Origin: a virus | Direction: 5' to 3' (one strand) | Length of the DNA stretch: 64,000 nucleotides | IMG/VR virus record: IMGVR_UViG_3300027969_000050 | Coordinates: 1-64,000 of that record | In this document: positions 1 through 64,000 of the stretch, in pieces | Position numbering within the stretch: position 1 is the first letter of the stretch | Layout of the letters: each line of letters begins with the position of its first letter | Notes under the pieces: generated by a model | Databases searched by the model: none | The model's input: the letters and a program-made list of their open reading frames with translations, nothing else | What the model was told of the DNA's origin: nothing | Translations under genes and position numbers: made by a program

Positions 1-2053
1 CCGTTGAGCCGAAATAGACATAGCGAACCTCGCTCTGTAAAGCGTCTCGCGTTATGTTGTATGGAAGTGCGTTTGTGCTTCCTCCATCAAAGATAATTCG
101 GAACTCGCCGCTTGTTGGGGATCCAGTAATGGACACATAAACTTTATTGTTTTGCGTACCAACCTGAGCGCCAAGAATTGGGCTTCCGTCTGAATTACAT
201 TCGATAACTCTGTATCCAAGTTGACCCGTAGTCGAACCAGTGTCTTCGTTTGTCCATCGAACGTTGTCAACTCCATTTACAAGGTGAATGGTCTGAAGAA
301 CGTCAGAAAGCTGAATCGTTGTTCCAAAGTATGCGTTTGCCATTGTTTTGGAAAGCTCACGATTAATCGCTGAATTTGTAGCTTCTACGTTTGCGCCCGA
401 GTTATACATGATCGTTACGTCAAATTTAAAATATCGCGTCTTGGCCTTATGAACTAGAACGTCGGTTGTTACAGGGCGAAGCGCTTCAATTGAGGTTTGT
501 AACGTTGCGATATTCTCATCAAAGAAGTATCCGTTGACGGAGATATGGGCTTCTTCGTTTTGAGCTAGGGTAGGCCCCGTATAGAAATCTGTATTACGAT
601 CAATTGATAACTCGCCGTTTACGTCCGAAGCCCACTCAATTCCGTTCCTAGAGCGAACCGTACCCGCAAGGTCTAGGCTTTCTACGAGCCAGTAATGAAT
701 TCCAAGGTAGTATGTTGTTAGTCCAATTAGGATACTCTCGGGAAGAGCGATAACTGGCTGACGAAGAAGGGGCGAGTAAAAATTTCCTGCTCTTGGATGA
801 TAGGTCTCGCCAGATCGAACAAAGTTGCCAACATAGAAACGATTGCCCGAAATAGTGTTGAAGATCTGGTCAAAGGGCTTAGAGACAATTGCGTCCGACT
901 CGGTTTTATTTTCGTTGTTTACAAAAATGTCCACGCAGTTCAGGATCGCCCGGTCCCAATCGTTTCTTGATGCTGTGCTGATGTATGAATGCTCAACATT
1001 AACAATGTCGTTGGGGCTAAGAGTTGCCGAGTCCTGATCGTCTGTAACGTTGATGAAGGTGACGTTTGGATGGTAAAAATAAGTTAGAGGGTCGGCGGCA
1101 AGAACGTCAGGACCAGTTCCTTTTTTCGCCATGCGGTATGTGTCTCCACGATTTTTAAGTCCGGCAACAACATTTGCGTTGACCACATAGTCGCTATCTG
1201 GAGAATAGAAGAATGAACCCGTCTGGTTTGCCACATAAAACGAATCGGGGTATGTGTGCTTGCTATATAGGACCGAAGACAGGGCGCTTGTGTACTCCCC
1301 AGTGTTTCCATTTCCGCCCACGGCTTCATCGTCACGAGATGCATCATCGACAGAGGGAACCTGAATATTTTCAATATGCTTAGAAATTGGCCCAACGACA
1401 GTGGCTTTGGTTGAACGTCCCGACACGGCAGCGGCAAGGTATTGATCTTCGGTCCCGGAAAGATTTCTGAAAACAGTTGTTTTGAACCTCGCCTTGTACT
1501 CATCGTCGCCTTCGGCGTCTAGCCCGCCAACTGCTGGGGTTCGGTTTGTTACTCCGCTGACGCCAATAACTGGAGACCCAACAAAGTCTGTGATAACCCC
1601 CGCTGGTTTGTTTCCAAGCTCGCCCACTATGCTTGCCCTTATTGGCGCCTCAACGGTTGTCGAGTTGGCCGTAATGATCGCAGCGGAAGTTGTTTCATAA
1701 ACCATTCTGACGCCCTCGTCGGAGCTGGCAATCTGAGTTCCGGATGGAATTAAAAGGTCTGTGTTTGTTGCTGAGTCTCGTGAGAAAACAACAGTTGCCG
1801 TGGCTGAAAGTCCGGATTGGCGACCGAATCCAAAGATCTGCATGAAGGTATCGAGGTTTGACCCATACTTGGCAAATGGGTCTAGAGAACCGTTGACAAC
1901 ATTGACATCAATTTGACTCGAAGAAAGCGCTGTCGCAACGGTAGAAATAATCTTATATTCAGGGGTTCCTTCAGCCGCCGAAATATTCGGATCTAAGGTC
2001 CTTAGCTGCTGGACCATTTGCTTGATGAAATCGTCTGGTGTTAATAGGGCCAT
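1..2053 (-). CDS. Baseplate J-like (wedge) protein, runs off the window end
   Basis: Not in ORF track (no stop in window). ATG at 2053 reads MALLTPDDFIKQMVQQLRTLDPNISAAEGTPEYKII...NLDTFMQIFGFGRQSGLSATATVVFSR; same frame is open at positions 2-64; follows gp25-like gene. Confidence 0.85.
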   Translation of the reverse strand, partial: MALLTPDDFIKQMVQQLRTLDPNISAAEGTPEYKIISTVATALSSSQIDVNVVNGSLDPFAKYGSNLDTFMQIFGFGRQSGLSATATVVFSRDSATNTDLLIPSGTQIASSDEGVRMVYETTSAAIITANSTTVEAPIRASIVGELGNKPAGVITDFVGSPVIGVSGVTNRTPAVGGLDAEGDDEYKARFKTTVFRNLSGTEDQYLAAAVSGRSTKATVVGPISKHIENIQVPSVDDASRDDEAVGGNGNTGEYTSALSSVLYSKHTYPDSFYVANQTGSFFYSPDSDYVVNANVVAGLKNRGDTYRMAKKGTGPDVLAADPLTYFYHPNVTFINVTDDQDSATLSPNDIVNVEHSYISTASRNDWDRAILNCVDIFVNNENKTESDAIVSKPFDQIFNTISGNRFYVGNFVRSGETYHPRAGNFYSPLLRQPVIALPESILIGLTTYYLGIHYWLVESLDLAGTVRSRNGIEWASDVNGELSIDRNTDFYTGPTLAQNEEAHISVNGYFFDENIATLQTSIEALRPVTTDVLVHKAKTRYFKFDVTIMYNSGANVEATNSAINRELSKTMANAYFGTTIQLSDVLQTIHLVNGVDNVRWTNEDTGSTTGQLGYRVIECNSDGSPILGAQVGTQNNKVYVSITGSPTSGEFRIIFDGGSTNALPYNITRDALQSEVRYVYFGST

Positions 2054-2054
2054 G

Positions 2055-2531
2055 TTATGAGAAAAGCATTCTTACTGGAACCGTTGATCCGGAACCCGTT
2101 TGCAGGTAAATATTAATGGACAGACGTGTTGGTTCCTCAAGCGTTTGCTCTGCGGTAATCTGGCCAATGTTTAGAAGGATCTCTCCTCGGGACAGGGTAA
2201 TTCTTCCGTATGTTGCCTCGTCTGACTTGGCCCTCACAACCTGTGAGGTTTGATGGCGAACTAAGACACGACGGACCTCTTCTTCAATTTCCAAAAGAAG
2301 CATTTGGTCAATGTTTTGTCCAATAAATCCAGAGGACCTAACGCCATTTGGGGTTGTTCCGCCCTCAAGAAGGGATCCGTAGGAAGGCGTTGTGGGGTCC
2401 TCACCTTGCCTATGAAGAAGCGCCGACTTCAAATCCTGAAGCAGCTTTCCTTCGTCTCGCACAACGGCAAGAGAGTGACCCCTTCCGTCTACCGCTAAAT
2501 CACCGTCTTTTAATGAAAGGCTCCAAGTCAT
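2055..2531 (-). CDS. Baseplate wedge subunit, gp25/gpW-like
   Basis: SLSLKDGDL...KLLQDLKSALLHRQGEDPTTPSYGSLL pattern, 158 aa, directly upstream of baseplate J. Confidence 0.75.
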   Translation of the reverse strand: MTWSLSLKDGDLAVDGRGHSLAVVRDEGKLLQDLKSALLHRQGEDPTTPSYGSLLEGGTTPNGVRSSGFIGQNIDQMLLLEIEEEVRRVLVRHQTSQVVRAKSDEATYGRITLSRGEILLNIGQITAEQTLEEPTRLSINIYLQTGSGSTVPVRMLFS

Positions 2532-2582
2532 CTACTTATTAATGGCCGCAGGAAGGGCCTGTAGTGCTATAGAATCTTACGA

Positions 2583-3461
2583 CTAGGCCAATAGGAGCCA
2601 TAGCGTTGAGCTACCAGTAGGTCCTGCGGGGCCTGAAGGTCCCGTAGCGCCGGTTGGGCCACCGGCAGGCCCAGCGGGGCCGGAGGGACCTGTGGCGCCG
2701 GTAGCACCCGCCCCTGTTGGTCCCGTAGGCCCAGAAGCTCCAGAAGGACCGGAGGGTCCTGACGGCCCTGACGGCCCTGAGGGTCCTGACGGACCGCTCG
2801 CTCCAGCCGCTCCGCTAGGTCCAGTTGGCCCGCTAGGACCTCCGGCTGGTCCCGAAGGTCCAGATGGTCCAGATGGACCCGAAGGCCCGGAGGGGCCGGT
2901 CGATCCAACTCCGGTTGGACCAGAAGGCCCAGAAGGACCAGTTGGTCCGGTTGCGCCAGCCCCTGTTGGTCCCGTATGCCCCACCGGGCCGATTGAGCCG
3001 GTTGGACCCGTTGGGCCAGTCGCACCAACGGCAAGATTTTGAACCGTATCGATTAGATCCTGAGAAAGCTTTGTGATCGTTACTGCGCCATCGGCAATAT
3101 TTTTTGTAGAGATATTTCCATCAAAGGTCCCTTGAACGAAAACGTTTCCGTCGAGGTGAATCGTGCCGCCAGTTGAAATTCTTGTGTCTCCGGGCTGAAT
3201 ATCCTTAAGGTTTGTGGTTACGTCCTTCTCTTCAGCGTAATCGATCTTTTGACCTAGGTGCCAGTACCCGTTGCTATAAAGGATCGTCCAGATCTCTCCC
3301 ATAATGGGCCAACGGAAAGCGTTGGGCGTGTCCCACACTGCGATTTGAACAATTGCCCCGCCCTTAATAAGTCCTTCAAGACGGCGCGTAGCGGGATCGC
3401 AGAAAGTAATCTGCGCCCTAAGTTTGTCCATCCCCGTTCTTGGTTGGTCAAATCCACTCAA
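2583..3461 (-). CDS. Putative baseplate spike/gpV-like protein with C-terminal collagen-like repeats
   Basis: Position between hub and gp25; beta-rich N-terminus ([11 protein letters not shown]); long G-P-S/T triplet run; TTGA overlap with hub stop. Confidence 0.6.
2610..3030 (-). repeat. Collagen-like Gly-X-Y coding repeat
   Basis: [10 protein letters not shown]... triplets in the translation. Confidence 0.9.
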
Positions 3462-6265
3462 AACGATTTCACCATACCGTAAGTAAACTTCTCCATCATC
3501 CCATCATCATTTGTATCTTTTGCGGATGGAGACGACAACTGCGCAAAAGTTTCAAATCCACCAGCATAATCAAACTGATGCTGTACTGAATCGATATAAC
3601 AAACAAGATCGTGATCCTTAAAGGCAACTCGACCGCCCGGATAAAGCTCGGGCATGAACGTGAATTGGAACTGAGTAATAAATTGCAGGGACCATTGCTG
3701 CATGAAGCGCTGAAATGCGGAGAATGCCTCAAAGTATTTAGAACGGATCAATGGCTCTTCGTGATAGTCAGGCCTTACCCCGTAACGATTCAAGAAGTTA
3801 GCGGCGTCCTTGAAAAGAGGAAGTTTGCCCTTGCCTCCCTGCTGGGATAGAAGCCAGTTTGTTTCAAATGCGTTGAAGATCGTAACGATTCCGGACGTCA
3901 TCAACCTATCGTTAAAGTCAATCTTCATGTCGTACTGAGTGTCTCCAACAACGTAAACATGAGTTTTTAGGTTTTCATCAGATAGAATCATGTCGCCCTC
4001 AATAAGCTCAACGTCGTCAATTTCCCAGTACGGCGGTCTATTAGGATTAAACGTCCCAAAATGATCGGGGAAGAAGGCGTAGAATCGACCGTCTGGAAGA
4101 CTCATGTAGGTTCTCATGCTGGCGGAGCAAAGCTGTTCTACGAAATCAATCAGCGGCTTGTCATTCATGTACGATTTTTGGCCAGAATAAGCCAAGGATT
4201 CAAGCGTTTCTGCCATTGTTGGCAGCTCTATGACGGTGCCAAAGGCTGAAGCCGTAGCAATTCCCTGAGCGGCCTCTTTGCTAATTCCGCCGCCAGAAAT
4301 GCCGCTTGCCGAGGCCGGGTCGGTACCCCCAGCCTGTGTATCCGCCCCTGCAAGCCAAGGAGCCGCGTCCTGTGCTACTCCTCCGGGCCGATACTCAAAA
4401 TGCAAATGCGGTCCTGATGAACCACCGGTATTGTTTGATTTGGCAATTACGTCACCTTTTTTAACTTTATCGCCAGCTTTGACATTCCATGACTGAAGGT
4501 GTCCGTATCTTGTAAAGACGTTATTCGCATGCTTTAACTCAATCCATTTACCATATCCGGTGCCGCCATCGTCTTGAACAATGTTTGCCGTACCATCCAA
4601 TACAGCAAAAATATCAGTACCGTTGGGACAAGGAAAGTCAAGGCCTTCGTGGAGGTGTCCGACCCTTTGCGTGCCAAAACCGGAGCCTGCTTTGATACCA
4701 GTTGGTACTGGCCACAATGGTTTGTTGCTGTTGGAAGGGGCCTTTGGACTTTGCGTTGATGGCGTCGGTCCTTTCCCAGACTGGTTTGGCTGTGGGGGAA
4801 CCGCGCCGGGAAGAGAAGGGGCGATAGGCCTTGCCGCAGCGCTAACGGTCCGGCTACTTCTTCTTGCAACCGGGATTGAAGAGTCGATGACTGTAGTTGC
4901 GGCATCAACAATATCCCGACCAATCATGTCATTAATTGAAACTGACGCAACTTTGGCAGAGCGACTGTTGCCATCTGGGGTACGACCATTTCCAGACTGA
5001 CCGCCTCCGGGTTGCGCTACGTCCTGAGTTTTGTTTTTGTTTTTTGCCGCTCCTCTTTTCCAAGCGGCAAGCGTGTTTCTAGCTTCAATAAGCCCGCCCG
5101 CTCCATTGTCGTACCTGTCTGGATACGCTGACCCCTCAACAGTTTGAGCGATTACACCCGGCGACATTCCCGGATTTTTTTTGGCAAGCTCAATAGCAGA
5201 TCCTTTACCAGTCCATCCATGCTTTCCGTTGTCCCCGTTTTTAAATTTAGCCGGGGCTGGATCGCCGCCCATAAATACCCGGACGTTGAAACCAATGTTC
5301 ATCAGGTCGCTCTTTGGGTTGTATCTCTCTAGGCCCTGCAAGATACCGTAGGATCCGTATCCATCTTCAGATGGTGTGGCTATGTTAATCCATTCGCTTT
5401 CCTGCGTTCCAGCTTCGATTAATGCAAGCACGGCATTGTCTGGAGGGTTTTCGTAAAGATCGTAGGCATATCCAAGACCCGCTTCAAGGTTTTTAATTTG
5501 CTCGGCGCTTGCCTTGGCGCCCTTAATTTTAATGTTTTCACCAGCCAACGTTCCGTTTCCACTTCCGCCCGGGCTATTTGAACTTGCCCCTGCGGCTGTC
5601 TCTCCAATTGCGGTCCTTAAGAATTCTTTGAGCGCCTCCTTGGTCTCTTCATTTTCCTTTTGGAAGCTCGAGAATACCTTGGTTACGGTGTCAACAATAC
5701 CCGGAGGCAAGGCCTCGATAAAAATGTCCTCTTGACGCCATTTACCAACAGCTTCAAGGACCCCATAAAGAATGTTGCTGAACCCTCCATCGTTAAGGTT
5801 TTTATTTTTCTGCTTTAGAGTCGAATCGGTGGCTTCGTCAAGATTAATAGCCGTACCGTCGGTCATTTGCTGCCAACCAAACTTAGATATAAAGGTCTTA
5901 GAGAATGGAAGCGCGGGATCCCAGTATGTGTACTTCAGCCTCTTCATCGTGCAGGAGGCCTCTAGGGTAATTGTTCCGGGAAACAACTGTAGGTATGGCG
6001 TCGTGTCCAAGAACCCAGTAAAGACGCGAACAGGATAGTTGATATTGCGAGCCATGTAGATTGTAATTGGGTCCATCGGATGAAATGCTGGGGCGCCCGG
6101 AGTAGTAAATTTAAAATCAGGGTTACGCAAGACCAGAGACGCCGTGCTGACGCCATTCGTGATCCTGTTTACGTTTCCTGAAACTATGTATGGACTTAGG
6201 TCGATTGCTTGACTGTCTGTCTTTACATAGGCCCAGACCTTAGGTCTATATACTAATCTTTTCAT
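3458..6265 (-). CDS. Baseplate hub (copy A) with inserted lysozyme-like domain and M23 peptidase
   Basis: Hub-like N and C halves; AGTQES...GSYGILQG...[13 protein letters not shown] lysozyme-like block; M23 motifs HEGLDF, YGHL, GPHLHFE. Confidence 0.85.
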
Positions 6266-7797
6266 CCTGATCCCCCAGTAGAAGGCCTTACCATTCCCAA
6301 TGGATAGCCGACTTTACTATTAACATCAGCGGATGGGGCAGATAGCTGGGCGGTAGTCGTAAACCCGTTTTCGTAATCAAACTCGTGCTTTACCGAATCG
6401 ACATAACAGATCAGGCCTCGATCCTTGAATGAAACTCGGCCACCGGGATACATCTCTGGCATGAAAGTAAATTCGCAGTTTGTTAGAAACTGCCTCGCCC
6501 AAAGCAGCATAAACCTCTGAAAGGCAACAAACATTTCAAAAAACGGAGCGTGGACGTAAGGAGCGTCCTCGTAGTAGGGCCGAACGCCGTAACGCTCCAA
6601 GAACTTGGTCTCGTCAGAAAACACCTTAACTTTGTTTTGGGCGACGTCAACATTGCCAAGCCAGTTCAAATTGAAAGCGTCAAAGATTGACACAACGCCG
6701 TTAGAGTTCAGGCGGTTTACAAACTGAGGGCCAACCGGAGACGGCGCCGATCCTGCAAGCATCGTGTCACCAACAACGTAAACGTGTGTGGCCAAGTTCT
6801 CGTCAGATAGGTACATGGTCATATCGATTACCTCAACATCATCGATTTCCCAATATGGCGCCCTGTGATTAAAGCTTCCAAAATAGTCTGGGAAAAACGC
6901 ATAAAAGCGACCGTCCGGGAGGCTTTGGAAGTGATGCATAGACGCTGAGCAGAGCTGCTCAATAAAATCAATTAAGGGCTTGTCGTTTAGATAAGACTTT
7001 TGACCTTGGAGCATCATCGCCTCTAAGCGATCCTCACGGGTTGGTCCCTCCAATACAACTCCGAATGCTGCCGCCGTGCCTACAGTCTGCGCGCCAGCGG
7101 CGTCAATACCATTTGTGACGCCCCCTCCGCCACCACCTCCCCCGCCTGACCCTCCAGCAACAACCTGAATATTGGAACCCGTAATATCGTTGTAGATTTG
7201 CGCGATTGTCGTTGTGTTTCCAGAGGCGTATCCGCTACTTGCCCATCCGGAACTTACGATTGCTTGGATTTGACTTTGTGGAGACCCTCCAGCGGTCTTG
7301 ATAATCTGAAGAATTCCAGACGAAGGACCAAATTTCTTGCCCCTTAAAAAGTCATTGGTGGCCTGAGCCGCCTTCTCCCCGGTACCCCATACGCTGTCGT
7401 ATGTTATCCCTCCTCGGCCCGAGTCGAACCAGCCAACATTTAACCAGTTATGGTTGCTTGAACTCTCTCGTCCCTGAGCAGCGCTGCTGTTCCCGTATCC
7501 CTCTTCTGCAATTACCCAAGCGGCAATAACATACTTGTCCATACCAGATAGGTTGGCAAGCGTGTCAACAAACGTTTTTTGACCAGCGGTTAAATTAAAA
7601 CTTCTGCCGCTTCCACTGCCGCCACCTGACGATGATCCCGAAGAAGAACCGGATGATGGCGACCGGCGACTGGTAGAGGCAACTGGGGCCTTTGGAGAAC
7701 TAGGAGTTCTCGCTGCCGCTCGACCAAGAAGAATTTTGGCTTGCGGAACAGGGTTCTCGCCAATAAATTCTGGATATATGTCAGCGGCTGAAATCAT
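6262..7797 (-). CDS. Baseplate hub copy B, C-terminal half, preceded by glucosaminidase/lysozyme-like domain
   Basis: C half [36 protein letters not shown] nearly identical to copy A; N domain AAWVIAEE..HNWLNVG..SGWASSGY; ATG at 7797 overlaps upstream TGA (ATGA). Confidence 0.8.
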   Translation of the reverse strand: MISAADIYPEFIGENPVPQAKILLGRAAARTPSSPKAPVASTSRRSPSSGSSSGSSSGGGSGSGRSFNLTAGQKTFVDTLANLSGMDKYVIAAWVIAEEGYGNSSAAQGRESSSNHNWLNVGWFDSGRGGITYDSVWGTGEKAAQATNDFLRGKKFGPSSGILQIIKTAGGSPQSQIQAIVSSGWASSGYASGNTTTIAQIYNDITGSNIQVVAGGSGGGGGGGGGVTNGIDAAGAQTVGTAAAFGVVLEGPTREDRLEAMMLQGQKSYLNDKPLIDFIEQLCSASMHHFQSLPDGRFYAFFPDYFGSFNHRAPYWEIDDVEVIDMTMYLSDENLATHVYVVGDTMLAGSAPSPVGPQFVNRLNSNGVVSIFDAFNLNWLGNVDVAQNKVKVFSDETKFLERYGVRPYYEDAPYVHAPFFEMFVAFQRFMLLWARQFLTNCEFTFMPEMYPGGRVSFKDRGLICYVDSVKHEFDYENGFTTTAQLSAPSADVNSKVGYPLGMVRPSTGGSG

Positions 7798-8975
7798 GTT
7801 CCGGGCCAATGCCTTGCCGTAAATCCACTTGTGGGGTGATCTTTAGGATTAAAGCCCGCTCCGCCAAACCCCTTGCCCCACTCTCCAGTTCCAAAATGAT
7901 GCCCAGAATGACCGGGAAGATTAAATACAAGAAAGACATGTGAAGAGTTGGCGTACATTGTTAGATATCTACCTTTACCAGCCTTGCCCCAGCTTTTTGC
8001 CATGTCGTAGCTGGCCGGAACCCCTTGGCCCTCTCTGAATCCCATCCCCCCAGCGCAAAGCACGGCGGCAACAGATCCTGAGCAGTCATATCCACCTCCA
8101 CTTGGACTTCCGCACTTAGAGTGGCCTCCTCCCCAAACGTATGGAAGACGCTTGTTGGTGATCGAAACAGCCTCGGCGTAGGCTTGCTCCACCGCCGCTG
8201 GACCGGTTCCAGTTCCATCAAAAGCAAAGCTTCCAGATGCTGCGTCCGCCGCCGCTCCTCCAGACACCTCCTGAGGCGGATCCCCAATAGCACTTGCCAG
8301 AAACGCTTTAAAGGCCTCTTGGGTCGCTGTTCGGTCGTCCTTAAGGTCGGTCCATAGCTTATCGATATCGTCGGTCAGCGTAGAAGGAAGCGGTTCGACC
8401 AATAGATCTTTAGGGTCCCAATGACCAATATTTTCCATCGAGGCAGAAATCAGCGCCGACAATCCAGAGTCATTAAGCCCAACTTGACCAATCGTGTGAA
8501 TCTCCCCGTTGACATTTTTGGCTTGTATGGATCTGTTTTCGGCGTCGATGTTACGCATAGTTCCGGTAGCCACATCCTGCTGCCATCCATACCTAGCAAG
8601 AAAATATTGGGTGAACGGCAATGCAGGATCCCAGTAGGTGTGCTTAAGACGTTTAAGTGTGCAGGACGCTGTCAGGGTTACGCTTCCGGGAAATAGTTGC
8701 AGGTAGGGAGTGTCGTCCAAGAACCCAGTAAAAACACGGACCGGGTAATTAATATTTCGGGCCATGAAGATTGTTATCGGATCCATCGGGTGAAAAGTCG
8801 GACCCTCAGTGAATTTGAAGTCAGGGTTTCTTATGGTTATCTTTGCGGTGCTGACATCATCGACAACACGCTCCACGTTTCCTTTTACGATGTATGGGCT
8901 AATGTCAATTGGAATTCCTCCCTCCATGGCCTTGACGTATGCCCAAATTTTAGGTCGGTAGACTAGTCTTTTCAT
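7794..8975 (-). CDS. Baseplate hub copy B, N-terminal half fused to NlpC/P60 peptidase
   Basis: [15 protein letters not shown]...[27 protein letters not shown] matches copy A; PYVWGGGH..YDCSG..HVFL catalytic Cys/His. Confidence 0.85.
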   Translation of the reverse strand: MKRLVYRPKIWAYVKAMEGGIPIDISPYIVKGNVERVVDDVSTAKITIRNPDFKFTEGPTFHPMDPITIFMARNINYPVRVFTGFLDDTPYLQLFPGSVTLTASCTLKRLKHTYWDPALPFTQYFLARYGWQQDVATGTMRNIDAENRSIQAKNVNGEIHTIGQVGLNDSGLSALISASMENIGHWDPKDLLVEPLPSTLTDDIDKLWTDLKDDRTATQEAFKAFLASAIGDPPQEVSGGAAADAASGSFAFDGTGTGPAAVEQAYAEAVSITNKRLPYVWGGGHSKCGSPSGGGYDCSGSVAAVLCAGGMGFREGQGVPASYDMAKSWGKAGKGRYLTMYANSSHVFLVFNLPGHSGHHFGTGEWGKGFGGAGFNPKDHPTSGFTARHWPGT

Positions 8976-9760
8976 TGATCCAAAGAAGACGTCGCATCTC
9001 GCGCAGTTTCGCTATACGCGGAAAATGGATCAATCCCCGGTTGTGCAAGGCTGGCATTGCTTAGCGCGTCCTCAATGGTTTGAACCGCTTTAATAAGATT
9101 TGAGTTAAGGACTGGATCCTGAAGCCCAAGCATGTTTACAGACCTTAGGATAACGAATTCAAACTGCCATGCATACGACACTTGATAGCGCTCCGCGCCT
9201 CGTTGCATTCCAGAGACGTACCCATCTAGAACAATGCGGCTAGGAACCCCCTTTGTTGTTCGATTTTCCTTTCCGGTTCTTGACTTTGAAGACGCGCCTG
9301 CGGTTCCGTTACGAGGCTTGTAGTCCAAACCGTACTTAATGAATCGAATTGCTCGATACTTATCGTCTAGTCCACGGTCCCCATCGTCAATTGCGTATCT
9401 ATGCGCCTCTCTAATAACCTCTCCTAGGCGACCAAACTCATAACTGTTTGGGCATTGACCAGAAATCGTAATCCTTGGTGCCGCAAAGTTGTGAGGAAAA
9501 AATTGCTGCTTGTCTTGGCTTTGAGCAACGGAACCGAGCAGGCTGAAATCCGTAGTGATGTCATTGACCCAAAGACCAATCCTCTTGTTATTTGCTGACA
9601 CAAGCATCGCATTTGATTTATTAGTTGCGTTGCCGGTCGAATCATTTGGTCTCATGTTTGGCGAGTTTACGTTCCACTCTTTGCCATTTGGCTTATCAAA
9701 TGGAGCGCTCATTCCCAATGAAGGATCTGCTTTTGGAACCCATGATGAACTAGAAGGCAT
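8972..9760 (-). CDS. Putative baseplate/tail tube initiator protein
   Basis: Between tape measure and hub; tube-like beta pattern (ITISGQ..., WQFEFVI); translationally coupled. Confidence 0.5.
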   Translation of the reverse strand: MPSSSSWVPKADPSLGMSAPFDKPNGKEWNVNSPNMRPNDSTGNATNKSNAMLVSANNKRIGLWVNDITTDFSLLGSVAQSQDKQQFFPHNFAAPRITISGQCPNSYEFGRLGEVIREAHRYAIDDGDRGLDDKYRAIRFIKYGLDYKPRNGTAGASSKSRTGKENRTTKGVPSRIVLDGYVSGMQRGAERYQVSYAWQFEFVILRSVNMLGLQDPVLNSNLIKAVQTIEDALSNASLAQPGIDPFSAYSETARDATSSLDQ

Positions 9761-10560
9761 TATTTGGCTTTCTTATCTTTTTCGCTCGGAGCCTTTGGCT
9801 CATATGGAGTTGAGTAGTTTGCCCCATCAAAAAGTGTTCCGTAGGGGTCCTCAGCCGTGTTATCGATATAGCTTCCAATGATTTGATTGAATGCCTCGCC
9901 ACGTTTTTTGTACTCCTCTTTGAGGGCCGCGCCGTCAAACTTGTTGGGCCTCGACTTGCCACCCTTGTTATTGCCCAGTGACATTGACGGATTAACGAAT
10001 CCACTATCCGGGTAGTAACCGATATCGGCAAGCGTTGTCGTCTTGCTAATTGCCTGATCTATGGAAATGTCCGGGGAGCCGTAATACTTGCTTGAAATTG
10101 CCGAGAGGATGTTTGCACTGGCGGACCCGTCGTCCTCGTACACCTGACCAGTTAGCCTCCATTCAGGGGCGACGACCTCTGTTCCCATTCTAAACCCGGG
10201 TACCGTCTTAGGAATAATTTTTAGGTTCCATCCTCTACTGGGAATGCTCATGTTGATGGGGTTTCCAAGATAATTTGTGGGCTTTCCGGAAACACCTTGG
10301 GAGGCAAACTGCATGTAAGTCACAAAATAGTTGTAGATATCTTCCATCTGAAGGTAATTTCGGCAGTCGCCTTGTATTTCTATGTCGCTAATTGAGCAAG
10401 ACAGGATCTGAACGACTTCGCCACCGTAAGTTGGGAAGGTTTGAGTATTGAGTTGATATCCCCAGTACACAGAGTTCGCTCCGGTCGTAACAACCAAGGT
10501 CTCTTGGTCTTTCTTGTCTGGACGGGTGTACGAAAACTTTATGTTTGTATTGACAGTCAT
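9760..10560 (-). CDS. Putative baseplate/tail tube initiator protein
   Basis: Directly after tape measure; NSVYWGYQLNTQTFPTYGGEVVQILS recalls cluster C-type tail proteins. Confidence 0.55.
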   Translation of the reverse strand: MTVNTNIKFSYTRPDKKDQETLVVTTGANSVYWGYQLNTQTFPTYGGEVVQILSCSISDIEIQGDCRNYLQMEDIYNYFVTYMQFASQGVSGKPTNYLGNPINMSIPSRGWNLKIIPKTVPGFRMGTEVVAPEWRLTGQVYEDDGSASANILSAISSKYYGSPDISIDQAISKTTTLADIGYYPDSGFVNPSMSLGNNKGGKSRPNKFDGAALKEEYKKRGEAFNQIIGSYIDNTAEDPYGTLFDGANYSTPYEPKAPSEKDKKAK

Positions 10561-10562
10561 GG

Positions 10563-12629
10563 CTAGTAGCTCGGGCTGAGGTTTTTGCCCTTCTTGGGGT
10601 TCTTAGGAAGCTCGTCCTCATGCTGTTTAAACCATTGACCGGCCTTGCCAGTAAAGGCAACTTTTATTTGCTGTGAGTCGTCTAGTTCACCGCTGGCTAT
10701 TTTCTTTATGGCCTCCGCGTCGCCCTTGCTTGCTTTCTTGATTACATCTTCTAACGCCTTGGGGTCATTGATGTCATACCCCATTTGGTTTTGTATCATT
10801 TGCCCGATAAGGGCCTTTCTTTTGCTCGGGTCGGTATCCATAATGGCCTGTTGCTGATCTGCGCTAAACCCACCGAACTGCCCATCTTTCTTCATGTTGG
10901 GGAGCTGCATTTTAGCTAGGTCTTGCTTTAGAAGTTTGTCATTACCTATATCGGTAAACATATTTGATGCAGCGGCCATTTGATCGCCATGAAGCCCGAC
11001 CCTTACCTCCTCGGCGGTCAGCCCGCTAAGAGTTGATAGCTTCGCTTCTTTCTGCGCCGCTGCCGATTCAACCAAGCGACCTTGGTTGTCGTACTTGTCT
11101 GTGAAACTTCCGCCAATTGTTCTTGACATGCCTCGAAGAACACTGTTAGTCGCCCCAAGAACGGAAGATGGAGAGGCGCCCGCAACAGCGTCTGGATGAA
11201 TTCCGTACTGAAGCGCCATTTGACCCTGAACCAAAGCATTGTTTGAAAAGTCGTTTGCCATTGCCCCAGTAACTCCGGCCTGTCCGTAACGTGCAACCTG
11301 CTTAAATGCTTGATTGTTTGTTAGTTGCGGATTAGATGCATGGAAGGCCTGCGCGGCTTCGCCCATTTGCTGAACGTTTAGGCCTGCGGTCATTGCCGCT
11401 GCCGCAAGATTTCTAAGATTTGTTGAGGCTTGTTCGTATGTTGCCGCGCCATTTCGTGTTTGTTCGTGCATCAATTCGTTGTATTGACCCGGAGCCATTG
11501 TCGGCACGGCAGACATGCGGTCCTTGGAGTAGTTTGACTGCGCGACGTCAAATTCATTTCCCCTCATATTGACTTGCATCGAGGATTCGGCAAAATCGCC
11601 TCTTTCTTTGAGACTGTAAAGGCCTAATGACCTCATACCCATAGGGTCAGTAATATCCCTCCCGCCGCTTAGCGCTCGACCAAATCGATAACCGGCCTCG
11701 CTTCCCGTTCCGGGTCTGTCTTTGTCAAACGTACCTTTGAATAATGCGTTACCGAGTCCCGCAGTCGCTCCCAGCATGGTTGGGTCTTGACCCTGCAAGC
11801 CCATACTTGAAGTCATATTTGTTGCAAGTCCGGGTGCGCCAAAAAAACCTCCGCCAAGGAGCTGAGGAATAAGGCCCTGCGTGGCTGCTGCATACGGAGC
11901 AACCTGTCCAAAAGCTGTTAGCGTTCGTCCGGCCCTTAGTTTGTTTGTATCTCCCATTTGCTTGGCCATTGCAGACGCGGCCTGATGAGCCTGATCGGCT
12001 GCATCAACGGACGTCATGCCGCTATCAATTCCTTGCGTATAAGCCTCGTTATAGTTGCCTGTATAGCGCCCAAGGGCGCGACCAGCGACAACCTTGCCCG
12101 CCATTCTCATGTAATCCTGAGGATTGAAGTTGTTAATACGCGGAATTTGCAGCGGATCTCCATAAAAACCCGCATTTGTCATGTATCGAGGAGCGTCTCC
12201 GGGTAGGCCGCCAGATGAAAAGGTTGAATACCCGCCACCATTGTCGCCCATCCCACCTCCGCCTCCGGTGCCTCCGTACCCTGCTGCATCCGCATTAGGA
12301 CCGCTAGGCCGAGCGCCAGCGCCAAGTATGCCATTGGCGGCTCCAGAAGCAGTTGCTCGAGATCCGCCAGTGCTTACTCCGCCAGATGTGGTGGTACTGC
12401 CTCCGGGAAGAATGCCTCCAAGCTCCTCAAATGGCGTCCGACCCGACCCAGCCGATCCAGCGCCAGACTGTTGAACGATCCTTCTAAGGCTTTCCATGTC
12501 GGTAGCCATCTTGTCCTTGATGTCGCTCATCGACGCACGAACACCGTCAAGAGCGTTCACAAATGCCATCAAAGCCGCACGGGACTCTTCATCGAGAGGG
12601 GATAGCTTTACCTCAATATCTTCTGGCAT
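10563..12629 (-). CDS. Tape measure protein
   Basis: Ala/Gly/Met-rich helical ~690 aa protein directly after the chaperone pair. Confidence 0.75.
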   Translation of the reverse strand: MPEDIEVKLSPLDEESRAALMAFVNALDGVRASMSDIKDKMATDMESLRRIVQQSGAGSAGSGRTPFEELGGILPGGSTTTSGGVSTGGSRATASGAANGILGAGARPSGPNADAAGYGGTGGGGGMGDNGGGYSTFSSGGLPGDAPRYMTNAGFYGDPLQIPRINNFNPQDYMRMAGKVVAGRALGRYTGNYNEAYTQGIDSGMTSVDAADQAHQAASAMAKQMGDTNKLRAGRTLTAFGQVAPYAAATQGLIPQLLGGGFFGAPGLATNMTSSMGLQGQDPTMLGATAGLGNALFKGTFDKDRPGTGSEAGYRFGRALSGGRDITDPMGMRSLGLYSLKERGDFAESSMQVNMRGNEFDVAQSNYSKDRMSAVPTMAPGQYNELMHEQTRNGAATYEQASTNLRNLAAAAMTAGLNVQQMGEAAQAFHASNPQLTNNQAFKQVARYGQAGVTGAMANDFSNNALVQGQMALQYGIHPDAVAGASPSSVLGATNSVLRGMSRTIGGSFTDKYDNQGRLVESAAAQKEAKLSTLSGLTAEEVRVGLHGDQMAAASNMFTDIGNDKLLKQDLAKMQLPNMKKDGQFGGFSADQQQAIMDTDPSKRKALIGQMIQNQMGYDINDPKALEDVIKKASKGDAEAIKKIASGELDDSQQIKVAFTGKAGQWFKQHEDELPKNPKKGKNLSPSY

Positions 12630-12685
12630 CACTAATTATTGTCCGTTGTGAGCCATGTTGAACATACGGATCGGCAAAGAAGCCT

Positions 12686-13021
12686 TTACGGCTTCTGATT
12701 TTGCATATTGGCGATCATTTCGTTGAGTTCATCTGGATCCGGATGCACCCATTCAAGCTCCTGCTCAATTTTTTCTTTTGTATCAGCAAACAGAGCGTCG
12801 TACATCTTAGGATTGGTCACGAAAGTATTCGCCTTGAACTGGTCAAGGGTCTCGTCTTGTCGCGCTTCATCCTCAAGCGCTATTGCGTAAACCAATAACG
12901 CTAACTGAACTCCGTTTAGTCCTCGATCCGATCCAGAATTTGAGTCAACTCGAAGTCCCCCTGATCTTTCGAGAAGTCGGGCGAGGGATTTGATGTATCC
13001 CGACTCCTGACTGATAAATCC
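12686..13021 (-). CDS. Tail assembly chaperone, frameshifted C-terminal extension (gpT-like)
   Basis: -1 frame is open from GGATTTA (13021-13015) through ORF 12686..12895. Confidence 0.7.
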   Translation of the reverse strand, partial: GFISQESGYIKSLARLLERSGGLRVDSNSGSDRGLNGVQLALLVYAIALEDEARQDETLDQFKANTFVTNPKMYDALFADTKEKIEQELEWVHPDPDELNEMIANMQNQKP

Positions 13022-13458
13022 CGTAAGGCATTTAGAGCCTCTTCCTGCTCGGCTCCCAGTTCAGCAAACTGTGAAAACAGGAATGCAATTACCGGCCAGT
13101 ACCAGCCACCAACAAAGTTGAACCTATCTCGTCCATTCTGAAGCCGATCCGGACCCAAAGCGGTACAGAACTCGGAATCGCCATCAACGGACTTTAGAGA
13201 GAGCGCAACGTTAGCCATAGCCCATGCTTTAGCTTGACCAAGAGTCTCAATGTACTCTTGAGTGAGAGTTGCGACGATTAGATCGTCGTCAGCCTTAAGA
13301 GTCCTCAGAACGAATGAATGGCCACCATAAGAAGTTTCTTTCTCAAGATGCCCAAGCCACGCTAATCCACTAACTGCTGTTTGAATCCTGTCGGGGAATC
13401 CGTAAAAAGGATCCTCGGTTGATTCATACGTCTCTTCATCCAGCGCTTTGTCTGTCAA
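12916..13458 (-). CDS. Tail assembly chaperone (gpG-like)
   Basis: Between tube and tape measure; GHSFVLRTL..DDLIVA..AKAWAMANVALSLKSVDG. Confidence 0.75.
   Translation of the reverse strand: MTDKALDEETYESTEDPFYGFPDRIQTAVSGLAWLGHLEKETSYGGHSFVLRTLKADDDLIVATLTQEYIETLGQAKAWAMANVALSLKSVDGDSEFCTALGPDRLQNGRDRFNFVGGWYWPVIAFLFSQFAELGAEQEEALNALRDLSVRSRDTSNPSPDFSKDQGDFELTQILDRIED
13015..13021 (-). other. Predicted -1 ribosomal frameshift site G GAT TTA
   Basis: Zero-frame codons GAT TTA re-pair as GGA TTT in the frame of the downstream ORF; canonical G/GT position. Confidence 0.65.
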
Positions 13459-13539
13459 CGAACACCGCCCTTAACTTGTTTGGAACTACTTACTGGTTAC
13501 TAGGACAGAAATGCTTGAAGAATTAAGCTCTGTCGCTGC

Positions 13540-14103
13540 TTAGTTGTTAAAAGTGACGTCGTTCGGGTCAGGATAGTTAATTGAAGAAGCCGACGAACTT
13601 GTGACCTGAGTGTAAGCAACGGTGATTTGCTTGAGGATTTCCATGGTGCCAACCTCAATGGTCTCGCCGTCAGCTACGTTTGTAATCACGCAGTTGTGGT
13701 ACTGCTCAATGTAAGGTGAGACGCTTGAACCCTTAGGAGGGCGAACAACCTTAACAAGATCAATTGGGCGAGGGGTATCCGAAACGATGCGGAAGATGTC
13801 AGCAAGGTCACGAATTGGGCTACCTGAAGTGGCCTGAGCAAAAGTCTTAAGACGGCCCCAAATCTTCTGGCCATAAATTTCGTAGAACTCAAGCACCAAG
13901 GTACCCATGCCAATAGCCCTAGGGGTAATAATCTCGAGAGGACGAGCGGCATCCATTGGGTGAATAGGAACAGGACCCGGGCCAACTGGCTGCGGAGACT
14001 GATGCACGATCTGGCGTGCGCTTCCGATGGGCTGATTATCCCACATGAAAACGGTAAACCCAGACCCACCAACTCGATATCGTTTTGCGTTAATCTCTGC
14101 CAT
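13540..14103 (-). CDS. Tail tube protein
   Basis: 187 aa after sheath; RVGGSGFTVF..PLEIITPRAIGMGTLVL..YHNCVIT..DGETIEVGTMEILKQITVAYT. Confidence 0.85.
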   Translation of the reverse strand: MAEINAKRYRVGGSGFTVFMWDNQPIGSARQIVHQSPQPVGPGPVPIHPMDAARPLEIITPRAIGMGTLVLEFYEIYGQKIWGRLKTFAQATSGSPIRDLADIFRIVSDTPRPIDLVKVVRPPKGSSVSPYIEQYHNCVITNVADGETIEVGTMEILKQITVAYTQVTSSSASSINYPDPNDVTFNN

Positions 14104-14106
14104 AGT

Positions 14107-15570
14107 TTATGCCGTAGTCGCAGTGTTTAGAGTCGCAGTTGCAGTTGCGAGATTGATTGAGAACCCAACGTTAATGTAGTTGAGTGGGAATGAAGGCCTG
14201 TACGAGAACCTAACATCCATTTGAGTTGGATCCGTTGTTACAAGACGCGCCTGTACGTCTTGGAAGTCAACAATTTCACCAGCAGTTTTAAGAAGCTGCA
14301 AGACGCCGATAACGGCTGCCTGTACAGTTGCGCCAGCAAGGTCATCGGCAATCGTTTGGCCAATGATCTGAGTTTCAAGAGTCTGACGAATCGAAGAAAT
14401 CATACGACCCTTGGCACGAACAACCGAAAGCTCTGATTCGTATGTTGGAGTAAGGTCAAGCGTCTTGGAATGGCGCACCTGATTGACACCTAGTTGAGGA
14501 TGTACAACAAGGAGGCCGCTTCCGGCATCGTCGTCTAGGTCTGGGCGGGTGCGGAAGTCAATATTTGAGACGCCAATAACGCTTTGACGGGTGATGGATC
14601 GTGACGGTAGTCGCGCAGAAAGCATTCCGCCAATTGCCGCTGCTAGGTACTGTCCGCCTAGAGTGTAGACCGTGTTTGCATCAACGGAGCGCGTAAATTT
14701 CGCAGGAGAAACCATCGCTGCTTGTTTTGCGTATGTTGCTCCGTTTGAGCTAGACCTAATATTTCCAGCGGTGGTGCGTAGGGCCGTAATTCCCGCCGCA
14801 AAATCAAGCGCCGTTCCGTCTTGACCTAAGACAGCAAAGACTTGATTTTGGTAAGTTTCATTGGCAGTACGCTGGTAATTTTGAACGGCAGTAAAGATAT
14901 CTGCTTGGTTTGTGCTGTCCGAAACTACTGGAACAACGATTGAAACGTCTTCTATGCCATGAAGCGTATTCAGCGCCGTTTGCCAAGCGGTAGACGTGGA
15001 CTTATTTGCCGTAGAGATTGGCAATGCGTATACGGAGCGCGCACCGTTTTCAAAAGCAAACTTGATACCTAAGGTAAGCGGAGTAAGAACCGTAGTGTTT
15101 GAGGTGTTAAAAGGAAGTCCGTAAATTTCTTCAGCGTCTGAATAGTTGGTTACAAGACGAGCGGAATAGTAATTTGAAGGGACATAAGTGATTGTAATCG
15201 TGACGTTGTACGTTGCTTCACTTGTGGAACCCCTTACAAGCTTGATCTGAGGAGTGGTGCCACTTGACCAAGTAAGAACGTACTTGAGAGCGCTTCCCGT
15301 GCTAGGAATGATCTGAGTCACGCCGCTGGCATCAACGTATGAAACCGAGGTGACGGCAACTCCTGTCGCGCTGGCAGGAATTTCTGAGATAGCGCTATCG
15401 ACTCCGCTTGTGCTAGAGGCTAAGGTCCTTGTTACGGTCTTTGCCGCGTAGCCCTGAGCAGCCTCTCCCACAATTACGATTGTTCCTGCTGGAGTCAAAC
15501 CGGGCAAAACAGACTGCGTGGTTAACTCTGAGACGCTTACTCCGGGGGAAATATAATTATTAATTGCCAT
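14107..15570 (-). CDS. Tail sheath protein
   Basis: N-terminal YISPGVSV and C-terminal VRFSYRPSFPLNYINVGF typical of contractile sheaths. Confidence 0.9.
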   Translation of the reverse strand: MAINNYISPGVSVSELTTQSVLPGLTPAGTIVIVGEAAQGYAAKTVTRTLASSTSGVDSAISEIPASATGVAVTSVSYVDASGVTQIIPSTGSALKYVLTWSSGTTPQIKLVRGSTSEATYNVTITITYVPSNYYSARLVTNYSDAEEIYGLPFNTSNTTVLTPLTLGIKFAFENGARSVYALPISTANKSTSTAWQTALNTLHGIEDVSIVVPVVSDSTNQADIFTAVQNYQRTANETYQNQVFAVLGQDGTALDFAAGITALRTTAGNIRSSSNGATYAKQAAMVSPAKFTRSVDANTVYTLGGQYLAAAIGGMLSARLPSRSITRQSVIGVSNIDFRTRPDLDDDAGSGLLVVHPQLGVNQVRHSKTLDLTPTYESELSVVRAKGRMISSIRQTLETQIIGQTIADDLAGATVQAAVIGVLQLLKTAGEIVDFQDVQARLVTTDPTQMDVRFSYRPSFPLNYINVGFSINLATATATLNTATTA

Positions 15571-15623
15571 CGTTGATTAATATGCCGCTTGAGACAATAA
15601 GATAGTTACCAACAGATCCGACT

Positions 15624-16286
15624 TTAGGAAGTCCAAGCCGGAGGCTCTTGAATGTCTTCGATGTAAGGCTTTTGATTGACTTTTTCAAGGATTCCGAAGG
15701 TCTTGTCGGTCTCTTCAAGAGAATAAAACTCTCCTCCAACATCGCACCTGTAGCTTGTCTGATAGACCATTTGTGTATCCGGTTCCCAAGGGGCAGGAGT
15801 CTCAGCTTCGCCTAGACCACTAATGATGTCGGTGTTGATGTTGATGAAGTTTGTCTGTGATTCGGGAAGAACTGATTCGTACACGCGCATAAAGAACTTA
15901 TTCGTGTACTCCTGAAGATCGCCCATCGACAAAGTTTGGACGATTGTGTCCGCAATTAAATCCCTGTCAATAGAAGAAAGAGCGTAAACGGCGAATTCGA
16001 TCTCCCCGGTGTACAGGTAATGCTTGAATTTTTTATTTTGGATTCCGCCTCCAGCAACTGCGACCGGGACAACCTCAAAGTGGCCAACGCCCATGTTCTT
16101 GATCTGGCTCTCAAAAAACCTTACGATCACTGACGGGTAGAGGTTCTTATCCTGCGGGTATTCGATTGATACCTTGGTTTTGGCAAGTAGCTTGTCCGGA
16201 TGACTGGCAAACACCTCGCGCATAGATTCAACCATTGACCTTTTGATCGATGTCTTGTAATGGATTGTCTTCTCTGGAGTCGCCAT
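15624..16286 (-). CDS. Tail terminator/completion protein
   Basis: VSIEYP..YPSVIV, FAVYALSSIDRD; directly upstream of sheath. Confidence 0.65.
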   Translation of the reverse strand: MATPEKTIHYKTSIKRSMVESMREVFASHPDKLLAKTKVSIEYPQDKNLYPSVIVRFFESQIKNMGVGHFEVVPVAVAGGGIQNKKFKHYLYTGEIEFAVYALSSIDRDLIADTIVQTLSMGDLQEYTNKFFMRVYESVLPESQTNFININTDIISGLGEAETPAPWEPDTQMVYQTSYRCDVGGEFYSLEETDKTFGILEKVNQKPYIEDIQEPPAWTS

Positions 16287-16786
16287 TAGAACAGTTGTCC
16301 TTGCTCGCCATTAGGATCGTCAATTGTTTTGACAGAACGCGGTTTACTGGCCTTAGGCTTGATTGGGATGACTTCAGGCTCAAATAATTTTTTCTGGGAC
16401 TTGAACAAGTCAAAGTAGTTTCTTCCCGCCCTTGCCTCAGCGATAACGGCGGTTCTAACCGACTCAGTGTTTTCCTTAACGGCCTGAGTTAAAGCGTCCT
16501 CTGCAATCTTGCGAAAAGTTTTTCTGATCGTCTGGCGGGCCTCGAGGTCCACAATTCCGTCAAAGTTGTAATCAACGGTCAGTCCAAGACTTGGGTTATC
16601 AAGGTTCTGCGGTTTTGGCTTAAAGTAATTTCCCACGCCAACAAACTGAGCAACTTTCTTCAGCAAGCCTTCCTCCATGCCTTGATCCTGAAGCGCCTGC
16701 CTGTACGAGGGAACGTTTGCGTTAGCTATTTGAACAGCCCTATTGACAATCGTCTTGTGGGCATTGGCTACATCTAAAGAGGCCAT
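16286..16786 (-). CDS. Hypothetical neck-region protein
   Basis: 166 aa, TAATG coupled on both sides. Confidence 0.5.
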   Translation of the reverse strand: MASLDVANAHKTIVNRAVQIANANVPSYRQALQDQGMEEGLLKKVAQFVGVGNYFKPKPQNLDNPSLGLTVDYNFDGIVDLEARQTIRKTFRKIAEDALTQAVKENTESVRTAVIAEARAGRNYFDLFKSQKKLFEPEVIPIKPKASKPRSVKTIDDPNGEQGQLF

Positions 16787-17574
16787 TATCGGTCAGTCTC
16801 AACTTGATAAAGAACATTGTTGTCAGGAACCTTGGCCATCTCAAAGGTCTGGTTGATCATGTAGCGGTTTGGGCCATATGAGTTCCCATACTCACGAAGA
16901 CCTTTGCGATCAAGGCCTCGAATAGAAACGGGCTGAACGTTTTTTAATTCAAAGCGCTCAGCGGCGTCAAGGATGTCGCCCCGTGAGTCAATCGTGACAT
17001 TGACAAGCAAGTCATTGTCGGCAAACGTAGGAAACCACGGAGCTTGGGCCGTAGCCGTTTGCGTTTGATACATCGCTCCAGATTCGGTCAGCTTGAAGAA
17101 ATCTTGAGCGGCGTCAGGCTCAATTATATAAACAAGATATCCGGGGCCGTACCCTCTGTATTTAGGAGCCTTAACATACGAAGCACCGGGCGAAGAGGTT
17201 TCGTAAACAATCTCTCCGTCTGGAGAAACCCATTCGTTATTGGCGGTCTCTACAGATACAAGACCGACTCCGTGTCCAATTGGATCCTCATTGCGCTGAG
17301 TGGCATAAACGTCGTCCCAAGAAGAAGCCGTTTTGACTCCGCCGTGCTTTACGTCGTCAAAGTTATAACGATGCTTTACTAGCACCGGAGTTCCAAGTCG
17401 GCGCATAGCGTCATACACCTGTCGCCGCCGCCTCTTAATGTCTTGAGGGATCTTCTCGTCCCCGACGTATTTGGTCGCCCAGATCACGCCATCGCTATTT
17501 GCCTGTACCTTGAATCCGTTAAAGGTCGAGCTGGCGTAGGCGTTTAGAGTCGGTGCGGCCTCATAGGTGGACAT
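16786..17574 (-). CDS. Putative head-tail connector/stopper (neck) protein
   Basis: Position; AQAPWFPTFADNDLLV..ERFEL..VQPVSIR pattern. Confidence 0.55.
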   Translation of the reverse strand: MSTYEAAPTLNAYASSTFNGFKVQANSDGVIWATKYVGDEKIPQDIKRRRRQVYDAMRRLGTPVLVKHRYNFDDVKHGGVKTASSWDDVYATQRNEDPIGHGVGLVSVETANNEWVSPDGEIVYETSSPGASYVKAPKYRGYGPGYLVYIIEPDAAQDFFKLTESGAMYQTQTATAQAPWFPTFADNDLLVNVTIDSRGDILDAAERFELKNVQPVSIRGLDRKGLREYGNSYGPNRYMINQTFEMAKVPDNNVLYQVETDR

Positions 17575-18393
17575 TTAGTCAATGGCCAAAGCTAACTGGC
17601 CCGGTTTGATGACCAGTAAGTCGTTGACCCTCAACGCCTGTGGGCTAAGGAGGGCGCCACGCCAATAAATCTCGTCCGCCGTGCTAACCGTAGCGTTTTT
17701 CCTTAAGGCAACATGCGTGACGTTGCCAGCGGCTTTCATGTCAATACTGATCTTGGTTGCGTTATACGCCGTTCCGTTGGAAACGGTCCAGTCCGCCGCA
17801 AGCATTCTATACCGCTCTCCAATCTCATTTCCTCCGGTACCCTCAAATCCGGGATCGCCATCGTAGAAAGCAATCCACGTCTGATCAATTTCATTGAACT
17901 TATTTGTAGCGCCGGGAACAAAAATGTGATCAAGAATAAGGCGACAAAGATCTTTACAAAGAGCGGACCCGGTAAGGCCAAAGACAACCTTTGTTAGGTA
18001 TAGCTGGTCAATATCCTGATAGGTCCTTACCGCCGTCCCTGTTAGCATTTCAGTCCAAATAACGCTATTGGCTTCGTTAACAAGACCAATAGCAACAACG
18101 TTTCCCGATGTCGCGGCGGAAAAATCAAACTTCTCAGTGGTAGGAATATAAGTTCTCGACTTGTCTCCGGAACTAAACGAGTTAATAGCAGAAACGGCAT
18201 TTGGCGATGACCCATAGGTTCCAAGGACAACATACGGAGTAGTTAGACTGACCGCTCCGCCGACATCGCCATTTTCTCCGGGTGCGATTGTGTATAGCTG
18301 AAGCCTAAGAGACACTGGCTTTTCCCATGAGTCACCCTCGGTGCCGGTTAGCTTTTTTAAAATCGCGTTTTCGTAGAAGTTAGTAAGGCTCAT
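17575..18393 (-). CDS. Virion structural protein with two tandem copies of one beta domain
   Basis: LQLYTIAPG..GNVVAIGL repeated as IAFYDGDPG..GNVTHVAL. Confidence 0.55.
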   Translation of the reverse strand: MSLTNFYENAILKKLTGTEGDSWEKPVSLRLQLYTIAPGENGDVGGAVSLTTPYVVLGTYGSSPNAVSAINSFSSGDKSRTYIPTTEKFDFSAATSGNVVAIGLVNEANSVIWTEMLTGTAVRTYQDIDQLYLTKVVFGLTGSALCKDLCRLILDHIFVPGATNKFNEIDQTWIAFYDGDPGFEGTGGNEIGERYRMLAADWTVSNGTAYNATKISIDMKAAGNVTHVALRKNATVSTADEIYWRGALLSPQALRVNDLLVIKPGQLALAID

Positions 18394-19229
18394 TAGTAGT
18401 ATCCTCGTCCCATGTTACGGGTACGCATAGGCGCAGGAATAAGTCGGCCAGCCTTTGAGGCCACGAGGCCCTTTGCCTTGCCCAACTGTAGGTACTTGCG
18501 CTTCCAAAGGGCGATCCAACGTGAGTACGTTTCAAGTTCAATTTGGTATGTCTCCTGCCAGCGCTGTAGGTAGTCACGACGATCCTCGTAGACAACCTGC
18601 GCCCCAATTGGCTGCGGCTGCTCGACGTAGGAACGAATAAGATGACGAACAACCGATAAGAAAGTCGATTGAACTAGCAAGGGGAGATCGGCGGTCGGAT
18701 CGCTTCCAGCGAAGAATCCATCAATGCCAATATTTGTTGGCGGGTTCTGCTGATTGATGTCAAACAGACCTTCCGCAATAAAGTCCTGCATCTTGCCTTT
18801 ATTGAAAAAATTAAGAGTCATGTCTCGAAGCCATGGACCTTCAATTTCAGAATCAAAACAGTCTTCGATCTTGTCCCAAACACGATTTGCCACGATTTCT
18901 TCTGGAGAAGGCACGGGAGGGTTAAACGGGTCAAAGACCTCAAACCCAGTCGTGCTTGACCTGCGAGAGCCGTCTGCGGTTGTGAAGGTTGCAACTGCAA
19001 TATAGAGGCCCGGATCTTCGGTGTCATCAAACTTCAGCGTTCCAATTCCATCTTCGGTAATTTCTCCGGATACAGATACAACTACCTTGTCGGGCTTTTG
19101 AATCTGCCAATTGACCGACTGTAGGTCATCATATGAAACTGGATTGCCATTTACATCGAACAAGGGCGTAGCTAGTTCCGCCGTATCGTTTATGGCAACA
19201 ACAATGTCATCGCGGTCATAGCCAAGCAT
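18393..19229 (-). CDS. Head-tail adaptor with N-terminal Ig-like domain
   Basis: DCFDSEIEGPWL..HLIRSYVEQP..DRRDYLQRW recalls cluster C-type adaptor; position. Confidence 0.65.
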   Translation of the reverse strand: MLGYDRDDIVVAINDTAELATPLFDVNGNPVSYDDLQSVNWQIQKPDKVVVSVSGEITEDGIGTLKFDDTEDPGLYIAVATFTTADGSRRSSTTGFEVFDPFNPPVPSPEEIVANRVWDKIEDCFDSEIEGPWLRDMTLNFFNKGKMQDFIAEGLFDINQQNPPTNIGIDGFFAGSDPTADLPLLVQSTFLSVVRHLIRSYVEQPQPIGAQVVYEDRRDYLQRWQETYQIELETYSRWIALWKRKYLQLGKAKGLVASKAGRLIPAPMRTRNMGRGYY

Positions 19230-19297
19230 CTACCTTTTACGCTGTAGGAAGCAATACTTTTCTGGCTCGACCCAAATGAACATTTTCTAATTTTGTG

Positions 19298-19306
19298 TGC
19301 TATAAT
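19298..19306 (+). promoter_or_regulatory. Extended -10 promoter (TG-C-TATAAT) of ligase cassette
   Basis: Perfect consensus 9 nt before ATG 19316. Confidence 0.75.
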
Positions 19307-19315
19307 ATTGGAACA

Positions 19316-20197
19316 ATGAATCCCAATCGACTCGCACATAACGCAGAAGCAGCCCCAATTAGCTCGGCGCTATCAGATCCTAACTCGGTCATGGAACCGA
19401 AACTGGACGGAATCCGCCTGCTTGCAATCATTGACGATCAAGTCAATCTCTACACCCGCTCTGGCAAGTGCCAAACCGGAAAGCTTCCAGCCATCGAGGC
19501 AGAACTGGCAAGCCTTCCAGCGGGAACCGTTCTGGACGGCGAGATTGTCGCGTTTGTTGAAACAAACGGAAAGCGCGTACAGGATTGGGGCAAGGCCCAG
19601 TCGGTAATGGGATCCGCCGTAAAACGAGCGGCAAGCCTATCCGATGCGCTTACCTACGTTACCTTTGATCTACTAAGCTATGACGGAGTAGACGTTCGCT
19701 CCCTTCCCCTGTGGAAGCGTCGCCAAGCGCTAGAGCGCGTTGTTGAGACCTCAGATCGAGTTGAGGTCATTGATCAGATCGAGCCTACCGAAGAAAACTA
19801 CGACAACCTAGTCCTTGACGGGTTTGAAGGCGCAATGGTCAAGCGCCTAAACTCTCGCTACGCATCAGGAGCCAGAGGGCAAGGCTGGTTTAAGCTAAAG
19901 GCCACAGACGAGGTAGATGTTGTCGTTATGGGCTTTCAGGCTGGTCGGGACGGGTTCTCAGGAATGATTGGTGCTATAATCTTCGGTCAGTACCGTGACG
20001 GCAAGCTAGAAGAGCGCGGCAAGTGCAGCGGAATGGTAATGAAGCTGCGTCAGGCAATGAGCGACAAGCCAGACGATTACATCGGCACACCAATTTCAGT
20101 CGCTCATATGGGCGTTATGGAGTCAGGCAAGTTCCGACACCCACAGTTCAAGCGCCTACGCGACGACAAACCAGCAGACGAATGTGAATGGAGCTAA
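19316..20197 (+). CDS. lig: ATP-dependent DNA ligase (minimal adenylation plus OB domain)
   Basis: Motif I EPKLDGIR, LDGEIV, TFDLL, EGAMVKR, WFKLK, FRHP. Confidence 0.95.
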   Translation: MNPNRLAHNAEAAPISSALSDPNSVMEPKLDGIRLLAIIDDQVNLYTRSGKCQTGKLPAIEAELASLPAGTVLDGEIVAFVETNGKRVQDWGKAQSVMGSAVKRAASLSDALTYVTFDLLSYDGVDVRSLPLWKRRQALERVVETSDRVEVIDQIEPTEENYDNLVLDGFEGAMVKRLNSRYASGARGQGWFKLKATDEVDVVVMGFQAGRDGFSGMIGAIIFGQYRDGKLEERGKCSGMVMKLRQAMSDKPDDYIGTPISVAHMGVMESGKFRHPQFKRLRDDKPADECEWS

Positions 20198-20696
20198 AGT
20201 GGCGACTAGGATAAGTGGCAACTGGAGGTACTACAGCAAGGGTCAATACATCTATTGCTGGACAACCGACAGGCAGTACCACGCAAACAACAAATACGTC
20301 TCGTTTGTCCGGCGTATGCACAAGACCAAAGGTGCCTATGTGACGGTTGATTCAAAGACCGCCACTCACGCAACTCGCGTCAAGGCCAAGTTACGAGCGC
20401 AAAAGCTCGCGGGCATGAACGTCGAGGTCAAAAAGAGCGCACCTAAAGAGAAGATGCCGTCAGATCACGGCTACTGTATGAAATGCAAGGGTTCTCGCTT
20501 CATTGCCAATTCCGAAAAGGTAGAGAAGCACACCAAGCAAGGCACAAGATACGCCTTGGTTGGATCCTGCGAAGACTGTGGAACCTCGATCTGCAAGTTT
20601 GTGGCGGATACTCGGCATTGCAACAATTGTAATACGACCAAGAAAGAATCTGACTTCATGATCAATGACTACGTTTGTCGCGCCTGTCGATGGTAA
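20184..20696 (+). CDS. Zinc-ribbon protein (DUF5679-like)
   Basis: YCMKCK..GSCEDCGTSICKF plus extra CxxC pairs. Confidence 0.6.
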   Translation: MNGAKVATRISGNWRYYSKGQYIYCWTTDRQYHANNKYVSFVRRMHKTKGAYVTVDSKTATHATRVKAKLRAQKLAGMNVEVKKSAPKEKMPSDHGYCMKCKGSRFIANSEKVEKHTKQGTRYALVGSCEDCGTSICKFVADTRHCNNCNTTKKESDFMINDYVCRACRW

Positions 20697-20701
20697 AGGA
20701 A

Positions 20702-20722
20702 GGGGCCGCATATAGCGGCCCC
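20702..20722. terminator. Hairpin between convergent genes
   Basis: GGGGCCGC-ATATA-GCGGCCCC perfect inverted repeat. Confidence 0.75.
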
Positions 20723-20747
20723 AAATCCAGCGTCTTCTCTGGAACCC

Positions 20748-20987
20748 CTACTCGGCTTTCTTAGCTTTTGCCTTCTTCTTTGGGGCCTCTTCTTCTTGCT
20801 TTGGCTCCTCAGCAGGGGTCTCAGAAGGCGTTACGGCCTCTTTAACGGCCTGCACGGCACCTTTGGCACTCTGCTCTACTTCAACAGTAAGTTCCTCGAC
20901 ACGGGCCTTCCAGCGGCTTACCTCAGCCGTGTGGACTTCAACAAAATGCTTAGCCTGATTGAGAAGATCTTGTGGCGTTACCATCAT
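20748..20987 (-). CDS. Small coiled-coil protein with Lys/Ala tail
   Basis: AAGGAG SD, ATGA overlap. Confidence 0.65.
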   Translation of the reverse strand: MMVTPQDLLNQAKHFVEVHTAEVSRWKARVEELTVEVEQSAKGAVQAVKEAVTPSETPAEEPKQEEEAPKKKAKAKKAE

Positions 20988-21610
20988 GCTCCTTTTTGTG
21001 GTGTTTCGATTGTTACTTCCATGTTCCCAAGTCCGGCAGCCGGACCTTCGGTTTTCTGACGAGCAATCCAGTCAGCTTTTTGTTCTGGATCAACATCAGC
21101 GGGAACCGGAATGGGATTGTCCTGCGTACCCATGCCGTTAAACCTTTGAATTCCCAAACCTCTATCGATAACCATCTGACCGTCATTCAACTCAGCTACA
21201 ACGACACCTTGGTCGTTGAATGTTTCTTCTTTGACGACGATATTTTTATTATCAAATAACTCGCCCTTGTCATTTCGCAGCGCGTCCATTGCTGGATGAT
21301 GCGCCTGCTGATTGGTCAACTGGTCGTCCCAAACTTTCTGAGCTTCAACCTGAGTCAACGCTTCGAAAATCAGGTCCATATTGGCCTGAATACGACTATC
21401 GCTGAACTCTTGCTTTGACAGTTGAGCCATATCGCCACGCATACCGCGTGGACGAAGCTCAATTCGGCGTTCTGGGCTGACACGACAAGTTACAGGCGTG
21501 TAGCGGAGATTCCGGATGTATTTCTTAACACTGCTTGCCCGAGGCGTAGCCTTCTTGGTAGCAGTTGACTTAGTAGGCCGCTTTGCAGCGGGTTTCTTTG
21601 CGGGTGGCAC
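20984..21610 (-). CDS. Conserved-position protein downstream of major capsid gene
   Basis: AAGGAG SD; basic N-terminus; YIRNLR..ELRPRGMRGD. Confidence 0.65.
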   Translation of the reverse strand: MPPAKKPAAKRPTKSTATKKATPRASSVKKYIRNLRYTPVTCRVSPERRIELRPRGMRGDMAQLSKQEFSDSRIQANMDLIFEALTQVEAQKVWDDQLTNQQAHHPAMDALRNDKGELFDNKNIVVKEETFNDQGVVVAELNDGQMVIDRGLGIQRFNGMGTQDNPIPVPADVDPEQKADWIARQKTEGPAAGLGNMEVTIETPQKGA

Positions 21611-21688
21611 TTATGATTCTCCTTTAGCTATATGATCACTTGACTTGGAACTAAACTTGCCATTTATTTAGGGACGGCAAAGGGAACG

Positions 21689-21716
21689 AAAAAGGGGCGA
21701 CTTTTCAGCCGCCCCT
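21689..21716 (-). terminator. Intrinsic terminator after major capsid gene
   Basis: AGGGGCGGCT-GAAA-AGTCGCCCCT followed by T run. Confidence 0.85.
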
Positions 21717-21742
21717 CAAATCGTCCAACTATTACTCTTAAC

Positions 21743-22846
21743 TTAGAGTAGGCCCGACACATCCAGCTTGCTGACAGCGGAGGGCTGACTGCCCGTGCTG
21801 ACCGTCTGCTTAAGGATACGCGAGAGACCGCGTGGGTTAAGCACAAGCATACCTACCAGCTCGTCCATTACCCAGCCCTTGTAGAACTGCTCGACCTGAT
21901 GGTTCTCCTCCACGTCGAGAGAGTACATGACCGGGAACACACCGACGAACTCTGGCTCAGCCGTGAGGAAGATCTCGCCCTGTGGGACAATGATCGACTT
22001 CTGGATCTGGAACTCACCGAAGGAAGTGATCTTCCCACCGCTGAATACCTCGTCCTTGAACTTAAAGCCAGTGACGTTCAGGTCCCAGTTGTATAGGTCC
22101 CGAATGTCAGCCGGATGTGCGAGAACGCGCTTGGCTTCTAGCTGGTTAATCTCAATCTGAGTAACCGCGTTGTAGAAGTCAGCAGGCTCTAGCGGGTTGC
22201 CAGCACCAATGACGACGCTCTGCTCATTGGCGTAAGTGCCAACACCAGCAGCGTTGCCAACCTGCGTGCCGCCCGTAGGGGCTGCACCGATGACGGCATT
22301 GCTGTTTGCGCTACCGTTAGCCGAGTTACGGCTTCCGGCTAGGTCCGAAATGGCACCCTCAAGCAGAACGACCAAACGTGCGTCTTCCTGCTTCTGGATT
22401 GCCTGACGAGTCTCGTCCTGAGCGTACTCAACTGCGTTTACCCGCAGGTAGTAAAGATCTTCCTTGCGAATACGCGGGAAAGATGCGATACGGAAAAGCT
22501 GCGGGAAGGCCTGCTTACCCTCGAAAGGAGTAATTTTGACCTCTGAGTCAGTCTGGTTCAGGACATATGCCCGACCCAGATCGTCCAGAATGTCGTAAGG
22601 CATGAGTGGACCGCGCTCCAACGTATCCTCAACGAGGACGTTGCGCACGATACCTTCGTACCGAAGACGAATCTGAATAGGGCCAATCATGCCCTGACCA
22701 ATACGACGCATTGCGTTCTGCCTGTCGGCAAGAATCGCCTCAAGACGCTTGGCCTTAGCCTGCTTTGTTAGCTTGGGAAGATCCTTCAGCTTTGTTTCAT
22801 AATCAGCCGAAGCAACTGCCTGTCGCGCTGTTAGTTCTAATGACAT
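21743..22846 (-). CDS. Major capsid protein (HK97 fold, Bxz1/cluster C-like)
   Basis: GPIQIRLRYEGIVRNVLVED..YDILDDLG..KITPFEGK..LFRIASFP..KEDLYYLR; real start ATG 22846 after AAGGA. Confidence 0.92.
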   Translation of the reverse strand: MSLELTARQAVASADYETKLKDLPKLTKQAKAKRLEAILADRQNAMRRIGQGMIGPIQIRLRYEGIVRNVLVEDTLERGPLMPYDILDDLGRAYVLNQTDSEVKITPFEGKQAFPQLFRIASFPRIRKEDLYYLRVNAVEYAQDETRQAIQKQEDARLVVLLEGAISDLAGSRNSANGSANSNAVIGAAPTGGTQVGNAAGVGTYANEQSVVIGAGNPLEPADFYNAVTQIEINQLEAKRVLAHPADIRDLYNWDLNVTGFKFKDEVFSGGKITSFGEFQIQKSIIVPQGEIFLTAEPEFVGVFPVMYSLDVEENHQVEQFYKGWVMDELVGMLVLNPRGLSRILKQTVSTGSQPSAVSKLDVSGLL

Positions 22847-22859
22847 TATATCTTTATCC

Positions 22860-23516
22860 TTAGATCTTGAGGTCGATGACAATGCGATTTGCCGAAGGAA
22901 CATCAAGAAGATGCGCCACGACAGTACGCTTGTTGCCGGTAGTACCAACGACGTTGACGCCACTCTGGACGTCTGCGGCCGATTCAGCAATCGCGTTGGA
23001 GGTGTAGCCAGCCGGAAGCGTTAAGACTCCGTTTGTGCCACAAACCAACGGCACAGGCGAACTAGCACCCGTGAGAATTGCTGCGGTAATAGTTGAGGTG
23101 TCGAAAGCCGGGGCCAGAAGCTCGAAAACCGAGTCCGGGCCGCGCCAAACGCCAACCTTATTTTCGTTGCCAAGTTCATCAAGGTCGCCACCAACAAAGT
23201 TGGCAAGAAGACCAAAAGGAACCTCACGCTTGACGCCGGTAGACGGGTTGCCGCCTGTACCAACAGCGACAACGTCGCCGCCTACAGTAGGAACACGAAC
23301 TAGAACGGTGCCGGGAATGAGGCCACCCTTGATGAGCTTAGCCGCTGCCGTGCGTGTGAACGGAGATGAATCCGAACTGCCCGGGGCGGTGAAGCTTGCA
23401 CCAGTACCAATCGAGCTGTGCAGTTCACATGCAAACGGGGTAGCCTGCGTTTGTGCGTAGGCCGCCCGAATGGTTCGCTTCTGCAAAGCATTCGATACAT
23501 TTTTAACTCGAAGCAT
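22860..23516 (-). CDS. Capsid decoration/minor capsid protein
   Basis: QKRTIRAAYAQTQATP..PFGLLANFVGG..VFELLAPAFD; between protease and capsid. Confidence 0.75.
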   Translation of the reverse strand: MLRVKNVSNALQKRTIRAAYAQTQATPFACELHSSIGTGASFTAPGSSDSSPFTRTAAAKLIKGGLIPGTVLVRVPTVGGDVVAVGTGGNPSTGVKREVPFGLLANFVGGDLDELGNENKVGVWRGPDSVFELLAPAFDTSTITAAILTGASSPVPLVCGTNGVLTLPAGYTSNAIAESAADVQSGVNVVGTTGNKRTVVAHLLDVPSANRIVIDLKI

Positions 23517-23608
23517 ATCGATCCTTTAGTTTCGATGATTACATTTGCGTTTTACACGCACTCCGTCAAGAAATTCTCTGACGGAAGATCCTAATTTAAT
23601 AGGAACCT

Positions 23609-26131
23609 CTACATGAAAAGCGCGGAATCTGTTTCCGGCTTCTCGGTAGCGGATTTGTCTGTGCTTGCAGAGCGAGTCATAGACGGCAACCTCTTAGCGG
23701 TCTTGGCCTGACGCCCTAAACCAGCGAGTTTTACCCGCTCGGCGTAGCGCAACGAAGCCTTAACAGCCTCAGTTGACTCTTTCTCTAACTCAGCGATACG
23801 CGCATACTTACGCTCCGTCTCAGTCAGGCCAAGCTCAACTTCGAGATCGGCTAGCTTGAACGCGGAAAGAAGATGCGTTGACTTCTTAACTCCCTCTTCC
23901 GAAGAAGGGAAAGGTTCATTGGTTACGGCTGGTTGCTGCTTTGTTACACCGTTACCATTCATGCCCGAAAAAGTATCCGTCGGGCCAGAGTTGTTATTTG
24001 GCGAAGTGACATGATCTAGCACATCAACTCGTTCCTGAGCATTGCCCATCGGATCTGATGGCTGAGTACCGCTCTTCGCGCTACCGCCAGCAAGTCCGCC
24101 GTCGTCCTTCGGGAATGCTGAGTCGTCGTGAGACTTCTTAACACCCTCGTCGGCAGCCGGGAATGGTTCGCTGCTTACAGGATCGTGCTGATTTTCATTT
24201 GGGAATGTCTGAGTCGGGATAGCTTCAATATTGCCACCCTCCTGCTCCACATCGACCCGCGCAGCAGGATCGTCATTCCAAGCCGGGGCAACCCCGGTTG
24301 AATCAACGGCGACCTGAGCGTCAGCCTGAGAAGATTGCTCGTTTGTTCCCTCATAAACCGCGCCCACGCCATCGACATTAGTCGTAGCGTCGGCTGCGCT
24401 GGCAGAAGCATTGTCCATCGATACCCCATCAGCTACTCGTTCCATTTTATCTCCTGCTTGTTTACGCCCAAGAGCCTCAATAAATTCTTTGGCTGTTAGG
24501 ACAGATGATGTGACCGGCGTAGTTTGATCCGAAACAACTGTTTCTTCTGTTGGTTCGTTGGTCCCCAAACCGTTAGGATTCACAATTGGCTTTTCGCCAT
24601 TGTTAATCTCTCCGGCTACGCGGGGGTCAAGCTCAATTTTCCATGCCATATCGTTTTTTACTGAAGCGAGGGGTCGATTATTAAAGGGTTCATCGCCGGT
24701 AAGGATGTCCTCTAGTTGAACTTCTTCTCGATCCTCCATAGCTTTCGATAGGTCTGGATTGTTAAACCCTTGTGGGGGTTCTGTGTTTCCACAAATTTTG
24801 CATGTCTGCTCACCGTTCATTTGCGCATCGCAGACAGGACACTTGTCTTTTTCGTCTCCCTGATCTTGAATTTCGTTACATACGCTGCAAGGCTCGTCCT
24901 TGTCGTCCTTGGTACTTCCACAAATCTCGCAGATTGCCTCTTGGCGAAGAGTGTCCACCTCGGCAGGAAGGCGCTCCTGCTCTCCCTGAGGCTTGGGATT
25001 GTCAGCTTGCTTGACAGAAGACTGAGGTCGCATTGGCTCGTCGTCGCCCATGTTCCAGTAGCGCTCTTCGTGTTCAAGGACATCTTCACGGTCAGGACCG
25101 CGATCAGAGTTGTCGAGATCCACATGACCACACTCAGGGCAATCAACATAGGACGCCATATAATCATCGCGCTCGCGCTCACCGGGATGATCATTGTGGT
25201 GAGGCACATGACTTAACCCGACTCGGTCCTCTTCAACTTCTTTGCCACAATTGGGACAATTCACAGGATTGTGTTCGGGGACATACTCAGAGCGAGCCAA
25301 GTCTCCCCAGTCAGCGCTTTTCGTATTTGCTGTACGAACCTCACGAAGAAGAGCGGTTTCGTCAGCCGGGTCAAAGACTGCTGAGATCTCAAAGAATTTA
25401 ATTCCGTAGCAGTCCTCGTAGGCTTTGCGTGAAGTGCGATGACCCTTGTCGTCGTAATGATCGAACTGGGCGCCCTTCATCTTCACATGCTGGCAGAACT
25501 CGTCAGGTGAATAAGCGGCGTTCTTACAGATGTTGCAAACCGTGTAGTCAACGTCGCATCCCATCGAGAAACCGTCAATACCCTTACCCGGGTCCTTGCT
25601 TCCCTCAATGATCGCCTTAGCGAGCTTTGGAAAGGACTCAGCGTCCACCTCAAGAAGAAGCTCCACCCAAGTAGGAGGAGTGTGGTTGTCAGGAGCGCTT
25701 GCGTAGTACGAATCAAGCTCGGCGGCGGTTTTGTGATCCTCAACATGAAGCTTGGCATCAACAATGACTCCACGCGCCCTAGAAGGGTCGGAGTTGTTGT
25801 GGTCGATGAAGATTGGCTTGCCAAGGAACGTAGAGAATCCGTACTCGTCGCCCTTCTTGGCCTCAACCGTAAAACCACCTTCGATGCCTGATTGCTTATA
25901 GCGATCAAAGATGTCTGGGTTGCCAGCAAGCTCAATCGCTGGCCAACCATCATGGTTTTTATTTACACGAGACGAGATGGCCCGGATACGAGCATAAAGA
26001 TATCCGTCTTCTGTGCGGTATTCATCAAAATCAGCTAGACGAGAAAGCGAAGCCGATTTGACTTGCTTATTCGAACCCTTGGTGTCAAGGATGTCCGTGA
26101 TTTCAACAGATGCGAACTTAGTAAAAGCCAT
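23609..26131 (-). CDS. Prohead maturation protease fused to Zn ribbons and acidic scaffold-like region
   Basis: RAISSRVNKNHDGW, FLGKPIFIDH, FSMGC, FFEISAVFDPADETA; CxxC pairs; C-terminal repeats EPFP..EGVKKS. Confidence 0.8.
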   Translation of the reverse strand: MAFTKFASVEITDILDTKGSNKQVKSASLSRLADFDEYRTEDGYLYARIRAISSRVNKNHDGWPAIELAGNPDIFDRYKQSGIEGGFTVEAKKGDEYGFSTFLGKPIFIDHNNSDPSRARGVIVDAKLHVEDHKTAAELDSYYASAPDNHTPPTWVELLLEVDAESFPKLAKAIIEGSKDPGKGIDGFSMGCDVDYTVCNICKNAAYSPDEFCQHVKMKGAQFDHYDDKGHRTSRKAYEDCYGIKFFEISAVFDPADETALLREVRTANTKSADWGDLARSEYVPEHNPVNCPNCGKEVEEDRVGLSHVPHHNDHPGERERDDYMASYVDCPECGHVDLDNSDRGPDREDVLEHEERYWNMGDDEPMRPQSSVKQADNPKPQGEQERLPAEVDTLRQEAICEICGSTKDDKDEPCSVCNEIQDQGDEKDKCPVCDAQMNGEQTCKICGNTEPPQGFNNPDLSKAMEDREEVQLEDILTGDEPFNNRPLASVKNDMAWKIELDPRVAGEINNGEKPIVNPNGLGTNEPTEETVVSDQTTPVTSSVLTAKEFIEALGRKQAGDKMERVADGVSMDNASASAADATTNVDGVGAVYEGTNEQSSQADAQVAVDSTGVAPAWNDDPAARVDVEQEGGNIEAIPTQTFPNENQHDPVSSEPFPAADEGVKKSHDDSAFPKDDGGLAGGSAKSGTQPSDPMGNAQERVDVLDHVTSPNNNSGPTDTFSGMNGNGVTKQQPAVTNEPFPSSEEGVKKSTHLLSAFKLADLEVELGLTETERKYARIAELEKESTEAVKASLRYAERVKLAGLGRQAKTAKRLPSMTRSASTDKSATEKPETDSALFM

Positions 26132-26162
26132 CGTTACTTATTAAGTCCCGACCAGACCTGTT

Positions 26163-26345
26163 TTATTTGTTTACGAGGTCTGAAATTCTTGCCTGAGCGT
26201 CATAGCTCAAGGACTTCAAAGTGTTCTTAGCTCCGCTTTCCTGCTTGTCAGGCAAACCCCAACTCTCAATTAAACCGAGGAGCCGACCGCGCAAACGGTT
26301 GAACTCCTCGGCAATGAGATCGTCGCTTGACTTCTCAGTGGTCAT
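26163..26345 (-). CDS. Small hypothetical protein
   Basis: 60 aa, ATGA overlap with upstream gene. Confidence 0.55.
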   Translation of the reverse strand: MTTEKSSDDLIAEEFNRLRGRLLGLIESWGLPDKQESGAKNTLKSLSYDAQARISDLVNK

Positions 26346-27043
26346 CGCACCGATAGGAGGGCGTGAACCTTGCCCTCTGATCTGCGCAACTGCTTGACCT
26401 TGTAACCGTGCGGGCCGAATTCACTCTCAAGGCTGGCCTTGGCCTGCTTGATTGAATCAAACGTGTCGTCTGAAGTTGCCGTGAACGAGGCTACTTTGGT
26501 TGAGGCAAACGCTGGCGATCCAACGTTTACAGTTCCGGGGGGAGCCTCGCCGGGACGCATTGACTTATTGAGGGTGACTTCTTTTTCTTTGTCCTTAGGC
26601 TCTTCAGGAGCCGGAGGAGCTGGCGCGTGCATAGGCGCAGGAGCGTCCTCCATACCCGGAGCCTTAGGCTCTTCGTCATTGATGCCTAGAGCCTCAATGA
26701 TTTTTTTGACGTCTTTGATCAGATCCTTGAGTTCAGAAACTTCCGAGCCGTCTTCATGCTCTTCTTTTTCTTCCGAAGGGCTTTCGCTCTTCTCGTGATC
26801 CTCGTCAATTGCGTCAAACGGAGTCTTAGGCTCGTCTTTATCTTCAGGACCCATCATATCTAGGTCCTCCGAGAAAAGATCGTCCTTAGGCTCTAGAACA
26901 GAGATAACCCAGCGCTCGCCACGACGACGAATACCGGCAATGGTTGAACCCTGTTTAAACTCTGGGTGGCTCTGAAGGCCTAGGAGAGCTTCTTCCTGAC
27001 CCATTCCGGCTCGTGAGGTAACTGTTCTACGATTAAATTGCAT
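26342..27043 (-). CDS. Acidic head-associated hypothetical protein
   Basis: Head module position, low-complexity acidic middle. Confidence 0.6.
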   Translation of the reverse strand: MQFNRRTVTSRAGMGQEEALLGLQSHPEFKQGSTIAGIRRRGERWVISVLEPKDDLFSEDLDMMGPEDKDEPKTPFDAIDEDHEKSESPSEEKEEHEDGSEVSELKDLIKDVKKIIEALGINDEEPKAPGMEDAPAPMHAPAPPAPEEPKDKEKEVTLNKSMRPGEAPPGTVNVGSPAFASTKVASFTATSDDTFDSIKQAKASLESEFGPHGYKVKQLRRSEGKVHALLSVR

Positions 27044-27073
27044 CAACTATTTCCTTCTAGGTAGAGGTTTGTT

Positions 27074-28954
27074 TTATAGCAGCCCGAATAGGAAGTGGTC
27101 TTCCATCGCGGCGTCGGCGTAATGCGTATTCTCTAGGTCCAGTTTGTCTGAATTCCTAGCGATTCCGTTTTCGCCAATAAATTCCCTTTGTTCCATTAAG
27201 TTGTAATCAAACCCAGCGGTCTTACCAACAGTCTTAGACATCATTGGGCGTCGAGCCAACTCAGGATGATGATGCTCTAGTAGCTGACGATCCCCGTCCG
27301 TCATTTCAAAAACTGGGTTCGAATCAACGCTGTAAGAGTCAGGTCCGTCAGTGCTAATGTCAAACATGGCGGTCCGACCGTCTGTATCCGGGTTCCAGCC
27401 AATGTCCTGAAGGTGCTGAGAATGAGTTAGTTCGCTTGCGGGATTGTTCATTCGCTCCGCAATACTAATTGGCCAAGTGTGTAAGACCGGACTCTGGCCT
27501 TCGCGCTCCATAACAAGCCCACGACCTACTTGACCGTTCATGTCGCCTAGGATCTCAAGGTCGTCTGGTGTAGGACCGTGCCAATCAGGATGATCTTCGT
27601 CCGGGCTAGGACGATTTTCGTGAGGGCCAGTGATTTCTTCGTCAGCGGCGTAATGAGGCCCGCCTACAGAATCAATGCGGTTCCATAGATCCTCGCCAAT
27701 CTCATCTCCACTTGCAATCTTGCGCTTCATTACGTTGGTGAGGGACTTAGCGGACCGATGATTTAGGGACGGAGCGAGGTAGTTATTCCTCCACTCCTCC
27801 ATTGCCGTGTCGAATTCTTCGGTAGAAGAAAATTTATTTGGGCAAGGAGCGTCAATCAAAGGAAACGAAGGATCGTCCTTATCGTGGTTTGGTCGGTCGC
27901 CTTCTGGACGAGCAAACTCGTCGTTCCGTGCATGCCGACCCCACAAATTATTTTTTACTGAGGATGTGGGCTGGGAAAGGTCCGTCTGCTCCGGGACCCC
28001 CTCAAACATGGTTCGGTCCGAATTCCCATTGTTTTCAAGCATATCGTTGGGTCCGAGATCAGCGTCACCGTAGTCATCACCATCGTTGGTTGGCTCAAAA
28101 GAAATTTCTTCGTCGTCAAACTCATCAATAGTGAGGTCGCCAGTGTGGTTGAGGCCATACTCGCCAGAAATTTCGTATTTAAGCGTGTCGCCAATGACCG
28201 AACCGCCCATTTGACCAGTTTCAGGGTCAATCTGTCCCGGACCGAGAACTTTTACGAAGTCGGGAATGTCCGAACGGTTTGAAAGCATCTTGTATTCTTT
28301 GCCGACTTCGATTGGCTGACCCGAATTGTCAACCCAACGCATTGTCGAAGGAACGGAATCGTCGTGCATGTGAAGGTCTTCGTGATCATGCTTACTTGGC
28401 TCTTCATCTGCGGACAAACGACTGCTTTTAGAAGTGTCAACAGAGTCATCAATGACCTCCTTTGTGGTAAAGGTCTTATTGCACGCATGGCACATGCTTT
28501 TGCCCTTTTCGCCAACGATTCCCGTTGTGTGAGAGTTACAGTTGGGACACTTACCAGCGATGTTGTCAGCGGCGACCTTAGCGGTGGTCGATCCGGGAGG
28601 AGGTTGCATCCCCGGCATAGGCATAGTGTTCTCTGGCGGAGCCTCTTCCATTGCTGGCATAGGCTGACCAGCGGCCTCCCCTTCAATCTCGGGAGGGGCC
28701 TCTCGACCCTGAACCTGTGCAAACTCCTCAGCAAAGTCCGTGGGGTGATTAAGCATGCTCACAAGAGTTTCAACAATCTGAGAAGGATCCATGCCCTCGG
28801 CCATAAGCGTATCCCTGAGGTACTCTGCTAAAGCGGCGGCCTGCTTCATGTCATGCGGGCCTTGATGGGCCGACTGACGAGAAGCCATCATGCGAAGAGC
28901 CTTTTGCATAGCCGGAGTCATATGATCGTTATTTTGATCCATTGTCTCTTTCAT
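27074..28954 (-). CDS. Acidic multidomain putative internal head protein with Zn ribbon
   Basis: 626 aa; CPNC..CHAC; C-terminal EQREFIGENGIARNSDKLDLENTHY; K-x-A linkers. Confidence 0.6.
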   Translation of the reverse strand: MKETMDQNNDHMTPAMQKALRMMASRQSAHQGPHDMKQAAALAEYLRDTLMAEGMDPSQIVETLVSMLNHPTDFAEEFAQVQGREAPPEIEGEAAGQPMPAMEEAPPENTMPMPGMQPPPGSTTAKVAADNIAGKCPNCNSHTTGIVGEKGKSMCHACNKTFTTKEVIDDSVDTSKSSRLSADEEPSKHDHEDLHMHDDSVPSTMRWVDNSGQPIEVGKEYKMLSNRSDIPDFVKVLGPGQIDPETGQMGGSVIGDTLKYEISGEYGLNHTGDLTIDEFDDEEISFEPTNDGDDYGDADLGPNDMLENNGNSDRTMFEGVPEQTDLSQPTSSVKNNLWGRHARNDEFARPEGDRPNHDKDDPSFPLIDAPCPNKFSSTEEFDTAMEEWRNNYLAPSLNHRSAKSLTNVMKRKIASGDEIGEDLWNRIDSVGGPHYAADEEITGPHENRPSPDEDHPDWHGPTPDDLEILGDMNGQVGRGLVMEREGQSPVLHTWPISIAERMNNPASELTHSQHLQDIGWNPDTDGRTAMFDISTDGPDSYSVDSNPVFEMTDGDRQLLEHHHPELARRPMMSKTVGKTAGFDYNLMEQREFIGENGIARNSDKLDLENTHYADAAMEDHFLFGLL

Positions 28955-31427
28955 TACCCAGCAGTTCCTTCAATAAAGAAAGAATAGGATCGTCATTATC
29001 GCGCTCATGTTCAGGTTGATCAACGTGATCCATGAAGTGATCCCAGAAATCGCTAATAAGCTTCACTGGTTCTGAATCTTTATCAACGCCAAATATGTCG
29101 GCAATTTCTTCTACTGAAAAAGGTTCTTGGTCATGACTGACCGTGACGACAACTGCGCCGGGATCTTGCTTTGATCCGCCAATGTCGTTGACAGAATAGT
29201 CCTTCTGCCAATCCGAATTGTCATCTTCCTTTTTCTGATGCGGGTCAATTTTATCAGGGTCCGTAATGTCATTGGCCGGAATTTCGCTGTGGCTTGACGG
29301 ATGCTCGTCTGCGTCATCGCGCTCCGCGTTTTTTACATGGGTCATGTATTGCGTTGGTGCCAACCCTTGCATTTGATAATCAGTACCATTAACCAGTTTT
29401 TTGAGCATGTCTAGCTTGGAGTCAGGCTTGCCATCCTCAGAAGTCTGGGCGGGTTTTTCTTCTCCGTTTGGAATCATATCAGAGATAATTCCGGAGTCTT
29501 TGTTGTGAGTCAAAAATTGAACTGGTGGCAAATTGTTCATTTTGTATTCGACGTTATCAATTGGGAGACTTGGCATTTTCGGGCGTCCTTTAGGCGGTTT
29601 GGTTCTAGTTTTTGTACGAGGGGGTTTTGGCGTAGGTTTCTGACGCCGCCCCCCTGCCCCTGCTGCTGCTGCTCCCGCCGCCGCTGCGGCCCCCGGTCCT
29701 ATTTTAGGAAAAGGGGCAGGCGTGGGTTGAGGGGAAGGAGCAGTTTTTGGAGCAGGGCTAGGAGCGGGAGCGGGAGCAGGTGAAGGTTTTGGACTCGGAG
29801 CTGGTTTCGGCGTGGGGGAAGGATTGGGACGCAGATTGTCAATTTCTTTTTTCTCTTGGGGCGATATCGTATCGGCACCGCTGGCGTCAAGGCCTTTTCC
29901 TGTTGGATTATCAAGACCAAGAATCCCAGTTGGATTTTCTTCAAGAAAACCAAGTGGAAGAGTGGCAAGACCGAGTGCCTTTGGCGCTAATTTCTTGCCG
30001 ACGCCAATAGCCTTTGGAATAACGTCTTCTGCCACCGGAGCAACTTTCTTTGCAACGTCGTCTATAGCGCCCTTGCCCGCATCAACAATATCATCAAGAA
30101 AATTACCACCGTTGGGTTTAGGAGCTGCTGGCTCAACAGGAGCTTGTGGCGCTGTTTGAGGTGCTGGTCGGCCTTGCATGTCTGGTCTAGTAGCCGGTCC
30201 CTCAACTGGGTGGTTTGTGTCCATGTAGTTTTTTAGCCACTGCTGCGCCTGAGGACTCATAGGCCCCGAACCCTTAAATGGGTTGTACGCCATCATGTCG
30301 TCCCAATTGTTCAGCGGGGGATTTAAAACCATTGGGGCAGACGTCTTTGCTTCATGCGGATCCATAATATTTTGCTCTGCAAGCCAACGCAGGGCCTCTT
30401 TTTGCTCTTCCGTAATTTCAGGATGCTGGCCAAGCCAGTCAAAGAGCGGATCAAGGGAATCAAAGTCCGAAACGCGCTGAAGGACCTCCCCAAGCTCAGG
30501 ATGAGAAGTGGCAATGGGAATCTGAGTATCCCCGGCTTTATACCCAGCGTGGCTGGCGCTGATTCCGTCTTTTAGGCTCTCCTGATCCCCACTCAGATAT
30601 GGAACTCCGTAAGTATGAGCCTGAGTCGCGTAGAGGGCGCGGGAAAGATTTGTGTTGTCATCATGGAACAACCCATTTCTTTCCTTGCCCGGAAGATCCA
30701 AAACAGATTCATGAATCGCATGTTCTTTTCCATGCTCTTCGCTCTTCTGATTAATAATTTTTTGTTGAAGCTCCGGAAGACCTTCAGGCCTTCCTGTCTC
30801 AATAACCGACTTAAGAACCTCGAGATACTCGGGATCCGGATGCGAAATCATAAAAGTTTTAGGCGGATGATCGGGCAGCATGTACTCGCCCATCAACTGC
30901 CTGCCCATTTCCTGTGAGTAAGGCTCTCCGTCAATTACTACAGGAGGCTGAAAATCCCCCAAAGACATATTTGCAACCCCGGTGGTTGCTCCATGCCAGC
31001 CCGGAGTGCCATCAACTAGTTTTGCTTCAACCGTAGGGCTGTCGCTAGGAGTAGGAGGCATCACCGAACCAATCTCGGCGTCTCCCTCAATGCTGTGTTC
31101 CTCAGCAGAAGTAATCCACCAAGGAAGAATCGGCTCCATGTCAAACGTTTCCCGTTTAACGGAACCGCTGAACTCGTCGCGCTTATTGCGATTTTGCCAG
31201 CCGTTGTCAGCGAGAATTCCAGATTTGAGAGGGTTTCCGCTCATATCGCTGTTTAGACCGCCGTCTCCAGCGGCCTCGGGCATTTCCTTCATTGCCATAT
31301 CCATATCAGAGATGGTTGGACTAGGCTGGTCCCGATAAGGGCGGTTGCAGTTAGGACAGCCTTCGCTGACACCCTTACTTTTACCGGGGGACCAGAACTG
31401 CCCGCCGCATTCGCAATGTTCTTCCAT
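28929..31427 (-). CDS. Large putative internal head/ejection protein
   Basis: N-terminal Zn ribbon, amphipathic segment, Pro-Ala-Lys linker; late motif at start. Confidence 0.55.
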   Translation of the reverse strand: MEEHCECGGQFWSPGKSKGVSEGCPNCNRPYRDQPSPTISDMDMAMKEMPEAAGDGGLNSDMSGNPLKSGILADNGWQNRNKRDEFSGSVKRETFDMEPILPWWITSAEEHSIEGDAEIGSVMPPTPSDSPTVEAKLVDGTPGWHGATTGVANMSLGDFQPPVVIDGEPYSQEMGRQLMGEYMLPDHPPKTFMISHPDPEYLEVLKSVIETGRPEGLPELQQKIINQKSEEHGKEHAIHESVLDLPGKERNGLFHDDNTNLSRALYATQAHTYGVPYLSGDQESLKDGISASHAGYKAGDTQIPIATSHPELGEVLQRVSDFDSLDPLFDWLGQHPEITEEQKEALRWLAEQNIMDPHEAKTSAPMVLNPPLNNWDDMMAYNPFKGSGPMSPQAQQWLKNYMDTNHPVEGPATRPDMQGRPAPQTAPQAPVEPAAPKPNGGNFLDDIVDAGKGAIDDVAKKVAPVAEDVIPKAIGVGKKLAPKALGLATLPLGFLEENPTGILGLDNPTGKGLDASGADTISPQEKKEIDNLRPNPSPTPKPAPSPKPSPAPAPAPSPAPKTAPSPQPTPAPFPKIGPGAAAAAGAAAAGAGGRRQKPTPKPPRTKTRTKPPKGRPKMPSLPIDNVEYKMNNLPPVQFLTHNKDSGIISDMIPNGEEKPAQTSEDGKPDSKLDMLKKLVNGTDYQMQGLAPTQYMTHVKNAERDDADEHPSSHSEIPANDITDPDKIDPHQKKEDDNSDWQKDYSVNDIGGSKQDPGAVVVTVSHDQEPFSVEEIADIFGVDKDSEPVKLISDFWDHFMDHVDQPEHERDNDDPILSLLKELLGNERDNGSK

Positions 31428-31475
31428 CACCCGTTACGGGTCCGAAGGAAGAAGTTTAGAAATCGTTCCCGGCTG

Positions 31476-31853
31476 TTAGCCGAACTTACCGAAACCGCAA
31501 AGGCGAGCATGAACTCGGATATTCGCATTGGAACTAGCCGTGGCCTTGAAACGAACGCGCCAAAACGATCCATACACGGGATCGTCAAAAACTACGCCCT
31601 TGCTGCTGGTCGTAGTATTTGCAGTAGAGGTAGACGAAGACGCTGCCGTTACGGCAATTGCGTGACTGTAGTCCCAAACTGCGCTAGACGGTGAAGTTTC
31701 CGCAATTGGGTCAAAGCTTTGTTCTACCCAAAGAGTTCCGTCTTGGGTTGCATTTGCTGTGCCTCTAATAAAGTCGTACCAGTCTGTACGCTTGGTCTCA
31801 CTGACGTAAATTTCGTCAGCGGGCAGTGTGATATTAGATCCGAGATAAGCCAT
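31476..31853 (-). CDS. Small beta-sandwich virion protein
   Basis: GTLWVEQSFD..WD..FWRVRF pattern. Confidence 0.5.
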   Translation of the reverse strand: MAYLGSNITLPADEIYVSETKRTDWYDFIRGTANATQDGTLWVEQSFDPIAETSPSSAVWDYSHAIAVTAASSSTSTANTTTSSKGVVFDDPVYGSFWRVRFKATASSNANIRVHARLCGFGKFG

Positions 31854-31860
31854 TCAGGTA

Positions 31861-32091
31861 TTAACCTTCGGCCTTACTCGTTTTAACGCTCTTCGGTTCA
31901 GACTTAGCAGCTTCCTTGTCTGCTTTTGCAGATGCCTCTTTAGCGTTTTTCTTTGCTTCCTCCTGAACCAGCTCGGTCAGAACCTGAATTCGGCCCATTC
32001 TGCTCGCTCGATCTTTTTCGAGATTGGTGAGCTGATCGATTAGCTGATTGTATTCCTCAACCTCTTGGTTAAGCTTGTCTTGAAGGCTCAT
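31861..32091 (-). CDS. Small coiled-coil protein
   Basis: ATG 32091 after GAAAGGA. Confidence 0.6.
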   Translation of the reverse strand: MSLQDKLNQEVEEYNQLIDQLTNLEKDRASRMGRIQVLTELVQEEAKKNAKEASAKADKEAAKSEPKSVKTSKAEG

Positions 32092-33127
32092 AGTTCCTTT
32101 CGAATGGTGGAGTCTTGGTTTCATCATACCAGCCGTCCTCGGCCAGAGTCTGCAAATGCTTGAAGTAATAATCGTACTGGGGTCCGATCGCGTCCAGAGA
32201 CCAAGTTGCTTGGGCGTGCTTGCGGATAGCTTTCTTGTCTAGCTTGTCGGCGTTCTCTACAGCCCACATGAACTCGCCAAGACGATGGCAGCGATAACCG
32301 CTGACGCCCTGCTCAACAGTCTCAGTAAACGCGCCCCAGTCAGTTGACACAACAGGAGTTCCACAAAGCTGAGCCTCAACGGCAATACAACCAAATGGCT
32401 CAATATAAGTCGTAGGACAGATCAGGGCATGAGCGCCAGCCATAAGCTCGCCTCGCTCCTCAGGACCAACATTGCCAAGAGCCTCACCATAGTCAGGAAT
32501 CCAATCTCCGGCCCCAGCGAGCTTAAGGGGCATGTCAAGCCTCTTTGCTGTCTCCGTGACGATCTCAATGCCCTTACGCTGCGTCAGGCGGCCAACGTAC
32601 AGGAGATAGTCTCCGCCAGTAGCCTCTGGGAAATCCTCAGGCTCGAAATAGGCAGGAATGACGGCATCGTAAAACGAACCGTCCGCCGAGTTGCTTCCCC
32701 GCTGCTGGCCATAGCAAGTATGTTGCCAAGCTCGAGATTCAAAAACCTTATACGGAGCGAAGCAACCTCCGTAACCGATTCCGTATTCAACCGGATACAG
32801 GTCAGGAAAAGCGTTCATCAAAGAGGTCTGGCAGTTGCCTCCCATTAATCCGAGAACATCGTCCTTTTCGCAGCGCGCACGGATCTCTTTGATTGCAGCG
32901 TCATTGAAAGGTTGCCAACCCTCCTGAGTGAACGGAGGAGGATCGCAGGACGGATAGCAAACCACATGCTCGCCATCGTGGGCGTATTCCTCATCACCAT
33001 AGATGATTACCTCGTGTCCAAGGGGAGTCATCATGTCAGCGAACTTGCGGACCTTCTGAGTAAAAGCGCAAACGCTGTTCTCTTTAGTTACTGGCTGTCC
33101 GGGAAGTGCCGCTAGATGAAATCTCAT
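32069..33127 (-). CDS. Glycosyltransferase, GT-B family 4
   Basis: YLLYVGRLTQRKG, EPFGCIAVEAQLCGTPVVSTDWGAFTETV (EX7E). Confidence 0.92.
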   Translation of the reverse strand: MRFHLAALPGQPVTKENSVCAFTQKVRKFADMMTPLGHEVIIYGDEEYAHDGEHVVCYPSCDPPPFTQEGWQPFNDAAIKEIRARCEKDDVLGLMGGNCQTSLMNAFPDLYPVEYGIGYGGCFAPYKVFESRAWQHTCYGQQRGSNSADGSFYDAVIPAYFEPEDFPEATGGDYLLYVGRLTQRKGIEIVTETAKRLDMPLKLAGAGDWIPDYGEALGNVGPEERGELMAGAHALICPTTYIEPFGCIAVEAQLCGTPVVSTDWGAFTETVEQGVSGYRCHRLGEFMWAVENADKLDKKAIRKHAQATWSLDAIGPQYDYYFKHLQTLAEDGWYDETKTPPFERNYEPSRQA

Positions 33128-33270
33128 CCTGACTTGTTGCCCAGATAGATCTGGAGGTTTCTGTCTCGCAGGTCTTTGCGATTTCTTCTTGCTTTGGCAT
33201 CGCTTCGAGCAAAAATAAGGAACGAGATCGCTTGGGTGGTATACAAGAATGGAAGTATCAACTTATTCAT
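33124..33270 (-). CDS. 48-aa hydrophobic/basic peptide (not in ORF track)
   Basis: MNKLILPFLYTTQAISFLIFARSDAKARRNRKDLRDRNLQIYLGNKSG; TAATG overlap at start and ATGA overlap at stop. Confidence 0.65.
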   Translation of the reverse strand: MNKLILPFLYTTQAISFLIFARSDAKARRNRKDLRDRNLQIYLGNKSG

Positions 33271-33878
33271 TATGACCTTTCAGGGAAAAGAGTTTCCAGA
33301 CCAATCTCTTGCCTCGCCTCAGTTCTCCAAGCCGGTTCGTCTTCTGGTTTGGCTCCATCAAATCTCCACTGGAAAAGCTCTGCCATTCTAGAATTGGGAT
33401 CTTTTAAACTTGCAAAAAGTGTAATCTCATCGTTTGCTATTTCGCCCTTTTCAAAGCCTGTGAGAAGAAAACGACCATAAGAACTTTCTTCATTTGGAAG
33501 GAAAATCTTCATGTCGTCAACATAAGTTGCAGCAAAGGTCTTCATTTCTTGAGAGGCAAGATTTTTTATTGGAGCGTCTGAAGTTCGATCACAAAGTCCA
33601 CTTCCCCAAATCATTAGCACCTTGCCGTCTTCTTGTTTTTGAAAATATAGTTCTTGATTACCTGATTCCCAAACTACAGCTATTCTTGCCCATACTCCCG
33701 GCCCCGGCCAAGCATCATAATTAACTTGATCTCTTGGAAGGTCTATATTGTCAAGAGTGATAATTTCTGGATTCTTATACTCCCAATTTGAGTAAAAAAG
33801 AATTGTTTTATCAGAAATCTTGAAAGCTTGATCTAGAGATTCAGTTGCACCCTCGCCAAGCAAATCGTCAAGGTTCAT
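33270..33878 (-). CDS. Hypothetical protein in AT-rich tail fibre block
   Basis: 202 aa ORF with GAGG SD. Confidence 0.6.
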   Translation of the reverse strand: MNLDDLLGEGATESLDQAFKISDKTILFYSNWEYKNPEIITLDNIDLPRDQVNYDAWPGPGVWARIAVVWESGNQELYFQKQEDGKVLMIWGSGLCDRTSDAPIKNLASQEMKTFAATYVDDMKIFLPNEESSYGRFLLTGFEKGEIANDEITLFASLKDPNSRMAELFQWRFDGAKPEDEPAWRTEARQEIGLETLFPERS

Positions 33879-33880
33879 CT

Positions 33881-34147
33881 TTAAACCTCTTCAACTTTAA
33901 TAATCATTTTAACTTCTCTATCGGGATTAGGCTTTACGTAAACAGTGTGATCCATCACGCTTTCAAAATTCAGAGTGAGACGATTAGACCAAAGCTCTTT
34001 ATCAGTCGAAATCTCTCCGCCGTCGCCAATAACATAAGCTTCTTCGCTACCTCTAATGATTAGCATTAAAGGCTCAAGGAAACCACCGACAGTTACCTCG
34101 TTTTGCGCTACTAAAACTCTCGACTCTCCATCAAAAATATGATACAT
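33881..34147 (-). CDS. Hypothetical protein, possible fibre assembly chaperone
   Basis: AAGGA SD; directly after collar-fibre genes. Confidence 0.5.
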   Translation of the reverse strand: MYHIFDGESRVLVAQNEVTVGGFLEPLMLIIRGSEEAYVIGDGGEISTDKELWSNRLTLNFESVMDHTVYVKPNPDREVKMIIKVEEV

Positions 34148-34160
34148 AAATTCCTTTGCT

Positions 34161-35216
34161 TTATAGTTTAATAATGTAGTTTAAAGCTATTTCAGGCTGA
34201 ACATTTGTGTGCGCTGAAGATGCTGCAACTTCAGTATTAGAAGTTACAGCAAGACCGTTGAGCGTTCCACCACTGAAAGATATATCAGCAGTCACAGAAG
34301 TATAATATTGATTTCCGGCTTGGTAGCCGTCTGGATGGTATAGCGCAGCGTCAGCATTTTTGGTATCGACGGTAGTTCCGGCAAACTTCTGCTGATGAGC
34401 GTGGCCTGACTGCGCCACATTTCCTCCGTGATTATGAGTTACCTGATTTACAGAATGCCTGTGATTTTTAACACCAGTTTGACCGACAGTTAAAAGATGA
34501 GAAGTAGAGCCTGACCAAGTTCCGAGTCCTCCATCGCCCTCGGTGCTTGTGACCGTAAACGAATCTATCCAGTAATACGCTGACAAACCGAAGAAGCCTG
34601 ATCTATCACTCATAGCAAATTGAGCGCCGGTTACATTTGAAGTGGGTGTCCAATCAATAGTATAGGTGTTCCAGATACCCGCAGTAAAAGTAGTAATTCC
34701 ATCTTTGAATGCCTGATTAGAAGTTGAAAAATCTCCAAAGTATCCATATAGCCAAGCATTGGCAGAAGCTCTCATCTTCCAAGCAATTGTGTAGGTCACT
34801 CCAGCAACAAAAGTTCCATTGAGGGTGGTCGCAATGCTGTCTGAAAAATCAAGAACATTGGAAGCGCCAGTATTATCCCACCTGCCTGAAGCTGGTGAAG
34901 AATCAAACACGGAAGTGTCACGAGTTATTGTGCTGGTGCTAGCAGTCCAGCCAGTTGTATTCGTATCAAAGGTAGGATTTGTAAAGGACACCTCTGTACC
35001 AGTTCGTGGTCCTACTGGAACTCTAGATCCCAGATTTGGAACAGCGAATGAAGACTGGCCGGTGCCACCATAGGTTGTTCCTATAACAGACCAAAGCTTG
35101 GCGTAATTAGAATCGTTTCCATTGTATGTAGACCCATCGCAAGAAACCCAGTTAGTAGGAATAACTGGAGAAGAATGAGGAGTAATTGTTCCCGTGGGAA
35201 AGTCAAAAACAGGCAT
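34161..35216 (-). CDS. Tail collar-domain fibre with inserted CBM4/9-like carbohydrate-binding module
   Basis: PTGTI..WVSCDG..LWSVIGTTYGG..FAVPNL; NPTFDTNTTGW..WIDSFTV insert; HxH motifs; HTNVQPEIALNYIIK. Confidence 0.85.
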   Translation of the reverse strand: MPVFDFPTGTITPHSSPVIPTNWVSCDGSTYNGNDSNYAKLWSVIGTTYGGTGQSSFAVPNLGSRVPVGPRTGTEVSFTNPTFDTNTTGWTASTSTITRDTSVFDSSPASGRWDNTGASNVLDFSDSIATTLNGTFVAGVTYTIAWKMRASANAWLYGYFGDFSTSNQAFKDGITTFTAGIWNTYTIDWTPTSNVTGAQFAMSDRSGFFGLSAYYWIDSFTVTSTEGDGGLGTWSGSTSHLLTVGQTGVKNHRHSVNQVTHNHGGNVAQSGHAHQQKFAGTTVDTKNADAALYHPDGYQAGNQYYTSVTADISFSGGTLNGLAVTSNTEVAASSAHTNVQPEIALNYIIKL

Positions 35217-35965
35217 TATGTTTTGATGATGAAGTTTAGAACTAGAGAAGGCTGAGAGTTAGGATGAGGGTGCAAGGCGCTTGCTGATTTATATCCTACC
35301 ACGCCGAGGTTTCCAGCGCCATCTGTAATGTTTGAGCTTTCGGAGCTAATTGAATAAACAGCGTTGGCCGATCCACTGCCCGAATTACCGCCCGTATAGT
35401 AAGTACCCGGCTGACCAAAATAATCCGTGAAGTAATTAACAGGATTACTACCTGATTTAGTGTTAGGAGCAATAGACACTCCATACTGATGTCTATGATT
35501 AGTATTGGTACTTATTGGGTGCGCGCCTTGCGCAGTTCCGTGATCTGATTCTGTAATTGCGTGACTATGCAAAGGAAAACCAGATTCTGCTGCTGAAAGC
35601 GTAACCGGCGTTGCTCCTACCTGCTGGCCAATGGTTCTAGCTGTTAAAGCCGATCCGCCAGTAATTAGTCCTGTCCCTGATGTTGCTCCACCAGTTCCTG
35701 TTCCTACTCCCATAGGTGAGCGTTTGGTGAAATCTGGTAGGCGGAAATTACCCGCTGCTTCACCGCCAGTATTGAATCCGCCTGCTATTGCTGTGTTTAG
35801 TGACGGGTAAGTAGTTGCCGATACGACTGTTCCGTCACAGATCAGCCAGCCTGTAGGCGCCGATGATCCAGCATAAGAAACGATAGTTCCTGTTGGTGGA
35901 GGAATAACCTTGTAAGGTTTTTTCGCTCCAGTATTTCGATAAAAAGTAAAGGTAGATCGCTTCAT
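35216..35965 (-). CDS. Tail collar-domain fibre protein
   Basis: PTGTIVSYAGSSAPTGWLICDG..FRLPDF; HxH; SQPSLVLNFIIKT. Confidence 0.88.
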   Translation of the reverse strand: MKRSTFTFYRNTGAKKPYKVIPPPTGTIVSYAGSSAPTGWLICDGTVVSATTYPSLNTAIAGGFNTGGEAAGNFRLPDFTKRSPMGVGTGTGGATSGTGLITGGSALTARTIGQQVGATPVTLSAAESGFPLHSHAITESDHGTAQGAHPISTNTNHRHQYGVSIAPNTKSGSNPVNYFTDYFGQPGTYYTGGNSGSGSANAVYSISSESSNITDGAGNLGVVGYKSASALHPHPNSQPSLVLNFIIKT

Positions 35966-36663
35966 TATGTCTTAATAATAAAATTAACGACTAGGCAAGG
36001 CTTTACGTTTTGATGAGCGTCTCCTGATTGCCCTGCTTCGTCTTGAGTTGTGGTAACGCCAGACTTTCCAGCCGGAATACTTCCTCCCGGATAAGCATAT
36101 GTTGTATAAGAAAAGTAAGGGCCAGCAGTGTTGGCCATTATGATCCCTCCTGCTCCGCTCTGAGTTTTATAAGCAAAGTAAGATGAGTTAATAGTGTGGT
36201 TATGAGAACTAGAACCACTAATGCTGTGTGTATGAGCCGAGGAGCCAATCGTATGATCGTGGCTTGGCAGAGCAGATTCAGAAGTTGAAAGGGCGACAGT
36301 TTCTCTCCCCGCCCAATCACCAAGAGTTCTAGCGGCAACTGAAGTGCCGTAGGCAATAGATCCTTTTCCGCCGCTATTAATTCCAGCGCCAGCACGATTG
36401 CCTACAGGAATTCTGCCTCTTAGATCTGGTACTCGAAAATGAGTCGTTCCAGCGGCGCTGGAACCATTTGTCAGAGATCCGTAATTAGTACCAACTGCTT
36501 GATATAGATCAGGATAGCTGCCAATTGCTACTTCTTGCCCCTGACATAAAAGCCAGCCACCCGGCGCAGTAGAGGAGGCATATTGAACAATTAGTCCAGC
36601 AGTATTACGCTCTTCTTCGGTGTACTTTTCTTTGCCTGTACTAGTAAAAAATCCCCACGCCAT
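35965..36663 (-). CDS. Tail collar-domain fibre protein
   Basis: AGLIVQYASSTAPGGWLLCQG..FRVPDLRGR; HxH; HQNVKPCLVVNFIIKT. Confidence 0.88.
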   Translation of the reverse strand: MAWGFFTSTGKEKYTEEERNTAGLIVQYASSTAPGGWLLCQGQEVAIGSYPDLYQAVGTNYGSLTNGSSAAGTTHFRVPDLRGRIPVGNRAGAGINSGGKGSIAYGTSVAARTLGDWAGRETVALSTSESALPSHDHTIGSSAHTHSISGSSSHNHTINSSYFAYKTQSGAGGIIMANTAGPYFSYTTYAYPGGSIPAGKSGVTTTQDEAGQSGDAHQNVKPCLVVNFIIKT

Positions 36664-37292
36664 TAGCCAACCCTAATCGGTACGACTGAAAGGCTTGCGT
36701 TGTAAAGAGTCAACGTAGTGGACCCCGCTGAGGTTTTGTAGTAGCGTTGAAGAATCACAGTGTTAGCGGTTGACATCGTGACCCTTCCAGCAGCACTCAG
36801 CCAGTACGCAACAGCCGCCGTAGTCTGCTCTAACAAACCGGTCGTAGCCTCAAGCGCGCCTGACGGCTCTGTAGCGTTTAGTTTTACACCAACTGCTAGG
36901 GTTCCCGTCGCTGTGTTGTTTAGTCCTGCCGCGTGCCGGACGTAATACTCCCCAGCGAGCGGCACCGTTACGCGAGGATCCAGCGTTGCGCTGATCTGGC
37001 TCCACGTAGATGCAGCAACACTCGCGCTTGTCGCGCCTGCTGAAGCGTGACTGATTGGCGCAGCCCCTACTACTTCCCACTTGTAACTTGATGATGATGC
37101 CGCCCGATACCTGAGAAGCCAAACGGCACCAACATCAGCCATCGAGTTAGTAGCGCCACCACCAGTACCAGCCGTAGAAGACTGGTAAAAAACCTCTTGC
37201 CCATTAACAGGAGAAGAAGGAAGCGTGGACACAAGTTCCCGGCCAGTGTTGGTCTTAAGGAAACCAGCAGGGTTATAAAAATTCCAACTCAT
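36663..37292 (-). CDS. Putative tail fibre/receptor-binding subunit
   Basis: LPSSPVNGQ..W..RY..YKW motif followed by beta-rich domain. Confidence 0.55.
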   Translation of the reverse strand: MSWNFYNPAGFLKTNTGRELVSTLPSSPVNGQEVFYQSSTAGTGGGATNSMADVGAVWLLRYRAASSSSYKWEVVGAAPISHASAGATSASVAASTWSQISATLDPRVTVPLAGEYYVRHAAGLNNTATGTLAVGVKLNATEPSGALEATTGLLEQTTAAVAYWLSAAGRVTMSTANTVILQRYYKTSAGSTTLTLYNASLSVVPIRVG

Positions 37293-37642
37293 TATGTTAA
37301 CTGTACACCATAGACGGTCACAGTGATAGTGGCGGCTCCAGCTTGGGCGTAGATTGTCTCGCCCGCCGCCATCGTGAGCGTTCCGTCGAACTCAGCAAAG
37401 CCACTAGCATCAATTGAGACCGCAGGAAGAATTGCCGATGCGACAACATCGCCAGACATCAATGCGTCACCATGATGCCAAAGTTTAATGGTCGTCGAAT
37501 TAGTGGCGTGAGTATTGACAATCCTGATCGATTTGACAATCGCTGATGTAGCAGCCGGTACGGTATAAATGACACCAGTGGCGCTGCTTGGCAAAACCGT
37601 GTTCGCCGCCAATCCAGCTAGTTTTTTGTACGTTTCAGCCAT
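37292..37642 (-). CDS. Small virion structural protein
   Basis: YTVPAATSAIVKSIRIVN..LTMAAGETI..VYGVQ, typical fibre-adjacent beta protein. Confidence 0.65.
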   Translation of the reverse strand: MAETYKKLAGLAANTVLPSSATGVIYTVPAATSAIVKSIRIVNTHATNSTTIKLWHHGDALMSGDVVASAILPAVSIDASGFAEFDGTLTMAAGETIYAQAGAATITVTVYGVQLT

Positions 37643-37652
37643 AATCTCTTTC

Positions 37653-39053
<1,401 letters not shown>

Positions 39054-39100
39054 ACCTACCCTTTAAGGACTCGGAACAGACGCCAAGTCTAGCAAGGAGA

Positions 39101-40636
39101 CTATCCGGTTACAACTACGCGATAAGTATTGCCATCGTTATTACCGAAGGTAATGTTGACGGCGGTAGAGCTTGAAACCGAAATGTCTGGGAATACTTGA
39201 TTAACGGGAGTTCCAGAAGAGGTGTCATACACCTGAACCGTTACGTCGGTTGTGCCAAGATTGTGAGTGAAAGAAATAGGGCTTGTCGTGTTGCAGGTAA
39301 TCGCGCCAGCGATCTTCGTAGCAAGAACCGGACCGGCTCCCGAAGTGCTGCCGGACTGAGCGGCAAGGTTGGTCCTTGCGCCAGAAGCGGTGCTTGATCC
39401 CGTACCACCATCAACAACAGCGATGTCGGTGCCGTTCCAAACACCGGTTCCAATAGTACCGAGTGTCGTGATCGAGCTTTGACCGATGTAGCTAGTTGAA
39501 ATGTCAATTGCGTCGGCACTGACCGAAATTCGGTTTAATGTGCCAACTGCATCAATTGTGTTGCCGGTCTTTGTAAGACCATCACCGGCTGTAATGCTTG
39601 AGGCGCCAGTAAACTGTGTAAACGACAGGCTGGTAGTGTCAACGATGATTGGGTCGTCGGTAACTAGTACCCAACCGCTGTCGCCATAAACAGAACCTTC
39701 AGTTACCCATACTGCAAGACCGGCGGTTACTTCGGCGTCAGCATCTGCATCGGCTGAACGCGACCATGTGCTTGCGGAGGCAACGTATACGCCATTTTCC
39801 GAAGCTGTGGTTTGATTCTTAACTAAGACGCGATTTCCGGCGACAACAGATACCCCGTCAATGGTTTGAGCGCCAGAGAGGGTAATGTTGGAAGTCGTTG
39901 CGGCTCGTACCGAAGGCTTCCAGTCAATGCCTACAACAGCGGCGTCAACATACGCTTTGGTCGCGGCGTCAGTGTCTGACGTTGGAGCGGCTAGGTTGGT
40001 AATCTTTTGGCTGTTAAGGCTTACGCTTGCGCTTGGCGTACCAATTGAGCTTAATGTTACGGCTCCGGTTCCGGAGGTAACAAGCTTGCCGACCTGAATG
40101 CTGCCAGCAAGATCACCGTTTGTAATTGAACTGGCAAGGCTAAGCTTGGAGTATGCGATAGCCGCATTGGTAGCGACGTCGCTGTTCTGAATGCTGGTTG
40201 AAAGATTAAGCTTGCTGTAGGCAATGGCGGCTGATACGCCGATGTCTGCGTTTACGATGTTGCCCGTAAGGTTCAGCTTGGAGTAAGCAATTGAAGCACT
40301 TGCCGAAATGTCAGCATTGACGACACCACCTGTAAGACTGAGCTTGGAGTACGCAATGGCGGCGCTGGACGAAACATCAGCGTTAACGATGCTTCCTGAA
40401 AGACTTAGCTTCGAATAGGCGATTGCGGCGTCTGCCGCAACGTCACCATTTGAAATAGTGCCTGAGAGGACCTTTTCCCAGCCAGCTCCGTTATAAATAT
40501 AAAGCTTGTTAGCAGTCGTAGACTCAAAGTAAATTTGGCCTTTAACCGGACTGGCCGGAGCGGTTCCCGTATTTTGAATACGAGCATTGAGAAGCTCGTT
40601 CTTTGATAGGTCTACTGCTGAGAGAAATTTAGGCAT
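39101..40636 (-). CDS. Tail fibre protein with 21-aa repeats
   Basis: Five IAYSKLxL repeats; DAATKAYVD, WKPSVRAATT..LSGAQTIDGV; THNLGTTDV. Confidence 0.8.
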   Translation of the reverse strand: MPKFLSAVDLSKNELLNARIQNTGTAPASPVKGQIYFESTTANKLYIYNGAGWEKVLSGTISNGDVAADAAIAYSKLSLSGSIVNADVSSSAAIAYSKLSLTGGVVNADISASASIAYSKLNLTGNIVNADIGVSAAIAYSKLNLSTSIQNSDVATNAAIAYSKLSLASSITNGDLAGSIQVGKLVTSGTGAVTLSSIGTPSASVSLNSQKITNLAAPTSDTDAATKAYVDAAVVGIDWKPSVRAATTSNITLSGAQTIDGVSVVAGNRVLVKNQTTASENGVYVASASTWSRSADADADAEVTAGLAVWVTEGSVYGDSGWVLVTDDPIIVDTTSLSFTQFTGASSITAGDGLTKTGNTIDAVGTLNRISVSADAIDISTSYIGQSSITTLGTIGTGVWNGTDIAVVDGGTGSSTASGARTNLAAQSGSTSGAGPVLATKIAGAITCNTTSPISFTHNLGTTDVTVQVYDTSSGTPVNQVFPDISVSSSTAVNITFGNNDGNTYRVVVTG

Positions 40637-40677
40637 GGTTATCTCTTAACGACTAGAGGCGCAAAATAAATAAGTGA

Positions 40678-41067
40678 CTAGTTTAAATATGCCTTGCCAG
40701 AGAACGCCGAAGAGAAAGTTAGGGTGATTTGACTCGAAGAGTTGTATTTAACGTCTCCAACAACAACGTTTCCACCCGAGTCAACAACCGTAACTGAACA
40801 AAATTTCTTCAGATTGTGATTAACTATCCAAATGTTGTTTGGCTGTCCCTCTGAGTGGACGTACTCAAACACAGCATTAGCGTCAAACTGCCCGTCTATT
40901 GCGTCAGGAGATATACTTACATAGACGGGCGTCGATTCTGTTGATAAAAGAATCGGACTTGGGTCTGTGTTTTCGAGGATGACATTGCCACCCTCAACGG
41001 AAACTGAAACCCTGTTTGTCGGGATCTCAACGACGACTTGCTCTTCGCCGGTTAGATCTCCGTTCAT
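40678..41067 (-). CDS. Fibre-associated structural protein
   Basis: WIVNHNL..SVTVVDS..LTFSSAFSGKAYLN. Confidence 0.7.
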   Translation of the reverse strand: MNGDLTGEEQVVVEIPTNRVSVSVEGGNVILENTDPSPILLSTESTPVYVSISPDAIDGQFDANAVFEYVHSEGQPNNIWIVNHNLKKFCSVTVVDSGGNVVVGDVKYNSSSQITLTFSSAFSGKAYLN

Positions 41068-41396
41068 ATCGAGCTTAGAACCTTGATCGTTCCAAACAGA
41101 AGGGTGTCTGTGACTCCAGCCGAGCTTGTGATTGACATCTCGTAACTAGCGCCCTTCCAAGTCAATGCGGCGGTGGTCGCTTTGGGGATCGTGAACTCAA
41201 TTAGACCAGTTGCGGTAGTGATAACGCCAGTGACCACGACGGGAGATAGGGATTTTGGCTGAATCGTAATCTTTGCCGTATAGCCGGAAAGGTCTCGATA
41301 TGACGTCCTAGAGGCGTTGGCATAAAGAGTAATTCGCTCGTAAAAAGTTGATCCCTTCCAAATAGAGAAGGAATGTTTATCTGGGATGACGGTCAC
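41064..41396 (-). CDS. Ig-like virion protein (BppU-like N domain)
   Basis: IWKGSTF..DLSGYTAK..YEMSIT..LLFGTI; GTG 41396. Confidence 0.6.
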   Translation of the reverse strand: MTVIPDKHSFSIWKGSTFYERITLYANASRTSYRDLSGYTAKITIQPKSLSPVVVTGVITTATGLIEFTIPKATTAALTWKGASYEMSITSSAGVTDTLLFGTIKVLSSI

Positions 41397-41425
41397 AGTG
41401 ATTATGTCCTTGGTAAGGCGTACAT

Positions 41426-44236
41426 CTATGTCCTGCCAACATCTAAGTTTAATTTCCAAAGCTCTTCAGGGGATAATTTCAAATCTCTTCTCAGGTGCTT
41501 CATGATCGAATCGCCGTCTTGTCCCTCAACTACGTCTCCTGCGTCTGAAAGATAATAGGGACGCTGGCCTTGGAAGGAGGAACCCTTCCAGCCGGGAGGA
41601 GTTTGAAGCTGGTCAATTTCTTTCCGAAGGGCCTTCTTGAACATTTTCCAGTCAAGCTCCCCGCCACGAAAATCATCTTGGTGCTTGTCGAGGTACTCAG
41701 TAATTTTCTTTTTCGGCGTCTTGTTGAGGACGGCATAGGCGCCAAGCTGCTTAATCTGCGATAGCGTTCCGCTGATTGGCTTGAGTTTATTCCATGACTC
41801 AATAAAGGTCGGAAAAATATTTGCTGTCCTGAACGGAACGGTGTTTCTGCTGTGTTGAGATGCTTCATTAGCGTTCCAAAGATCCTCGACGACCTTTCCG
41901 GCATCCTCACTGTTAGCCCACCATTCTTCAGGGCCTTCGATCTGGTTAGGGCGACCACGATCTAGAACGTGGTTTCCTTCTTCGTCGGCTTCGTACTCAA
42001 TTTTCTTAGACCAGTCTCGGGTCTCTGTTGGGTCCTTCTTTGCCCAATCAACTTGGTCATGCGGCGTAGGGTTCATTGGCTTAAGCGCCGTATGGTCCTG
42101 ATGCGACCCGACTCCGGTGCGCTTTGCGTCCCATAGCGCCCATTGAGCCTGACCCAAAGGCATCGATCCGTAGCCCATATTGTCAGTTCTAGCACGAAGC
42201 ATGCGCTCGTACTTAAAATAATCCCGGTTTGAAAGATCTGACTGCTTGCCCCCAAGCATTGAAATCATGTGGGTATCGATTGTTGCAAGCTCCGAGGTCA
42301 TTGGGCTTAGTAGAAGCCAAGCAAACGAAGCAACCTTCGGGCCAACGCCCGGAAGGTTCAAATGCATTACCTCGGTCCTAAAAATATGGCCCTTTCCGCC
42401 AGAATTGGCGTCTTCGACCGCCGCATCGTAAAGCGAATCAATATGTCGGGAGATGGCCGCAATATTTTTTGTTTGCTGGATGAGCCAGCCACCGTAAAGC
42501 TCATCGTCCCCAGTTTCCGCCGGAAGAGGGTCCTCGTCGTTCAATAAATTTTTCTGGCCCTTGTTCACCTGCTTGAACTTTGGCTTCTTGGCCGCAATTA
42601 AGCCCAGTTGCTCATGCTCGACATCATGCTTCTCGTTCTTGGCCTTCATCGAGTCCCGAAGATGGGTTTTGACCAGTGCTGCGGCAGCGGCAGTTATCTG
42701 GTCAGCGCTCTTGCGCTTGTCCTCGGCCTTATCGGACTCCTCGCCCTCAAGCATTCTTTCGTAGTGATAAAGAAGATTATGGACCTCGAGTTCGGTGTTT
42801 TTTCGAACTTCCGATGGATCCACGTCTGGATGCTGGGCAATTTTTAATCCGATGAGATCTTTGAGTTCTTCTCGGTACGGGATATGGACATCGGCAAAAT
42901 CAGGACCAAACTTGCTTACGTTCCATTTGACCCTCTGGTCGTTTAGAGCCTCGTGATAAACACTTGGGTCGGTTACGTCATACGGAATCTGCATGAGGTG
43001 TTGGTACTGAATGGCGTTCCAGCGCAGATTTTTCATTGGGGAAAGAACCGCTGCTCGCAGGGCGTTTGCGATTGATGCCTTGGCTAGGGATTCGTCCATC
43101 TTGTTCAAGGGCTGGCCCTGAAGCTTCTGAGCTACGTCCTGAATCCCGCCCTCTTTCCCATAATCGAGCGGGTCGCCGTAATGCAGGTAGGCATTCTGGT
43201 CGGCAGGGGCGATTCCGGACTCCCATTGATGGTTAGGGTCGAAAAGCTCCTGACCCTCCTCTGTAATCGTCTTTGAAATAACTGGCGGCCTTGGAAAACC
43301 CTGCTCGTAGTCGTACCAGCCCTCAGGCCAGCCCATTCCCTCTGCCTCGTGCGGAGCTGTCGTGCCTAGATCGAGACCCTGTGCGGGACTTGGCGCGACT
43401 TCTGGCATTGCCATTGGGGCGTAAGAATGCTCAACCGGAACGCCAGTGTGATCAACATCGTTTTCGGCATATTGGGCCTCACCAAGGAACTGGGGAAGTA
43501 AAACAATTTTTTGAGGACCGAAGGACCGGTAATACTGCGAATACGCAGTCTGGGCGATGCATTCTGAGAAAAGCGCCTGCTGGGCAAGCGGGGAGAGCAG
43601 CGGAAAATGCGCGGCACAGGCTTGGTTCTCTCCAACCCAGCCAAAATCGCCTCCCGAAACACAATGCCCAAGCACATCATGAACCACGCGAAAAGCGACA
43701 TTCTCATCTACGGACCAAATTGGATGTTCGCTATTGGCACGGCTAACTTTAAATTTTCTTTTGTTGTGGACGTCCTCGCACATCTCCTGAGGATTGGCAT
43801 ACGGCTCAGGGTCATCAACTATTTCGATGTCTATCTGCTGTGCAAGAACCTCCATACGGCGAACGCTGTCGTCGGCAAGTTCTTTCCAAGCCGGACCAGC
43901 TTTTGGATCATAGGCTGGAGCCGTTGCATAGGCCTCAGCAATCTCTTGAATCTGATCGGTCCAATTCGACTTCCACATTCCAACGTGCCTCTGGGCAGCA
44001 GAGCGGACATGCTCGCGCCGCATAATGGCAATCAAAAGAGATCCAAGGGCAGTAGCCTGATCGCGGCCAGTCTTAGTTACTTTCTTGCCGCTTGGATTGG
44101 TTGCCGAGGCATGGTATTCGCCCTTTTTGAACTCAACCTTTCCTACCGTCCAGCCCCTAGCGTGGATCTCGTTCATTAGATCCCTTACAGGCGTAGTTAT
44201 GCCCCTGAAGGCTGACGTGAGATCAATCGTGCGCAT
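41426..44236 (-). CDS. Polyvalent protein: zincin-like HDxxGH domain plus HhH-GPD DNA glycosylase domain
   Basis: FRVVHDVLGH..GENQA; LPGVGPKVASF (HhH with Lys) and ATIDTHM (catalytic Asp), QWALW. Confidence 0.75.
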   Translation of the reverse strand: MRTIDLTSAFRGITTPVRDLMNEIHARGWTVGKVEFKKGEYHASATNPSGKKVTKTGRDQATALGSLLIAIMRREHVRSAAQRHVGMWKSNWTDQIQEIAEAYATAPAYDPKAGPAWKELADDSVRRMEVLAQQIDIEIVDDPEPYANPQEMCEDVHNKRKFKVSRANSEHPIWSVDENVAFRVVHDVLGHCVSGGDFGWVGENQACAAHFPLLSPLAQQALFSECIAQTAYSQYYRSFGPQKIVLLPQFLGEAQYAENDVDHTGVPVEHSYAPMAMPEVAPSPAQGLDLGTTAPHEAEGMGWPEGWYDYEQGFPRPPVISKTITEEGQELFDPNHQWESGIAPADQNAYLHYGDPLDYGKEGGIQDVAQKLQGQPLNKMDESLAKASIANALRAAVLSPMKNLRWNAIQYQHLMQIPYDVTDPSVYHEALNDQRVKWNVSKFGPDFADVHIPYREELKDLIGLKIAQHPDVDPSEVRKNTELEVHNLLYHYERMLEGEESDKAEDKRKSADQITAAAAALVKTHLRDSMKAKNEKHDVEHEQLGLIAAKKPKFKQVNKGQKNLLNDEDPLPAETGDDELYGGWLIQQTKNIAAISRHIDSLYDAAVEDANSGGKGHIFRTEVMHLNLPGVGPKVASFAWLLLSPMTSELATIDTHMISMLGGKQSDLSNRDYFKYERMLRARTDNMGYGSMPLGQAQWALWDAKRTGVGSHQDHTALKPMNPTPHDQVDWAKKDPTETRDWSKKIEYEADEEGNHVLDRGRPNQIEGPEEWWANSEDAGKVVEDLWNANEASQHSRNTVPFRTANIFPTFIESWNKLKPISGTLSQIKQLGAYAVLNKTPKKKITEYLDKHQDDFRGGELDWKMFKKALRKEIDQLQTPPGWKGSSFQGQRPYYLSDAGDVVEGQDGDSIMKHLRRDLKLSPEELWKLNLDVGRT

Positions 44237-44271
44237 CACCGTTTAAATCAGAGGAGCAGGGCTATTTGCGG

Positions 44272-44688
44272 CTACATAAGGTCAAGCACACGCAATTCAA
44301 AATCATACGCATCATCTTCAGATTCCTCAATGCTCAACGGGTTGATTGTCAGCGTTCCATATTTTTTCTTTCCTCGATTGAACTGACTGATGTGTCGAAG
44401 TTCATGGGCAAACAGCCTTATGATGTCGCGCTCTCCACATTCAAACCCCAGAGACATTTGCACCCACCCATCGGGGTGATAGCGGAAATTATTTCTTCGG
44501 ACGGAAAAGTTGTCCGGATGCGCCCAACCATTGAAATCAGAATGCGACGGAGAGAGCCGCGTTTCGACAAAGAGGCCCCGTACCCTCAGATCACGATCAA
44601 CCTCTCTTACAACGGCCTTTACGTCGTTTAGAAGCAACCTTAGATCCGGGAACTCACAGTCAATCCCAGCAGAGCAAGATACTTGCAC
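44272..44688 (-). CDS. Small HEXXH metallopeptidase-like protein
   Basis: LFAHELRHISQ..EESEDDA. Confidence 0.7.
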   Translation of the reverse strand: MQVSCSAGIDCEFPDLRLLLNDVKAVVREVDRDLRVRGLFVETRLSPSHSDFNGWAHPDNFSVRRNNFRYHPDGWVQMSLGFECGERDIIRLFAHELRHISQFNRGKKKYGTLTINPLSIEESEDDAYDFELRVLDLM

Positions 44689-44689
44689 G

Positions 44690-44715
44690 GTTTCCCCCCT
44701 TTGGATGGAGGAAAC
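44690..44715 (-). promoter_or_regulatory. SD-sequestering hairpin upstream of HEXXH gene
   Basis: GTTTCCTCC / GGGGGAAAC 9-bp stem ending 1 nt before GTG. Confidence 0.65.
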
Positions 44716-44757
44716 TTATGCTCTCTTTACGGCTGTGTAAATAGTCCTAACGGACTA
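44713..44757 (-). promoter_or_regulatory. Operator-coupled promoter
   Basis: TAGTCC-GTTA-GGACTA, 1 nt, TTACAC, 16 nt, TAAGTT. Confidence 0.55.
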
Positions 44758-44769
44758 CTTTAGGGACGG

Positions 44770-45120
44770 TTAGGCGCCATCCGTTTGGATAGGTGCCATT
44801 GGCCTGCCGTACTGGTAGCGATCCCAATCAAACTGAGGACTATTGTCGTATTCCTCGTTAGGGTGTCCCGGCCCAAGAGCCTGAACTACCTGTCGTTTAA
44901 CGAAAGGATCGGTTAGGGGCTTACCCTTGACGTCTGTTACTCGCCAGCCGCGCTTAATCTTTGCGGCAAAGCCCGTCATCGCGTTTGGATCCCCAGACTC
45001 ATTAGCCAAGCTTTCGAGAGTCGGATTGTCGAGCGGGTGGTCTTCTAAAGCGTGAGCGAAAGTGACCGCTGCTGTTTGAGGAGAAAAGCACCACATGTAG
45101 AACGTCGGTTCATAGGTCAT
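44770..45120 (-). CDS. Hypothetical protein with late-type start motif
   Basis: TAA-TCGT-TG-ATG start. Confidence 0.6.
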   Translation of the reverse strand: MTYEPTFYMWCFSPQTAAVTFAHALEDHPLDNPTLESLANESGDPNAMTGFAAKIKRGWRVTDVKGKPLTDPFVKRQVVQALGPGHPNEEYDNSPQFDWDRYQYGRPMAPIQTDGA

Positions 45121-45126
45121 CAACGA

Positions 45127-45555
45127 TTACAGGGCGTATTCAGGGTGCTTAGAGGGCCAGAAGTAGGGCATCGGAGAGTCGTCCCAGAGTTCTCCGTACC
45201 AGTCAGAATCCTTCACTATAAGATTTGAACGGTGCGATGCGTGTACACGATCATCGCCCCACCACGCAGGGAATGACTCGTCGTCAAACTTGAAAGCTTC
45301 AATGCGACCTCGTAGATCGGTGTTGTCATTGCCACCTTGAGCGACCCACTCGTCGCACATGATTAGACCGTAGAGACGCAAGGCGCCGCCGTAACCGCGC
45401 CACATATGAACGGCTGGGTGACTCTGCCAGCCGTAAGTGTCGTCTGTGATCGCACGAAGAACCTGAAACGCCTCGATTCGCTGCTTGTTGAGGCGACGAC
45501 GATCTAAGGACGAAGCACACTTGTAGATATCTGGATACGGAACGAATGTCTGCAT
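45127..45555 (-). CDS. MSMEG_6728-family / pyrimidine-dimer glycosylase (DenV-like) protein
   Basis: MQTFVPY..LDRRRLNKQRIEA.Q..HPAVHMWRGY..HASHRSNL. Confidence 0.88.
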   Translation of the reverse strand: MQTFVPYPDIYKCASSLDRRRLNKQRIEAFQVLRAITDDTYGWQSHPAVHMWRGYGGALRLYGLIMCDEWVAQGGNDNTDLRGRIEAFKFDDESFPAWWGDDRVHASHRSNLIVKDSDWYGELWDDSPMPYFWPSKHPEYAL

Positions 45556-45557
45556 CG

Positions 45558-45794
45558 CTATATTATATCAGTAATAGATGAACGAATGCTATCCAAGGCC
45601 TGCTGGGCGCGCTTAACTCCAGCCGCGCTGTTTGGCAAGGAAAGAGGGACCGTCGCTATTTCAACAAGCGCATCGCGAAGACTGTTTCTCTCCATAATTG
45701 CCTTGTCGATTGCCTCCTGTACATCCTTGTACTGGACCCAGTTTCCCTTGTTGTCTCGCCTTATCTTATTGCCGTCTATGCTATATCGTCTCAT
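45558..45794 (-). CDS. Hypothetical protein
   Basis: ATGA coupled; GNWVQYKDV. Confidence 0.6.
   Translation of the reverse strand: MRRYSIDGNKIRRDNKGNWVQYKDVQEAIDKAIMERNSLRDALVEIATVPLSLPNSAAGVKRAQQALDSIRSSITDII
45562..45570 (-). promoter_or_regulatory. Extended -10 leaderless promoter (TG-A-TATAAT)
   Basis: 6 nt before ATG 45555. Confidence 0.7.
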
Positions 45795-46006
45795 TGTTTG
45801 TGAAGCTCCCCATCGGAAAGAAATTGTGTGATTCTTTGACGAGTGTACGGAGTCCTTACCGCTATCTCACGATGAGACGCCCCGGCGCGACCCGCCCTGC
45901 GACAAGCAGAAGCCAAAACCTCACGCCTGTTCTCAAGTTCCGCCTTTGCTTGAAGGTATTTATGAGAGGCAAGTTCAACAGATTCCAAAGCATGCTTGCG
46001 GCTCAT
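45791..46006 (-). CDS. Small HTH protein
   Basis: AGASHREIAVRTPYTRQRITQFL; ATGA overlap. Confidence 0.65.
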   Translation of the reverse strand: MSRKHALESVELASHKYLQAKAELENRREVLASACRRAGRAGASHREIAVRTPYTRQRITQFLSDGELHKQ

Positions 46007-46191
46007 TTTGCTTTCCTCCAAAGACCTACGACTTGACGAGCGGTTACTGAGTAGTGAGTAAACCTAGGATCCATCGGCTGGATAGAGAGGGAACTCTCCC
46101 CCTCTTTCTTTTCCGTCACCGTAGCGAAGAAAATTCTCCCCTTGATGTCGCACTTGACGATATCTCCAGATTTGACTCTCGATAGTTGCAT
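46003..46191 (-). CDS. Small SH3-like protein
   Basis: VKSGDIVKCDIKGRIFFATV; leaderless start. Confidence 0.6.
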   Translation of the reverse strand: MQLSRVKSGDIVKCDIKGRIFFATVTEKKEGESSLSIQPMDPRFTHYSVTARQVVGLWRKAK

Positions 46192-46197
46192 TCGACG

Positions 46198-46243
46198 AAA
46201 CTACTGAATGGCCAATCGATTAGCAACCCGTCTAAACGGATGG
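46198..46243 (-). promoter_or_regulatory. Operator-coupled leaderless promoter
   Basis: CCATCC-GTTT-AGACGG, 1 nt, TTGCTA, 17 nt, TAGTTT, 6 nt, ATG. Confidence 0.65.
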
Positions 46244-46325
46244 TTTTACTTTCAAACGGACTGGTCAATCTGGGTTGCATGTCGCCATCACATTGTTATA
46301 CCGGTATCCAAACGGATAAAGGATG

Positions 46326-46637
46326 ATGGCGGCCCCAGAACCACTAGAAATAATTTTAAAACACATCGAGCAGCTCCGAGAGGATGTTCGTGAAGGCTTT
46401 GAACGGATTGACGGTCGGCTTACCAAGCTTGAAGAACGAGTAGGCCGAACTGAAAAATGGCAAGCCGAAAAAGACGCCGTTGAGAAGGCCTTAGATGATC
46501 AGTCAGACGAGAGAAACGCAAACGCGCATATTACTTTAAACAGCCGTCAAGTAGTGATTGCAACGATAGGCGGAGTGCTTGCCCTCGCAATGGTAATCAT
46601 TAGCGTATTACAAGTCTTTAACGTCATCGGTACTTAG
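46326..46637 (+). CDS. Coiled-coil protein with C-terminal TM helix (XhlA/holin-like)
   Basis: RIDGRLTKLEERVGRTE coiled coil plus VVIATIGGVLALAMVIISVL; late motif at start. Confidence 0.55.
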   Translation: MAAPEPLEIILKHIEQLREDVREGFERIDGRLTKLEERVGRTEKWQAEKDAVEKALDDQSDERNANAHITLNSRQVVIATIGGVLALAMVIISVLQVFNVIGT

Positions 46638-48641
46638 CATTCCGCGCATCAGATCGCGCAGAATACTTGTTTGAGCGGGGTTGTCTCCGCCGTCCATAAT
46701 TGCGCTAGTGACCGTGCGCTTGCTCTCAATCAATTCCACAATGCGCTCGTCGATTGTTCCCTGAGCAATCAGGTACCAAGCCGTAACCGAATCTGACTGA
46801 CCGATACGGTGGCAGCGGTCCTCCGCCTGATCGTGTTCCGCTGGCGTCCAACCAACCTCTAAGAAAGCAACATTTGATGCAGCCGTAAGGGTGATGCCGG
46901 TGTTTGCAGCCTTGAGAGAGCAGACGATAATACGGCAGGACTCGTCATTTTGAAACTTATCAACCTGTTCTTGCTTTTCCTTGGCGTCCATTCCGCCAGA
47001 AATGCTTGCCATGTTGGACTTTGCAAGGCGCTTGTCCTCACGAACGCTTTTGGCAACGTCACGATGATGAACAAAGAGAACCAGCTTCTCCGACTCGATA
47101 AAGTCAGCGGCCCATTCGATAGCGGCCTCAACCTTTCCTCTTGCCGCGATCTGCTTAAGGGTCTGAATTTGGACGAGGACTTCTGCCTGCGACGCCCTTG
47201 CCGCAGCGGTGTTAGCGCGCTGGTCACGGAGCTTTTTCTTTTCTTCCTTGGAGAGACCGGCCTCTTCGGCTTCAATCTCGGCCTTCTGCTCCGCACTCTT
47301 GCGTAGATATCCGATTACGTCGTCTTCTGCGGCTCGGTACTCAGAAAAGTTGTCGATCTCCATTGGGATAATCGCCCGCTGCTTGGCGGGAAGCTCTTTT
47401 AGAACGTCGCTCTTAAGACGCCGAACAAAGCACGAGCCGCGCAGCTTTTCGTTTAGCTCGTCAAGATGGGTGGCTCCGTCCATGTTCCAACCGAAGCGGT
47501 CCTTGTAAGCGCCACAGTAACGAAGAAAGAACTTGAAGCCGCCGAACTCTTTTTCTCGTCCCAGAATCTTTAGCTGCGGAGCAAGTTCTTTTGGTCGATT
47601 GAGGACAGAGGTTCCGGTTAGGTTCAAGACAAGCCCATCGTCCGGAATAAGGTTTGCGATTGCAAGATCGGCCTGAGTCCTTTTAGCCTTCGGGTTCTTG
47701 AGATTGTGGGACTCATCGTTTACGAGAGACTTGGGAGAGAAGGCGATTAGTTCTTCCTTCCAAGAGTCCAAGATGTCGTAGTTGATTACTACAACGTCGC
47801 AGGCGTCTGGGATCCTAAGCGCCTTTTTGCCTGAGAGTACGTCCACGACTCGATTTGGACAGGCGGTCTTCCATGCCCTCTGCCAGCCGTACTTCATGTT
47901 TCCTTGACAGACAATGACTACCGGGAAGGCATCGGCGGCGTGAATTGAAGCAATAGCCTGAAAGGTCTTGCCAAGCCCCTGCTCGTCAGCGATGAATGTG
48001 CGGCGGGTTTTCAAAACGTATTCGACCCCGGCCTTCTGGAATGGATAAAGCTCGACGCCGAAATCCTTGATCTCAAAGTCGGACTCCGCTTCGTCTTGAC
48101 GGGAGAGGATGGTTAGCTCGTCGTGTTTTGCCTCTTCGATGACGGCGCCATCAAGGAGAGTGGAAAGATGAGCGGTCACGTCCTTGCCGACCTTTACGTT
48201 GAACCGAGTGATGAAATTTGCCGTGCCGTCAGCGGCTTTCGGAACTCCGGGTACCGTCCATGTCTTGCTGGTCGGGTTGAAGTTGCGTCCGGGGATGCTC
48301 TTCACTGACTCCAAGCAATTATAGAAGTCATCGGTTCCGGGTTCAAAGCTGATTTCAAAGTCGCCCTGATTGAGCCGAACTTTGATTAGCGGCTCGTCGG
48401 CTACTTTGTCGAGTTCCTTGCTGGCCTCGTCCGTGAGAGAGAAGCCGTGATTCTCAGCGAGAGAACGGACAGGGGCTGCGTTGCCAGCGGATACAGAGGC
48501 GGTCCAGAACTTATTGCTGGGGTTCCACTTGCGCCTCGGAAGAGATTTGATCGAAGCAACGACTTCACTGTCGTATTCGCACTCGATTACGAGATCGGAA
48601 CCGTCAAATGAGATTTTGCGTTCCTTCTGCTTGGTAGCCAT
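46608..48641 (-). CDS. SNF2-family ATPase with two N-terminal HARP-like domains
   Basis: ADEQGLGKT, DESH, LTGT, QAEDRCHRIGQ; IKSLPRRKWNPSNKFW and VKSIPGRNFNPTSKTW. Confidence 0.92.
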   Translation of the reverse strand: MATKQKERKISFDGSDLVIECEYDSEVVASIKSLPRRKWNPSNKFWTASVSAGNAAPVRSLAENHGFSLTDEASKELDKVADEPLIKVRLNQGDFEISFEPGTDDFYNCLESVKSIPGRNFNPTSKTWTVPGVPKAADGTANFITRFNVKVGKDVTAHLSTLLDGAVIEEAKHDELTILSRQDEAESDFEIKDFGVELYPFQKAGVEYVLKTRRTFIADEQGLGKTFQAIASIHAADAFPVVIVCQGNMKYGWQRAWKTACPNRVVDVLSGKKALRIPDACDVVVINYDILDSWKEELIAFSPKSLVNDESHNLKNPKAKRTQADLAIANLIPDDGLVLNLTGTSVLNRPKELAPQLKILGREKEFGGFKFFLRYCGAYKDRFGWNMDGATHLDELNEKLRGSCFVRRLKSDVLKELPAKQRAIIPMEIDNFSEYRAAEDDVIGYLRKSAEQKAEIEAEEAGLSKEEKKKLRDQRANTAAARASQAEVLVQIQTLKQIAARGKVEAAIEWAADFIESEKLVLFVHHRDVAKSVREDKRLAKSNMASISGGMDAKEKQEQVDKFQNDESCRIIVCSLKAANTGITLTAASNVAFLEVGWTPAEHDQAEDRCHRIGQSDSVTAWYLIAQGTIDERIVELIESKRTVTSAIMDGGDNPAQTSILRDLMRGMLSTDDVKDL

Positions 48642-48647
48642 ACGAAT

Positions 48648-48656
48648 AGTATAGCA
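48648..48656 (-). promoter_or_regulatory. Extended -10 leaderless promoter (TG-C-TATACT)
   Basis: 6 nt before ATG 48641. Confidence 0.7.
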
Positions 48657-48668
48657 GATTTGAAGATT

Positions 48669-49049
48669 CTAGTCTACAGGCTGGCCGAGCGCCGCAGCCG
48701 CGATTTGCTGCGCCTGTGACTTGGTGCAATCGGCGCAGGCCTGCAATGCCTCTACAAACTTAGTGTTATTGGCCTTATACGCCTCTAACTCAATGCTTAG
48801 TTGTTCTACGTCTGATTGACTGACGCTATGGCTAGAGACCTCTAATAGCTTGGTCTGGGAGTCTTTCAGATCTTTACGAAGGGAATCAACCTCCACTTGA
48901 CGCATTGCGCTTGCTTGCTCAGTTGTGCTTCGCGCCGCTGCGACCGCCTCTCGAGCCTCGATTAGAAGGCTCTCAGAAGCCGCTAGTTGGCGCTGGAGAT
49001 CAGAAGTTTTTTGGACGGCATCAAGATACTGCTGACGATAATCAGCCAT
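48669..49049 (-). CDS. Coiled-coil hypothetical protein
   Basis: Heptad pattern; TAATG coupling. Confidence 0.6.
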   Translation of the reverse strand: MADYRQQYLDAVQKTSDLQRQLAASESLLIEAREAVAAARSTTEQASAMRQVEVDSLRKDLKDSQTKLLEVSSHSVSQSDVEQLSIELEAYKANNTKFVEALQACADCTKSQAQQIAAAALGQPVD

Positions 49050-49375
49050 TACTGCGCCTTCATTGACGAAACCGCGTCTGCCGTCTTTTGGATGTTCGCA
49101 AGATCCGACGCCGAAGCAACAGATAACTTCGACTCAGACGGGAGCTTGCTGGACTCCTCTACAAGCCGCTCGCCCATTTTCTCTGCCGCCTCTTTATTCA
49201 AAGAGAAGGAGATCTGGCCAAACGGAACCTGAAGCGGGTTTCCGTCACCGGAATCAAGTGGAAGCATTTGCCCAATTGTGAGATTGACCCTGAGACCAGC
49301 CTTGGCTGCTTCCTCGTCCTCCGGAACCGAGAGGCTCATACCCATTACATTAATCTCTGCGTTGAATGCTGTCAT
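49049..49375 (-). CDS. Hypothetical protein
   Basis: 108 aa, leaderless start. Confidence 0.6.
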   Translation of the reverse strand: MTAFNAEINVMGMSLSVPEDEEAAKAGLRVNLTIGQMLPLDSGDGNPLQVPFGQISFSLNKEAAEKMGERLVEESSKLPSESKLSVASASDLANIQKTADAVSSMKAQ

Positions 49376-49381
49376 TGCTAA

Positions 49382-49426
49382 ATCCTATCACTTGTCATTG
49401 GTTTGCCTACCCGTCCAAAAGGATGG
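49382..49426 (-). promoter_or_regulatory. Operator-coupled leaderless promoter
   Basis: CCATCC-TTTT-GGACGG, 1 nt, TAGGCA, 16 nt, TAGGAT, 6 nt, ATG. Confidence 0.65.
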
Positions 49427-49434
49427 GTTTACTA

Positions 49435-50049
49435 TCAATCGATTAGCCCTTGACGAAGAGCAGCGCTAACCGCCGCCCCCTTGTTATGGACGCCGAGTTT
49501 GGAATAAATATTGCGAAGGTGGAATTTGATTGTGGGTTCAGCGATGTAAATCTCCCCCGATATTTTCTTTGCGGTAAGCCCGTCCGCGACCAAGATCAAG
49601 ATCTCGCGTTCACGCGGGGTCAGCTTGCACGGCCTCCCTGCGTCTCTGAGAGTTCCTACGAGCTGCGAGTGAATCTCCCCTAGAGCGGTCTCACCACGAG
49701 CCACTTGCTTGACCACATCAAAAATGCTTTTTGGGGACCGAGTTGCAAACCCCATCAATCCATTCGCCACAGCCTCAACGAAATCTATCGTGTGGCAGCT
49801 ACAGCAGATTAAGACCGGGGCCGCTTCTGATTCGGCCTCGTGCAGCTTGCGAATTATCTGCGGGCCAGAAAGTCCCGGGAGGCAGGCTCCCAAAATCGCA
49901 ACGGTTGGAGCTTCAATAATAAGCTCTTGAAGGGCCTTGGCTCCGTCCGACGCGGAGCCTAAAACACGGCCCTCAAACAACTGTGACAGGCCGATGATTG
50001 AAATTGGATCGTCAGCTATGTAAACGCTAAACCCCTGCTCTAAGCCCAC
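49435..50049 (-). CDS. NarL/LuxR-family regulator with degenerate receiver domain
   Basis: LTPREREILILVADGLTAKKIS..TIKFHLRNIYSKLGV; receiver VAILGACLPGLSG lacks the phospho-Asp. Confidence 0.9.
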   Translation of the reverse strand: MGLEQGFSVYIADDPISIIGLSQLFEGRVLGSASDGAKALQELIIEAPTVAILGACLPGLSGPQIIRKLHEAESEAAPVLICCSCHTIDFVEAVANGLMGFATRSPKSIFDVVKQVARGETALGEIHSQLVGTLRDAGRPCKLTPREREILILVADGLTAKKISGEIYIAEPTIKFHLRNIYSKLGVHNKGAAVSAALRQGLID

Positions 50050-50078
50050 TTTTTCTCCAATGATGGTGTGTGGGCGGA

Positions 50079-50107
50079 ACTATACAGACGGATGGGGTCT
50101 AGGTCAA
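50079..50107 (-). promoter_or_regulatory. SigA-type promoter of regulator, overlapped by operator copy
   Basis: TTGACC-17-TATAGT; operator 50080-50095. Confidence 0.75.
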
Positions 50108-50595
50108 GAAAGCGCCGATGCGCCATACGAAGAAGCCGCAAAATGCGTTAATTCTTTAGCGTGGGACTGGGTGAAGCCCTCAAAGGGATCAACCTGAATC
50201 GCCATCGTCGGAACCGACAAGGAACGACGCCTTGCCCATTCAACCCCGTCTTCGTAGATGTGGTCGTCCATCCAAACCAGCGGTCGGTCCTCGTGTTCAT
50301 TGTCCTCTAGGTATCGGTCGATTCCGTAGAGCTTGAAGGTTTGGTGATTGAGATCCATCGAGGCAAAGCTGATGGCGTCAAGAGGTGGGAGATCATGAAG
50401 AGGCCCAACGTCAATGTTGGCCGTCGTTCCTCTCATCGTCGCCCAGACAATCTCGTAGGACTCCATAAGATGCGTCAAGGCATCGCGGGTTCGAGGACTC
50501 CAATACACCTGCATCTCAGGATGCCATGTGTACGAAGGGGCGGGGGCGAACGGGAAAAGAACGCCGTCAACATCAAGCAAAAGTAGTGGTCTCAT
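50104..50595 (-). CDS. HAD-superfamily phosphatase (Swiss-army-knife RNA repair-like)
   Basis: LLLLDVDGVL, WAT, PLVWMDD; TG-A-TAAACT 6 nt upstream. Confidence 0.85.
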   Translation of the reverse strand: MRPLLLLDVDGVLFPFAPAPSYTWHPEMQVYWSPRTRDALTHLMESYEIVWATMRGTTANIDVGPLHDLPPLDAISFASMDLNHQTFKLYGIDRYLEDNEHEDRPLVWMDDHIYEDGVEWARRRSLSVPTMAIQVDPFEGFTQSHAKELTHFAASSYGASALS

Positions 50596-50624
50596 TGCTT
50601 TAGTTTATCACATTCGGTAAGAGA

Positions 50625-50654
50625 TTGACACCGCGTATCTTTTCATGCTAGACT
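50625..50654 (+). promoter_or_regulatory. SigA-type promoter
   Basis: TTGACA-18-TAGACT with extended TG. Confidence 0.7.
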
Positions 50655-50744
50655 TCTCACATCAGGCAAATGGATTAGCGAATCAGTAAGTTTGAGTTTT
50701 GTTGCTACTCTATTTGCGTCAGGTAATTCAAACAGGAGAATCAC

Positions 50745-51287
50745 ATGTCTAGTCGTACCAAGCAGCGCCCCAAGACCAAGGCCAAGGCCAAGGTAGTAAC
50801 CACACGGAAGCAGAGCATCACCAAACAGTTCCGTGCCAAGGCAATGGCTCGTGCAAAGGTTCTCGCCCCTCAGGTTCATGAGTACCATGAACTGATCGAG
50901 TTCCTCGATATGACGGCTCCGAAAGTGGCGCCGAAGCCAGAAGCAGCAAAGCCAAAGGCAAAGGCCGCGCCTAAGAGCCGTTCGCGTAAGCGCACAGCTA
51001 CCAAGGCAACAGGCAAGCGCCGAGGCGCTCCGCCGCGCAGGGCGACTGAGTTCGCCAATCTGGTAAATGAGAACCCCGGCATGACCGTCCGTGAAGCTTC
51101 AAAAAAGCTTGACGACGTAAATGAGACCTACCTGCACCGCATCGGTAAGGATCTCGTCGGTGACGGAACGCTCCGCAAGGAAGGTTCCGGGTACTACCCA
51201 GCAGGAAACGCAGTGGTCGTCGAAGCCGCTCCGGTAGTAACGGAGACCCCGGCAATGACGCCGGTTGAAACGCCAGAAGCCTTCTAG
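50745..51287 (+). CDS. Basic nucleoid-associated-like protein: helical N domain, K/A/P/R linker, C-terminal winged HTH
   Basis: AGGAG SD; RATEFANLVNENPGMTVREASKKL..TYLHRIGKDLVGDGTLRKEGSGYYP. Confidence 0.75.
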   Translation: MSSRTKQRPKTKAKAKVVTTRKQSITKQFRAKAMARAKVLAPQVHEYHELIEFLDMTAPKVAPKPEAAKPKAKAAPKSRSRKRTATKATGKRRGAPPRRATEFANLVNENPGMTVREASKKLDDVNETYLHRIGKDLVGDGTLRKEGSGYYPAGNAVVVEAAPVVTETPAMTPVETPEAF

Positions 51288-51309
51288 GCGTTTCTTCCAT
51301 ACGCAGTAA

Positions 51310-51340
51310 GCGGCCCGCCTTTGTGCGGGCCGTTTTATTT
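51310..51340 (+). terminator. Intrinsic terminator
   Basis: CGGCCCGC-CTTTGT-GCGGGCCG-TTTTATTT. Confidence 0.88.
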
Positions 51341-51368
51341 TCTCGTCCAGTTCCAATCCGTAAAGAAT

Positions 51369-51677
51369 GTGATCTGGCAAGACGCAGTTTTCTCGTTTGG
51401 AGCTTTGATATTCGCCGTAGCCTTGCTTCCGGCAATACTCACCAAGCGCTACCCGCCGATCTCAACGTGTGTTGTCACGGCTCTACTTCTCGTGGCATTC
51501 GCAGTTGCCGACGCATCGCTCGGTCTCGTGTTCGCCACCGCTTTTTCACTGCTTGACGCAGCCCTATGGGGCTATATGGGGGCTAAGCAGCTTCGTGGTA
51601 AGAGCGCTCGATCTCTTCCGAATCAAGGCTCGACACATCAAACACCCGACCAAGATGCCTTAGAAGGTCCTCAGTGA
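51369..51677 (+). CDS. Three-TM small membrane protein
   Basis: Three hydrophobic segments; TAA-AGAA-T-GTG start. Confidence 0.6.
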   Translation: MIWQDAVFSFGALIFAVALLPAILTKRYPPISTCVVTALLLVAFAVADASLGLVFATAFSLLDAALWGYMGAKQLRGKSARSLPNQGSTHQTPDQDALEGPQ

Positions 51678-51891
51678 GGTAGGGAGCGTCCCAATCGGTG
51701 CGACGAAGGAAAGTGTCGATGCAGGGGAAGCTAAGCGCAGTCCTCATAGCCATTGCGTAGTTTCCGCCTATAACTCCAACTGACAGGCGGTCGTGTCTGA
51801 CTTTGGCGTACAGAGACCGTGAGTCCTCTAGTTCGCCCTCCCATTGGCAGATGTGCCACTCGGACACCTTACGAAGGGCGATTATCTTCAT
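51583..51891 (-). CDS. Hypothetical protein
   Basis: QWEGELEDSRSLYAKVRH; promoter TTGACA-17-TATCTT at 51927-51955. Confidence 0.6.
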   Translation of the reverse strand: MKIIALRKVSEWHICQWEGELEDSRSLYAKVRHDRLSVGVIGGNYAMAMRTALSFPCIDTFLRRTDWDAPYLTEDLLRHLGRVFDVSSLDSEEIERSYHEAA

Positions 51892-52004
51892 TGTGCTTTC
51901 CCCACAGAGCATCAAACATTGCAGCGAAGATAGGGTACAAGAAAGCCGCTGTCAAATCTCCAGCGTGATGAGCGACTGTTCTAATTGGGTTCACGTTTAA
52001 ATCT

Positions 52005-53507
52005 CTACCGGTTCGCCAAATTGATGTTGGCGATGTGGGCCGTCGTTACGTCAGGCGGCTGTTGAGGATTCGGCGCATAGCGTAAAATCCAGTCCCGCGA
52101 TGGAATTTCTTTTTTGATCTCTTGGAAGGAAATCGCATCATCCGCGCTCAGTCCGTAATCGGTGCGGGTCAAGCCACGCTCGATTTCTTCCGCCGCGCCG
52201 GGAAATTCGTATTGATACGGAAGCCGGTGAACCCCGTCAGTATCGTAGGCATACTGGTCGTCATGGGTAAAGAAATGCCACGGCGTTACCGGACTCTCGA
52301 CGTATTCGCCATTGACTACATCGCGGGACGGCACGTCTACATAATGCATTCCAATACTAAGCTCAGGGTAGGCTTGCTGATGTGCAATAGCCCATTCCAA
52401 GCAACTTCCGAACATCCCATTCTCGGCTTCGTCCTCTGACGGCACCCATCGAGCGCCCAGCACATAGGAAGATTCACGAGGAGAAAGCTTCGCTAGGGGC
52501 TTATCCCAAGCGCCAGCCTTTTCTTGAATGCTTAGGTCGCCCACAACTGGCAGTCCAATGTCGGACGGATGCATGTATTGAGGAGGCGTTGGATTTCCTT
52601 GGTAGTCTTGGTAGGGTCCCACATATTGGAACCTATGACCATTAGGCTTATACGGCTTGCGAGTAGATCGAATAACGAAAACAGGAAGGGAGGTCAGGCC
52701 CAACTGTTCCGCAATTCCGACTCGGTGATTCCCTTCTGAAACGTGTGCCTCTCCAGTTAGTTCATTGAACTCAACCACGACCGGTTCCTGAACACCATTC
52801 TGGGCGATACTGTCCTTTAGTTCATCTATGGCGACACTGTCCTTCAGTGCATCTACGTCCTCTCCGAAACGGTCGTACTCGAGAAGTTCTGTCAGCAATT
52901 GAGTGGGAACGTATCCGGTAAATTCCTCCAAAAAAGCAGTCTTTTTTTGGGAAGCCTGAATTCCCGGCTTCATCTCCCTGATGCTGGACTGGTCAATTGG
53001 GTCGCTGGCCCAGTCGGCTCCTTCTCCCCAAGACAAGCACTTACAGCTTTCGTAAAGCTCGTCACATTCGGGGCAGACATGCGGGTCCTTGTCTAGGCGA
53101 CCAAACTTTGCCGTTCCAAGAAAAGAAGTCAAGGCGTCAGAGATCTGCTTCTGATCCTTTTCCGAACAGTTCCACCCTCGGGCCGTCGGAATGTTTACGT
53201 CGCCAGTGACCCGAGAAACGTGACCCCGATGAATTGGCCCAATGAGATCCCCGTCAATGGCTTGCATTATTTGTGCGTGCAAGCTTCCCGGGGGCGCTAA
53301 AAATATTTTTCTTGCGCCCATGTCAACGAGGAAAGGCGTCGTTTCGGGCTGAAAATTTTCATCATCGTCAACGTCAACCCATTGGATCTCGTATTTTGGC
53401 TCGTTAGGAGCGACAGAGTTTGGAAAGTTTCCGGGCTGAATAGACTTGCCGGAGTCCCCGTCCTCGCCCCAGTCCGAATCATAAGCATCAGAAAGACGCC
53501 GGTACAT
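52005..53507 (-). CDS. Multidomain protein with ParB/Srx-like domain and papain-like Cys-His-Asp domain
   Basis: LKDSIAQNGVQEPVVV..SEGNHRV; GSCLEWA..WHFF..YDTDG. Confidence 0.75.
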   Translation of the reverse strand: MYRRLSDAYDSDWGEDGDSGKSIQPGNFPNSVAPNEPKYEIQWVDVDDDENFQPETTPFLVDMGARKIFLAPPGSLHAQIMQAIDGDLIGPIHRGHVSRVTGDVNIPTARGWNCSEKDQKQISDALTSFLGTAKFGRLDKDPHVCPECDELYESCKCLSWGEGADWASDPIDQSSIREMKPGIQASQKKTAFLEEFTGYVPTQLLTELLEYDRFGEDVDALKDSVAIDELKDSIAQNGVQEPVVVEFNELTGEAHVSEGNHRVGIAEQLGLTSLPVFVIRSTRKPYKPNGHRFQYVGPYQDYQGNPTPPQYMHPSDIGLPVVGDLSIQEKAGAWDKPLAKLSPRESSYVLGARWVPSEDEAENGMFGSCLEWAIAHQQAYPELSIGMHYVDVPSRDVVNGEYVESPVTPWHFFTHDDQYAYDTDGVHRLPYQYEFPGAAEEIERGLTRTDYGLSADDAISFQEIKKEIPSRDWILRYAPNPQQPPDVTTAHIANINLANR

Positions 53508-53509
53508 AA

Positions 53510-54331
53510 CTACGTTTTAATAATGTAGTTAAGGGCTAGGGAGGGCTGCATGTTTGGATGCGAGCCGCCGTCCCCAGTGTAATCAGTAAATCCGGTAACG
53601 GAGTGGCGATGGTCAGCGTTTTGCGGAGCGGTCCCGCCGCTGTGATTGTGGGCTGCTGGGCCGTTAGCCCCTACATCTAGGTACCCTCGCTCGAATGGTC
53701 CAACGCTCGTTCCGCCTGCAAACTTTGCGGTTCCGGCTGTACGATAAACGCCGCCAGAGCCGCCTTGATTATTCAAAGAGTGAGTATGACTCAAAGACTG
53801 GTTTTCGGTCCCCGTAGTAAAGCTGTGGGCGTGGTCGGTATCTTGGATCCCAGTTCCAAGCGTGGTACCACTGTGACGATGAGATGGGATCTGCGCTGTC
53901 GTCAGCGTATGGGATTCCGTACCAAACACGCTGGCAAGGGTTCTTGCGGTTAAGCCAGATCCGGTTCCAACTCCAACAATAGCGCGGCCCCGAAGGTCGG
54001 GAAGCGTGAAACTTCCGCCGGAGCCGCCGTATGTATAGGCGACAACAGCGAATAGGTCGGCGTAGGTCGTAGTTGATACGCTTGCACCATCACAGAGCAG
54101 ATATCCAGTTGGAGACGAGCTGCCAGCGTAGGGAAGGATTACTCCGGTGATTCCCGTGCCAGCAGCGCCAGTTGGTCCGGTAGCTCCTGTCGGTCCTCCT
54201 GAAGGCCCCGTTGGTCCTGTTGATCCGGTAGGTCCGGTGGATCCAACTGACCCTGTCGGGCCTGTTGGGCCTGTTATTCCTGTTGGTCCGGTGGGTCCTG
54301 TTTGTCCGGCCTTACGAGTAAGGCTAGTCAT
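53510..54331 (-). CDS. Collagen-stalk tail collar-domain fibre
   Basis: GPT repeats; [30 protein letters not shown]; HxH; [16 protein letters not shown]. Confidence 0.88.
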
Positions 54332-54795
54332 TAGCTAAGAGCCGTCCAACTAACGCCGTCGCCACTTGTCGTTGCGTCAATGTAAATCAAGCTCGGGTTT
54401 GTGATATCAATAGTTACCGTATCGCCAATACCGAGCGGCGTACCCCTGCGGGTAGGGCTTCCTTGAGTTCCGGGAGCAGCAACACAAGTAGATCCGCCAA
54501 CAACAATTGTTCCGGTGTTTGTTGACAAAGCTGTAATGATAATTTGTTTAATTGTTGCCGACGCGGCGAGGGAGGCTCGAGTTCCGGCTGTTGTGACTAC
54601 TTTAATTCCATCGGTAATTGTCGTGTTGGCAATTAAAGGAATCGTAACGGGTAAAGGATTGGCCGCCGTAACGTGACTGGCAACACCGTCTCCACCCATA
54701 TCTAGCTTTATGTACTGGTACTGCACGCCCCCAACATCGTCGGAAGCGATGTTCGCGGTTCCGGAACTAGCATTAATTATTACGTTATCAGCCAT
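54331..54795 (-). CDS. Virion structural (fibre adaptor-like) protein
   Basis: [27 protein letters not shown]; late motif. Confidence 0.65.
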
Positions 54796-54871
54796 CAACC
54801 TTTACAGTCCCGCTAACCAGAGATTTCCGGGGTTGGTTGCGCGGAGCAATTTTGTCTGCTACCTTTCCCGA

Positions 54872-55057
54872 ATGGATACAGAACAAAACAGAGAGATAGA
54901 GTATGAGGAATATGTCAAAGCTATCTCTCTTGACAGCGAGCTAATCAAGAACGGAAAGATTGAAATTCCTTCGTTTGAAGAGTGGCTTTCTTATCAGCTT
55001 TACTCTGAGCAAATATCAGTAGGCAAATCACCTAGGAGGCAATGTGCCAGTAATTAA
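54872..55057 (+). CDS. Small hypothetical protein
   Basis: Leaderless behind TTGCGC-17-TACCTT (54837-54865). Confidence 0.6.
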   Translation: MDTEQNREIEYEEYVKAISLDSELIKNGKIEIPSFEEWLSYQLYSEQISVGKSPRRQCASN

Positions 55058-55241
55058 ACCGCGTCGTCGTCGGGTTTGGGAAAATCCGCCAGAGAGCCGC
55101 AAGGCTTGGAAAAAGAATAAGAAGGCCGATCTTCGGAAGGCTGGCTTGGAAACTCGCCATGCGGTCAAAAAGGCCGCAGTAAAGGCAGAGAAACGGGCCG
55201 CCAAGAAGGAAGCAAGGGAGTCGGCAAATGAGAACGCTTAA
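55044..55241 (+). CDS. Small very basic protein
   Basis: AGGAGG SD, GTG start, K/R/A rich. Confidence 0.6.
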   Translation: MPVIKPRRRRVWENPPESRKAWKKNKKADLRKAGLETRHAVKKAAVKAEKRAAKKEARESANENA

Positions 55242-55479
55242 GCTTTTTCGCTGGGTCATTGAGACGCGAGCGCATCGAACACGATTCATCGGCTTAGGCA
55301 TCGAGATTGACCCCGCAGTAGGCGGAGTCGGATTTCTCTTCTGCCTACCGCTCATTGATGTTTCGTTCGACGTTTGGAGCTTAAGCCACCTGCAAAAGGC
55401 GGCGGAGCAACTAGCGGAGTTAGTTAACGCTGAAAAGCCTGACTGGAGCATTTACGCCCCAGCCAAGCAAAAGCATTAG
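55228..55479 (+). CDS. Hypothetical protein
   Basis: GGGAG SD; operon context. Confidence 0.5.
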   Translation: MRTLKLFRWVIETRAHRTRFIGLGIEIDPAVGGVGFLFCLPLIDVSFDVWSLSHLQKAAEQLAELVNAEKPDWSIYAPAKQKH

Positions 55480-55652
55480 TCGTCTCGGTTAGAAACACTG
55501 ACAATGTGGCTTGGGTTTAGCGCAAGCCGCATCTCGGCACCGTCTGGGCCAATCGTCGTTAATTCAACTAGTGGTCCTTGAAGGTCCTTGATCTCGTCTA
55601 GGCTCTCAACGACTACATAGTTGCCTTGGGTGGTACTGATTACAGTTGACAT
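55476..55652 (-). CDS. 58-aa protein (not in ORF track)
   Basis: MSTVISTTQGNYVVVESLDEIKDLQGPLVELTTIGPDGAEMRLALNPSHIVSVSNRDD; AAGGAG SD; TG-A-TAGAAT at 55684-55692. Confidence 0.7.
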   Translation of the reverse strand: MSTVISTTQGNYVVVESLDEIKDLQGPLVELTTIGPDGAEMRLALNPSHIVSVSNRDD

Positions 55653-55695
55653 GAATTACTCCTTGTGTGGTTTGTTACAAGGTATTCTATCACAA

Positions 55696-55923
55696 CTATA
55701 GTCCGGGCTTCTGCAATACCCCCTGCAAGAGTCCTGTGGCTTGGTTTAGCAGGTTTACGGCGTTGTTTACGTCCGCATCGGGGTTATTAGCTAGAGCTTG
55801 AGTCATCTGCTGAATGGACAGCAATTGCGTGACGAGGGGCTGAAGGTTGGCGTTTTGCGCGCTTACGCGCCCCAACCCGTGACGAATCGACCGCTGCTCG
55901 TCTCTATCAAAGCTTTTAGGCAT
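55696..55923 (-). CDS. Small helical protein with late-type start motif
   Basis: TAA-AGGC-TG-ATG. Confidence 0.6.
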   Translation of the reverse strand: MPKSFDRDEQRSIRHGLGRVSAQNANLQPLVTQLLSIQQMTQALANNPDADVNNAVNLLNQATGLLQGVLQKPGL

Positions 55924-55949
55924 CAGCCTTTACGCGGTTGTATTTGGAT

Positions 55950-56023
55950 AAAAGAAGGGCCGGGTTCCCGAGAGGTTCCCGACCCTTCCCCACACAACCA
56001 TCATGGCTGGCATCACACCAGCT
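55950..56023 (-). ncRNA. Putative ~74-nt small regulatory RNA
   Basis: TG-C-TATGCT promoter (56029-56037), 5' hairpin, GU-rich linker, 11-bp terminator stem plus TTTT; no ORF. Confidence 0.65.
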
Positions 56024-56064
56024 TGTAAAGCATAGCAGACTCCTTATGTGCTATACTATTGGCT

Positions 56065-56658
56065 ATGCCCAACTGGTGTTTAAACAAATTAGAAATTGAC
56101 GGACGACCAGAGGTGCTTTCCAGATTCTACGAGGAAAACCTCTCAGAAGAGGGAAGCTCGCTGTCATTCAGTAGATCCGTTCCGCTCATGGACCCGCTTA
56201 AGTTTGAAAGCACTTTGATTCCCTTGGCCGTAATTGTTTGGGGAACCAAATGGGACGCCTGTGAGGTAACGGCCTTTGCTGATGAGGCTTTGACCGACCC
56301 AATTGATATTGCTCGGCGCATCGGAGAAGGGGCAAAGTTCTATTACAAGTTTGACACCGCTTGGTCTCCGCCAGTCGAGTGGCTGGAGCAGATCGCCCCC
56401 AAGTATCCGGAGATCTCTTTTCGGCTGTCCTTTGTGGAGCCGGGAATGGATTTTATGGGAGAAGACGTCCATGAGAACGGGGAGCGCAAGTCTAGTTCTA
56501 GCGGCCCAATGGACTACAAGTTTGCTTCTGAGCGAGGGTTGCTATCATGGCCAGACTGTTACGGATGCGGTGATCCGCACACCGAAGAGTTTGTCAACGA
56601 AGAGCTTTGTGAGAAGTGTGCAGAGCAAGACCTAATGATGAGAGGAAAACCATCGTGA
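56065..56658 (+). CDS. YubB/DUF1281-like ferredoxin-fold protein
   Basis: MPNWC.N, WGTKWDA, FDTAWSPP, EPGMDF.G; TG-C-TATACT promoter 56049-56057. Confidence 0.85.
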   Translation: MPNWCLNKLEIDGRPEVLSRFYEENLSEEGSSLSFSRSVPLMDPLKFESTLIPLAVIVWGTKWDACEVTAFADEALTDPIDIARRIGEGAKFYYKFDTAWSPPVEWLEQIAPKYPEISFRLSFVEPGMDFMGEDVHENGERKSSSSGPMDYKFASERGLLSWPDCYGCGDPHTEEFVNEELCEKCAEQDLMMRGKPS

Positions 56659-57563
56659 ACAACCACCCAATTGATTCGATCCGTGTAGTTGAGTTCTGGG
56701 AGCAAGGTTATAACTATCGTGAAACCGGAGAGCAGTTCGGCGTAAGTCGAGAGCGTATTCGGCAGATCGTAGTCGCCTCGCACAAGAAAACCTGCCAGCT
56801 ACCTTGGATTGGACCCGGAGAGGGAGTGGCCTGTGGGTGCATCAGCGCCCATAGATCCGGTCGGGATCGCCTTCGTGGAGAAATACTGGCGAAGCATGCG
56901 GACGCAATTAAGGTTGAATACCTAAGCGGAATGCCGATGAAGGATATTGCACAAAAGCACGATCTTTCAGCCAAGGATACTCATTGGTTTGTTGAAGGTT
57001 TCTCTGAGGAAACCAAAGCAATTCGCAATTCCAATATGTGGACTGCAAACAAAACCCGAGGCACCAACGATCTTGATAAGCACATTGTGAACATCAAGTC
57101 CCTTGCCGACAAACTGGGTCGGGTTCCAACAAGGGCTGAATATGACCGCGAAGCCGCTTTGCAAGGCTGGCGCTCAGCCCAAACAATCTGCATTAGGTTT
57201 GGGTACTGGTCAAGTGCAATCAAGGCCGCTGGGCTTGTTCCAAGCAAGGTCACAGCAAGCGTGAGTAAGTCCCGGCGCGACAAGCATTGGAACGACGAGA
57301 AAGTGCTTGACGCAATGCACTACATGTATGAGGCCTATGGCGAGATCCCCCCTTTAACTCGATACCGGGAAATCTATAAGGAAGTTCCGTGGCTTCCTTC
57401 GGACCAAATGATTCGTCGCGGAAGCGGCTGGCCTGAGACGCGCCTATTGATCATGAATACGCATGATGATTGGGAGCCTAAGTTCAGCACCGACGAGCTT
57501 ATTCCGCCAACGGGAACTGGTGGCCGACCAAAGAACACAAACACAACGGAGGCAATAGCATGA
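56655..57563 (+). CDS. DNA-binding protein: sigma-region-4-like HTH plus homing-endonuclease-associated repeats
   Basis: YRETGEQFGVSRERIRQI; LGRVPTRAEYD..RFGYWSSAIKAAGL; GTGA overlap. Confidence 0.7.
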   Translation: MNNHPIDSIRVVEFWEQGYNYRETGEQFGVSRERIRQIVVASHKKTCQLPWIGPGEGVACGCISAHRSGRDRLRGEILAKHADAIKVEYLSGMPMKDIAQKHDLSAKDTHWFVEGFSEETKAIRNSNMWTANKTRGTNDLDKHIVNIKSLADKLGRVPTRAEYDREAALQGWRSAQTICIRFGYWSSAIKAAGLVPSKVTASVSKSRRDKHWNDEKVLDAMHYMYEAYGEIPPLTRYREIYKEVPWLPSDQMIRRGSGWPETRLLIMNTHDDWEPKFSTDELIPPTGTGGRPKNTNTTEAIA

Positions 57564-57793
57564 CTAGTATGATCAAGTTCGGAACTATTGACGCTAAGGG
57601 CAAGGTCACTAACGTTCGTATGGTTCCCAATTCGTCAGTTCACGACTGTCCATTTCGCATTCTTACCCCTTCGCATTACCGCAAGACAAAGAGTGCTAAG
57701 TGCCGATGCGATGATCCCAAGCATCTTGAAATGGCAGACAACGGTTACGTGTGGAACAAAAAGGAAGGTGTTTGGAATGCCGTGGAGCGTTGA
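57560..57793 (+). CDS. Small Cys/His protein
   Basis: GGAGG SD; CPF..HY..CRCDDP.H. Confidence 0.6.
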   Translation: MTSMIKFGTIDAKGKVTNVRMVPNSSVHDCPFRILTPSHYRKTKSAKCRCDDPKHLEMADNGYVWNKKEGVWNAVER

Positions 57794-58019
57794 TCAGACC
57801 TGCCTTTACGAATACGATATCGGCCTGCTTCCAATGATCTCCGAGTGCGGAGTGCTAAGTACCTCCAAGCCATCACCTTTGACTCGTGACGAAATCGTCC
57901 CGGTCCTTGAGAAAATTGCAAAGCATTCAAGCTACCAAAAGCAGACCATTGTTTGCCATGATGAAAACTTTGATCCTATTGTCTTGCAAGATGGAAAGGT
58001 AATGAACGATGACGACTGA
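57777..58019 (+). CDS. Hypothetical protein
   Basis: Operon context, ATG 57777. Confidence 0.5.
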   Translation: MPWSVDQTCLYEYDIGLLPMISECGVLSTSKPSPLTRDEIVPVLEKIAKHSSYQKQTIVCHDENFDPIVLQDGKVMNDDD

Positions 58020-58269
58020 AACGCGCAAGCGAAAGATGCCCAAGACGGCTGTCCTATCGGCTCCGCTTAGGGAATGGCTTCTGGAAAACTATCCGACCCT
58101 AAGCGTCCTTGAACTTAGCAGGGAGATTGGGCTTCACGAAAGAACAACAAGGGCCATTGTCTTTGCCGAAAGACCGACAGTCAACATCACGCTGGTCGAT
58201 CAGGTCTTTACCAATCTTGGAAGTCCTTATCTTCTAGATGAGCTTTACCCAATGGACGAAGCGGCATGA
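58009..58269 (+). CDS. Small HTH (Xre-like) protein
   Basis: SVLELSREIGLHERTTRAI. Confidence 0.6.
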   Translation: MTTETRKRKMPKTAVLSAPLREWLLENYPTLSVLELSREIGLHERTTRAIVFAERPTVNITLVDQVFTNLGSPYLLDELYPMDEAA

Positions 58270-58367
58270 GACTAAAAGACGCCGCCTACGGAGCGTTTTT
58301 GGTCGTTGGGGCCACGCTGCTGTTCATCTTCGTTATGGGCCTCTGTAGGCTTGTTATGAGCCTCTAA
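58266..58367 (+). CDS. 33-aa membrane peptide (not in ORF track)
   Basis: MRLKDAAYGAFLVVGATLLFIFVMGLCRLVMSL; ATGA overlap. Confidence 0.5.
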   Translation: MRLKDAAYGAFLVVGATLLFIFVMGLCRLVMSL

Positions 58368-60979
58368 GAGTGCATTAAGCCGTTCCAGCCAGAGGTAAGC
58401 TGCTGGTTTACTGGCTGGGCGTTAGGGTAGTTCTCGTAATACCACTTGTTAGCTGCCGACTGACCTTCGTTAGTCCAGATGCGGGAATACTCCCTTGCGA
58501 TATCGGCAGGATTGTTTCGAGGTTCGACAAACGTGTTATACATTGGCTCGCCCATTCTTTCGCCAAAGGGGACCTCCTCTAGCTCACGGTTGTATTGCTG
58601 TACAGTAACCGGCTGATTTTCGGTTAGAGGCAATTTGTCAAATGGGTCAGGGTCGCGGCGGCGACCAAACTCATCATAGCTAACTGGTGGCGGCGCCGTG
58701 TAATCTCCCGGTTGCGCGTCATTGTTGAGACCCATATTAATTCTTTCGCGCCCTTCATCAGACAACTGTGGGTTGGTCGGATCTTTGTATTCGCCCGCCA
58801 TTGGATCCTTGCCGGGTGGGGTTCTTAGCTGGATAAGATTTAGGAACCTTTCGTCAATAACTTCATCGGCAACTTCCCTTTTAAGAGCCTCTTCATCAAA
58901 ACTAAAAGCCTCCACTTCCCCGCCTGCTTCTGAGTACTGCGCTTCTTCCTCTGGCGACATTTCATCAGTAATGTAACGAGGATAACGTTCGTACTCTCCA
59001 GCCCAATAGTCAAGAATTTCTTTAATGAAGTTGTTCAAGTTCATTCCATAAAAACCATAGCTGCCTTGCTCGCTTAGAAGCCCAATAAATGTTTCCGGGA
59101 ACGAATGGTAGTTTTCTACTGCATCCATAGCAAGCGCCTCAGGAATTGGATCGGCCTCAAGCGTACACTCGTCATCGATGTTGTCGTCAGAAAATTGGCG
59201 AATTACGTCCCAAGGATCATCCATAATTGCTTCTGCCCTGTCGATTTCTTCGACGCTTCCAAAGTCCCAATTAGTAATGCCACCGGCACGCTCGGCCCAG
59301 TCATACATTCCAAGACTTTCAAAATAGTAAGCATTGTCACGGTTTTCGGACAAGCTGTCATTTCCTTGGCCGCCACCATCATCGTCTCGGCCTGTAAAAT
59401 TGTTGAAGGCAGAAATTAATTCTCGCCATTCCTCCTTCGGATATCCGGACCTTCCTTGAATGTGTCCCAAAGAGTTGTCCTCAGGATTCCAATTCCAAGT
59501 TGCCTTTGGAATTCCGTCTGGATCACGAAGAGAAAAGCACTCTAATTTTTCTTCCGCAATGCCGTAAACATACGGCTGCTCATCACTGCCAATGCAGTGT
59601 CCTAGAATTGCTGTTTCTAAGCGTGCGCTTTCTGCGGTTGTGATTTGTACAGCGCGCCAGCCTTTATATTTTTCTGGGTCAATTATTCCCGGGTAGCCTC
59701 GTTCAACGAGATCTTCCATTGTGTAAGGCTCGTCACGACTTGTTTCGCCGCGCAGCTTTGCGTCCTCTAGTTCTTCTAGGACCTGCATATTTCTAGCCTC
59801 AATTGCCTGCGGAAGGTCAACGACCATTGGGTTGTAAAACTGATCAGGAGGGGTATTTGCCCTTTGAAGTTCGTCCTCTTTGCGCTTAGACGTTTCGTCT
59901 TCAAGTAGCTGTTTTGAATACTGCTTGATCATTTCTTGGCTACGGACCCATTCAAGATGCTCATCAGAAATTTTCCACGCTTGATCCACGTCCATCTCCA
60001 TAACATTCTTGCCTTGTCGAAATGGAGACTGACGGGCGTTAAACCATGTTGCGATTGAACCAAACAATAATTCTACGTTTGTGGTGCCGTGATTCAAGCC
60101 AATTTGGTCTCCTCGAGCGGCTTCGCCTCTAGCTCCAAAGTTTGGAGTAATGTCGTTCTTTGCCAGTCTTGCAACAAGCCAAGGAAGCAGCCCTTCAGCG
60201 TCATTTTTGGCGCAGAGATTATCAAGGCGTTCAAGAACTTTGAGTCCAGCATTAGGACCACCGGGGCCTTGAGAGTTTGGGACCTCCCCGGAGAGCGGAC
60301 CATTGCGTCTAAATATTTTTTGGTTTTGCTTGAAGATTTTTCGTCCGGCATTTGTCTTGAGGTCCGGAACGAAGTCTTCTTGCTGACCCCGAGTTTCCTC
60401 AACCGCATTATCAATCCCTCGACGCAGATCAGAGGCAATTGCGTCTGATATACCTTCTTGAGCAATTCGAGCTATTTGAGGAGGGGAGAGTTCTACTATC
60501 CCGATGTTTAGTTCTTTAGCCTGTTCCAGCCCAAATAGGAATAATTTGCCTTCAGCGTCGCAAACAATAGCGTCTACGTCAAGGACTCTACGATCACGGA
60601 ATTCGTACCCATTGCTTACAAGCCAATTGGTTAGGTGTATTTCCGCCATAGAGGGAGTGCGGCCAGCATCGTGAGTGGCGAAAGGGTCGTAGTCCTCTGG
60701 TGGCGTCCCGAACTTGCCAATAAAAAGGCCTACTTTTGGTTTTGGCGCCTCTTCTTCCTCAGCGGCAACTTTCGTCTGCTCTTCCTTGTCCGAATGCCAA
60801 TATCCGCATGAGCAAGGCAGGCCACTAAAAATATTTCTGTGGGTGTAATTCTCCGCATTTTGCGGGTCTTCTTCTTGAAGCGCTTCAGAAATTTTTCTGC
60901 TTGACAGGTCGTCAAACCCAATCATCTCTGGGGTCAGATCGCCTTCAAAGAAAGGGTCTTTTGAGAATTTGCGAGGCAT
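58364..60979 (-). CDS. Large acidic polyvalent protein with PcfJ-like domain
   Basis: ARLETAILGHCIGS..FSLRDPDGIPKATW..HIQGRSG; late motif at start. Confidence 0.7.
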   Translation of the reverse strand: MPRKFSKDPFFEGDLTPEMIGFDDLSSRKISEALQEEDPQNAENYTHRNIFSGLPCSCGYWHSDKEEQTKVAAEEEEAPKPKVGLFIGKFGTPPEDYDPFATHDAGRTPSMAEIHLTNWLVSNGYEFRDRRVLDVDAIVCDAEGKLFLFGLEQAKELNIGIVELSPPQIARIAQEGISDAIASDLRRGIDNAVEETRGQQEDFVPDLKTNAGRKIFKQNQKIFRRNGPLSGEVPNSQGPGGPNAGLKVLERLDNLCAKNDAEGLLPWLVARLAKNDITPNFGARGEAARGDQIGLNHGTTNVELLFGSIATWFNARQSPFRQGKNVMEMDVDQAWKISDEHLEWVRSQEMIKQYSKQLLEDETSKRKEDELQRANTPPDQFYNPMVVDLPQAIEARNMQVLEELEDAKLRGETSRDEPYTMEDLVERGYPGIIDPEKYKGWRAVQITTAESARLETAILGHCIGSDEQPYVYGIAEEKLECFSLRDPDGIPKATWNWNPEDNSLGHIQGRSGYPKEEWRELISAFNNFTGRDDDGGGQGNDSLSENRDNAYYFESLGMYDWAERAGGITNWDFGSVEEIDRAEAIMDDPWDVIRQFSDDNIDDECTLEADPIPEALAMDAVENYHSFPETFIGLLSEQGSYGFYGMNLNNFIKEILDYWAGEYERYPRYITDEMSPEEEAQYSEAGGEVEAFSFDEEALKREVADEVIDERFLNLIQLRTPPGKDPMAGEYKDPTNPQLSDEGRERINMGLNNDAQPGDYTAPPPVSYDEFGRRRDPDPFDKLPLTENQPVTVQQYNRELEEVPFGERMGEPMYNTFVEPRNNPADIAREYSRIWTNEGQSAANKWYYENYPNAQPVNQQLTSGWNGLMHS

Positions 60980-61032
60980 TCAATACTTACGGGCCAGATC
61001 CTCCGAATATGTAGGCGAACCTGCATCGGCAC

Positions 61033-61061
61033 TTGCACTGATCGCATGGATGCGCTATACT
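61033..61061 (+). promoter_or_regulatory. SigA-type promoter
   Basis: TTGCAC-17-TATACT. Confidence 0.75.
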
Positions 61062-61083
61062 ATGTACTCAAGAAAGGAACGTT

Positions 61084-61365
61084 ATGACTGTTGACCATTA
61101 CTCAGCCCTTTGGGACGAATCAGCTACCGAAGAGGACGTTATTCAGACGTATCAACACCTCATAAACACTGGCCAAGCATGGCAGCTTGAAGGCCATGTT
61201 GGACGTACTGCGATGCGTCTTATCGAGGACGGAGTTTGCGCCCTTGGCAAGTCCGATCACCGCGACTACTACGGAGGCCACATTCCTAGTCGTTTTCAGG
61301 TCGAGGCCGGAACCAAGGGAAGCGTCGAGTTCGTACAAGAACACGGTAACGAGGTCTCAGAATGA
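61084..61365 (+). CDS. Conserved small phage protein
   Basis: AAGGA SD; YQHLINTGQAWQLEGHVGRTAMRLIE..DYYG..IPSR. Confidence 0.75.
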   Translation: MTVDHYSALWDESATEEDVIQTYQHLINTGQAWQLEGHVGRTAMRLIEDGVCALGKSDHRDYYGGHIPSRFQVEAGTKGSVEFVQEHGNEVSE

Positions 61366-61481
61366 CCAGCGCTCTTATAGTTGGGGCGCTTGTTATTTTC
61401 GTTGGTGCCTTGCTGGCAGCCATCGATTTGGTTCTGGATTTCTTCTGGGGTAAAACACCGAAGAGAAAGAAACGACGATGA
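61362..61481 (+). CDS. 39-aa membrane peptide (not in ORF track)
   Basis: MTSALIVGALVIFVGALLAAIDLVLDFFWGKTPKRKKRR; ATGA overlaps at both ends. Confidence 0.65.
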   Translation: MTSALIVGALVIFVGALLAAIDLVLDFFWGKTPKRKKRR

Positions 61482-61864
61482 GGATTCTAATCACAACAAT
61501 TGCATTCTGCGCTCTTGCGGCTCCAGCTATAGCCAGCCCGATCAGTCCAAGCTTGATCGGCGTGATGCCTGAGCAACCTCCTATTGTCAAGGCCAAACCC
61601 AAGGTCAAGCCCATGCCAGACAACTCAGAGGTTTGGATTAGGATTGGACGTTGCGAACAACCGGGTTCGGGTAAGTGGGGAATCAATTGGAGCCACCCCG
61701 GACCTCAGTTTCAAGGTGGCCTAGGTTTCTATTCAGGAACTTGGGATTCGTACAGGCCTAGTGGCTACCCAGATGAAGCTGGGCAAGCTACTTGGCGTCA
61801 ACAAATGAACGTCGCAAACCGCGTCGCAAACGACGTAGGGTTTTCGGCTTGGGGGTGTTTTTAA
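61478..61864 (+). CDS. Secreted Rpf-like (resuscitation-promoting factor) transglycosylase
   Basis: Signal peptide; WIRIGRCE..NW..FQGGLGF..TW..A.QAT.RQQM.VA.RV..GFSAWGC. Confidence 0.85.
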   Translation: MRILITTIAFCALAAPAIASPISPSLIGVMPEQPPIVKAKPKVKPMPDNSEVWIRIGRCEQPGSGKWGINWSHPGPQFQGGLGFYSGTWDSYRPSGYPDEAGQATWRQQMNVANRVANDVGFSAWGCF

Positions 61865-62256
61865 TGATTGCCACAGCACTAGCAGCAGCAGCACTAATGA
61901 CCGGATCCGGTACCGCCTATCACAGTTGCGATGGCAGTACCTCGATGACAGCAAGCGGACGGACGGCAAAGGTCGGCTACGTCGCTCACAACGGCCTGCC
62001 TATTGGGTCATGGATTGAAATGGTTCGCCCTCGTACCGTCATGGACCGCAAGTGGTTCCAAGTCATGGATCGCGGCGGACCCTCCTTCCTAGTTGATTTC
62101 TGGGCCAAGGACTGTTCTTGGATGCATGCCTTCGGACGCAGAACAATTACGATCAAAGCCGTCCCGAGGTCAGAACTCTACCGAGGCAAGCCTATGAAAG
62201 GCTGGTCGTTTCGTAGAGGCTCAAAGTCAGCCAAGCTTGTTTGGAGGGCGAAATAA
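61864..62256 (+). CDS. Secreted 3D/RlpA-like (double-psi beta barrel) transglycosylase
   Basis: TAY..MTASG..VAHNGLPIGS..V.DRGG..VDFW..FGRR; TAATG overlap. Confidence 0.75.
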   Translation: MIATALAAAALMTGSGTAYHSCDGSTSMTASGRTAKVGYVAHNGLPIGSWIEMVRPRTVMDRKWFQVMDRGGPSFLVDFWAKDCSWMHAFGRRTITIKAVPRSELYRGKPMKGWSFRRGSKSAKLVWRAK

Positions 62257-62609
62257 TGGCCGCTCCCAAAAGCCCCCTAAGCGAAACCGTTGAGTTTGGT
62301 CAAACCCTGCGCCTGTGGGACTACGACTGCGCCGGGTATCAGATCGGATACATTGACGAGGACGGCTGCTGCTGGGAGTCCTGCCGGGAGCGAGACCTAG
62401 CAACAACCGAAGGCCGCTTCAGGGACGGAATGATTTACTGGAACCGAGGGGAGGCTAGTTCGCCTCCTAATGCTCTAGAAATTGCCAAGCTTGAGTGCCG
62501 GGACCCAGACAACATTGAGGACGCGGCTAAGGCCGCTGAGGGCCTTGTGGGGGACAAGCCTTGGGATATCGGACAGGCCTTGGGGCGTCCGGTTACAAGA
62601 GCGGCTTAG
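62256..62609 (+). CDS. Hypothetical protein
   Basis: GGAGG SD, TAATG overlap. Confidence 0.55.
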   Translation: MAAPKSPLSETVEFGQTLRLWDYDCAGYQIGYIDEDGCCWESCRERDLATTEGRFRDGMIYWNRGEASSPPNALEIAKLECRDPDNIEDAAKAAEGLVGDKPWDIGQALGRPVTRAA

Positions 62610-63223
62610 TCGTCGTAATCGTCGTACTGGCTTTCACCGTAGCCATCGTTGTAGCTATCGATGGCGCGCCTGTGTAGCTCCGTAATAACCTCGTCGTTAT
62701 CGAAAACAGCCTTTGCGACCGCTGCGGTCAACTCCTCAGGAATCTGAGGGTAGATGTACTCAATCTCTTCATTTGTATCAGGAGAGGTGTAAATTGCCTT
62801 CCCGATGGCAAAGTCCGCCTTGGCTTCGTTCAGGTCCACCTCAAAGAGTTCTTCGCTTCCTGCGCCGGACCCCTCTCCCCAATGATTCCAACTACTTTGA
62901 ACATTTGGATCCAAGTCAATATCAATGTCCTCGGCGTAAATGCTTTGACCGGCTGAGTTCTCAACCACCACATATCGAATCGTCGAGCTTCCGGTCATGT
63001 TGACATCGGTAACGGCCCAATCATCGTTTAAGTACCCGGCGCCGATCTTCATGATGTCATTCCAGCTTGATTTCTTTTCATCAAAGATGTCTAGCTGATC
63101 ACCATGCTCATCATCGCACGAGTAGCACTGGCGCGTGTAAGGGTCGATGCTAGTCGGGCTGTCGCCGCAGCGTTCACACTTGGTTACGTTGATTCGTTCA
63201 GGCTTCTTGTCTGGATCTTCCAT
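62606..63223 (-). CDS. Acidic protein with Zn ribbon and late-type start motif
   Basis: CERC..CYSC then KKSSWNDIM; TAA-GCCT-TG-T-ATG. Confidence 0.6.
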   Translation of the reverse strand: MEDPDKKPERINVTKCERCGDSPTSIDPYTRQCYSCDDEHGDQLDIFDEKKSSWNDIMKIGAGYLNDDWAVTDVNMTGSSTIRYVVVENSAGQSIYAEDIDIDLDPNVQSSWNHWGEGSGAGSEELFEVDLNEAKADFAIGKAIYTSPDTNEEIEYIYPQIPEELTAAVAKAVFDNDEVITELHRRAIDSYNDGYGESQYDDYDD

Positions 63224-63255
63224 ACAAGGCTTAAACGACTGTAAGCGGCAATAAA

Positions 63256-63522
63256 CTAGGCTTTACTAGTCCACCACACGTCCCGAATGATCGAAATCAT
63301 TGGAAGGTTGATTTCGATACCCATTGGGCTGAAGTAAATTCCGAAGCGAATGTCCTTTGGGACAAAATAAAAGTTCCAATTCGCATGCTTAACCAGATCG
63401 GAATCTTTCATCATCCTCTTAAACTCTTTGTAGTCATTGATCTCGCGCTCGTTTTGCATCTCTTTAAAAATCTTAGCCATGTCCTCTCCAATATTTCTCT
63501 CACTGGGTAGTAGATCAAACAT
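63256..63522 (-). CDS. Hypothetical protein
   Basis: 88 aa, overlaps upstream stop. Confidence 0.5.
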   Translation of the reverse strand: MFDLLPSERNIGEDMAKIFKEMQNEREINDYKEFKRMMKDSDLVKHANWNFYFVPKDIRFGIYFSPMGIEINLPMISIIRDVWWTSKA

Positions 63523-63694
63523 CTTTAACGCCTTCCTTGTGCTTTTGGATCATGTTAATCATCGAATCCAGAGCCTCTTCGTTGAACGGAACATGGAACA
63601 TGATCTCGGACTTTTCGTCGAGGAAGTTGAATTGCAACCCATCTTCGATCTCATCCGATCCCCACTTACAACTCTCAATAGAAATTCTAATCAT
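63515..63694 (-). CDS. 59-aa protein (not in ORF track)
   Basis: AGGAG SD; MIRISIESCKWGSDEIEDGLQFNFLDEKSEIMFHVPF. Confidence 0.6.
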   Translation of the reverse strand: MIRISIESCKWGSDEIEDGLQFNFLDEKSEIMFHVPFNEEALDSMINMIQKHKEGVKDV

Positions 63695-63702
63695 TTTCTC
63701 TC

Positions 63703-64000
63703 CTAAAGCGTCAAAGCGCCGAATTTGGACTGGTGAACGGCCTCTATTCTAGCAACCGTTTCGTCAAGCGGAACCTTGGTCAAGCTCGCCGTTTCTTCGA
63801 TGCCGTTTCCGTGCATCTTAATCCTTGCCTTTGGAGCTTTTAGTTCTTTCCGCCACCATGCAAGAATCGACCGCTCAACTTCAAGGGCGTCAGATCCACG
63901 AGGGAAATGCCAAGTCCCATAGATGTCCCAGCCCTGCTGGCGAAACTTATTTAGACGAGATTCGCGCTCGATATCGCCACTAACGCCGACCTTGATAGTG
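63703..64000 (-). CDS. GIY-YIG-like (T5orf172-type) nuclease, C-terminal part
   Basis: IKVGVS..RL..GW..ALEVERSIL..NGIEET; 5' end outside window. Confidence 0.6.
   Translation of the reverse strand, partial: TIKVGVSGDIERESRLNKFRQQGWDIYGTWHFPRGSDALEVERSILAWWRKELKAPKARIKMHGNGIEETASLTKVPLDETVARIEAVHQSKFGALTL

Follow-up and report, generated by a model that had tools for sequence, protein, structure and literature searches.

The window, a 64,000-nt stretch of the 140-kb record of an uncultured phage, carries a gene for a small transcription regulator, a series of palindromic boxes associated with minus-strand promoters and a short promoter-to-terminator RNA unit. The regulator (49435-50049, minus strand; 204 amino acids) is, by domain scores and alignment with NarL, an atypical member of the NarL/LuxR family, composed of a pseudo-receiver and a GerE helix-turn-helix (HTH). 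Its C-terminal GerE/LuxR HTH (PF00196) scores 62.7 bits against a cut-off of 23.5 and is the sole GerE domain above cut-off in the 140-kb record, while the receiver domain (PF00072; 28.8 bits) falls just below the Pfam cut-off of 30.2. NarL (1a04) aligns with the whole protein (E 1e-17), and ChrA, VraR and DevR likewise align over the full length. The position of NarL Asp59, the phospho-acceptor at the end of β3, is occupied by Gly and that of Lys109 by Arg, with the Asp-Asp pair retained. The acceptor position is Gly or Ser in 11 of 11 clade members (the regulator and 10 close metagenomic relatives), and the nearest cellular homologues have the Asp. Among the relatives the recognition-helix block is near-invariant at overall identities of 52–90%. 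Family membership and the dead phosphorylation site are read directly from the sequence, and the original prediction of an orphan NarL/LuxR protein without phospho-Asp held. The 140-kb record (87% complete) contains no HATPase_c match that would indicate a histidine kinase; a host kinase is conceivable, yet the acceptor residue is absent.

The palindrome RTCC-AAAC-GGAY, earlier described next to poor -35 elements, is present and can be extended by its 8-4-8 symmetry to a 20-bp box with a consensus near ACCCRTCC-N4-GGAYGGGT. Allowing one mismatch, RTCCAAACGGAY occurs 5 times in the window versus 1.25 expected, a number reached in 0 of 100 shuffles, and a scan of the whole 140 kb at the same threshold returned 9 matches, of which 5 cluster inside 44744-49424, at gene boundaries. 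Box O1 (49409-49428, minus strand) has its centre at -43.5 relative to P49375, the leaderless promoter that serves gene 49049-49375. O2a (46226-46245, minus strand), centred at -44.5 of P46191, is abutted by the degenerate O2b (46246-46265, minus strand; centre -64.5), and O2c (46302-46321), at -120.5 of the same promoter, lies over the predicted start of the plus-strand gene 46323-46637 and has an exact 12-mer core identical to the 12-mer at 44779-44790. O3a (44740-44759, minus strand) is centred at -43.5 of P44706, and O3b (44775-44794; centre -78.5) is found in the last codons of ORF 44770-45123. The outer arms of O3a are symmetric within the site and unlike those of the other boxes, and its RNA would form a good 9-bp hairpin after a 117-aa ORF, followed by a U-rich stretch, so that O3a could be a terminator. 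Flanks are shared by O1 and O2a, which may be two copies of a single module. No box was found upstream of the other virion-gene promoters. The NarL heptamer was also considered as a model for the site and set aside by reasoning: the outer part of the half-site is similar, but the two copies would be 14 bp apart centre to centre, which is too far for NarL-heptamer binding.

The box-linked promoters have the -10 elements TAGGAT, TAGTTT and TAAGTT, as compared with TATACT or TATAAT at the box-free leaderless promoters. P49375 has an extended -10 (TG-n-TAGGAT, 49382-49390) with its ATG (49375) after 6 nt, P46191 has TAGTTT (46198-46203) with its ATG (46191) again after 6 nt, and P44706 has TAAGTT (44713-44718) and a predicted start at ~44706, all on the minus strand. 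The gap between box and TANNNT is 21, 22 and 21 nt, respectively (chance of a 21–22 nt spacing, ~0.03 per site), and relative to the starts predicted from the -10 the boxes are centred at -43.5, -44.5 and -43.5, in class II (~-42) geometry. The proposed arrangement of palindromes beside poor -35 elements at three promoters survives re-measurement, and the placement of the boxes in activator-type positions before three weak promoters is supported, with the starts being predicted ones. The pattern TG-n-TANNNT-N6-ATG is found at 6 of 3819 ATGs, each of the 6 being the first ATG of an ORF, and the layout of -10, 6 nt and ATG is typical of this phage. By this rule the -10 of P49375 is fixed independently of its box, and since the ATG follows after exactly 6 nt, two of the three box-linked -10 elements are anchored in this way; proteins of relatives begin at the same Met as gene 49049-49375. 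The promoter-proximal boxes available to the reading favoured below number three in all, which is few. Eight early promoters carry 8-base boxes that have CCGTCC in common with the box half-site. A role for the regulator there was considered and left as speculation, each having one half-site-like word and the seeming second half being the extended -10.

The regulator gene itself is preceded on the minus strand by a promoter of TTGACC, a 17-nt spacer and TATAGT (50079-50107) that matches the consensus at 10 of 12 positions, the -35 overlapping the stop codon of the upstream HAD-like gene. A box-like site detected with the position weight matrix (PWM), consisting of one good and one weak half-site (50078-50097, minus strand), covers the spacer and -10, so that the palindrome said to lie over the regulator's -10 is indeed there, as a weaker copy. 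Its PWM score of 11.7 makes it the top intergenic site outside the training set and ~0.002 such sites are expected in that 54-nt gap, while the score alone is inside the range of shuffled genomes. The boxes, their fixed spacing to the -10 and the leaderless promoter rule, like the RNA structures considered next, are features of the sequence itself; from them we infer what binds the boxes, whether it activates or represses, where transcripts start, and whether the short RNA acts in trans.

Two RNA structures accompany these elements. The first is a minus-strand hairpin of 9 bp (44690-44715; z -3.1) in which the G-rich ribosome-binding site belonging to the HExxH gene (44272-44688) is base-paired. 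The 5' arm of this hairpin is formed by 44707-44715 and the predicted P44706 start (44706) is located just past this anti-SD arm, in agreement with the earlier proposal that the operator-coupled transcript bypasses an SD-occluding hairpin. The second is a 74-nt promoter-proximal RNA (55950-56023, minus strand), which folding resolves into a 5' hairpin, a GU-rich linker (55989-56004), a terminator hairpin (55952-55991) and a U tract. The terminator has 14 bp followed by four U (folding energy -36.6 kcal/mol, z -3.1), and a U-G pair in the stem is possible on the minus strand alone. The unit is preceded by an extended -10 (56029-56037, minus strand) positioned back to back with a plus-strand extended -10 (56049-56057), and thus has its own promoter and intrinsic terminator, as consensus matches only.

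The original prediction took this RNA for a trans-encoded sRNA. The promoter-to-terminator structure is present, but the 75-aa ORF P0122 (55696-55923, minus strand), which has homologues at 97% and 93% identity, one of them lacking a single residue in frame, starts 27 nt past the terminator and the 27-nt gap contains no TANNNT. Because a conserved ORF follows at this distance without a promoter of its own, the 74-nt RNA is best read as a prematurely terminated leader of P0122, with the terminator downstream of the promoter and ahead of the unit's first gene, a layout of the PR'-tR' type. The downstream unit looks short, with P0122 followed by a 58-aa gene that has its own promoter. In the read-through RNA the linker would pair in cis with 55933-55947 past the terminator (-19.5 kcal/mol); the terminator stem becomes longer in this RNA, and no competing structure that would open it was seen. 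The protein collection, used as a proxy for the sequences of relatives, has no ORFs over the RNA locus on record. The idea that the locus arose by inverted duplication of the 5' end of an early gene was rejected, as within-genome BLAST gave promoter-type matches only.

The linker is complementary to a CA-rich stretch in the regulator leader (50060-50074, minus strand), with 15 of 16 nt paired and one bulge. This raises a second reading of the RNA unit, under which the phage would use the 74-nt RNA as a dedicated sRNA acting in trans: the linker would pair with the initial nucleotides of the regulator mRNA, immediately 5' of the ribosome-binding site, repress its translation and tune a self-limiting switch. 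Of 184 leaders, that of the regulator pairs best with the linker (-28.0 kcal/mol versus a mean of -12.9, sd 3.6), and genome-wide the linker is the best partner of that leader (-27.8, the next being -26.0). Shuffled seeds attain -28 with any leader in about 2% of cases and with the regulator leader in 0 of 200, the terminated RNA leaves the linker unpaired, and a compatible CA-rich stretch, read from the N-terminal extension of the relative P0006 (regulator 69% identical), is apparently kept (p ~0.001–0.002). Against this, the pairing energy falls from -28 to -21 or -18 kcal/mol with a regulator mRNA start at 50072 or 50071, where it would be expected, 7–8 nt past the -10, and how significant the pairing is hinges on the start site. 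The linker seed is also not specific to the regulator, since many genes of this phage have CA-rich leaders, and the cis partner in the read-through transcript, the position of the RNA as the P0122 leader and the lack of an Rfam family match for it likewise argue against a dedicated sRNA. The predicted complementarity is real and the best in the genome, though of modest significance, and a trans link to the regulator is weak and unproven, leaving the full sRNA circuit unlikely.

The reading we favour, to which we give roughly even chances, is that a phosphorylation-independent NarL-family regulator acts as an activator at three weak promoters and as an autorepressor, with the 74-nt RNA being the leader of P0122; the activator/autorepressor module is plausible on these sequence features. 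A strong host-type promoter would drive the regulator, which most likely would bind the 20-bp 8-4-8 boxes as a dimer; from those at about -43.5 the bound protein would bring RNA polymerase to the three weak promoters, which lack a -35. P49375 would then drive two genes of unknown function, P46191 small genes including one for a 76-aa HTH protein, and P44706 the HExxH protein and possibly the virion genes after it. The weaker box over the regulator's own spacer and -10 would lead to autorepression, and O2c, over the predicted start of the plus-strand gene 46323, to repression of that gene. The terminated P0122 leader may in addition pair with CA-rich leaders, that of the regulator included.

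The boxes could instead be true operators bound by another protein, either the 76-aa HTH protein (45791-46021) or a host factor, with the NarL-type protein having other targets, possibly the early promoters, whose 8-base boxes have CCGTCC in common with the half-site. The 76-aa protein is an equally placed candidate: it is encoded beside the boxes in the box-controlled P46191 unit, and the densest box cluster (three copies) is upstream of its gene. Its assignment as an HTH protein comes from a weak PHROG match (E 7.5e-06), Pfam and PDB giving none, and a box-like site lies over the promoter of the NarL-type gene itself. The DosR box is a 20-bp palindrome with a 4-bp AT-rich centre, and the phage boxes match this NarL-family precedent in their 20-bp palindrome, AT-rich 4-bp centre and -43.5 position, which further argues against a different binder; in our estimate this alternative is improbable. 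A role of the palindromes as hairpins in the nucleic acid, serving as weak terminators or processing sites where genes end, with a coincidental spacing to the -10, is very unlikely, for although O3a with its hairpin, U-rich stretch and aberrant arms would suit this role and 46228-46243 is terminator-like on the plus strand, A-C mismatches interrupt O1 and O2a as read on the coding (minus) strand, the region of O2a-c is divergent, without a gene upstream that would need a terminator, no U tract follows O1 or O3b, and the 21–22 nt spacing recurs improbably at three sites, with two of the hexamers also fitting the ATG rule.

For the favoured activator/autorepressor reading a close known system is DosR/DevR of M. 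tuberculosis, a NarL-family protein that has a GerE HTH like the regulator (DevR 3c3w, E 1.9e-12) and whose box for class II activation at hspX is centred at about -43.5 before a suboptimal -35 (PMC13486717). The two differ in half-site sequence, and DosR requires phosphorylation of Asp54 by DosS/DosT whereas the phage protein has Gly and no kinase in the record, is phage-encoded and would have a small local regulon. Of the DosR contact residues K179, K182 and N183 (PMC13486717), two of three positions appear changed in the regulator, as judged via the NarL alignment rather than a direct one. Reviewed atypical response regulators, with VpsT and CsgD as NarL-family examples (PMC12632262), likewise retain the receiver fold, have lost the phospho-acceptor and are encoded by orphan genes, and the phage regulator presumably depends for its activity on expression level or a ligand and not on a kinase. 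All 20 of 20 examples in that review are bacterial, whereas the present clade occurs in large uncultured phages and retains the acidic Asp-Asp pair. Phage LuxR-type quorum-sensing receptors (PMC6456758) are also phage-borne LuxR-type HTH proteins thought to time phage genes, but respond to host signals through an acyl-homoserine-lactone-binding N-domain in place of the receiver-like one. The 74-nt RNA resembles the lambdoid PR'-tR' leader RNA in having a promoter-proximal terminator that would give a short RNA before a phage operon, although the unit that follows looks short; StxS is such a by-product leader RNA able to act as a base-pairing regulator (PMC7547250). The proposal also parallels phi29 p4, an early protein that activates a later promoter and represses others via upstream or overlapping sites, in logic only, as p4 has an unrelated fold and acts from ~-82 with p6 (PMC3100819).

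The timing of gene expression in large phages of non-model hosts is largely unknown, and the region offers a compact test system with one small regulator, seven candidate sites of defined geometry and three short promoters with predicted starts. If confirmed, it would mean that phages have taken over response regulators of the pseudo-receiver type as transcription switches that need no kinase, and the promoter grammar (extended -10, six bases, ATG) would help to annotate related metagenomic phages; the sRNA part would matter only if trans action is shown. A still bolder extension, which we hold to be quite improbable, is that in a family of large uncultured phages, whose hosts are probably Actinomycetota or Chloroflexota, a NarL-type protein independent of any kinase serves as the middle/late switch: it would act from DosR-like boxes on leaderless promoters, turn off its own gene and possibly the early promoters with their single half-site-like box, and receive feedback from the terminated leader of another operon, which would pair with the CA-rich 5' end of its mRNA and perhaps with other CA-rich leaders of the phage. 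Scans of viral contigs with the regulator, the clade alignment, P0011, the SNF2 helicase and the early-promoter DNA pattern returned nothing closer than 26–33% identity, a metagenome scan gave only cellular NarL homologues at ≤40% identity, GenBank phages yielded no DNA match and no close protein, and the genome has no sigma region 2 match indicative of a phage sigma factor. The nearest cellular homologues belong to Actinomycetota and Chloroflexota, and the phage host is likely a member of one of these phyla; promoters poor in -35 and leaderless mRNAs fit such a host.

The protein encoded at 49435-50049 (minus strand) combines a GerE/LuxR HTH (62.7 bits) with a receiver-like N-domain scoring slightly below the Pfam cut-off, and its full length aligns with NarL, ChrA, VraR and DevR. 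Relative to NarL, Asp59 is replaced by Gly and Lys109 by Arg, with the acidic Asp-Asp pair retained. All 11 phage-type members of the clade alignment have Gly or Ser at the acceptor position, where the nearest cellular proteins have Asp. A search of the whole record returned no HATPase_c domain, no sigma region 2 and, above cut-off, no further GerE domain. The original prediction of an orphan NarL/LuxR protein lacking the phospho-acceptor Asp is thus borne out, and, in the usage of PMC12632262, the protein is an orphan pseudo-receiver regulator. Comparison of protein sequences identified ten related regulators (52-90% identity), whose contigs reach 140 kb; the closest cellular homologues come from Actinomycetota (Streptosporangiales, Solirubrobacterales, Acidimicrobiia) and Chloroflexota. 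Conservation within the clade alignment is highest in the recognition-helix block, so the relatives should recognize the same DNA.

The window has five occurrences (≤1 mismatch) of the 12-mer palindrome proposed as the operator where 1.25 would be expected, and 0 of 100 shuffles reached five. Genome-wide, five of nine such matches lie within 44744-49424, all five at gene boundaries, and with flanks included the sites are 20-bp palindromes of 8-4-8 form. On the minus strand, three boxes are each followed by a TANNNT hexamer, at distances of 21, 22 and 21 nt: the box at 49409-49428 by TAGGAT with a TG extension and, six bases on, the ATG at 49375 (promoter P49375); the box at 46226-46245 by TAGTTT and, again after six bases, the ATG at 46191 (P46191); and the box O3a at 44740-44759 by TAAGTT, with a start predicted at 44706 (P44706). 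This spacing places the box centres at -43.5, -44.5 and -43.5, respectively, relative to the predicted starts, confirming both the palindrome and its distance to the promoters. The box-linked -10 elements are weak, whereas leaderless promoters without a box carry TATACT or TATAAT. In box position and poor -35 the geometry equals that of the hspX promoter used in a cryo-EM study of the NarL-family activator DosR, where the box is 'centered around -43.5' and a suboptimal -35 accompanies a consensus -10 (PMC13486717). Further copies of the box abut that of P46191 (46246-46265, centre -64.5), lie at -120.5 of P46191 and over the predicted start of the plus-strand gene 46323-46637 (46302-46321), or lie at -78.5 of P44706 within the final codons of an ORF (44775-44794). 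O3a could also act as a terminator hairpin.

The regulator's own promoter is the strongest canonical one of the region (TTGACC, 17 nt, TATAGT), and a box-like site (50078-50097), one half of it good and the other weak, covers its spacer and -10. The PWM score of this site, 11.7, falls inside the range of the top shuffled-genome matches; among intergenic sites not used for training it ranks first, and a directed test on the 54-nt gap expects only ~0.002 such sites. Autorepression through this predicted box is probable, with moderate support. The activator/autorepressor module, with the regulator as candidate box binder, is the best-supported part of the proposed circuit and has roughly even chances. 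An alternative candidate is a 76-aa HTH-like protein (45791-46021, minus strand) whose gene sits inside the box-controlled P46191 unit; it matches PHROG 686 (E 7.5e-06) and has no Pfam or PDB match. Past the window, at 70972-78662 of the whole record, eight plus-strand early promoters without a -35 share a conserved box of 10 bases, placed 8 nt before an extended -10. The word CCGTCC is common to this box and the half-site of the 20-bp palindrome; that the regulator represses these promoters is speculation. The original observations hold and their interpretation is upheld in part. The region offers a new phage-borne case of known things: a NarL-family regulator of the pseudo-receiver type, a class II promoter box and a terminator within a leader. 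Its compactness and direct testability give it moderate interest.

Some of the box-linked -10 elements are fixed without recourse to the palindromes by a rule for leaderless ATGs. Intergenic DNA is strongly enriched in the word TGCTATA and related words, and TG-n-TANNNT followed by six bases and ATG occurs in 6 cases among the 3819 ATGs of the genome (45555, 48641, 49375, 50595, 54872 and 88444). Each is the first ATG of a long ORF (6/6), where the probability of a given ATG being a gene start is ~4%; four of the six lie within 45.5-50.6 kb, and for two units the relatives' proteins have the same start Met. The matching extended -10 elements are at 45562-45570, 48648-48656, 49382-49390, 50602-50610, approximately 54857-54865 and, on the whole record, ~88450. 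Restriction of the pattern to gene-start ATGs argues that the phage uses extended -10 promoters without a -35, giving leaderless mRNAs, and the pattern helps to annotate gene starts in this phage group.

Upstream of the HExxH gene (44272-44688, minus strand), a 9-bp stem (44690-44698 with 44707-44715, minus strand) pairs the G-rich ribosome-binding site. The start predicted from TAAGTT, 44706, lies one base beyond the 5' arm, so that the box-linked transcript would be made without the masking arm and read-through RNA would keep it. The geometry of a Shine-Dalgarno-occluding hairpin bypassed by the operator-coupled transcript therefore stands, with masking as its putative function. The 138-aa HExxH protein has phage-only families of 127-133 aa as language-model neighbours and a faint Peptidase_M78 (ImmA/IrrE-like) lead.

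The predicted 74-nt RNA (minus strand, start ~56023) has its extended -10 at 56029-56037, 11 bp from the opposite-strand extended -10 (56049-56057) of the leaderless plus-strand gene 56065-56658 (DUF1281_C-like), the two forming a back-to-back divergent pair over 56029-56057. Its predicted fold (-36.6 kcal/mol, z -3.1) starts with a 5' hairpin, continues with a GU-rich linker that stays unpaired, and ends in a 14-bp terminator whose stem includes a U-G pair and is followed by four U; the RNA has no match in Rfam. The 75-aa ORF P0122 (55696-55923, minus strand; homologues 97% and 93% identical, one with an in-frame single-residue deletion) begins 27 bases beyond the terminator. No TANNNT element was found in this 27-nt gap, so P0122 would be transcribed through the terminator and the 74-nt species, judged from sequence, is its prematurely terminated leader; the following 58-aa gene has its own extended -10 (55684-55692). 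The closest parallel for an RNA of this kind with a trans role is StxS, a terminated PR' leader that functions as an sRNA (PMC7547250). In RNA that continues past the terminator, the linker instead pairs with 55933-55947, lengthening the stem (-19.5 kcal/mol). Over 55933-56004 (minus strand) this pairing brings the extended stem to ~90 nt (z -3.5), a candidate element for P0122 mRNA processing or stability.

Between the linker (55989-56004) and the regulator leader (50060-50074), 15 of 16 positions are complementary if one bulge is allowed. Of the RNA proposed to repress the regulator, the structure and this complementarity hold, while its standing as a free sRNA gives way to that of a P0122 leader. 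The regulator leader ranks first of 184 for the linker (-28.0 kcal/mol; mean -12.9, sd 3.6), and the linker is its best partner genome-wide (-27.8; runner-up -26.0). The link is less strong than originally judged: -28 is reached with any leader in 2% of shuffled-seed trials, much of the energy sits in three 5' C residues, and the starts expected 7-8 nt past the -10, 50072 and 50071, reduce the pairing to -21.3 and -18.1, respectively. Several other phage leaders are CA-rich immediately upstream of the ribosome-binding site and also score well with the linker. CCACAC-like stretches directly precede the ribosome-binding site in many leadered genes (50060-50074, 55660-55680, and leaders at 73.3, 76.8 and 65.9 kb of the whole record). 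The start called for the related metagenomic regulator P0006 lies upstream, which makes the first 13 residues of this protein translated leader. When back-translated, they match the regulator leader over 22 positions, apart from one mismatch and one gap (p ~0.001-0.002); at 69% protein identity, the CA-rich stretch and ribosome-binding site thus appear to be conserved. Such conservation fits a target site and a general translational feature equally. A trans-sRNA link is possible, and we consider it unlikely.

The source IMG/VR virus record (140,266 bp, of which the window is the first 64 kb) is 87% complete by CheckV, and the minus strand carries most genes between 2 and 56 kb. Against GenBank phages there were no nucleotide matches and, at the protein level, distant helicase matches only; scans of viral and metagenome contigs gave nothing beyond distant or cellular homologues. 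At 51272-51348 (plus strand) Rfam gives a match just short of threshold (38.3 bits; gathering 41) to suhB/mmgR, an alphaproteobacterial sRNA family. It spans a small hairpin, a U/C-rich linker and the 3'-end terminator of gene 50745-51287, and may be a 3'-end-derived sRNA or a mere terminator look-alike. The plus-strand ORF at 56616-57563 joins an N-terminal HTH (sigma-70 region 4/HTH_28-like) to a homing-endonuclease-associated repeat.

Follow-up and report, generated by a model that had tools for sequence, protein, structure and literature searches.

The enterobacterial RNA GcvB is described in PMC9299463, citing Sharma et al. (2007 Genes Dev 21:2804), as using a single-stranded G/U-rich seed, R1, to pair with C/A-rich elements in or just upstream of the RBS and so to block translation. 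In phages, the c4 RNA of P1/P7 and the sar RNA of P22 repress antirepressor synthesis (PMC12197685), and VpdS (vibriophage VP882), PreS (lambda) and DicF (Qin prophage) are trans-acting small RNAs (sRNAs) (PMC12197685; bioRxiv 10.1101/2024.10.31.621285). Phage sRNAs with defined targets are few, almost all of them coming from cultured enterobacterial or Vibrio systems. Terminated-leader RNAs can also act in trans, e.g. the riboswitch-derived SreA/SreB of Listeria and lambda 6S RNA from PR'-tR'.

The RNA considered here is encoded in a 141-nt spacer separating two divergent genes, within the first 64 kb (the window) of a 140,266-bp IMG/VR virus record of 87% estimated completeness. It had been predicted as an unannotated ~74-nt unit, running from a promoter to a terminator on the minus strand (55950-56037); every feature so proposed was found in place, and the layout is kept in relatives. 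The RNA would work like GcvB or the P1 c4 RNA and belongs to no Rfam family. As in GcvB, a G/U-rich seed lies between hairpins, faces a C/A-rich leader and is followed by an intrinsic terminator, the pairing of the phage RNA being a computed one. By contrast, GcvB is ~200 nt long, host-chromosomal, divergent from gcvA and Hfq-dependent, whereas the phage RNA is ~70 nt long and divergent from an Api92/DUF1281_C gene; GcvB targets a regulon of host transporters, whereas the one clearly conserved target of the phage RNA is a phage regulator. The likeness to GcvB drawn in the original prediction stands as a functional analogy (a GU seed on a CA leader) and does not extend to Rfam, where there was no match at the gathering threshold in the 64-kb window, none at E<=10 in 55850-56150, and none to the GcvB (RF00022) or C4 family models.

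The c4 RNA shares with the phage RNA a length of ~70-77 nt, a (for the phage RNA, probable) operon-leader origin, and pairing around the RBS of a phage-regulator mRNA; in both, the pairing sequences diverge together between related phages (cf. P1/P7 heteroimmunity). However, c4 finds its target within the operon that encodes it, and sar is antisense in the strict sense, whereas the present target is a separate unit 6 kb away with its own TTGACC-17-TATAGT promoter; c4 is released by processing, whereas the phage RNA is predicted to be ended by a terminator. VpdS, PreS and DicF are, like the phage RNA, phage-borne, seed-pairing sRNAs of 50-90 nt with terminator hairpins, and tune phage development; they are known from experiments in cultured hosts that have Hfq, and their targets are mostly host mRNAs, whereas the phage RNA comes from sequence alone, belongs to uncultivated ~140-kb phages and has a phage target. 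SreA/SreB and lambda 6S resemble it in being short RNAs made from a promoter-proximal terminator before a read-through-dependent ORF, but the phage RNA has neither a predicted ligand-binding/antiterminator fold nor an evident Q-type antitermination context.

In the wiring proposed here, the sRNA has as its target the message for an orphan LuxR/response-regulator-like protein, which probably steers phage gene expression. This is a prediction from sequence backed by seed-target co-variation in several lineages of large uncultivated phages, and such co-variation is seldom so clear for a phage RNA known in this way; comparative TIR ranking can thus call regulatory RNA-mRNA pairs in viral dark matter.

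Anatomy and conservation of the proposed small RNA

The small RNA has an extended -10 promoter, TGCTATGCT (56029-56037, minus strand), and a TGCTAnnnT box is kept at this place in all seven related lineages. The window's box, originally described as TG-C-TATGCT, is a member of the phage's TGCTAYNNT promoter class. The phage genome has fewer sites of this class than expected (16 vs ~33), and they are mostly intergenic, preceding either an ATG 6-7 nt further on (leaderless genes, including Api92) or a CA-rich leader with GGAG. From the 7-nt spacing at the leaderless genes of this class, we infer that the transcript starts at ~56021-56022, the base of a 5' hairpin, GCUGG-UGUGAUG-CCAGC (56006-56022, minus strand), identified by folding. 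The hairpin is followed by a GU-rich linker, the proposed seed, C-AUGAUGGUUGUGUGGG (55989-56005, minus strand; AUGAUGGUUGUGUGGG itself 56004-55989), which is unpaired in the MFE fold, and then by an intrinsic terminator, GAAGGGUCGGG...CCCGGCCCUUC plus UUUU (55950-55988, minus strand), with a U-tract of only four U. The predicted length of the RNA is about 70-74 nt.

Folding of the 88-nt stretch bore out the proposed structure (z = -3.0). The terminator would work on the minus strand only, as had been claimed, since its stem contains a U-G pair and the plus strand has no U-tract downstream. It probably closes no preceding gene: within ~400 nt upstream of the spacer, the minus strand has just two ORFs (56127-56321 and 56164-56472), both of which run across the Api92 gene of the plus strand and are regarded as spurious. 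The interval has no conserved ORF, and relatives have no gene call there; a 6-aa ORF (MLYKLV) behind AAGGAG was considered and rejected, its ATG lying inside the -10 box and the ORF being missing from relatives. The locus has therefore the make-up of the sRNA class, i.e. its own promoter and an intrinsic terminator bounding a non-coding unit of 50-300 nt.

Relatives were found as syntenic metagenomic contigs, by protein search with the Api92-like neighbour and the LuxR protein, the DNA examined being that of loci L002-L016, to which the P0123 contig (88% LuxR identity) does not belong. The same layout, on the same strand, is present in eight sequence versions from seven lineages (the window, L002, L009, L005, L011, L014, L007 and L008). 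In each, a TGCTAnnnT box is followed by a small hairpin, 11-20 nt of GU-rich sequence, a terminator and, ~30 nt further on, the ATG of a homologue of the adjacent ORF1. Flanking proteins are 43-60% identical over the lineages with conserved layout, with ~43% in the farthest. The RNA's own fold comprises the hairpin, an open linker and the terminator in 7/8 versions. The arms of the 5' hairpin have changed among relatives (CGUUGG/CCAGCG, CGUUG/CAACG, GGCG/CGCC), with double-sided changes at two pairs, and the linker is GU-rich in all lineages, its sequence and length being variable. The terminator (consensus GAAGGGYCGGG..CCCGGCCCUUC-UUUU in the eight versions) keeps 11/11 pairs in 8/8 sequences, with one compensatory G-C to A-U change; its U-G pair is found in the window group. 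The terminator stem, GAAGGGCCGGG/CCCGGCCCUUC, is nearly invariant (55950-55988; L005 7881-7914, L014 2580-2613) at 43% neighbour-protein identity, a sequence conservation that exceeds the needs of a terminator.

A covariance-model alignment of the eight versions has 91.9% of its cells paired and double-sided changes at three pairs, with a covariation score above those of 500/500 shuffles; the paired fraction falls to 25-58% in slid controls. This alignment is model-fitted, and the window sequence in it begins at 56017, the 5' arm thus being clipped and the counts for helix 1 conservative; MAFFT misplaced the 5' hairpin of the window. The covariance model built from the eight versions, which score 59-82 bits, detects one copy alone in the 140 kb and none in the L016 locus, which stops short of the expected sRNA position. 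Scans with the terminator pattern returned nothing but unrelated terminators from IMG/VR, and unrelated terminators alone among the matches listed for JGI metagenomes. The RNA provides a new family, whose covariance model can serve to annotate phages of this kind.

Instead of standing alone as a gene, the RNA probably doubles as the terminated leader of ORF1 (75 aa, MPKSFDRD...; 55696-55923, minus strand), which starts ~30 nt past the terminator. The interval from terminator to ORF1 holds no promoter-like sequence in any lineage, and the spacing and the GTAAAnGnTGATGCC context around the ORF1 start are the same in all lineages; ORF1, plus ORF2 in most relatives, thus probably depends on read-through. 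As in an attenuator, a terminator lies in the leader of an ORF without a promoter of its own. MFE folding of the eight versions predicted no antiterminator in any lineage, with no upstream segment complementary to the 5' arm of the terminator, and Rfam gave no cis-regulatory match in the 64-kb window or in 55850-56150; control through a protein is conceivable.

Regarding the ORF1 start itself, GTAAAnGnTGATGCC (55924-55949 and homologues) is without a Shine-Dalgarno (SD) sequence, ~30 nt after the U-tract, and the first codons (MP[KR]xFDRD) are conserved at the nucleotide level too. The ORF1 homologue in L009 (2438-3079) has grown to 213 aa, and in the same locus (3646-4671) a 341-aa gene lies behind a second copy of the 'cgtaaagg-ATGcctaaaagcttt' context, pointing to a duplicated start module of ORF1.

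Complementarity between the linker and the LuxR-type leader

The proposed target is the leader of a LuxR/GerE-type regulator gene (49435-50049, minus strand) with a GTG start and the SD sequence GGAG at 50055-50058. The protein matches Pfam GerE (2.5e-17), Response_reg being below cut-off (a weak receiver domain), and its orthologues in syntenic loci are 52-88% identical, with an HTH domain that is 61-88% identical. A promoter motif (TTGACC, 17 nt, TATAGT; 50079-50107, minus strand) places the likely transcript start such that the 5'UTR would be ~25-30 nt long. The motif, as TTGAC(C/G), ~17 nt and TATAGT/TATGAT/TATTAT, is kept in L002, L005, L009, L011 and L014; in L016, a more distant relative, a TATAGT -10 box is retained and no TTGAC -35 box is seen. 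In all relatives the 5'UTR is short and CA-rich up to the SD, with counterparts of the target site lying upstream of the SD or partly overlapping it.

The site in the window, CCCACACACCAUCAU (50060-50074, minus strand), lies on the same strand as the sRNA and 6 kb from it, 1 nt before GGAG and 10 nt before GTG. As originally proposed, it pairs with the linker over 15 bp with one bulged U, and the relation is kept across the lineages holding both partners. The ranking of targets came out in favour of this site: of 70,120 windows covering the two strands of the 140 kb, no other non-self one gives so strong a duplex (-27.8 kcal/mol; mean -10.1, sd 3.1; about 5.7 sd below the mean); the runner-up in the genome is close (-25.4).

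The match was also better than shuffled controls. Against UTRs shuffled by dinucleotide, ddG from cofold, in which the folding of the RNA itself is allowed for, gave a p of about 0.003 for the window, with 0.007 for L002, 0.003 for L005, 0.027 for L011, 0.010 for L014 and a value that is not significant, 0.23, for L009; mononucleotide shuffles agree. Duplexes of the seed with the TIRs (-28 to +6) of the called genes in the relatives' loci placed the LuxR TIR at rank 1/20 in L002, 1/19 in L005, 1/29 in L009, 2/21 in L011 and 1/32 in L014. The product of these ranks is ~3e-7 if they are independent, a figure that shared ancestry makes too optimistic, the lineages being related so that combined probabilities overstate independence. 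A cofold ranking over 35 nt upstream was dropped because it let -10 sequence that is not transcribed (GUGUAU) pair with the CA tract. In sliding scans of whole loci, the LuxR leader came 1st in L014, 2nd in L005, 4th in L002 and L011, and lower in L009, the sites outscoring it being mostly within coding regions.

Seed and leader have changed together. In the window, CAUGAUGG stands opposite CCAUCAUu, and in L005 CGUGAUGG stands opposite CCAUCACG, where G-C has replaced an A-U pair and one pair has been gained. AUGAUGG in the RNA goes with CCAUCAU in the leader: the window, L002 and L005 have both blocks, and L009, L011 and L014 have neither. Judged by LuxR identity, L005 is more distant from the window than any of these last three. 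The L014 duplex, perfect over 14 bp, has another sequence, CGUGGUGUGUGGUG/CACCACACACCACG. In L002 a CA has been lost from the leader with the RNA unchanged, and the duplex is weakened from -19.3 to -13.5. The L011 duplex leans on G-U pairs, with five Watson-Crick pairs in a row, or nine with G-U included, which is more in keeping with pairing between RNAs than with a word common to two DNA sites.

In a 5x5 matrix of seeds by UTRs, each cognate pair beats its row and column expectation (the centred diagonal terms are all negative), and the cognate assignment is the second best of 120 permutations. Non-cognate seed-leader pairs are also fairly stable, since CA-rich leaders are common in the phage and GU and CA tracts are complementary by composition. 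Taken with the open linker, an accessible seed and a complementarity to the target TIR kept through evolution are what computation finds for this RNA, as for sRNAs that act by pairing, and the joint change of seed and leader across lineages probably reflects a real RNA-on-RNA control switch.

The original prediction also pointed to an 8-nt match next to the 58-aa ORF downstream of ORF1. CCACACAA (55663-55670, minus strand) does abut the GGAG of that ORF; it is, however, weak and not conserved. It occurs only in the window, L002 and L009 and is missing from L005, L007, L011 and L014, where the orthologous leaders are not CA-rich, and this leader was rejected as a conserved target.

Proposed mode of action and its alternatives

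We consider it probable, at roughly 0.6, that a leader-derived, trans-acting sRNA pairs with the LuxR leader and represses the regulator. Host RNA polymerase would transcribe the ~70-nt RNA from the extended -10 promoter, and transcription would stop at the strong intrinsic terminator ~30 nt before ORF1, the product being at once a discrete RNA and the terminated leader of ORF1. Folded into a 5' hairpin, a single-stranded GU-rich linker and a terminator hairpin, the RNA would pair in vivo, through the linker and in trans, with the CA-rich 5'UTR of the phage's LuxR-type mRNA 6 kb away. The duplex would span from near the mRNA 5' end to the nucleotide before the Shine-Dalgarno sequence, so that, in the classical manner, 30S binding would be blocked and synthesis of the regulator repressed; the mRNA may also be destabilised.

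The same pairing could instead be activating, if by covering the 5' end of the LuxR mRNA it protected the message from decay by RNase J / RNase E. 5'-end protection by sRNAs is established, e.g. for RoxS-yflS in Bacillus subtilis, and the present duplex begins a few nt from the inferred mRNA 5' end and, in several lineages (the window and L014), halts just before the SD. The duplex, however, comes to within 1 nt of the SD or reaches into it (in L005, CACG-GAG shares a G), well within the stretch that a 30S subunit needs, and a CA-rich leader, being unstructured, has no inhibitory fold for the pairing to open; activation seems unlikely. Scarcely more probable than one in eight, in our estimation, is a function confined to cis, in which the terminator attenuates ORF1(-ORF2), the GU tract binds a protein or affects termination, and the LuxR complementarity is functionless. 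The fixed ~30-nt distance to an ORF1 without its own promoter in any lineage would fit such a function, as would a terminator stem conserved in sequence far past the needs of pairing, and in L002 and L005 the TIR of ORF1 is the second-best seed match. It would, however, leave unexplained why the LuxR TIR is best or second-best in six loci and why seed and leader change together, and no alternative antiterminator fold is predicted in any lineage.

The shared sequence might also be a DNA motif bound by a protein, perhaps by LuxR itself, promoter-proximal at the regulator gene and inverted in the sRNA locus. Two near-identical inverted DNA copies would co-vary too, and a site just downstream of +1 is a plausible position for an autoregulatory roadblock. 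Yet the tract has no dyad or direct-repeat symmetry, its length and register vary (8 to 15 nt) while the HTH stays 61-88% identical, the two copies in the window differ by an indel, and the G-U pairs of L011 would be mismatches in DNA. Further, the orientation is complementary on the transcribed strand every time, the tract in the RNA always falls in the single-stranded gap between two hairpins, and the phage's palindromic candidate operator is missing from the sRNA locus; a DNA motif is accordingly improbable. Least credible of all is an ordinary terminator with chance complementarity and no dedicated function. One post hoc 15-nt match in a 64-kb window is not compelling alone, and an exact-word search allowing <=3 mismatches gave at least one match in 32/100 shuffles; but the spacer is divergent, probably no minus-strand gene that would need a terminator ends upstream, and both layout and target relation are kept over lineages at 43-60% protein identity. 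That recent recombination of one block has carried the two partners along together is argued against by their 6-kb spacing and differing sequences.

A broader role than repression of the regulator is conceivable but doubtful: since many phage mRNAs have CA-rich leaders directly upstream of GGAG, the GU seed might dampen many of them, and possibly mRNAs of the host, as a general 'anti-leader' timer, with LuxR the node of highest affinity. The host in such a scheme may lack Hfq and be of actinobacterial type, as leaderless genes and extended -10 promoters hint. Were it true, the co-divergence of seed and leader would amount to an RNA specificity code among co-infecting relatives, as in P1/P7 heteroimmunity. 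CA-rich 5'UTRs directly before GGAG recur in the genome (plus strand, 67162, 73266 and 76747) and in the window (plus strand, 57536; minus strand, 55676 and 21008); these could be translational enhancers and further weak targets.

Genomic surroundings

No relative of the virus was found among GenBank phages by blastn or tblastn (DNA and two proteins), no match to two neighbouring proteins or to an exact 29-mer in IMG/VR, and no prophage copy in 185k species genomes. As clues to the host, tRNAs were looked for and none found, and an Rpf-like protein was searched and had no genomic relative. Several phage genes look leaderless, a hint at the translation style of the host; TGCTATAMT boxes with an ATG 6-7 nt on occur in the window on the plus strand at 56049-56067 and on the minus strand at 48656, and elsewhere in the genome on the minus strand at 65471 and 88705.

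Opposite the sRNA, the most likely start of the Api92/DUF1281_C gene is the ATG at 56065 (plus strand). This apparently leaderless gene has a divergent, back-to-back promoter, TGCTATACT (56049-56057, plus strand), kept in relatives. The two divergent -10 boxes (56029-56057) form an imperfect inverted repeat, AGTATAGCA-N11-TGCTATGCT, and promoters placed back to back ~20 bp apart could compete for polymerase or form an operator. A palindrome, ATCCAAACGGAT, and close variants of it cluster at 44744-44790, 46230-46317, 49413 and 50082; with <=2 mismatches the window holds 26 sites, two of them exact, vs 15.8 expected. It was considered as a LuxR operator at the sRNA promoter and rejected, there being no site near that promoter.

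On the minus-strand side, ORF1 is followed by the 58-aa ORF and then by tail-collar fibre and ParB-like genes. In L011 a CCA-adding enzyme/HD gene (6415-8502, plus strand) stands in place of the latter two, and L014 carries a second LuxR-type paralogue (7126-7698, minus strand), from which the region between the sRNA and LuxR appears to be a zone of variable cargo.
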